The translations under genes and the position numbers were made by a program. This document shows, piece by piece, positions 1-43,847 of a DNA stretch of 43,847 nucleotides. Numbering within the stretch: position 1 is the stretch's first letter; every line of letters begins with the position of its first letter. This DNA is from Hyphochytrium catenoides. Lineage: Eukaryota; Protista; Hyphochytriomycota. The DNA lies in contig FLMG01002021.1 of the NCBI GenBank assembly GCA_900088475.1, forward strand, positions 1-43,847, written 5' to 3'. The notes beneath the pieces are model-generated. The model was not told the origin of the DNA. It saw only the letters and a list, made by a program, of their open reading frames with translations, and searched no databases.

Positions 1-1010
1 AGGCCGCGGAGCTGTCTCCTACGTCGGAGCAGGGTTAGCGTAAGAAGGGAGAAGGAGGAGAAGAAGAGTGAAATGCCGGAAGCAGCTATAAAACAGCGAA
101 GAACTAAAGACAGACGATATAAAGGCGACCGCAGAAAGACTCAGAGCCAAGAACTATATAGAAGAATAGAAAAGGAGTCTCAAGTATAAAATAGAGATTG
201 CTGGGGAGGAAAGTGCCCGGTTAGACAGAGCATGGAACAAGAATGACACTTTGATCGAGTAACCAGCTGTGTGCCTGAGGTAAATCGAGGAACAAAGTAC
301 AATAGTGATGATGAGTCTGAAGCTTACTCTCTTGGGCCTGTCTGCAGGAATTGCCTCCAGACTCATCGTCTTATACCGGGCTGGATCGTCATAGCTGTCC
401 GTGATGATCACCATTCTGACGAAGGAAGGGCTAACAATGTACCCGGAGATCACAGCTTCTACGCCGTGGCGCTGATGAGGAGGGGGAGTAGGAGAAGAGA
501 CAAAGTAGAGACAAGCGGCTGTCACCCTCAGGTAGCGGTTAACATCATCCTCGGTGGCGGAAAGGGACGAAGAAAATCAGAGGAAAGAGGAGCGAAGGTG
601 CGTTGCAGTATCTCGACGGAGAAGACCCAGAACCGCCTGCTCAATAATAAATGCCACTCTTTCTCCGCTGCCCTGGACGTCTGCAGAGACTCTAACCCGT
701 TGCTGTGCGATGGAGAAAATAACCAACCTTCTTTTGGAGAAAGGTTACGGGGATGAGCTGACCAAGGAGCAACAAGTGCTACGCTACCTCCGGATCGCTC
801 TGCTTAGGGAGTGCATGAGAAGAGAGAGAATGAATAAGACAATGGGATAGTGGAGCACCTCTAACGTGAAGCTAGCTACTATGTCGGGCCGAGGTGGGAT
901 AAAAGGGAGGCAGGGAGTGGAGGAGAGCCAAGAAGGAAAGAAGAGAAGCGGGGAGAGAGAGTAAGCACAAAAGAAGGGATAAGAGAACTTACTGAGATGG
1001 ACACACAGCC

Positions 1011-1104
1011 AAGAGAGTGAGAGAGAGAGTGAGAAAGAGAGTGTGTGTGTGTGAGGGAGAGAGAGAGAGAGAAAGAGAGCGAGAGCGAGAGCGAGAGCGA
1101 GCGC

Positions 1105-1138
<34 letters not shown>

Positions 1139-1170
1139 GAGAGAGAGAGAGAGCGAAAGAACGAAGAGAG
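1011..1170. repeat. Compound microsatellite (GA)n/(GT)n/(GAGCGA)n
   Basis: Directly visible dinucleotide and hexanucleotide tracts; they generate the spurious SL/ER-rich ORFs here. Confidence 0.95.
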
Positions 1171-1847
1171 AAAGGTTGAACAGCTTGGGGAAGGTGATGG
1201 GAAACCGAAAAATAACGTGCAGGAAGGCCGCCACCGGCTAACTCTGTAACACTTTGTCACCCTAATATTGTCGCCTTCGGTAGCATTGCACTATTAAAGC
1301 CCAAAGGTGTACACCTAACACTAATACCACGATAGTTACAATTAGCACTATAAGGGTTCTACTGCTTAGGACGAGCATAATCCGTCCTCATATCTTCGCC
1401 TTTGGTAGGTGATGAGACTCTCATTCGCCTTGGAATCAGAGGCTTCTTCATCATCAACGCGGAGGATTGGTCAAGGCAGCATCAGAGCTTCCCCGCATCA
1501 TGGCAGGAACCCGGTAAGAAGAGTAGCATCGACTCCTCATCGTCTGACAGGTTAGCCTCTTGGAAGTCTCAGCTATCTTCACCTTCAGTTATCGTTCTGT
1601 GCCCTGCGAATGCTTTCTAAGTCGCTGCTGGGCTCACGCTCTTGGCCTCCAGTCACGTGCGCTAGAAGGTTATAATTAGGGTGGCTGGGAGGGTGAAAAG
1701 GGCTGGAGAGCCGGAGAGCAGGAGGAAGAAGGGAAAATAGCAGGGGCGCAGCTGTCTCTGGATTGTAAGGAGGTACATGATGGATAGAGGAGGATGTCTC
1801 ACTCAGAACTATAGCCAAGGTAGCCGGTAGGGCGAAGCTGTGCATTT

Positions 1848-3497
1848 ATGATGAGCGGCACACAAGAGGGGTCCTTACATCAGCAAGAAGGCGCTGTGCA
1901 TGCACTTGACCTGGTCAGGGCAGAGCAAGGGAAGGATGTAGCACAAGTGGGCCATCGGTTCGGCAATTTCCACACCTACTACAAGTTCAATCCGGCACCC
2001 GAGCGTCTCCAGTTTCTTCCGAGAGCCGAGCTCTGCAATCTCTTGTTAGGTGGCTCTCTGGAAGGGAAGGATCTTCCACTGAAGAGAGATCAAAGCAAAT
2101 TCGAGAGGACGCTTCTACTATGCGATGTTGGATGCAATGAAGGTAGGACTGATGCTTAATAACTGTCCGCTGTTTGTCCATAAGGAAGTGGCTCTGGAGC
2201 TGATTCCTCAGATGTGTTATGATAGGCGATTTAACGCTGGGGTTGTACAAAGCTTTAACGTCGAAGGAGTTACCGTGGCCTGAGGTGACAAAGAAAAGGC
2301 CGGCTGCAGGAGAGGGTGGGCGGGGAGATGCTCATTCTATATCGAAGTTCAATGACCTTGTTCAGCGTAAGAAGCTCAAGGCTGAGCTCCACTTTAGGGA
2401 GGACGCGTCTGGGAGTCATAGGCAAGGCAAATATTACGTGGCATCTTTCGTGATTGGACAAGATGTGGAGGCCCAGACCTTCCGGGGCGAAGGATCTACA
2501 AAAAAGCAGGCAAAAGCAGCAGCGGCTAAGGCCGTCTTGAGGACCCTGCACCCCGAGAGCCTAATGGACAAGAGGGCAGAAGTAGAAGGAGGAGAATGCT
2601 TATCGGAAGGCCCCAGATGCTCAGATTCGCCCTCCAAGTTGGGATCGTACGATGTCCTTCTCTCTCCGGACAAAGTACAGATGCTTGGGGTCGATCTAGA
2701 CGGCGTGCTAATAGACAGAGCAATACAGAAGGCGGCAGATGAAGGCCTAAGTGGGCGAGTCACTTTTCAGATGGGTGACATCATGAAAGAGGAGAGCAGC
2801 ACTTTAAAGACGTACTTGCAGGTCATGCAAGGAGGCAAGAAGGAAAGGGATTCTCGCTTTGACCTAATCAGCTGCTTCAGTATCACGATGTGGATTCACA
2901 TCAACCATGGAGATCAGGGTTTGCAGACTTTTTTGCAGAGGATCTCTTCCCTTGCCAGGGTAATGATTGTAGAGCCTCAACCCTGGAAGTGCTACAGGTC
3001 AGGACTGGGCCTCTCTTTCCTACTAAGTTCATGTACCTCATCTGTATAGCATGCTTATTTGTCAAGCTCAAGGAAGTCGTATGCTTTCACTTGTTCATGA
3101 GCTTGCCCACGTACGACGCGAAACCTAGATCCGCGCTCGCGGGATGTGTTTATAATCCTTCAGATAGTGAGAATTCTGATCATTGATCTTTGTTCTGTCA
3201 ATTGAAGTTCTTCCCTTACTTTTTTAAGGCCCTCCCTAGGAAAAGTTCACCTCCCTAAGGTTACTGTTCTGTTTGTTTGGCCCCGGAGCTCACGTTAGCC
3301 TTTACAGGTCAGCAGTCTCACGTATGAGGAGACTGGGGTTACCTATACCTGCGGCATTCAAGGACCTTCAATGGACAAAAGATGTCGTCGAGCAGATTGA
3401 CGGCTATCTGGTTCGTTCATGTGGCATGAAGAGGGAAAAGGTTCTTGGGGAGACCATCTGGGAAAGGCCTATTTATTTATATTCTCAGTGGTCGTAA
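1848..3497 (+). CDS. Bin3/BCDIN3D-like RNA 5'-phosphate methyltransferase with inserted dsRNA-binding domain (exons 1848-2142, 2226-2997, 3308-3497)
   Basis: FGNFHTYYKFNPAPERL N-terminus; SAM motif I CDVGCNEG|DLT restored by splicing; LGVDLD; FDLISCFSITMWIHINHGDQGL and IVEPQPWKCYR are Bin3-family hallmarks; C-terminal RPIYLY. GT-AG introns keep the frame. Confidence 0.9.
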
Positions 3498-3725
3498 TGC
3501 GCTAACAGGAGTGATGGAACTAAGAAAAAGCCAAGAAGGACTGTAGCGGTTACCATCAGGACGAGAAGGGTGGTTAGCATGACAAAAGATGTAGATCAAA
3601 CACAGAGGGTGATGCCCAAAGGGATCGATTAGAGACAGAGACAGGCTCTCTGCCATATTATCAATAGCAACCCCTAAGAGAATATCTTTCAAAAACGCTG
3701 CGGAATAAGCCAGGCTTAGAGCGGA

Positions 3726-4262
3726 TTAGTTGTTACTGGCCCTCAGTCTTCGAGATGCATGTTGCGCGCAGTTGATCGGAGCTTCTGGTGGGCACCGTCC
3801 ATCGTCTCTGATTGGGAAGCATTCCCATTTTCCAGATCCTGTTTGGCCCCAACAAGGGGGAGACGCTGTCCCTTGGTACGTATGGCCCCAAGGTGCGGAA
3901 CAGGAGCCCTGGCAAGCTCCTCCTTTGTCCGAGTTTCCATAAAATTGCTCTTGTAGGGAATTGTGCACGACAGCCGACTGTCGAGCAGAGTTTAATGGTA
4001 GCGGAAATCCTTCAAAAACGTTGGGAAAGTCGAAATCGATGCATCCAAGAACGCCCGGTTGAACCAGTCCACAGAAGGAGTTATCAGGACAATTGCCCAA
4101 AAATCTGCCAGAGCAAGCAAAGCCCAGAACACAGCCATTAGATCTTCCTCCAAGAACCCCCACCTCCGTCTGGCCAATAGGGCAAATAGCTTGTGAAGCC
4201 TGAGGTCGTTGCAATAGGGCTAGAAAGGCCACGAACAGCGAGGATCTCATCGAGAAGAGCAT
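3726..4262 (-). CDS. Small secreted cysteine-rich protein, single exon
   Basis: ATG at 4262; hydrophobic signal peptide (SLFVAFLALL...SQA); two Cys-rich modules (CPIGQ...GVLGC and CQGSC...PINC); C-terminal RRLRA. Confidence 0.75.
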   Translation of the reverse strand: MLFSMRSSLFVAFLALLQRPQASQAICPIGQTEVGVLGGRSNGCVLGFACSGRFLGNCPDNSFCGLVQPGVLGCIDFDFPNVFEGFPLPLNSARQSAVVHNSLQEQFYGNSDKGGACQGSCSAPWGHTYQGTASPPCWGQTGSGKWECFPIRDDGRCPPEAPINCAQHASRRLRASNN

Positions 4263-5220
4263 TGTATAAGCAGTTTTGGGTTGCACTATTTCAGATTCGA
4301 TGGGTTGGTGCCTGGTGCAAGGGATGAACGGGAGGCTGGACGTGTTGATATTTGGATGAACTTTGCTGCTGAGTTGCAGATTTGAGAGTGAGCAATGTGC
4401 AGCAAGCTTCTTTGCCTCTTAATCGCGCAGACATCAAACTCTTCTGTCCTGAGGAACCAGTCTCTAGGAATAAGGGGTGGGACGCGTATTGCCGAGTCTC
4501 CGCAATGGGAAAGCAGATAGGCCTTGATTGAGAAGATAACGACAAGGAGAGTGTCGCTTCGTTCTCTGCTGGTCAAGTTTACCTTGGAACCAGCGCCAAA
4601 CCCACAATCTGCCGCTGCTACTGTTCGATCGTGAAGGCGGGTGGTGGCAGGACTGATGCTATCTGTTTATACGGGGTGGATGGGTCCTGGTTGCTGATTG
4701 GCCCCTCTCGTCAAGATTCTTCAATCTTGCAAGAGACAACCCAATAAGTTACAAAGCTTCATAGGTTCCAGCTTTTAACTTTCATATTTCTTTCTGTAAA
4801 CCATAGTAAACTTTTATGTTTCAACAATATAATTCCGCGGTTGAAAGGTATCCATCATCATGGCAAATCCAAGGCCGGACAAGATATCAGCCAATCAGCG
4901 GCGATGGTCATTGGCGATACTCAAGATCTCTGTTAATGCAGCTTCAAGCGGGAGTCTGGCCCGAGTTGTTATTATGCCTATGAGATAGAGAGTCCAATGA
5001 AGCTCTTGATAGTGCACATTGTTCTAGGACCTTCCGAAGCTCAACCGGATTCTTTGTGAGAACCATGGAAGACTTTTCAGAGACAACCTATTGACAATCT
5101 TGAAGACGGTCACCTGCAAGTAGTTGTGGCTTGCGTGGCATCGATTCCTTTTACGGAGTATAAAAGTAGAGGTTTCTTGAAGGCATGCGTGTGTATACCA
5201 CAATTTGAAGACTAAGACTG

Positions 5221-6937
5221 CTAGTGAGGCCTGGCCTTCATAGATTCATCATATGTCTGACTGTACTTGGAGAGTAGATATTCGCCACTCGTAACTGGGC
5301 CATACTTCGCCGGCGTCTCTGTGGTACAAAATTCCGCTAAGGGTGATACCTGGCATTCAAAGTTTGGGTCAAAAAACAGTGCAGCGGAATATCGCTCACA
5401 GCCTCGGTAATTCACCACACGGTGAACAGTGCTTCGATAGACGTCATTGGTCCATCGCTCTAGTATTAGCAGACGAGATAAGTGTGAGGTCAGCGATCTG
5501 TAGGAGGTTCGTGTTTGGTCCGGTAAAGCAAACTTTGACGTACGAAGCATATCTCCCAAGTTTATAACGAAAGCATCTGAAACAGGCGGAACTGGTATCC
5601 ACTTATCCCCTAGAAAGATCTCTAGCCCTGGATTGTCATCCGTGCTCAAGAGTGTGATCATACCTGCAGAAGGAAGAGCCGCGGGCGAGGTAGTGAGCTA
5701 CGTTTAAGTAGATAGAACAAACCAGGAATATGTGGGATGCTCGCACCGTAATCGCTGTGAGCACCACAGCCTAATATGCCATCTGATGGTAGGCTTTTGA
5801 CAGCTTGATAATGAAGCAGTCTCAATGTGGCCATAGCACTATAAACAGAGATTTCAGTCTTTCGTATGTCGGGTCGCCTTTATCTAAGACACAGCGGAAG
5901 CATCAAACGGGTTGCCTAGCAATCACAGTGCGTCCTCGTAGAACACAGGGATATCTGTGTTCCGTCCCAAAAAGGAAAACGAGCTGCAGAGGTTCCGGCC
6001 CGGCAAGGGTGACGCCACTGATACCAGTAAAGACCTTTCTGATCACTGACCGGTCGAAGTATCCAGGCCCGGCCCAACAATCCTCGGGTAGTCCAATGCC
6101 CATTGCAATGAGCCTCACAAGCCTTTGGCCTAAGGCAGTTAAAGCTGCGTGATAGTTGAGAATGACTTCCCTCCAGCCAGGCAAGATAGTCTCATCTGGC
6201 CACATGTTTGGGCCATGGAGTGGGAGCGCCAGGTCTGGATGTCCCGCAGGAATCTCTCTACCAATATAATAGCCTTCCTTCGTGTCGCCTGGTAGCAGCA
6301 TCAGCAGATCATTGTACGGCCATCATTCACGGTCACACTTGATGCCACCCTTTGTGTCGATCTCGAGTTTATTCCGCGCCTTGCTGCCCTCGATAGACTT
6401 TTTCAAACTCCCTGTCACCTCTGCTTGGCACCCTCCCTTTTCTCCTACGACCTCTCTTCTACCCAGCTTGTAAGGTGTTCTCCTCCCCTACGTCTCAATA
6501 GCTCTTCTCGCTTCCCTCACAGAAAGACGAGTGATACTCACCCATCTTCTGAGTGGCTGGATCTAAGGTTTCTGCCTGGGGCCTGGTCCATCCTCTCCCA
6601 TACTCATTTACCAGGACGGACTCTTTAAAGGCTGTGCCTTTTGTGAAAAACGTGCGCATAGCATCGTATAGCTGGGAGACCAGTTGAGAAGGCACATCAT
6701 GATTCCTTACATAGAAAAAGCCGACCTGCCGACAGGCCTGCATAGCTAGCCTCAGTAATAATGCAGGATAATTGGGAAGGGGATCCTATCCATGGAGGAT
6801 GGCAGGCAGATGGAAGAGTGAATCGACAGGCCACATACCTCGTTAATCTTTTTGGCACAGAGGGTGTCCTCTTCAGCCATGTCTATCATAGGGATCGCAG
6901 GCCCTCCCATCGAGATCGTATACACAGCGTTGGCCAT
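5221..6937 (-). CDS. 2-oxoglutarate/Fe(II)-dependent dioxygenase (IPNS/DIOX_N family), multi-exon
   Basis: IPMID, ACRQVGFFYVRNHDV, GDTKEGYY, GPNMWP, HxD (GAHSDYG, about 5750-5770), NLGDML/ERWTND, distal His (STVHRV), RYS. Confidence 0.93.
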
Positions 6938-6993
6938 CTCTCAGGCAAGGGTATGCACCGCCCGCAGCTTTTCCAGTTCCAGAAGGACAGGTG

Positions 6994-8011
6994 TTATGCT
7001 ATTATTGCCCTCTCATTCAGATGCAGATACCGCGTTCTTCCCAGTAACAGACAGAGGAAGGCAGAGGTATGAGAAAGCTTATCAGAGTGCAAGGAGCCTA
7101 CTCCGTCCGCCCCACCAAGTGCCTCTTCTGCTGTTCTTACAGAGAGGCGTCGTCTTGAAGCTGTAAGAATCGTCCAGGTCATCAAACAGATTCTCACACG
7201 CTTCCACATTCCGCATTCCTTTTGATGAGTGAACGTCATGGTGCCTGTGTTTTACAGTTCGTACAGCTCTTACGCTATACGTTAGCGACATGGTGGTCGA
7301 TCATACCTTCCCCTTTGACGAAGGGGTACAATCATCAGAACAACAGATTCCCTTTCTTCATCCTTCTGCACACCATGACATAGAGCCAAGACCCCACTGC
7401 TTGGCGATGAGGAGTGTACCTCATAGACCTTACAGCGGTTGCGCATACAGTCATTTGTCCTTCTCTATGCTGAGCCGGAATATAACGGGTTAAGAACAAG
7501 TCTTGAACAGGTTAATGGCACTGCTTCCTCGAGGTCATGCTAAAGCCACTGACTCATCGTCTTAACGTCAACCCAGGCTAACTGGGCCCAATTAGCCTTC
7601 TTCTGTGGATTAAGAGACAAGAGATAGAATCTTCTTTCTAGGGAGTTCCATATGGCATTTGGCACCCAACGTTGTGAGGAGGACTCTCGACCGAACGAAT
7701 GACCCACTAATCAGCAGTTCTACCGTTTAGATGCAAACTGACGGAAGCTAGCGCCTAATTATTGATGATGGAATGAGCGTCGCTATTAGGATGGTTGCAG
7801 AGAATGCTAGTTTCTAAGAGCTTGTCATAGATTTGCTGCGATACGATGCCCTGAGCCAGAGAGTCAACTGCTCCGTTCTATAATGATGCGGTTCATCTTC
7901 TAGGAATATGGGAGTGCCATCAACTAAAGGAACAAACAAACAGCCGCTGGTGAGGAAGGAACCAAAGAGCGATAGAGCGAGAACGCTTAGGCATCGACGA
8001 TGTAGCGACAT
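6994..8011 (-). pseudogene. Possible decayed 3' exons of the recombinase gene, or a second element gene
   Basis: Same-strand protein-like fragments (AVDSLAQGIVSQQIYDKLLETSILC; WVPNAIWNSLERRFYLLSLNPQKKANWAQLAW) near splice-like sites, interrupted by stops; no family recognised. Confidence 0.3.
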
Positions 8012-8111
8012 AATGTCAAACGTGACTATTCATTGTACTTTTGGACCCAACAGTTCAGCCAATAGGCACCCTCCGCCATGACACGAATAACATCTTCTAT
8101 CATGGGCTTAC

Positions 8112-10885
8112 ATCCAGTGAGACTCTTCCCAGGCGCATGTCATGAGCCTTGTACTTAAAGTCTCGAACCCGTTTCTCCAGCAGGAAGGTCTCCTTGATGA
8201 CGAGATCAAGGGAATATTCTGGTCTTTCGGCGTGGACAACCATCCTCTCTATTTGCTCCAGTGAAGAGGTCATGAGGGATATGTCGTTGATGAGCAACTT
8301 GGCAGCCGCTGCTTTAGGTGACTTTGCCTTGGTGTTAACGAAGGCAACAATGTCTTTCAGCACGGTCATGGGGTTGGCTCGGACACGGTCCAAAGCCCTC
8401 CGCTCGAGCCCTGGCAACTCTAAGAATGGCCCCACAAAGTCCGCCAAATGGTCACAGTTGCCTTCCGGAAGGGGTCTCCTGCCCGTCACAGTCCGTTAAG
8501 GGTGTCAATTCAAGTGGTTCCATCAGTAGCCTTCTTACTCATAAGAGACCAACAAGGGCTTGTATAACCACATCTGCGCGGTGTCGTCCTTCCTTGTCAA
8601 TTCGTATTGAAGCTGCTGGGATCCTCTACCAAAGGCCACATAGGTGAGATACTCATCACTGTTGCCAAGGTTGTTTGGTTAGCAAGCTGGTCACTCTATT
8701 GCACATGTTCATCGCTGCTTCGTCGAAGAAGTGCCTTCCGAGTCCTTACCTCTCCCAGAGCCCGCTTGCCCGGATCTCGGCATCTGTTGCCCCGCATCTG
8801 GCTGCCCATTCTGTTGCGGCTCTGCAACATATATATAGAAATAGGGTGCATGGAGAGGTCAGTTAGTGATGCGCAGTAGTGCTCAAAACACGACAAAAAA
8901 GAACCTTCTGCAGCTGCGAGCAGTGATATTATCGCCCTCCTTCTTCAACGCACGTCTGAAAGCATGATTCATTGCCTAGAGGATGTTGTTCTTCTGGCTT
9001 TAATAACAACAGTTCAATCGTAAGTGAATCTGTTGCCTCTTACATGAGAAAACTGGGTGGCGGTGACCGCCCACGGAGATAAGCTGTCGGCTAGTCGCTG
9101 ACTCCTTGGTCTCCCTTTGTCAGATAGGGGTATATCTTCCAAATTGAAAGATTGGACCAACCAGCCTTTGCCGTTGATTGAGACGGTAGCGTACTCCCAT
9201 GAGGGTAACCAGAGCAACCACAGGGCATAGCCTTGTCTCCTTTGTGGGATTCCTGTGCAAAATTTTAGAGGAAGCTTGAGGGCAAAGGTTAGCAGGTTGA
9301 CAGTGAACCGTCCTCCATCCCTAAAAAAACGATTCTTCCGCGATCCCGCACGTTCACAATGTGAGCACTTATTTGATACCTCTGTTGCTGCTGACCGCTG
9401 CCGTTGCCTTCGCCTTCTTTGCCCTGAAGTGCAAGATGAAGTATGGAGGAACGCCATCGGCGTCCAAAACGATAGGATTGCTCGGATCTCCTTGGCCTTC
9501 GTTCCCTACAGCCATACCCACCCCGTCCGTACGACGAACTCGAGGAAGCACAACTTGCTCGAAGGTCAACTGCTCTACCTCAGAAGGTTGGCTCATTGTT
9601 GCGTGACAGAGCAAGACCATAACCCATAGAGTCAGATTTGACAACTTCCCTAATGTAGGAGTACCGTCATGTAGCTATCAGGCCTTTGAGTAGGGTAAGG
9701 AACTAGGGCATTGGCTCCCAAAGGAACACCAGATTTACATGGAGCACTGACTTACATCCTTCTTTCAAGGCCTCGCTAACATCATGAGTAGACATCTTTG
9801 ATAATGTCCCTCTGACCTTCAACGAATCTTCGAGGCCATAGCCTCTAGCAGAGTCTACTTTCCTCTCCCAATCATACGATTCTGCTCGCAGACGATGCTC
9901 CAGTTCCTGCGGACAAAACACAGATGATTGACCATAATCACTGCTACTCTGGAATAACTACTAGCGCTGCCGTCTCTCTCTCTTGAGAGTACCTTCGTAG
10001 ACTTGTGATTTACTGGATTGCGCTTGCCACAAAAGTTATTGATTTCGTGGAAGTTCCTCAGCTGCGAAAGAGCAGCTAGCAAAGATGATTGCTTAAGACC
10101 TCTACCGTTTATGTTGGTTCCTGGGGCGAAAGGCACGTCTTTGGGGCCCATCATGTATCCTGGCACAGTTCATTGGTATGCGCCATAGATTAAGGGGAGT
10201 GAACAGTCAGAGAATGGTCGCAGCTCCAAGAAAAGTCATTAACTGATCCACGACGAGACCACGGCGGTGAGAGCAACCCTAGGGAAAGAGCATTACTTAC
10301 TCATAAATCGGTGGAGTTGGTACAATTTGAAGGGCTTCTGCATGTTGTTCATGTCCACCTCCTCGCCTAGAGCGGTTCTGCAGAACTGAACGAACTGTTT
10401 CACATAATCGGTCTGCGTCGCATGCTTGTGGCCTACTTTCTGGCTCTGTTTAACCCCTGATTTAAGGGACTTGATCAGTAAAGAGACCTGGTTCTTATCG
10501 CCGCCGCCAATATTTTGAAGCTTGCCACTGGTACTACTGCCTGGGATGATGTTGAGGACATTCCTACAGAGTTCGTTGCGCTTCCTCTTTCTAATCTACA
10601 TACGAGAAGGATCTATAAGAAAACAAGACTTGGAGCAGTCAATCATGTTGTTACCGATCCGCAGGATCCGGATGAGCTATTGTCATCTTCAGTCATGGTA
10701 TCGTCAGCCGCCGAGCCACTGCTGGTAGAATTGGAGGATGCTACTGCTGTTCCATCAATCCGCGTTTGTGCATCAACATCGATGGCTTTACCAGGAGCGG
10801 CAGCTCCCGCTCGCTCGTTAGTAGTAGCCCCAACGTGCGTTGTGCTGCTAGTAGCCGGGTTATTGAGTCTTGGTCCGCGTGCCAT
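8112..10885 (-). mobile_element. Intron-containing tyrosine recombinase gene (Crypton-like DNA transposon), probably inactivated. Exons 10885-10655, 10595-10301, 10159-9993, 9906-9756, 9649-9380, 9274-9044, 8975-8905, 8821-8750, 8658-8539, 8478-8112
   Basis: Manual GT-AG splicing gives a core-binding-like domain (TQTDYVKQFVQFC; LKQSSLLAALSQLRNFH...NPV), box I LLCHATMS[Q]PSEVEQLTFEQV, FRAKK, LHRNP..LCPVVAL..GPIF, and box II ITARSCRRAATEWAARCGATDAEIRASGLWESDEYLTYV with putative catalytic Tyr at 8642-8640. One frameshift is needed near 9146. Confidence 0.82.
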
Positions 10886-11386
10886 TATTATTCTTCACTT
10901 CTTCTTACGTCTCTTTGGTGCAGTGGCTTCTCACGGGTGCGATCAAGCGGAAGGATAGCCCTTCCTACAAAGAGCTTCCACCTTCTTGCTCCCCCTGTCG
11001 GTGCAACAGTACTGTTTCGACAGAAGAAGGAGGAACTGAAAGGCTGAGGAAGAAAGGAAGAAGATGGTGGTGGGTAGGGTCGATTGTGAAGTGAAGATGG
11101 AACATCAAGATGACTGAATGAAACAATCAAGATCAGTGAGCTAGCTGCTGATGCGGGGAAAGTGTAAAGTGAACACGCCAACACGCCATGAGGGCTAGTT
11201 CTATCTCCTGGCTCAGTAGATCGGGCAGGATTATGCTACCTTTACTATTGAAACTAGTCTTTATACGGTAGTTGAAGGGCAGCTTGTAATGCGTAGTAGT
11301 CGCAGTACTGCCTGCTAACTACTACTGTTGTGTTAGGACTGTGAGTTGTATCCGGTATATAGTCCCTGGTCACTCCAGTCTAGATT

Positions 11387-11467
11387 GGATATTTGGTGCA
11401 ATGTCTTTGCGGTAGCAACGCTTGGTTGATCATTCATGAGATTCAGGTTCAAGTCCTGGAATAACCT
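11387..11467 (+). pseudogene. Degenerate tRNA-like sequence (tRNA pseudogene or tRNA-derived SINE head; most like tRNA-Gln)
   Basis: Acceptor stem GGATATT/AATAACC (6 of 7 pairs); A-box-like TGGTGCAATG..GGTAGC; T-arm TCAGG-TTCAAGT-CCTGG with B-box GGTTCAAGTCC; followed by TTTCCTTTT. D-loop is extended and the anticodon stem is imperfect. Confidence 0.5.
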
Positions 11468-14400
11468 TTCCTTTTCCACTGTACTCTAATAGCGATTTCC
11501 TTTCATGTTGGACACATGCAGAAAGACGCACCTACTACCTTCCTACGAGTACCTCTGAGATGCCTCCAAGCATCGCGCCGAGCTGACCGGCATCCTCCAT
11601 TATTGCCATCATCATGACATTAGGTCTCTGAAGGTGAATGGAGACAAGACAGTGGAGAAATGCCAAAAAGGAAAGGCAAAGACTTCACTACTGTTCTACC
11701 CTCAAGAGCACCCACAAGACATCGAAACGGAGGATGAACCCACTTCTTGGTGTTGCATCTGTAGGATATTATGCTTTATTACTACTAACAGCGTCAGTGT
11801 CTTCTTTTCTGGCAATATTCCTGGCACGACTATTGTTAGGTCGCCCAACAACCTCCTTTCCCGTTCAAGGTGTTAATTAACACTTAACACTTCATCATGG
11901 ACCCAGTGCTGCAGCAGGTGCTTCATTTTCAGACGTAGTAGGGAGAAAGGAGGCTTTTCCTGGCCGAGCGGTTGTCATCTTCGCAGGACTTGCCGAAATG
12001 ATGCGCACACGACTGGTGGCGACAAGTTGGGGTGCATACACGTCTATGATGTCATAAATCAATGTCCTTAGACACAAGATCTGGGGGTGGAGGGAATGAG
12101 ACCCTTCTGTTATTGCTATTATCAACAATGGACAAAAAAAATTGTGCAGAGGACCGGAGGAGGGTGGAGGACGACCGGAGGATATTTATTGAGTACAGAA
12201 GACCGGCAGACTATGATGAGGAGGGTGTGAGGTGGGAGGAATGTCTTGAGGTGTTAACGATCATCCCTTTGATGACATAAGAAGGGAACTCAACTACAAA
12301 GCAGAGAGCTTCATCTTCTAGGAGCAAAATAATCACTTCTGTCTCCTCCGCGCCCAACCGACAGAAGAACTATCTAGCTCTCTGGCAAAGCGGTAGTGGC
12401 TAGTAGGAAGGAAGTCGTACGAGAGAAGTCCACCGGAAAGCAGAGGAAGGGACATTACACGCTGATGCTGCTGGGTCCAGTACTGAGGCGCCCATTACCA
12501 CTAGAAGCTCCAACATCATCAGCATACTCAAGGGTTTCGATGGGGCTCATTTCAAGAACGCGTTCCAAAATTTTCCTTGGGTCGTCTTCCCAGAGTCCGT
12601 AACAACCTTCTATCATCAACCAACGAGTAGCGGGAATATCGCTTCTATACTGCAGACCAACATACCACAGCATCGCCTCCTGACAGCTCCAGATTACTGA
12701 ATAGAGGGCATCGCCCTACCGCCTTGCGACAGACATTATACACAGCTAGGTGCTAGGAGGTCAAAGGGAGAAGACCTACACACGTCACCATGAATTCTTC
12801 CTCTTTCTAAGTGCAGGGAGCTGTATTAGGAGAATAGCGTCAATATCTATGGTACTGCAGTTTACAATCTAGTGTATATGATGTGAAACAGCAAAGTTCT
12901 CGTCTAGTACCTTCAGGAAACCCTTATGATGTGCACAAGCGTGACTGTCTTGATGGTCTCGGCGGTACGCCCTCTTCCTCTCCTCCTCCATCTCCTTTCG
13001 TTATTGCCGAAGAGCTCAACTAATAAATTATGATTCTTCTTCATTTCTCGTTAATGACTGTGGAGGACGAGAACGTGTTGAAGAAACCAGGACTCTGTAG
13101 CTCTCGCCTCGTCTCTATTGTCTCCTTCTTCTTCTCCTTTTTCTTGTCCTCTTCCTTCTTCCTGTCCTCTTCCTTCTTCTTCTTTTACTGCTTGTTTATG
13201 ATTATAGTAGTAGTTCTTGAAAGACCAACACTAAATTAAACTAAAGATTTTCAAATCACCTGTGAGAAATGTAAAAACAGATTGCAGAGATCGCAGAAAC
13301 TATTCGATAAGAGCTACTACAAAACCGTGGACGTAGTCGCCCGCTAGCGACGAAAACCCAGAAGGAAGCTATTTTTATAAAAGTGCTTCATGGGACACAA
13401 CTCTGTCGCGCAGTGTCTCCCCAGTCTATGAACCTTCATTAGATCTTTTACGGGAAGAACGATGCAAGATGCGAATAATGTAAATGGGAGAGACTATTGC
13501 AAAAGTAGTTCTACGCATAGAGAAAGGAAGAGTAGAATTCATTAGCAGGCTAGCTGACACCACCATCAGACCATCAGTACCGCCATTCGAAAGAAGAGGT
13601 GAGTTTTGAGGACAAGACAGAGACGTACTGTAGAGGACTTCAGACTAAGAAGAAGGGCGCAGCGCAAGAACCGGCAGCGGCAATGAGCCGCTCAGCGTGA
13701 CCTCACGACTTTCATGCCAGCGGAGCTAGTGGATAGTCCTAGTGGCAAGGGGAAATCGGGAGTGCGGTGGCGTGAGCCGCGCTTATTTGCTTCCTTCAAT
13801 GTTCGTCGCCGTTAGTAATATTTCGTAAATGGGCTTTCTCTTCGTGTCTAATAGAACTGCGGAGTAAGAAAAGCAATCAAGCATGGCGGACAGCACTAGA
13901 AGTACTATTATTACTTCAGGGGAAATTGCCTGCGGAGTAGCGGTAATGGCGATGGGCTTGTGACCTGTGACTGCTGCCGTGCCACCACTACCGCTGTCAC
14001 ATGGTGCGTACTCCTCGGTCTATGACGCGCCCTTGCATGGTAACTATCATTGTTGTCTATGACGCTCCCCGTAGTTCTACATGCAGTAAAAGGCGGGTCA
14101 GAGATTGAAGACGACGATAACCCCTTATCACAAGTACTAAATAACGGTAATAAAACAGTACAAGGATTGGGGCAACAGCGCTACAGTTAGAGTAGCTGTC
14201 GTACCTGTACTGTGCTGTTGTGCTCACTGGAGGTTGATAGGTCTATGAAAGCAAATGGTGTACTACCAGTACGCCCTGCCGTTAACCGCTACTAGCGAGA
14301 CACACGCTCCTAGAACTGAGGGCCAAACGCTGGCCTAAGGTTATTCCACGCGCCGTTCCATAAGCCTTACTACACCGATAACTGCATATTACCTGTAAGG

Positions 14401-15160
14401 TATTATCTAACGCCGAGAGCACCTATTACTATCCTCTGTGTCCAGTAAGGTTATTCTGTCAGAGACCCTCATGATAGGTCGGAAATAGGTGCCCTCACTT
14501 TGTGAGTACCTATCCCTATATCTATTCCGGCAGTTGTAGAGTTTACTGCCAGTCTCTTGCTCACTCTGTCTCGGGACACTGGGGATCTTGACAGCTCGAC
14601 AGGTCTTGTCTCTCTCTGCCTCGCACAACTTAGGTTATTAGAACTCACAAGGGTAAAACCTCTAGAGTTCTTCCCTTTATGGCCCTGTTAGATCGTGTAG
14701 ACTCCAGTAACTAGATGATGTTGCCATGTTCTTCCTCGTGCTGTAGCCGCTTTCTCTCTCTGCACTCGAGGTTCAAAGCTCAGTCTGTAGGAGATCTCCT
14801 TGTAGAAACAAATGCCAACACAATCATGTGAGTTCAATAAGCTGACTGACAGACACTTCTGCTTGCAGCGTGCGACCTACTTTTGGGCTTGGTTCCTGGC
14901 ACAGAGATTCTTCATCAGCTCCATCAAGCTCTGTACCCTCACAATTAGGATGTTTCAGACGAGAGAGAATTAGCCACGCAGCTCACTTTCTTATCTCTTC
15001 TTCTTGTGAGGGACCCTTGAGCGGGGGCTGGGCTCTTTATCGAGACGCTATACAACTACTTCCTTTTGCTTTTTGGAGTTTTTGATCTCACATTGGGTGA
15101 ACATATCCCTGCTGCTACTGTGGGTTGGTGCGGACATCCAACGTAACGCCAAGAGCAATA

Positions 15161-16630
15161 ATGTCAGCCGCATCGGATGAGACCCATGGGGCCAGCCCTC
15201 CAGAAGGCGAGGTAGTAGGAGGCCCAGATATGACTACCGAGGAGCAGGCTGAGCTACTTGCAGAAATTTCCAAGGTAGGGCGCTAGCGTTAAACACAGAA
15301 AGTTCTTCAGCACCTGACCGTCCGACCTGTTGTTCAGATTAATGATCAAGACAAGAAGGATAACCGGATGCTAATTGGCGTAACTCTGCTATTCGCCACA
15401 CCGCTCGGTAAGCGTAACAGAGGAGCTATCAAGCGTAATCCTAGCTAATCCTCGCCTCTACTGCATCCTTCAGCTTTGGTATTGATGGTCAAGCAGGGTT
15501 TCAACGCCTTCTTCGTGGTCTGCCTAGTAGTCTGTTCTCTTGTTGTTTGCGTATTTGAACACAGAAAATCACAGCGGATGACATCTATCAATGAGGTCAC
15601 CAACTTTATCATCAGAAGATATTTCGCGGTATGCACGACCATTGACCTAGAGCTTGTATGCGAAATGATTGATCTAATGGGTGGTCTGCCCTAGGATCCG
15701 TTGCAGGCTGCCATATTTTTTGGAATTATCAAGGCGCAAGTCAAAGTGACATGGGATAAGAAAGAATTTGGTCCTCTTTTCCGCCTCATTGGGCAGATCA
15801 GGGCAAGAATTCAAGCGGGAGAGACTCCCAGGCAAGAAGAGCAGCCAATGTCCCCTGAAGCCTGGGCTCGTTGCATCGTCTCCGAGTACACGGGCACAAT
15901 AGCCTCACGGAATAGCACCGTAAGCAGGAAGGGTGACCTTGAGTCCTTTCATGGATCAGCACCATTGGCAGGGGAGCAAGATGTGGAAGTGGCAGCGTAA
16001 GTGTGAGCAACTGTGGCATCAGGTGGCTATGTTGACCTCTATTCTTACCCATTCCTCCCTATACTTCTCAGCTGCGCCATCTGCCTTTGCGAATACGAAC
16101 TCGGCGAGAAGATCTGCAACTTACCTTGCGGGTACGTTAGTGGCTATGATGATGACTACTTACTGTAGATGTTAGGGCCAGCCTCAACCTGTTCTATTCT
16201 CACTTTGCCTTTTCCCAGGCATATCTTCCACCTGGATTGTATTGAGACGTGGGGTAAAGAGCACTCGAGGTGTCCTTTGTGCAATCAGAATCCAGAGAAT
16301 GCCGAAACGTCCAACCTCCATGGCATACTCACCAGAGTGCTACATGCTAGCGCAGATACTATCTCTAAAAGCGTCAACCGCTTGTCAGAGATGGCAGCTA
16401 GCTCTCTGAACAGTCTTAGACGAATAGAAGCATCAGGGCCGGTTGATGGCGACCAGCCTCCATCCCCGTCACAACGGTCAGATAATCGTTATTTGCAGAC
16501 AAGCACACCCCATGTCAGAAGCCCTCGAGAGGAGTCTCATCAACAGAGCTCTCCGTCTCAATCAATAGCCATTACAGCTAGCAACGACGAGCGAAAAGAA
16601 GAGCCTGTACTCCAAGGGTCTGCTGTATAG
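15161..16630 (+). CDS. Transmembrane RING-H2 E3 ubiquitin ligase (ATL/RNF-like), multi-exon
   Basis: Spliced RING-H2 CAICLCEYELGEKICNLPCG|HIFHLDCIETWGKEHSRCPLC; N-terminal hydrophobic segments; Ser-rich tail. Confidence 0.85.
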
Positions 16631-18323
16631 TAAGGGCTTTCGCACTTGATATCCGGCAAGGCCAATGTCATTGGGCACCTTGTAACCGTACCGAATGCTG
16701 AACTTGTCCACAGCTAGAGAATTTAGCGATGGATAATCTGATTTGGATGTCGATCGTCAATTTATAAAGTATGTACCATAAGAATGTATTTACCAGATAA
16801 ACCTTTAGTCAAACTATCCCATTGTTGGTGTACCTGATGCGATATCTCAGGACGGACGGTACCGGTGTTGGGGGAGAGGCGAAAGTTTGTACTACCTAAG
16901 TCCTTTGCGGGGAAAACCGCTGGAACTAGCCTGTTTGCCAAGGAGGCAATCGCATTGGAGAAACTTGTTTGCCGGCTGGCTTCATCATTGTGATCTTTCT
17001 GATAAGAGCAGGTGGATATTCTCAACAACTACGGGTAACGGACAGGCTGTTACTTCTTGCTGTATGGTTACCACTCATTAGTAATCACTACGTCCAGCAG
17101 TACTGTCTTTATTCCAAATCCCTTTTTAGGAAAGGCCAAGAGTTCTAAATGGAAATCTTCAAAACGGTATGCTTCACACCTTTTTGCTGTACGCCTTGAA
17201 TGACGATAAAATTCCCTTATAAAGTGCTCCACGACGGTACACCTCCTAATAGTGTGTCCCGTCTTGGTGTGTCTCTTCAGATTGGACGGCCAGCTGTGAC
17301 TTATTACTAAAAGTAACCCTTTTTCTTGCTAGCGTTATTCTTAGTCTAGCCGCCCTGATGCAGCTGTAAGGTTAGGACATTACTACTGCCAAAGGAGGTC
17401 CTTCAACAACTTACTACTATCGAAGGCCGATGATGGAAGTCATGCTGCATAGGGTCTTATCTATGACACAGTGCTCCTTTATGAAGGTCAGCACGCTGTA
17501 TTACTACTGCGTCACACCTACTTTTTGATTAATCACAATGGAGCTAGTAATAGTCGCCAGAGAGAAGCGAGCAACTCTGTATAACCTGCAGCAATCTGTC
17601 AGTAGTAATATGGTGGTGACGAAGACCCTGACTGAGTGAAAAGAATGACTCGGGTCCATCATCTCAAATAACCTGATGGCGGGATAGAGGAAGGGAGAAC
17701 GAGCAAGAGACAGAGTGACAGACAGAGTGACAGACAGAGCAAAGCAGAAAAAGGGTGATGGCTAGGAATACAGGCGTCTTTAGGAGAGATAGAGTGTAAG
17801 TGAAACACCAAGAACCTACGCTAGAGATGGTCGAGACAGGGAGACACTTGACAAGGGAGAGAGAAGAGGCGAAGAAGGAGACCATGAACGGCGATTGCAT
17901 GCATCTACGCAATCGCGACAGAGCTTTATGCAGATGCAGACGCCAGACTCTAGAGTACGCGAGAGACGAAGACACGAAGCTGAGATCGGCAGCTTGCAGA
18001 CTTGGGTCTGGTGCTAACGCTAGATTGGGGGGGCACCCATCCACCCAACAGGGATAGCAGGAGTAAATCGGTGGGTTTGTGATAGAAGGTTAGGGTTACG
18101 ACTCAGACTTGAGCGTCATTGGCTGGGGACGGTAGTGTCTAGACTGTCGATGCCAAGCGCAGGGAAATTGGGCGGGCCGGTCAAGCCACATAGTTCAAGG
18201 CACACGAGAGACGTGGGTAGAGGAAAGTGCTTTTTGGGTTGAAAGACAGAGATTGTGGATTAGGGCTGCCTCGGTCCACCCTCCCCTGCGGAACTTCCGT
18301 GCGCTCAGATCTTCAATTTCAAG

Positions 18324-21300
18324 ATGAGAAAGTTTAGACTTGTCGTTATAGTCTGCACCCTGGCCAGCTCGGAGCTGCTCCGCCTGGGTCAATGCAGCAC
18401 TATAGGGCAAGAGGACGACGAGGAACTTTTTGAAGCCAACGAAAACCTGGTCGATGGCGAGGCACCGCCTCTTTCTGTAGGCATTTATGCGCAATCGGAG
18501 TCCAGAGTGGACAGCCAGCAAAGAAGAAAAAAACGCTACCGTCCAAGAGCGGCAAAGAGTAGCGGTCGCACTACTGTTGGGGAGTTCAAAGTTAATGAGC
18601 GAGGACCACCTGCAGTTAAACTCTACAATGCAGCGCTTGCAGCACTGGACCACGGAGACATGGCAGAAGCTGAGATCCTGCTTCTTCAAGCACGTGTGAG
18701 TTCTCTTTCCCTTCTTTCTACTCTAAGTGCTCAAAGTCTCTCGGCCCGAAAAACCAAACCTAATATACCAATGACCACTATCAGGACTCTGTGCCAGATC
18801 CAAAGGGCATGACTTGCGCACTGATTGACGCGCAGCTTGGGGTCCTTTACGTGAGTCAAAGAAGGTTGAAACCTGCTGTGAGCCTTCTCCAGAAAGCTTG
18901 TCCACGGCTTGAACGGATCTTCACGTTGGGGGATGAGGTAGGTGTGTACTAACGGGTCCATATAAGGCCAAACCTGGGCCTTTCCTTTGTCTCTTTGCCA
19001 TTTCCTCTGTTACTTCCAAAAGCTTCTTTTCTGGCTGTGTTTCCCCCTGTAATTGTTCGATCTATTACTATGTGATAAAACTCATCTCTGTGTCCGTTTA
19101 TCCAACAGGAAACGCAACGCTGTTATAGAGGCATGGCAGTAGCCCTTCGAGGCATGCAGCAGCACACACAAGCCGAAAAGATTGAGGATATCTTGGACAT
19201 GGACGAGCCAGACATAAGGCATCAGGAGAGGGGAAAACATAAAGAGAACGCACCTCGCAAGCCACAGGGCAAAGGAAATACAAGGAAGAGGGGAGAGACG
19301 TTGAAGGAGGTCAATGTGACTCTATTGTCGAGCCCTAAAAATGTGCTGGCTACGGCTTTAGTCTGGTTTCAGGCCTTTACCTCTCACCAACTTCTGCTAG
19401 GGTCCTTGGCAGGTATGGCGCTTAAGAGCTTCTTTCGTGGACTCTAGAATCCTAAGTTCTGTCTATGTCTGTTGCTATTCTCTCTACCCTGTCTGCCATA
19501 GCTGTCTTCACAGCGATAGTATTGTGGATTCTCCAGCGGCGAGGAATTGCCTTCCTCTCCTATATGGATATCTTTGGCCATCGACAAAAGCGGAGGGCCT
19601 ATACCGGCTTAAGGAGACAGCTTGTGCAAAAGAACCGATCAGATTCTACGTTGGCCTTGAACAGAAAGACGCTAGGGATTCTTCTGGGGGAGCTTAAGCA
19701 TGCTGTCTTGGGCGTTCTTCATGCTCTTTGGTCCTCCGTTCGCGTAGGTGCTTCAAGAGCGGAGTCCCGATGTTNNNNNNNNNNNNNNNNNNNNNNNNNN
19801 NNNNNNNNNNNNNNNNNNNNNNNNNNNNNNAGGACTGTGGAAGTGCCTTCCTCGATAGAGATAAGAAAGCGGAAGAGAAAGCAACTAAAACGAGCTGGAA
19901 AGTCTTGCACATCTTCCAGCAAAAACACTACCTCTAAGAATGAGGAAGCATTATCAACTATTGGGAGACCGTTGAAAACACGGCAGGTATAAGAACTTGG
20001 ACTCGGTTATTCTGTTGTCTTCTCGCCGGGCTTTGCTGGACACAACTTCTCTGTACAAAGGGCACTTCTTCTATGATGTCACTGTCTCTGTTTCTATACT
20101 ATTCCTCGTTACCGTCCTGGCCTTTTAGTTTGGGACGTGGTCCTAACTTCTCCTCTCCTCTTACGCAGTCTGCGGAACCCATTATCTCTCCTACGTCAAG
20201 AGACGAACCTAAAAGTATTGCCTCTCTTGTGCGCAACAAGCTTCAGAAACGGAAGGCGTCGCGGTCACCGTGGCGCAGTAGTGCTGAAGGGGAAGATGGA
20301 AACGTCGTCAAGCCCGGAAGGAAAGCCATGGAGAATCACACAACCTTATCACCCTTTTCAGTAGCTTCGGCTGCTGCGGACAATGCATGCTCATCGCCTG
20401 CCGCTGACATTGCTGATCACAGTTGTTGGTCTCCGGTGCTTCCTGAGCAAGAGGAAGTAATCAGTAAGGTTGACCAATGCATCTCGTTCTCGCCTTCTCG
20501 ATCAAGAGGTGACTCTAAAAATCCAGTGGCTGTCTTCACTTCCAAGTCAGTGCTATCAGCAGCCAAAGTTGACTTAGTTCGGCCTGATTCTGGGAACATG
20601 CCAAGCAATGGAGTCGAATGTAAGGGCACAGAAGTTTCTGCTGAAGAAAGGCTACGAAGGGAGCACGAAGATGAGAACGATTTGGACCGCCAACGCCCTC
20701 GTAGTGAGAGTCTCTCTAGCAGCTGCAGTAGCGGAAACGGTAGTCTGGATAGTAACAACACCGACAACAGTGATCCTGCAACCGACAAAGAGGATGAAAG
20801 AGAAGATATGATGGCGTATAAAAGGCTCCCCTCTTCAGATCCTTCCAACCTGCATCATGCAGTATTTATCAAGGAATCCTGCATGTCTACAGAAGGCAAG
20901 AACTCAACGACCTCCAGTGAGACCAACTCTCCCTGCTCTACCAAGTCAAAGTCACCTAGGCGAAGACATAGAGATGGAAAAACAGAGGAGTGGGCTTTTC
21001 GTCTTTCTGGGCCTCCTGCCTTTGGGCGCATTGTGGCTGAGGAGTTGGGAAGGCTGCCCAGAGGAGGAGAGAACGCCTGTTCTCGTGGTCCTCTTGCTAG
21101 AAACCTTCGATACCAACGAATTAATAGTGACAGCCACCAGCCTTCTCAGAAAGACAATCAGGTCTCTCAAGGATCTAGCCGGTATCATGGTGGGGCCAGT
21201 AGGAGTCGTGGTCATAGGGCAAATTCTATGGAGAATGATTATACCTTCTCAGACGACTCATTGGCAGCTATGAGTAGGGTTAGGACACAGATGTAAGTAT

Positions 21301-21810
21301 CACCCCCAATCTCTTTTAGCTTCCTTTCCGTTCATCTGCTGGTGGCCCCTCTCTCACACGAACATTTCCCTGGCTTACTCTCGTCCCTTTCTTCACACTG
21401 TTTGTACATTTCGAACCCTTTCTTTACTGACCGGATCGATCTCTACGCCCGTGCAACTCTGCTGCAGTGAGTACTACTTCAGTGAGGCCAATCTTGTCAA
21501 GGATATTTTCCTCCGCCAGAGAATGGATGCGCAAGGCTATGTCTATGCCTCCGTTCTGGCTCAGTTTAATAAGGTGAAGGAGTTTAGCCGGAACCTCTCT
21601 CTTTTTGAAGTGGTGGCAGGTTTAGACAACTCTCCTCTGCTAGAGGTATTAGTCTCGAGGCACCCAGACGGACGTATTCGCCAGGATGGAGTGCCTTTGG
21701 CGAAGGTTCGGTGTAGGAAGAACTGGGAACAGTGGCTGTTGCCAGGTTTTGACCCTTCTATTGGACCAATTCCTGCTTCCCAACCAATCAATTGGTACTA
21801 CGGCTATTGA
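18324..21810 (+). CDS. La-motif (LARP-like) protein with predicted signal peptide, TPR-like repeat and transmembrane helix
   Basis: C-terminal La motif RVRTQI|EYYFSEANLVKDIFLRQRMDAQGYVYASVLAQFNKVK; TPR-like LYNAALAALDHGDMAEAEILLLQAR|ETQRCYRGMAVAL; TM AILSTLSAIAVFTAIVLWIL followed by QRR. The model crosses an N-gap. Confidence 0.7.
19775..19830. other. Assembly gap
   Basis: Run of N. Confidence 1.
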
Positions 21811-21859
21811 GAGGCTCTTCGATACTCACGCTTAGGCCATTTTGCCAGACCTCTTTTTC

Positions 21860-24276
21860 TCACGTGTACTCTAATTGTCTTAACAATAATGAAGGAAAGG
21901 GAACTCTTGTAGACTGCCTTACTATCACGGGGCTGCGCAACCCTTTCCTGTCATTCCGCAAAATGTCATGAACAAGATCTCTTCCTGCACAGCGGGCGAC
22001 AACCCTCTCTACCACGAGGGAAGACCCTGACGTCCCACTGGGTTCTTCCTTCTTGTTAGCGATTTGATAGTATTTCTCCGAGTCTACTGTCGAAGTCACA
22101 CATCTGCCTGGGGTTTGCCGTTGTACTCGTCTTCATCTTCGGCTAGCAGTCTCTCCCTAACCTCTCTGGCTTGATCATCATCTACCGAGTCCTGACCTGA
22201 TCTTGTAGACCAGCTCCTGATGGGGATCAGGCCTAGAGCAATGAAGACAGCAATTAAAGCAGGAGTGGATATTGGATGAACAGTTAGTTGATGGAGTCAA
22301 AGTGCTCCTAAGCGGGACAGATGTTCTTTTACAAAAACAGAGGATAACAGACGAGTGCCAAGCATTACCTTTCTGTATAGCGGACATTAGTCCTACAGGG
22401 CTTGAGGCAACATCGTCTTCATCAGTGAGGCGTTTGCCGAAGTTCTGATTATCTTTTGACCCATCGACCAGCCCAACCCCCACATTTGATTTTGGCTCCT
22501 GTACTCTGCTCTTCTTCAAGCTGCAACAATACCGCCTGAAGAGCTCTCGATACGCTTCCCAGATTCTATCGTTCAGTCCGTAAACGCAGGCATTCAAAAA
22601 GCCCTATATTGTCATAGAGGTCAGTGTAGTTGGACTGATATCCTCATGGGAGGTATGAGGCGGGAGAGAGAAGACAGGTATGGAGAAGTGATTGCTGACA
22701 GCCAGAGGCAAAAGTTCAGTTGCCTGAGAAGGAGAGAATGGCAGATGGGGGGAGGTCCACCCAAAGGCAACCGAAGCCAAAGAAAAGGCGGATAAGGGAG
22801 CGAAGAGGCGAGCATTAGGATGTACCTGCAGTGGGTTGAAGAGGACCTCCATGAGGGCTAAGCTTGCTATAGGACGGTGGTCCTTTCGAACCACTTCCAT
22901 AGTCCGATTCACCAGGCCCCACACAGAGCACAGGAGGAATGTGGTGAGGTAAAGAAATAAGCGGTTCCTTATCCTTCCCTTGATTGGAAGGCTCGAGGTC
23001 CTCATGTTCTTGCAGAGACTGATGTAGACAAAGAAGTTGAAGAAGAACGAGAGGAGTAGAGGGAAGTAAAAAAGAGCGAACTGCTGAATGGCTCCAGTCA
23101 GCCCCCAATGGGCCGCTCGTTCATCAAAGTCGGCGATCCAGCACCTAGAGAGGGACCGTGTAAGGCAAAGAAGCAACAACAGACTTCGGGAACGAAGATG
23201 AACCTAAAGGAACGGTTCGACTGGTTTTGCACTTATGAAAACCCCCTAAGATAAGCGGTTTGCTTCTCTTACCAGGGGCGATCGTCTGTTCCTATTCCTT
23301 CTGCACCTGCTAATTGCCGAGCCAGGAGAAACAGATCCATGACTGCTGGGAGGCCCCATGCCAGAAGGTGGTAGTAGTTAACGAACCGTTCGGGGTTAGG
23401 ATGTCTGCCAACCAAGGGCAGAGAAGAAGGTCACATTCAGGTAAAAAAAGGGGTCTTGATTGGAGCCCGCATTCAGACAGAGGAGAGAGCACTGGAAGCA
23501 AACTGATGCTCACTTAAGAGGCCTCGAGGGTAACGACATAGGCACATGCGAGAAAAATGCATGCTCGATAACGAGAGTGAGCCAATTTTGATACGATGGA
23601 ATGAAGTCCAGAGAGAAGACGGACTAGAGAGGGTTAGGGAAATCGGGTAGACAAAGAGGCAGGTCAGAGCAAACAGTCTCGACTGCGATGATGTAGTTGC
23701 TACTTTTCTTACTTTCTGACGATGATCTGATACAAGTGGAAGGCGAAGCAGGACGTCCATATGTATGAAGAGAGTAAGAAAAACTCCAGAGCATAGCCTT
23801 GGATAAAGCATAGATTGGAAGGTTCCTCCGCTTCTCCTACGCCAGTCGTTCCCCTAAGTAACCAAAGACGTCAGTAACCCGTATACCGTATCGCTCCATT
23901 CCTTTCATTCCCTCTGCATACTCAACGTTATAACTCGGTGATCACTCTTCTCCCTTACCCAGGCGTCGACTTACAGGATAAATGCGACTGACGTGAAGAG
24001 GTCAGCGATGCTAAGATACAGGATAAGCCGGCGACTCACAAAGCGCTGCAGGTAGCAGAAAGAGAAATCGCATTAGGAAAAAGTTCAAGACACAAAGCTG
24101 AGCGAGAGAAGAGAGCAGATATTGCCAGACCAAAGGCCCAAGCTTCGATTTACCAAGTCTTTAACCACAAACCACGTCACGATGATGAAAATGCAGCCGA
24201 CAATGGACAGGGATGAGCTGGTGGCCAGCACTGCCAAGTAGGTCCCGCGGTTTCCAGGAAGTGCCTGCAGCATCAT
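21860..24276 (-). CDS. 7TM GPCR of the cAMP-receptor-like (Dictyostelium CAR/plant GCR1) family, multi-exon
   Basis: TM1 SSSLSIVGCIFIIVTW, TM2 RRLILYLSIADLFTS, CWI, TM5 LFYFPLL, TM6 RLFLYLTTFLLCSVWGLVNR, TM7 FNPLQ|GFLNACVYG. Confidence 0.88.
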
Positions 24277-25061
24277 TATAGAGTCGCAACGGTGGTCATC
24301 AAGCTAGGCACTCCTCCTCCTCCCCAGATGCGCACCAGGACATCAAGTCTGTACAATGCGTCTCCTTGATTGGGGAAGGGACTTCATTCCCATGTCATAC
24401 TTCTAAAGTCTTCAAACGAGCTTTCTGCCTGAGAAGCTTCAGAATGTCCCAACGACGACTAAAATTGTTTGTGTCTTCTCGTCATTTTCTTTGTTCTTCG
24501 GCTGCTCGAAATTATTCCCATCCAAGATCCATTACCCAATCCTCCTAGCAAACTCCAGGGGTAGCTCTCGCACTGGGCTCCTGGGGTAGCTCTGAGGCGT
24601 TGAATCTTTGGGGCCAGGTGGTGGTGGATTTGTTTGATGATGGCAGCTGGGCGGGCAGCTCCAGATGGATGAAAGGTCAGCGATGGACGGCGGACTGAAG
24701 CTGTAGGTGAGCTGTCCTCAAGACTCATGAGGAAGGCGTTAGCTGGCGCCTGATGAGACACACACCTACTACTCGTACCTGTTAAGAGGACGTGCCTGCG
24801 TTTATCCTGACCTCCAGGAAGGGTTTTCTTAGCCATAGCTATCCTCTGCGCTATCAGGCCACCAACACAACAACGTTGTCATCAAACCGCCATTCATATG
24901 AGCAAGGCGCGGCGAGGTATTCACCAGTGGAGTTAAGCTGTCGTACAAGCTGCGACCAATTAAAAGTTTGTTCTCTTTCCTTATACAAAATGGTATGACT
25001 TCCGTTCGCCATGTCCCCTGCATTCTACCCTCTTTAGCACCTGTAAGCTATTTAGGCTTCT

Positions 25062-26315
25062 CTACCACGTCAAAGGAATCCCTTGGGGAGTGGGATGCTC
25101 TAGAAGCCGGTTGACGAGTCGTTCGGGGTCCACCTCTACAACCATGATATCCCTATATACAGGCCTGATGAAGCCCGCCTAATGATGGCAACCAACGAGC
25201 TTTAGATAAGGGAACAATCTTTCACCAAGACCCTGGTTTCATCCAGCGTTGGTTGGACTCACCTCTATGGCATGATCAATGAACTCAAGGAATTTGTCAT
25301 AGAATCCGTTGATATTCAGGATGCCTACAGCTTTCTGGTGGATGTTGAGCTGCGTCCAGGTGATCTATAATAACAAGCAGCACGTGAGTGAAGGATGTCA
25401 TCATCACGCGGTGAGCATAGCATGGCTTCAGCCTACCATTTCCATCAGCTCTTCGAAGGTTCCATAGCTGGTCGACCACAATCACCCAAGGGCGAGGTCG
25501 GTGAAGCGATGTCGAACACGATAATAACGCTATAATGTCAGCACTTGTTCCATCTTAGCTCAATACCATAGGTTACAACTTGTCTTACCCTCCTGGAAGA
25601 GCGATAAACGCATCTGACTGGAGGAGCCAAAACAACTTGAAGTTAGCTTTTTCCGAGGTTAGCGTTTCCCGAGACGAGGACCGACGTCAGGTGCAACAAA
25701 AGTGAAGCCTGAGAAGGAGACGATGGTCAAACGAACCATATCTGACATGATCTTCTTCCGCATATGCATGGTCCTGGTAAACTGTACGCGCTCTTCTTGA
25801 ATTAGATAGCCGGCCTCACGGATTACAAGAGACTAATATTCAATGGTTAAAGGTGGTCAACGAAGCGAGAGATACAAGAGCTCATAGCATCGGCTTACAT
25901 GTGGAATAACGCCAAAGACCTTTCCTTTAGCTTCGTCAACGGCCTTCGCCACCTTCCCCATCAAACCCTACAGTAGATATCTTCAGAGATATTGCCCTCA
26001 TCACCTTTTCTTTTCCAGACTCTAGTGTACACTCACGTAGGATCCTCCTCCATAAACAAGAGAGATTCCTTTCTCAACCATAAGTCTGCCAAGCTTTTCT
26101 GCTGCCTCAGCGTAGGCTGGGTCTTTTCCCATTGACGATCCACAGAAGACGCAAAATGCAGGACCGGTGGGCTCATCTCTTCGACCGGAGAGCTCTTCAG
26201 CGGATGAAAGGGTGCCCAATCTGTTCTGGCGATATAGGACTAACGCTGCTCCTGCCGTGAGAGCCGCTCCCGTCGCTAGCATCACAGCGCCAGCGAGTTC
26301 TGTCTTTGAGGCCAT
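25062..26315 (-). CDS. LOG: LOG-family (Lonely Guy) nucleotide 5'-monophosphate phosphoribohydrolase
   Basis: [17 protein letters not shown]|[20 protein letters not shown]|[10 protein letters not shown] (PGGxGTxEE), ILNINGFYD; stop at 25062-25064. Confidence 0.92.
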
Positions 26316-26976
26316 CTCTGTGAGAGTAAGCAGGGCGTAGTACTACTCACTAGGAGGGCTAGCAAGCTCCAAGCTCTATAATCAGTCTAATGGATAGAGT
26401 TGTGGAGGAGCTGGAGAGTGATGATCCGCAAGTGAGGTGAGCGCTGTGCTTGAAACTTCTATCATCTATCATCAATCATCAGTTCTTTTCATGATGGTTC
26501 TTGAGTGGGTTGGTCCAGAGTGCAGAGGGAAGCAGCAGGGAAGGGAGTCCCGGGGGAGCACTGAAAGGGGACGCGAAAGAGCGGTGTTCAAATGATGTTC
26601 AGGGTTTGGCGGGAGAGAGATGACAAGGCAATGATCTTCATCCAGATATTCAGACGAAGATCTGCGGTCTGCAGACCAACATAGTGGAGCAACAGCTTGC
26701 TGTGCGTTATAACGGCACTCATTCTCTGACTCCTGGTCAAAACGGAGGACTGTTAAGGCTCAGATATTGAAAGGTAGTCTTACAACTGCCAGATGTTCGC
26801 CCTCCGACAAGCACACTCTATAGTTGGGACTGGTGGGCACGCTTGAAGAAGTTAGGAGGTGGTCCGCCCATCGTATTGCCCTAGCATCCCCTGCTGTGGA
26901 TCTTCTAGTGTCGCTGTGGCTCTTCTATCGTCTTTGGGACACTCCACGTGACCAGGAGCTGGATTTCTCAAGCAAA

Positions 26977-29374
26977 ATGGTGATCAAGGTGGGCGATCTT
27001 GCGCTTGCCTACCACAGAAACATGATATACGCCGCGAAGGTAAGAGAAAGGATAGTTATGCACCCCGCGTGTGGATATATGATTCAACCTTCTCCCTTCT
27101 TTGACACAATTCTCCACGTGATGGAGCTGACGTTCTTTATCGCTACCCTCTCCATACGACGGCGGATCACCCTGCCAACTTGGGCGGTTTGGTCTTTGCT
27201 GATGCAACGCTGTCCCTCTGTTCTCCGCTTCCCTTATCGTTGTTGATTCGCAATCCCAGCTCCTCTTTACCATGCTTCTGAATTGCTCTATCTTTTTTCT
27301 CCTATCTTGCAAACATCAAGCATAACCTCTCGCACTGGAAACTTATCGCTGCAGGTCCTGAAGATAGAAAAGCGGAAGAATCACAGTACGGGCGAGGAGG
27401 AAGAGACCTTCTTCGTCCACTACCAGGGCTGGAACAAGAAGTGGGACGAGTGGGTCAGTCGAGAGCGGGTTCTCGAGGACAATGAGAAGCATAGGTAAAA
27501 GCAGGCTCTAAGGCCACACTTCTTGCGTGAATAGGTAAATGAAAGGCTCCTCCACCGCTGTTAGGGAAGTGCAGAAAAGAATTAACGCTGGGGCGCTAGC
27601 TGAGGCCCAAGCCAAGAAGGAGTCTGTGAAAAAGAAGCAGAAGGAAGAACAAGGTATGCTTGTCGACGTTTTCTTACGTGGTTAGCCTCTCCCTCCTGAA
27701 TCTTATTGAGTTGTCTGCTCTCTGGCGGGATGAGCTTTTGTTCCATATGCTCACCAGACAATCTTTGTGGGTCCCTCAATCACTGCTACATAATTGCCTG
27801 TACCGTCACTTTGCCCAGCCCTCTTAGGCATATTGCATCCTCTAGTAAAGCTCACCAGATCCTATTGGATGAATTGACAGTGATAAAGTGACTGACTTGT
27901 GCCGTTAGATTCTTCTCAAGTGAAGCTCTCGAAAGTGGACATTCAGATGGACCTCGAAGAGTTAGATGATGGCAATAAGCCAAAGATACCCGTTGAGCTG
28001 CCATTCTCCTTGAAGCGGCAGCTGGTTGACGACTGGGAGGTGAGTAGTATAAGATAGCCATATAGAGGTTGATAGAGAGAGCGATCACAGCAGTAACCAC
28101 GAGACAGGAGAGACTGGGTGACAACGACGCATAATGACATAGCACTTACCGTCGTCCCCGCCTGGCACTCTAGAGAATCACTAGAGAGCCTCATCAGCTG
28201 GTACCTCTACCACGAAAGCCAACAGTTAGCGAGGTAACTCCAAATTTAGACTTTTAATAGCTGTACCGGCCCCGCCGTGCCAGGGGTCCACTCTTCTATT
28301 TCCAGTCTTGGCGAATACGCCGCATCAGCTCTTAGTCCACTTCAGCCCTGATAACTACCTTCAGAGCTAACAATATGAGCTTCTTTATTAGATTCTGAAG
28401 CAGTACCACGACTATAAAAAGCAGAAGATAGCCAGTAAACAAGGAGCGGCCATAACAAAGCCGATGAGGGTGAGTGCCCAGACTGAAAACGCGATTATTC
28501 TGCTCCTTGCCCCTCTCTTCTCACTCATCCTACAAACGGCCTGTCTAGCTGACTGAGAGCCCTTATTTGTCACTCCCCCTAGAGCGCGGGCCGGTCTGTC
28601 TAGCTAAGTGAAAGGCCCTTTGGCTATTCTTTTTGGCTGGTTTCATCTCTGTCACGTTTACCATACTTCACTCTCGGCTTGCTGCTGACCTTTCCCTTTG
28701 GCTTGTGTCTCTCCTAGGTTGTTCAAGAGGTCATTGATGGGATAAAACTATACTTTGATCGAGCTCTGCCAGTTACTCTCCTTTACCGCTATGAGCGAAA
28801 GCAGTGGGAGGACATTAGAACTAATCAGAAAGACAAAAACCCTAGTGACATTTACGGAGCAGAGCATCTACTGCGACTCTTCGGTGCGTCAGAAGTGGCT
28901 TCACGCCCTTGTCCTGTGCACCTCTTCTCTGCTGCGGTTCTGATAGAAGTCCTTAGTCTCATCTCAGTTTCAAAAACGTGTGTACCTAAGGTGGTTTCTC
29001 TACCTTCACAGTGAAGTTGCCGTATCTCCTTGCGCACACATCGCTGGATGAAAGCGAAGTAAGCCAGCTTCAGAGCTTGCTAAAAGACTTCATCAGGTAT
29101 GTCGGTTGAATCAGATACTCTTTCTTAGATCTCGTCCAGATCTAGTCAAATGTCGCCTAGTTCTCACACTCTCTTTTTCCATCGGATTCTCTTGTGCAGC
29201 TACCTCCAGAAGCATCAACCAGAGTTCTTCCTACATTCTTACTCCTCTCCCTCGACAAAGCGTCCTTTAGACGGTGCTAGTGATGACAATGCTCCTTCCA
29301 AGTCACAAAAAGTTGATACTGAAGCCATCACTAGCAAGCCTCCCAAGAGTGGTAAACCAAAGGCTCAGGGCTAA
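26977..29374 (+). CDS. EAF3: MRG15/Eaf3 chromatin protein (chromo-barrel plus MRG domain), multi-exon
   Basis: IYAAK|VLK...FFVHYQGWNKKWDEWV chromo-barrel; LKRQLVDDWE, LPRKPTV, GIKLYFDRALPVTLLYRYER, IYGAEHLLRLF|VKLP of the MRG domain. Confidence 0.93.
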
Positions 29375-29474
29375 GAAAGGACCACAGATGCCAAAAATAC
29401 CCATCCTTATTTAATAGAAAGTTTTTCGTGACCCAGCATACGACACTTTACGTCGCGTGCATCGCCGTGAAAGC

Positions 29475-32088
29475 TTAGTTCAGCACTACGTAGCCCCTCC
29501 TAGCCTTTCTAGTGTTAAGATAATACTGCACCGCCACCAAGACAACTGCCGCTGCCAAGACACCAAGAGTAAAACTGCCAAAGTGCACTCCTCCCTTAGT
29601 GATCGAAGCCGTCGGATCTGGTCTGCTAACCACCGGAATATCGGAGGACGGTTGCCCGTTCTTTTGCCTTTCCTCCCACTTCTGACCAGGCGGAAGGTGG
29701 ATGCCCCACTCTGGCTCATGTCCGGGGTAATAGTACGTGCTACCCGGCCAACCCGCGTACTCTGTAGCATTGAGCCACCATGCGGGATAGCCCAACGGTC
29801 TGGAGAGAAGGAAACAATACAATTGAGCGAGTTTAGGCAGCGCACTCATAAGTGGTGGTTAACCACTTCCGTTGAGAATCTTGCTAATCCCTCAAACCGA
29901 CACTCTCTTGCTCTAGCTATCTCCAGGTATCCCTACGTTCTGGCTGTATGTCTCATTCGTGACACTCTACTCCAGCATTGGCCCGCCTGTCCTTTTCGCC
30001 CCCCTAAAGAACTATTGGCATACCTTTGTTCCCCTGCTTTCTCCCCAGTGGTCAAGTAGCCATTCGTGAATTTTGCAATGAGCTTCCAGGCCAGACTCCA
30101 CCAGGACTTGGTCACATATTCGGCGTTATCGAGAGAGAAACTCTGCACAAGTTCAATCGCTCTCGCAGGATTAGCGCACTTTCTGCCCTTAGCCCCACAA
30201 GCAGCAAGTGCTTCCTCTTCAACACGTTTCTGCTCATCAAATGCACGTTTCTCTAGTCTTTGCTGCTCTGCCAGGATATCCGGGGTCATCGCATTGAAGC
30301 GAATGAGCCTCCAGTTGTTCACCAAATTGAAAGCCCACCAGGCCGACTTCAAGCTAAACTCGGACATCCTTCCTTCCAGCCAAGAGGCAGGGACCTCATC
30401 CTGTGACCCGTAAATTGGCTGGTAGACAGTGCCATTAGGAGTGTCATGTCCGTACCATGCAATTCCCCCAATCTATAGTAGATTAGCATTTTGTCAGTGA
30501 TCCAGGCGTGAATAATAAGCATCGTCACCTATAGACAACATACCTCATCAGGCATATCTGGCCTAGCTTGCGCAACGAAGCTAAACGTGGACCTGAAAAT
30601 CGAGATGACTCTCTCCCACCCTCCTTTGATGCCGTGGCCGTAGCCATCCCATCTGATTGGATTCTCGTATGGGCCAGCGCCAAGACCTAGAGATATAAGT
30701 GATGAGCCTTTAGACCTCTACTCGTAGTTATTCTCCCTTCCATCGCGTCGTCATGTCTCCTGTCCATGAGGACATCCTCCTCAGTTCTCTTCCATTCACA
30801 GTCATAGATGCCTCTTGCTTTCTTCTTACACATAACGTTTATCCCATACGTAGATACAACCCCCACTAATCCTTACCTTTGGTTTGGTCAAACTCTGTGC
30901 CTTCGAAGCGATCGCGGAGCAAAGACATGATATCTTGCACACTGATGAGACTATCAGGCTTGACACTGAACGGATAGCTCGGACGCTCAGGTGTCATGCC
31001 CCAGTACGGATCCAACCGTAAAGAAGGTGCAAAAGTGTCAAAAATACGCCAGTGGCGGCGGCCAGTGTAGAGGGATGGAAGCGCCTCATCCGCAGTCCCA
31101 TAGCCATAAGCTTTGAAAAAGTCGAACGGCTCCTTATCAGGGTTCCACCACCCCTCTTCGATGGCTAGGCTGTGCACATTAGGAGAAGCCATGAAATTCT
31201 TCTTGTCAGACAGGTCCATCTGTCGAATAATAAAGCTGTTGGCAGAGGCGGAGACGTGGTTGTCAGGGACTCTCTGTGCTGCCCACACAGCGCTGCTGCC
31301 GTCCTTTCCCGTCATGACATGGAATACCCAAACCTCTCCGTATTTATCCCCAATGCCCAATGTCTCTGAAGAGTCAGCATAGCCAGGATTCTTGGGATCG
31401 CCAGAGTCTGCACTCCAGAAGCCATATTTGTAGGCCAGTTCTCCCATCAACTTGACTGCACAGCGCGCACTATCGCATCTCTCCAGCGCAACTTTAGAAA
31501 GCTCATCGATGCCAAACATTGCTTTTCCCCAAGGGTCATTTAGCGGCCAACCAGCCGTTTTGGCACTCGTTGTGGTCTCCGCGATGATAAGCTGCTTATC
31601 ATTGATGAGTCCATAGTCTTGGTCCATGTAGCCATAGGTATGAGGCACCTTATACAGGGAGGTTGAGTTCACAAACAGAGGCGCAAGACGCTTTCTCAAG
31701 TTACTCACCTGGGGAATGTAGCCAAGAATGACACTCTCGTTCTCGCCCTTCTGAGGGTAGTAAGACTCACCTCGCGACTTGGAGAGCAGTCGCGGAGCTC
31801 CGTCCTGGAATCTGTAAACTGGCCTCATAGATCCCTTTGGCCAGTCAGCTGCAGGGACGCGAACCTGCAGACCAAACCCCGCCCAATGAGCACATAGCGC
31901 AGCTGTCGTAAAAGCGAAGTCCTTACCAGCCTCAAGTCAGATGCACCACCACCCGCATCGTCGGTGTGGGCGAGCATCACAGAGCCATCCGTGGTGGCCT
32001 TTCGGCCCACCATAATGAGAGTGCATGCCTCCGACCCAGTGTAAAGAAGGGTAAGGGCAAGCCCTGTCAGCAACGACATAAGCTTCAT
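29475..32088 (-). CDS. Peptidase family C69 (dipeptidase/secernin-like Ntn hydrolase) with signal peptide and C-terminal TM
   Basis: MKLMSLL...SEA then CTLIMVGRKATTDGSVMLAHTDD (N-terminal Cys nucleophile); IAETT, LERCDSARCAV, WAAQRVPD, LRDRFEGT, WERVISIFRST, WYG; C-terminal TM FTLGVLAAAVVLVAV and GYVVL. Confidence 0.92.
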
Positions 32089-32264
32089 CCTTGCAGCCAG
32101 CCACCAGCGGATGCGCGTCAAGGCTAGCGTGGCTATTAGCGGTATTGACGAAGAGCTCCCGTCGTTTTGACTCAACGCGCTTCAAGCCTTGACTGCCTCG
32201 TTGGTTGGGAGTGCAGCCTCCTGGATGGCTGGGACACGGAGAGAAGTGAAATGAGGTGTGTCCC

Positions 32265-32291
32265 NNNNNNNNNNNNNNNNNNNNNNNNNNN
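32265..32291. other. Assembly gap
   Basis: Run of N adjoining a (CT)n tract. Confidence 1.
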
Positions 32292-32335
<44 letters not shown>

Positions 32336-32425
32336 CTCTCTGTCTTTGACTCTTTCTCCATTTCCTACAATGATCTCCACCTATTTCCCTCCTCTGTCTG
32401 TTTCTCTCTCTGTCTCTCTCCCTCT
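32292..32425. repeat. (CT)n microsatellite with degenerate tail
   Basis: Directly visible. Confidence 0.9.
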
Positions 32426-33340
32426 CTTCCTCGTTCCCTTCCCTTGAAGTTATTGTGGTAACCCTGTCAAAGGCAACAGGAACTAACGGCCCCAGATAAT
32501 AATACTACCCCGAGTCCTAGGATAACACCCGTACGTCATAAACGACCTGCTCTTTCCGCTTGCAGCTGGTCAACAAGGAAGAAAGGCCACAAGCGACATA
32601 GTAATACATCACTATCAAAGGGATTAGAAGTGGTTAGTTGGTAGTAGTAATCCGAGGGGTTTCAATGTAAGAGTTATATCGAAGGTACGGCTATAACCCT
32701 TAAATCAGCGAGACAGACTAGCACGTTAGACGTTCTGAAGCTCAATAGAGATATGGAGAGAAAGCGGCGTTAACGGCTTTACTGCCTTCAGGCTAACGGT
32801 CAGCTGATCCATTCCGCTAACGGCTAAACCTAAGGTTTGCTCGAAGTTGCCCTGCCTGCAACTACTGTCTTCTTGTCTTCCTCTGTTCTTCTTGGTGCCG
32901 TCTGTCTGTCTGTCTCCTTGTGTCTGCATGCTGCTTCGGTCGCGACAGCTCAATTGATGAGCGCCAGTGTGGGCATGGACACTCTGGAGGCAAAGGATGC
33001 CAGGGCAACCTGCTGCCGCTGGTGGGTCCGTTTAGCAGAGTATAGATGAAGAGGCAGAAGTGAGACCCACAGAGCTCTGCGCCGGTATAGGCAGGAGACG
33101 AAGATCCCAGATTTCGCCGATACAAGGGAAGAGGATTTTTACGGCTTGATAGCAGATGTTATTAGGAAGCTCACACTCTTGATGGGGGTCCAAGGTTAAG
33201 TGTAGGCACTTCAGCTATTAAGGTCTCCTAGTTGAGTTCGTCAGACAGGTGGTAGGGGCTATGAAAGGCGCCACATCAGTACCATGAAAGGTGAGCTCGA
33301 CTATTTGGTGGCAATGACTAGATTATCAGGCTAAAGGCAC

Positions 33341-35856
33341 ATGGTCCCATCAGATTATCTGAGGAAGATTGAGATCTCTCCTCCTGTACTGCGAAGCAAT
33401 CTCTCCGTACTAGACTTCACCAAGCTGCTGCAGGACAGCTCCTTTCTCAATGCCTGCGTAGCTGATATTCACGAGACCCTCAAGTCACGAAAAGAGAGTA
33501 GGTTCCCCTTCCTTAGCCTGAATATCAGGTTTGGTTCTATAAGTGTAGAGGAGGCTCTAATGGTAAATGATAAGCTTCATCATACAGGTATCTCATTGGC
33601 CTTGATCTTGGCGGTCAGCATTGGGTCCATGTGATTGCGGGAGCGGTCTGTGTACAGAGTACTGCAGGTAAGCACGGTCTTAGGCCCTCGGCGGTAGCCT
33701 GATGGTAGTTAAAGGCCCTAACTAGGGAAGTTACAGGCTACATCCCCGTCGTTGGAAGTAATTCAGACCTAGAGTCCACTTGCTCTCAACATGAACTTCA
33801 AGGATCCGAAGGACTCAGAATCCCTGCGGTTGCTGAGATTACGGGCCAAAAAGTAGTCGTTTGTAAGATTTAATGCTCCTGCTGAAAACCGCGTGCATGG
33901 CCCACTAACTTGTTGCCTTACCGGCTAGTTGCGGACTGGCTTCATGAAGCTGCCTCGGTTGTGACGGTAGTTCGATGGCTCAAAGAAGCAGGTGCCCGAC
34001 TTGTAGGAGTCATAACCTTCCGCTGCACAGATGCAAGCGTGCGCAAAGTTGTGTCAGAAGTGAAGGGCTGTACTCTCTTCGAATTGTGGCCCCGAAAAAG
34101 TGGGCATCCGCCTTTGCCTCCTATTCGCACTGGCTGCCACATGATAGAGTACGTCCCAGCTAACAGACAAGGAAAAAAAGAGAGTATTCCTCCCACTGGC
34201 TCCGAGTTATCCACATATGGTCACAAGCTCGACAAGAGGAGGCGGGAGAGCGATAGCAGTGAAGGGGAGCTGGAGAAGATGGACACTGTTTATAGTGAAA
34301 GCGATCAATCTGAGGACTCTGGCACGCCCCTGCTCAATCAACAATCGTCAGAGGAGAGCACGAAAGCCTGTACCCTAGATAGGGTGATGAATAGAGAACA
34401 TTCTCAATCGGGTCAGTGTCGTGGAAGCGATGTCACGAACCGGACCGCCATTTCCCACCTTGCAACCTCAGATAGCATCGCGAAGCGTGTCTGTGTACGT
34501 CGCCCATCACTGCAGCCAGATCTCTTTCTAAGTTTGACGCTACCTTTGCGGAACGAGGGAAGCTCCTCTTCAGGTTGCAAGCCCTACGGCCCAACTCCTA
34601 GCGGAACTACCAATATAGTCTCACATAGCTCCACCAGCTACCAAGCCAATGATCCAGTTGAGGACAAACAGACCCACGCAACATCTGCAGATGGCAGCTT
34701 CTCAGTCTTCAGCGTGCTTGATGGGCATGGCGGGAATCTCGCGTCTCAGTATATGGCCAAGCACTTGCCTGCTGCTATTCTTAGAAGAGTTAGTCGAGAT
34801 CTTTCAACTGGCCAGCTCACTGCGGCTTTGAAGGAGGCATTCTTGGCATGTGATGAGGAGTTCATTGCGTACCTGACAAATTTGCCTCAAGAAGTGCGCA
34901 TGTCCAAGGGATACGCAAATGCGGGAACCTGTGCCATTGTTGCTCTGATTGGTCAGGGAAAGCTGCTAGTTGCGAACTGCGGAGATTGTCGAGCTGTACT
35001 CGGGACATACAGTTCAGGGCGCGTTTCGCGCTATGAGAAAAGAAAGGTTGACCCTGTGCTGTCCTCTAAAGCTTCACAAACGGCGACAATTGTTTCTAAA
35101 GAAGGCGGAAGGCAGCCAAGCAGGTCAGTCTATGGCGATGGAGAGGTTCAGCAACGTCAGAGAGAGGACGGCAACAAGCCCTATGACATGCCTGGAATTC
35201 GCGCAGTTCACCTATCCAATGACCACAACTGCGAAAATGCTACCGAGGCCAACCTTGTCCGAGAGAGGTCAAGGGATCGGAATGCCATTAGAGGTTCTGC
35301 AGAGGACATGAAGCACGGTGCCACCGACTATGTCAAGAGAGTAGCAGGGAGTCTCGCGGTTACTCGTGCTCTTGGCGACGCTTACTTAAAATGTGAAGCT
35401 CTGAGTCGGCCTCCATTCGCCAGCCGTGTGCCTTACATTACTGCGGAGCCGGAGGTCACAGTGCACTACATACAGCCAGAGGATCGCTTTCTTATTCTTG
35501 GAACAGATGGTCTCTGGGATATCTTAGACAGTACGCTGGCCGTCTCCATCGTTGCAGAACACCTTGAGGAAAGAGAAAAAGAGAAGCCTGCGCGCAGGGA
35601 GAGCTTCCTTGACCGGCAGGAGAAGAAAGAACCAAGCGTCAGTGAGATTCTTATCAGCCGGTGCCTTAGTAAACTCTCAAGTATCCACTCAACCACAGTA
35701 GAGAAGGTCAAGAATCTACCGAAAGGGAAGATAAGAAGGAGGCTGCATGACGACATAACGTGCAGTGTTATCGTACTCCAGAGCGGAAACGGGTCGCCGC
35801 ATGATAGAGAGCGATCCACACCCAGGGACAAGAAGGGCAGTAAAGCCGATGCATGA
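33341..35856 (+). CDS. PP2C/PPM phosphatase fused to an N-terminal degenerate type I phosphoribosyltransferase (APRT-like) domain
   Basis: PP2C motifs VED, VLDGHGG, GTCA, VANCGDCRAVL, LSNDH, LAVTRALGD, ILGTDGLWD, HDDIT. N-terminal exons VLDFTKLLQD, YLIGLDLGG, GQKVVV..VADWLHEAAS..LKEAGARLVGV resemble APRT. Confidence 0.85.
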
Positions 35857-36643
35857 TGTAGACGTTGGAAGGATGGGTCGACCTCTTGCTTCTTTCATAG
35901 CCCGAACGGTATCCCTGACTACTTCCCTGCTGCCTCCCGTGGCTAACGGGAGTGACGTTTGCCATTGGCAGCAATGGTACCTGTCCAGCCCCAGCTCCAA
36001 ACTCCTTGGATGGAAAAGAAGGGTACCCTGGAACAAGATGGAAGACCGCTCTTGTCATACTCTCGTGCTTACCATCATCTCGTTGCGGGAACAGCTTCCA
36101 TGTATATAAACTTGCAATGGCCATCAGGCCCTGCAGACTGCCAATTGGTGGTACTATTTTGTTCTTTACTAGCTGATAGGACCAACTCGATTTGTATGGA
36201 GCTCATCCTTCACCTGCTCCTGACCACATTAAGAGCCAAAGGGTTGAGGTCATATATTCTCTCTGTTGTGCTACTAATAAGTGGATTGTGTCTTTGTCCT
36301 CTTACGTAAACTTGAGAAGTAGCTGCAGATAGTATTAGGCCACCCTTAGCCTCTGGAGAACTGTCGAACGCCGAAGAAAGGGAGCTGTGTTTAGAAAGGC
36401 AAGACCCCTACCTAGAGACTAATATGGCTCAGCGAAGGGAGCTGATCAAAAGATTTAGCTGTCCCATAACGTTATGCGGAAGAAGAGTGATATGGTAACG
36501 TTTATGAATCAATGAGCGGGAGGAGAGTGCCACGAAGAGAGGCTGTATCTACAGTTGACTTAACATCGCGCTCCAACCAGGGCCGAGATGAAATAGGTCT
36601 ATCCAACCTCAGACTAGCCTGGCTGGTAGGGCCACTGGGAGAA

Positions 36644-39600
36644 CTAACCGAAGGCGAAGCCTTCACTGCCATGTCGAATGGCAAATAACATCTTGGTCTG
36701 GAGACTTTTAAAGGACTCATAGGCAGGTAGAAAGAGGCTGTTGAAGCACGTAAAGGCCCGAGGTAGTGCATCTTTGCGGTCTATACGGTTTATGTTGAAC
36801 TTCTGCTCTCCCGATAAGCCATAGAGATGGGCAAACCCGCCTGCGGGGCGTACAAAAGTGAATAAGGGTCTGCTTAATTCCTCCTTTGGGCTGGGCTACG
36901 AGAGTAAAGCTCTTTACCTGAAGGAACTCTAGAGGAGCCAGTGCAAAACCTCAGTAGGAGGACAGTCTCTTCTTCACCCAAAGTACGGACTAGTTGCCAA
37001 AACCAGACAATGACGTCTGACGTCGGATGATAGCCTATATAAACCGTATTGTTCTCCCAGTCATTTTTATCGATGCGGTCATATCCTGACACCAGCAATG
37101 ATAGCTCTGACTCCGAGAAGAACCGAAGGAAGCGCTCAGGAATCACCTCAAAGAGCCCATTGCCGAACGCCTGCGCGGCATCAGCCCACCTCTTCCGTAG
37201 CTTATGATTCAAGAGGAGGCTGATGTACTCATCCTTATTAGACTCAACGACCTTGTGTGCGGGGCAGCAGAGCATAGTTATCATTATATTCTCTCAATCA
37301 GGGCCACAGAGAGCTCTACCTCAATGTCAGCGCCTCCCTGCTTCAGCTCGTATTCCATGACCTGAGACTTTGAGCCTTCACCGCCTTCCACCTGACAAAT
37401 GTAGTTAGAAGTGTGGAAAGCGGTTAGTGAGTCCATCATCATTATACATAACAGCCTAGCAGATGGCAGGGGTATCTACCTCAGTGACAGTGAACGTAGT
37501 GCCGACACTTGTAGGATCGTTGTCGCGCACCCAAACCAGCCCTTTATGCAGCTCAGGGTCTATAGTCTCCAGCTCGCTAAGAGAAACTGGCCGGTGGAAG
37601 ATAGTTCGGAGGAAAGGAGGTGGCAGATTTAGATTCATTAGCTGCAATAATGTGAAAGAGGAAGGCGCAAAAGCGCGTTAGTAAGTATGATAGCGGCACA
37701 AGGGTCTGATACCAACGGACCGTTTGACGCTTGATTACGCAGCCGACAAGCGTGCCTGCCAAAAAGAAGTCATCGAGCCTCGGTTTGCTTCCCGTAGATT
37801 TGGGATACTGAAACCTCCCACCATCGCTAGCAGGATTAGGGAGGAACAGACCACACTTCTTGGGATCTGCCATATCTACGATGGCAAGCAGGAAAAGGTT
37901 TGGTTTAATCATCCTCCAACGCGGCTGCTAAGCGACACGTACCGCTCGCCAGGAGGCTCGCAAACTCTCTAAAGACTCCCATGCCCATAGCAAACGAGTC
38001 CTTGAAGCAAATTTCCAGGTTCGCGTTCCGCAGATACCTGCTGTACACTGGCCGGTGACGAAAATCGTTCTTGACGGACCACCACACGTCACTGCGGTCC
38101 ACGTTAACCAAAATGCTTCTCTGAGATGGAATGACCTTACTCATAAGCCAGGATCGTCTGTTCTCAAAGTTGATGATCACCTACGACACCACGTCTTTAG
38201 AAGGAAGTGGCAAGCAAAGACACACCGCTAAGCCTTCTGTTTACCTTCCCCTCATCAGACATTAAGGAAGCTAGGGAAGTGTCCAAGAGATACAGTCTGG
38301 TCTTCAGAAAGCCGTTGATAAGGTCATAGTAAGATGGTACAGATGCCAAGCACTGAATAACCTCAACCGCCTAAGAGTTGTCACAGGCGCTTGGTGAGTG
38401 CTACCATCATGCCAAGCTCACCGACTTCCTAGGACTTACTTGAGCTCGGAAAGACGCTTCCTTAGAACCCAATAGCTGCCCGAGAACCCTCATCTGTTCC
38501 TCTTGCCGTTTCTGCAGTAGGGCCACAACGCACTCTTGCTCTTTCTGCAGGGGGCGTCAGTTTGAGACTCTCTCTCTCAAGTAACAGCGGACCTCAACCT
38601 TACAGTGAAGTTAGCGTACAATAGGGGTGGCCAGCCCTTGTCATCCAAAGCTTCCACTGCTGCCCCCGCCGAGACAAGAGCTTCGACCATCATCGTGCTG
38701 CCAACAAGTGCAGCGATATGAAGCGGTGTTCGACGACACTTGTCTGTCTCATGCATTCCTACCAGACATCGACGCACTGAGCGCGTCCTATATATATGCT
38801 CGATACTGACGGGACATTGGTACCTACCTGCAGGCCATAGTTCCAAGAGCACCGCTAACACTTCGTCGTTACCCTCTGTAACGCAAGAATGGTAAACATT
38901 GCCGCCTGACGCCTTATCACAGGCTTCTTCCAGAGTGTTATTGATGGCAGCAAGCGCCCGAAATGTATCGGCGGGTAAAAAGGCAGCGCCCAGCAAGATC
39001 ACATCTTCCGAGGTCTGCGCAACGTATCTTAGGGGCGCATGGGTTACGAGGAAGGTGACAGCTTGGGATGCGCGGCCTTCAGTTACAGGTTTAGAACCGG
39101 ACAGGGAAATGAGAAAAGAAGTGTCAGGGGGCCATAATCCAGCACAATGAAGGATGGATGGTAGTAGTTAGACAACCTCCAAAAGTAAGTCTCGAGATAA
39201 GACTTTATCAAACACGAAGGTTCAAGCCCCATCCAGCCAGTAGGACAAGATTGAGCAAGGAGATATTGACCTTTGATAGCGACATGGAGAAGAGTATCTC
39301 CTGACGTCTCTACTCGCTGATGCAAAGTCTGCGGATGGAGCTCTATAATACGCCTGACCACTTCCATCTGCTCTAGAACGCAGGCTAATTGAAGTGGAGT
39401 GTACTTGTGATTATGGCGTAGCCCGTCGATACTATAATGGGAACCCATGTAGGCAGCTTCAGATATCAGGGTTTCGTCCTCCAGCAAGCTTGACAAGCAA
39501 GCGCCATTGCCAGACAAGACAGCGTGGTGAAGGCAATTCTGACCGTCCGCATCTACGGCATAAACATCAGCGCCCGACTCTATCAAATAGGACGCCACCG

Positions 39601-42093
39601 TTGCTGAGTTGGCTCTTAATGCCTGGTTACCACGGATGCATCAGCTTCAACCTTTACGGTCCGGCAATCTAAGAGTCCGCTCCGTTTACCTGCATCAGCA
39701 AACTGATCGCTCTATCCTCAACAGCCATCCAGGATGGATCAGCGCCTGCATCTTTCAAATCAGAAGGTCTAAGAACCAATAAGAAGTGGAGGATCATCAA
39801 CAAGGGCGGACCTTGGTTAAGCAAGTCCTTGGCGGTCTCAAGCGTCGCCTTTTCTTCACAAAGCGCGTCATAGAGCCTCCTAGACCTTATAGAAATTGAA
39901 AAGTTGAAGAGTCGTGACCCACTTGGTTAGAGGCAGAAGATTACTCCCCGCTAGGAAAGGTAAAATTGCAAACAGCGGCACGAGATACTCAGTTGACTGC
40001 GGTCACTTGAAAGGCGACAAGTATCGTGATCAGAGCCGCCGTGTCTTACTTTAGGTCCACGGGCGCTCGCTTTCTTAGCCTTCTCTTCAGTTGCTGCCCT
40101 CCGCCACAGTCCTCGCACAAGTACTTTCGTGGGACCTCCCGTCTGCTCGCAAACCCCATACACCTCCAATGCTGGTATTTCTGGCACAGCTCTTGCTTAC
40201 ACTGTCACGAGGCTCTTAGAATCCCTTTAGGCAGGACAAGCCGCTAGAGCTCTTGCCTGAATCCAGTACGAACTGCCTCCTAGCTTCTTGGTAGCGCCAC
40301 ATCGACAGCCGACTAGCGTTCCATCCTCTCCTTCCTCTATCGAGTCTTCCTCCCCTTCTTCATCGTCATCATCGCCTTCACTGTCGCTATCCTCGCCAAG
40401 GCCACTGACATGTCTCTTCCCGACGCTAGACAAGAGGATGTAAGGAGCTGCCTTAGAGGTGACAACCAGTACCTCGATACGGTACCTGATGGCTCGAAGG
40501 GCTGCCCCTAACACCTGCTTTCCGCGATAATTTAGCTCTAGAGAGGAGTCCGAAGAGTATTGCGCAGCCCGTAATCTCCGTTGGCTAGAAATGTCTGCTA
40601 CCTCCTCGTTTGACTCGTCGTCAACAAGGAATTCTGACATCGGGCGCTAGAGTATCGTATAAGGACGGGCAGTGGCAAATCCAAACCAAATAGAGAGACG
40701 ATAGAGGGCAGAGGGCATGACCTCAAGAAGTAATAGGGCTGTACGTTAAGAAACAATGAGAGCAAAAGAACAAAAGAGATGTTGGAAGAAGAGCTGATGA
40801 AATCTTTATAAGAAGACGTAAGAGGATGGAAGTCTATCATGGCCGAAAGTGTCAGTGACTACCTCCATGGAGCTTTCAGAGTCCGAGGATGGGCTCGCTG
40901 GTGCTACTGGGGCGACCTGTTCAACGCTTTTGGCCCTTCTCTCAGCTAAACTTTCTCTGGCCCTGGTAAGTCTATCATGCATGTGCTTCTTGCGCTTCTC
41001 CTGTCGTTTTGGCCGTATCAGACAGAAGTAGTACCAAGGTAGGCGTTCTTCGACCGCCTTTCTGAGATTAGTCGCTGACCTGCCTGTTCTGCAACCTCCT
41101 AATGCGGGTCGACCTGCGACGATCTGGGCTGCTCTCTGCACTTGACGCCATATCCTCCTCGTCATCCGAGTTGTTCTCTTCATCACTGTCTCCTTGCTCT
41201 TCATCTTCTTCTTCCACTTCCTCTCCTGCTCGTTCGGTCCTCTGAACCCCTTCCAGCTTCGGATCCTGCACGCGATCTTCCTCAATTTCGCTTTCTTTGT
41301 CTTCCAATCCAAGATTGACTTGTTTGTCTTTCTTCTTTCCATTCTCACAGGCGGAGTCCGAACCCGTAGACTCTACTGACGAATCGACTTCGTCCTGATC
41401 ATCTACCATAATAACCTTCTTGCCCTTAGATGGCGTGAACGCTTCCTCTTCCTCAGATGAGCTGCTAACAATCCTCCTCCTTGCTTTAGTCTCTGTTCTT
41501 GGCTTCTTCCATTGTCTTATTGAGCCAGTTTTTCTAAGTCGCCGTCGGGGAGTGGGCAGTGGAGAGTCTACGAGGCAATCTATTAGTGTGTCTGTTCAGG
41601 TATCTGGCATCATAAGCGGACTACCTTCATCGTCATCATCCTGATCATCGTCCGACTCCTTGCTCTCTTGATCATCCTCGGAGAGGTCAAACGTTTTGTT
41701 CTTCCTACAAGTGGCAGACTTTCTGTTTCCTGGATTATCGTCTACGGCATCATCATCGTCCACTGTCCAAGGAGAGTTAGGACTTCCCTTTGTAACTGAG
41801 CTTCGGGTGGTCATGGCATCCGTTGCGTTGCTTTTGACTGTTGGCTTAGGAGGAGTACCTCGCCGGCCTCCTCGTCTAGTCTTCATAACTTCGCTTCGAC
41901 GAGGCCAGTAGCCGGCATCCCTAGGCCCTAGACGAACGATAACCTTGCCCCGGCACCGCCTCCTGTCCGCCGAGAGCACCAGGTTGAGCACCTTCTCATA
42001 GGAATCACTATCTTCACTATGGCTCTGTCTTCGAAGTCTCTGCCTCCGTCTTCGTGTCCCAATCTTCTCCTCCTCTAAAACTGCAGAGCACAT
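36644..42093 (-). CDS. HECT E3 ubiquitin ligase with ankyrin repeats and a PHD finger (HACE1-like C-terminal half); 5' end uncertain
   Basis: HECT: GVFREF, FSESELSLLVSG, WFWQ, LLRFCTGSSRVP, LPRAFTCFNSLFLPAY, EGFAFG*. Ankyrin: GQNCLHHA, YTPLQLA, GDTLLHVA, RTPLHIAA, GWPPLLYA. PHD about 40320-40105. Long acidic/basic disordered N-terminus. Confidence 0.88.
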
Positions 42094-43699
42094 GCAGGAA
42101 TCATCGTGCTCGGGGCTCTGAAACAGCTTTTCTCGTCATCATCGGCTGCATTCTTGCTTCTCTTCGCATTCTGCCCGCCGCTGTGGCCCGGTAACCCCTA
42201 TCATACAACGGAGCTGTATACCCAGCATATAAGTACGCAAATCATCTCTCCTGACGATGTGCTGGGAAAGGAGAAAGAAGACAGCGAGCCTTGCCCTTGA
42301 CCTGCCCGGCCTTTCACTTCTGTTCCTTACTAGCTCAGGTCCTCTCTCTCTACTCTTTCTTCTCAGCTTGTGCGCAGCTGTGTGCCGGCGATGGCGATGT
42401 CAGGCAGAGGCGGACCCTACCGACATTTGCCATTCTTTGTCTTCACCTTCATATGATCATTGAGAGAGCCGCCGCCCGTAACCTGCTTCAGTTGGTCTCA
42501 GTCTAAGTGTTCTCCGTTGTTCTAGCAGTAGAGGTCCAAGCGCTCTCTGTTCCGCATGGAGGTATTAATTGAGCTAGGAGAAGCAATGGCAGCGCCCCGT
42601 TTGTTTGTCATATTACGCTGTGCGAGACGGCCAAGAAGAAGGTAGATTTCGTAGTGGTGGACGCTACTGCTTCTACCTTAGTGTCCGGACCTCGAAGGGC
42701 AAGATGAGAAGAAAACGTCATGGACACTGAGAAGTTACTTTTCGAGCCTGCTGGGCCTCTGCCAACATCTTTCTTCATGCTCACTGTTCGAACATGAAGG
42801 CGTTTCCTGGCATTGCTTTGAGTCAACATCATGCTTGCTGTCCGAAGAGCAGATGGCGGTCCAACTATAACACAAGGAGGAGGAGTAATTGGTTGGCAGT
42901 TTGAGGGCAACAATAGACGTGGTGTCTAATAGCAGAGAGGAGATTCAGTGCATGGCGTGAGAGTGAACTCTTTCTATTCTGCTCATATTGCGGGCTATGC
43001 CATTCACCGCGTCAGTTTGATGGTGCAAGTAACAACGGGGCTCAAGCAAGTGTCGCATCATCTTCTGAACGGTTCAGGGAGGTCGGCATCGTCATGACTT
43101 TTCACCATATGTGTGGCAGTGCATGCACTCTGGATGCGTTGACGATGCATCATCGTCACTAGCCAGACGCGAGGACGCCTGTGCACAAGTTTAGCATTCC
43201 GAAGACTATTTTCATGCTGGCGCATCATCAACGCAGGGTCCAAGGGAAGGACCTGGCCTCGACCATCCCTCCTCGCTCGTCTCCCTCTTGCAATGCAGAC
43301 GTTCCTGTAGGTACATTCCGTTCGATGTCTGGTCATGTCAGGCCGTCTCTTCCCGATAGAATGGCACCTTCGTTCATCTACCACTATAAGGGATGTCGCT
43401 GCTCTGCCTAAACGATGAAGATAACAATGCCACCAACCCGATAATTCAACCTTCGCGTCTTCAGTCATAACAGCACCCCATGCCGACCCTCGCCACCACC
43501 CTGCTTCGTCGTCGCATACTGCATACCTCCGTAGGACAACACCGCTACTCTTTGCAATGTCGCACTAGCAATTGCATTATAAGAACCGTCTTGGGCTTGA
43601 GGTACACAGACCTCGTCTCTTGCCCTTTTGAAGAAACGTTACGCAGAGTCACGAACAACAAAGTCTCCGGCTGAGCAGCGTTATAGCTGTCACAGACCC

Positions 43700-43847
43700 T
43701 TATCTCTCCCTCTCTGTCTCTCTGTCTCTCTTTTCTCTTGTTTCTCTCACTCTGTCTGTCTCTCTCTGTCTGTCTCTTTATTTCTCTCTCTCTTTCCTCT
43801 TCCTCCTCTCTCTCTCTGTCTTTCTGTCTCCCTCTCTCTCTCTCTCT
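43700..43847. repeat. (CT)n/(CTGT)n-rich simple repeat
   Basis: Directly visible. Confidence 0.9.

Follow-up and report, generated by a model that had tools for sequence, protein, structure and literature searches.

Cryptons are eukaryotic DNA transposons that encode a tyrosine recombinase (YR). In the Crypton model, as given in the sections of PMC3212892 used here, an element is excised as a circle and reinserted at a short matching target. The insertions and excisions described in PMC9977147 (cited in part) are consistent with the target-site portion of this model. Glomhoppers, the intron-rich CryptonA elements of Glomeromycota that carry a DUF3504-type YR, display 1 to 20 predicted introns in their YR genes (PMC13465315, cited in part). 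Among the captains of the giant Starship elements, HhpA has a Tyr residue at the His position of the HxxR motif (PMC10104507, cited in part). Cre recombinase of phage P1 still recombines without His289, and does not recombine without Arg173 (excerpts of PMC4381057).

The window analyzed here (the whole stretch of DNA, 43,847 nt, contig FLMG01002021.1 of Hyphochytrium catenoides) has a YR gene on the minus strand at positions 10885–8100, with nine GT-AG introns. The parts of the gene are as follows.

10655..10885, minus strand: exon 1, with a putative start codon and a Ser/Thr-rich, low-complexity N-terminus (codons 1–77); without homologue coverage
10301..10595, minus strand: exon 2, with a basic KRKR motif and the first core-binding helices; it is aligned with homologue P0002, which has an insert precisely at intron 2
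9993..10159, minus strand: exon 3, core-binding domain (SSLLAALSQLRNFH...NP); positions 9990–10094 are also matched by a paralogous contig
9756..9906, minus strand: exon 4, linker that leads to the catalytic domain, with many nonsynonymous allele differences
9380..9649, minus strand: exon 5, box I and the catalytic-Lys hairpin
9588..9590, minus strand: codon 302 in exon 5, position of the box-I catalytic Arg; the window allele has Gln and the other haplotype Arg
9044..9274, minus strand: exon 6, HRNP..LCPV and GPIF motifs; contains the frameshift; homologue P0005 aligns across the shift with 50% identity
9120..9140, minus strand: frameshift and stop of the window allele, an extra base at 9139/9140 and a premature TGA at 9122–9120
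8905..8975, minus strand: exon 7, first part of box II (R468-S-C-R471); both alleles have Arg in place of His
8750..8821, minus strand: exon 8, box II helices and W494 (position of Cre W315)
8539..8658, minus strand: exon 9, predicted nucleophile Y502 at 8642–8640, eight residues past W494
8100..8478, minus strand: exon 10, conserved C-terminal extension, predicted to be all-helical, 41% identity to homologue P0004

The introns have lengths of 59, 141, 86, 106, 105, 68, 83, 91 and 60 nt. Five of the nine begin with GTAAG, a sequence that is found six times on the minus strand of the gene, with 2.1 occurrences expected (23 of 1000 Markov simulations reach six). Homologue fragments break or carry insertions at the same points as introns 2, 3, 5, 6 and 9, i.e. 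at five of the nine junctions. The haplotype indels listed within the gene (at least four) are all intronic except for one, and the intron 1 variants of the other haplotype (at least three, among those listed) all lie outside of exon 1. As judged from sequence comparison, the spliced, multi-exon YR gene is real. The initial annotation had joined unrelated-looking reading frames by nine GT-AG introns; these were found again, as were all the motifs it quoted, in the order claimed. It also counted at least ten exons. Ten were rebuilt, and more than ten are not required: the 3′ end of exon 10 has two options, a TGA-TAG double stop at 8102–8097, giving 661 codons, into which the exon may run, or a GTAAG donor at 8111.

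The product is a predicted tyrosine recombinase of the Cre-like type, very divergent in its sequence. A Cre-like profile, made of 11 sequences (P1 Cre and ten plasmid Cre-like integrases), gave 9.8 bits with the spliced model by hmmsearch; none of 1000 local shuffles scored as high, the maximum being 6.1. The hhalign program shows residues 192–501 to be colinear with the profile (probability 84%, E = 7e-6). Cre residues R173, K201, H289, R292 and W315 align with Q/R302, K360, R468, R471 and W494, respectively. K360 (9416–9414, exon 5) is invariant in all four rows of the homologue alignment. Tyr502 is proposed as the nucleophile from its spacing, the profile alignments ending at residue 501. 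Exon 5 in the ESM Atlas displays similarity to DUF3435, DUF3504, Phage_integrase and ResT-TelK clusters at 0.92–0.96; the ten best family matches all belong to one clan, that of the YRs, and the best is a DUF3435 cluster (0.96).

Pfam, PHROGs, NCBIfam and PDB sequence searches with the exon frames, the frame read through the stop, and the homologues yielded no YR match, except for a weak one of PF00589 to homologue P0006 (E = 0.22). The YR identity proposed earlier is borne out by the Atlas matches of exon 5 and the alignment with the Cre-like profile. Of the profile comparisons suggested with it (PF00589, DUF3435 and DUF3504), the exon frames are negative in Pfam, and it is to the Cre-like profile that the spliced model matches. 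A family outside the Pfam YR models, as had been supposed, agrees with the lack of Pfam matches for the exon frames and the read-through frame. No relative of the gene was found in phage tblastn, IMG/VR and metagenome scans, nor among PHROGs with the frames of the gene.

The window copy has two lesions. One extra base at 9139/9140 shifts the reading frame within exon 6, and the spliced frame stops at codon 423; contrary to what had been expected, joining the exons does not give an open frame. This base is seen in contigs of the DNA runs X1 and X3 and is missing from the X2 contig (the three runs represent two samples of one study, and the window itself may derive from one of them). Its presence in both X1 and X3 indicates that the frameshift is not an assembly error. 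The model without base 9139, i.e. the X2 form, has no stop.

An extra intron that would restore the frame was considered and rejected. Many GT/GC-AG pairs reopen the frame, with poor donors or with loss of the CPV/GPIF motifs; in addition, P0005 reads straight through the site, and the other haplotype is without the extra base.

The second lesion is in box I, which reads MSQPSE in the window with Gln at the position of Cre Arg173. In the other haplotype a T>C difference at 9589 gives codon 302 as CGA (Arg) in place of CAA (Gln), and Arg is also present at this codon in homologues P0003 and P0006. The Arg-to-Gln change arose by CGA to CAA and is counted as decay together with the frameshift. 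Box II reads RSCRR, with Arg at the position of Cre His289 in both alleles. The catalytic set of the window allele, which is frameshifted, is therefore Q-K-R-R-W-Y, and the other haplotype has R at the first position and an open frame, the two sites being unphased. Because Cre requires Arg173 and not His289, the window allele is predicted to be dead twice over, and an allele with Arg302 and an unbroken frame could be active. The two changes do not support the intact integrase that was first read in the window; of the full set of YR elements claimed, the motifs are present, with Gln for Arg in box I and Arg for His in box II.

Both forms have about equal depth where both are listed in the DNA runs, as in a heterozygous diploid. 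The strain likely has one intact allele, although the contigs do not phase the lesion sites 9139 and 9589, which are 450 nt apart. The listed allele differences over positions 8440–9960 number 37: 19 are intronic (567 nt), 15 nonsynonymous (733 sites) and 3 synonymous (218 sites). All contrasts among the three classes are non-significant (P 0.09–0.78; small sample). The ratio of pN to the pooled neutral value is 0.73 (P 0.41, low power), which is also compatible with one constrained and one dead allele. Thus there is no sign of purifying selection in the allele differences of this segment, which have little power.

Heterozygosity is high over a broader region: positions 6500–12500 display about 200 substitution places and many indels in 6 kb in X2, a count that includes repeat and paralogue contigs.

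A HMMER search using the read-through frame against 1.84 billion representatives yielded five matches at E up to 0.001, all of them unnamed, exon-sized Logan fragments. Four of the five, each with a longest contig of 6343 nt, are probably from one gene. One further fragment comes from JGI. Identities to the YR gene are 41–66%, and the catalytic Arg and Lys are kept. The ends of the fragments follow the exons: P0002, with its insert at intron 2, extends as far as intron 3; the similarity of P0003 is lost at intron 5; P0005 covers the segment between introns 5 and 6, its GPLFQFDEIP continuing through the site of the frameshift in the window; and the P0004 match begins at intron 9. Box II is outside of the coverage of any homologue, and Arg at the His position is thus seen in two alleles only. 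Word-based searches with exon 5 (among longer proteins) and with the read-through frame gave no match.

In the same genome a contig present in X1–X3 matches positions 9990–10094 only (105 nt) and diverges in the same place, at the intron 3 donor. It is a putative partial paralogue. Further paralogous contigs at 80% identity were not found among the matches listed in the DNA runs. The median depth of gene and flanks is 375 and 436 in X1 and 37 and 37 in X2, contig depth being a weak measure. Depth is equal to that of the flanks, and therefore a burst of copies at 80% identity or higher is not indicated. The YR gene is low-copy and on both haplotypes, with one partial paralogue. The five homologues, the one further fragment and the paralogue suggest a family rather than a single gene. 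No paper on this YR family was found by title and abstract; supplements or Repbase may hold it.

Two regions outside of the recombinase domains are conserved as well. The KRKR motif of exon 2 is present in P0002, which agrees with the NLS-like N-terminal motif noted previously. The C-terminal extension of about 125 aa, conserved in P0004, has a helical model (pLDDT 60) for which the fold search gave generic helical bundles only. It shows no match in Pfam (exon 10 and P0004), in the Atlas (no usable match for P0004) or in the PDB fold search, and here too the earlier description, a long extension without a known relative, stands.

The GC content of the window is about 49% and flat throughout. 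Pfam searches with 34 frames (31 of the 80 frames of at least 100 aa, plus shorter frames) identify Bin3/dsRBD, 2OG-Fe(II) oxygenase, RING, La, peptidase C69, PP2C, HECT and ankyrin genes. No RT (reverse transcriptase), RNase H, gag, capsid, transposase or cargo family was found in these frames, in accordance with the earlier statement that RT and gag are absent nearby, and 19 frames inside or adjoining the YR gene have no Pfam family. Within the scanned frames the YR is the only mobility enzyme, with neither RT nor DDE transposase, as is expected of Cryptons in the broad sense. Such Cryptons are also expected to have terminal direct repeats of 4–6 bp that match the target site. The flanks contain no more direct and inverted repeats than chance would give, and no termini stand out above that level; TATGG is absent from both strands at 10800–12000; and no joint that skips the YR gene, as an empty site would give, is present among the joints listed in the DNA runs. 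The YR stop codon is 88 bp from the next putative ATG, at 8011. One repeat is located in the upstream flank.

11330..11505, plus strand: high-copy short repeat of about 175 nt with tRNA-like A and B boxes, in the flank of the gene

Its bin depth is 10–12 times that of the flanks, several contigs have sharp loose ends at it, and it lies 445 bp upstream of the YR start. ARAGORN and Rfam were negative. The repeat is likely a tRNA-derived SINE, a candidate flank feature that is not assigned to the YR element.

Several other loci of the window may be mentioned. The minus-strand gene at 8011–6850, putatively for a secreted protein, is intron-split, has a signal-peptide-like start and no Pfam family; two 3-nt haplotype indels preserve its first frame. 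At position 7367, within this gene, loose ends of other contigs join in X1–X3, which suggests a repeat or paralogue boundary. A probable intron-split gene at 11559–12700 (plus strand), divergent from the YR gene and without Pfam family, has a 34-nt deletion in the other haplotype at 12224–12259. Positions 2204–3049 encode an RNA methyltransferase of the Bin3 type with a fused double-stranded-RNA-binding motif. A Cys/Gly-rich frame of 230 codons at 3726–4418 (minus strand) has a signal-peptide-like segment and no Pfam family, and a peptidase C69 (dipeptidase-type) gene occupies 29933–31936 (minus strand) in two long frames.

The YR could be the surviving integrase of a larger YR-mobilized element, such as a Starship-like giant element or an endogenous DNA virus, whose other genes were lost or are not recognized. 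The DUF3435 cluster as best Atlas match of exon 5, the long protein with a C-terminal extension, as in captains, and the two adjoining frames without Pfam family (the one with ATG at 8011, minus strand, and 11559–12700, plus strand) are consistent with this. It is quite unlikely, however, as DUF3435 has no match in Pfam, no PHROG, phage or IMG/VR relative is present, the flanking genes are of housekeeping types, and the GC content does not change across the window. The giant or Starship-like element that had been proposed also does not agree with neighbors that are ordinary host genes, a locus on both haplotypes and the lack of termini.

A very improbable origin is that of an orphaned YR from a DIRS/Ngaro-type retroelement, with introns gained after insertion. 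The CPV motif and the G.W.S....Y spacing presumably resemble those of DIRS YRs; a motif resemblance to CryptonF YRs is assumed here also. One YADD word is present on the same strand near 12520, but a single YADD is about at chance level and its frame has no Pfam match. RT, RNase H and gag families are absent from the frames scanned, and the introns shared across homologues argue for inheritance at the DNA level.

The chief alternative is domestication. A Crypton-like YR may have become a host gene, either a DNA-binding regulator or a working recombinase, with the strain heterozygous for a null allele. Crypton YRs have been domesticated repeatedly (PMC3212892, cited in part), and domestication would explain fixation on both haplotypes at flank depth, the tight spacing among host genes and the conserved introns. 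The intron positions are common to a homologue of 41–66% identity, whereas Glomhopper copies lack consistent positions in the part of PMC13465315 used here; the absence of detected termini points the same way. Neutral-looking allele divergence is not easily explained by it: nonsynonymous differences exceed synonymous ones (15 versus 3; not significant). The window sequence has two lesions and a paralogue exists. Moreover, the known domesticated YRs have mostly lost the catalytic tetrad, according to the sections of PMC3212892 cited, but the homologues here keep Arg and Lys. Domestication is for these reasons considered doubtful. A narrower form appears improbable, in which the family is an intron-rich, domesticated and still catalytically competent site-specific recombinase that has RxxR in box II and a new helical domain at its C-terminus; related species would maintain it for a programmed DNA rearrangement, and a null allele would segregate in this strain.

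The preferred reading, with a probability of about 0.58, is that the locus represents an old copy, now in decay, from a divergent family of Crypton-like DNA transposons, no longer spreading in this genome. It is preferred because the YR is the only mobility enzyme, introns are kept across the family, homologues have Arg and Lys, there is a paralogue, and the copy shows decay. Against it are the absence of detected termini or an empty site, the depth equal to that of the flanks, and the distance of 88 bp to the next putative ATG, a distance that leaves little room for an element end; a host gene would likewise agree with the conserved intron positions and with the gene-dense setting. The DNA-mobile YR element first proposed is thus compatible with the YR-only anatomy, and less so with a low-number copy found on both haplotypes and without detectable termini.

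The steps of mobility are proposed by analogy with Cre and with the Crypton model. The KRKR motif would direct the intact protein to the nucleus, and the core-binding domain would bind the ends of the element. Cleavage through a 3′-phosphotyrosine would use R302, K360, R471, W494 and Y502, with Arg replacing the dispensable His. The element would be excised as a circle and reinserted at a short matching target, and the helical C-terminal extension may serve in oligomerization or end recognition. As the element would move as DNA, its introns would be retained. The insertion of this copy likely predates the divergence of the two haplotypes, and the copy now drifts.

With Cryptons in the broad sense (CryptonF, S, A and I, as treated in the cited part of PMC3212892) the locus shares a eukaryotic host, a YR without RT or long terminal repeats, tolerance of introns and low copy number. 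There are also differences. In contrast to CryptonF, there is no GCR1_C match in Pfam for exon 10 or P0004, and the helical model is without a fold match. In contrast to CryptonA, there is no DUF3504 match in Pfam, and the gene has a C-terminal domain, which CryptonA and CryptonI lack in that same account. The paired TATGG ends of CryptonS, a group that also has a C-terminal region of its own, were not found at 10800–12000. Glomhoppers are similar in their many-intron YR genes, and in that decay and domestication are hard to separate (PMC13465315, cited in part); the gene described here, however, is not of the DUF3504 type by Pfam, has conserved intron positions, and is low-copy as compared with the hundreds of Glomhopper copies reported in that part of the paper. 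Starship captains (DUF3435), in the sections of PMC10104507 used here, also have a long YR with a C-terminal extension and a residue other than His at the HxxR His position, and are the top Atlas look-alike of exon 5; there is no DUF3435 HMM match here, no cargo or giant-element boundary, and the residue is Arg and not His or Tyr. Cre and the plasmid Cre-like integrases display colinear core-binding and catalytic domains and align at the positions of R173, K201, R292 and W315, but identity to Cre is about 21%, and the gene has catalytic-domain insertions, N- and C-terminal extensions and spliceosomal introns. The RT/RNase H, gag and split or inverted repeats of DIRS, Ngaro and VIPER elements were not found.

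By Pfam, the YR gene appears to fit no named Crypton group and no Starship. It does not represent a new kind of element, since both YR-only transposons of eukaryotes that carry introns and YR genes rich in introns have been described before. What it contributes is a YR lineage that escapes Pfam, PHROGs, NCBIfam and open reading frame calling, because introns split the gene into ten pieces. Two of its traits are unusual: Arg replaces the His of the HxxR motif, and the conserved helical tail has no known match. With broken and unbroken alleles together, the locus displays a YR gene at the fork between decay and domestication.
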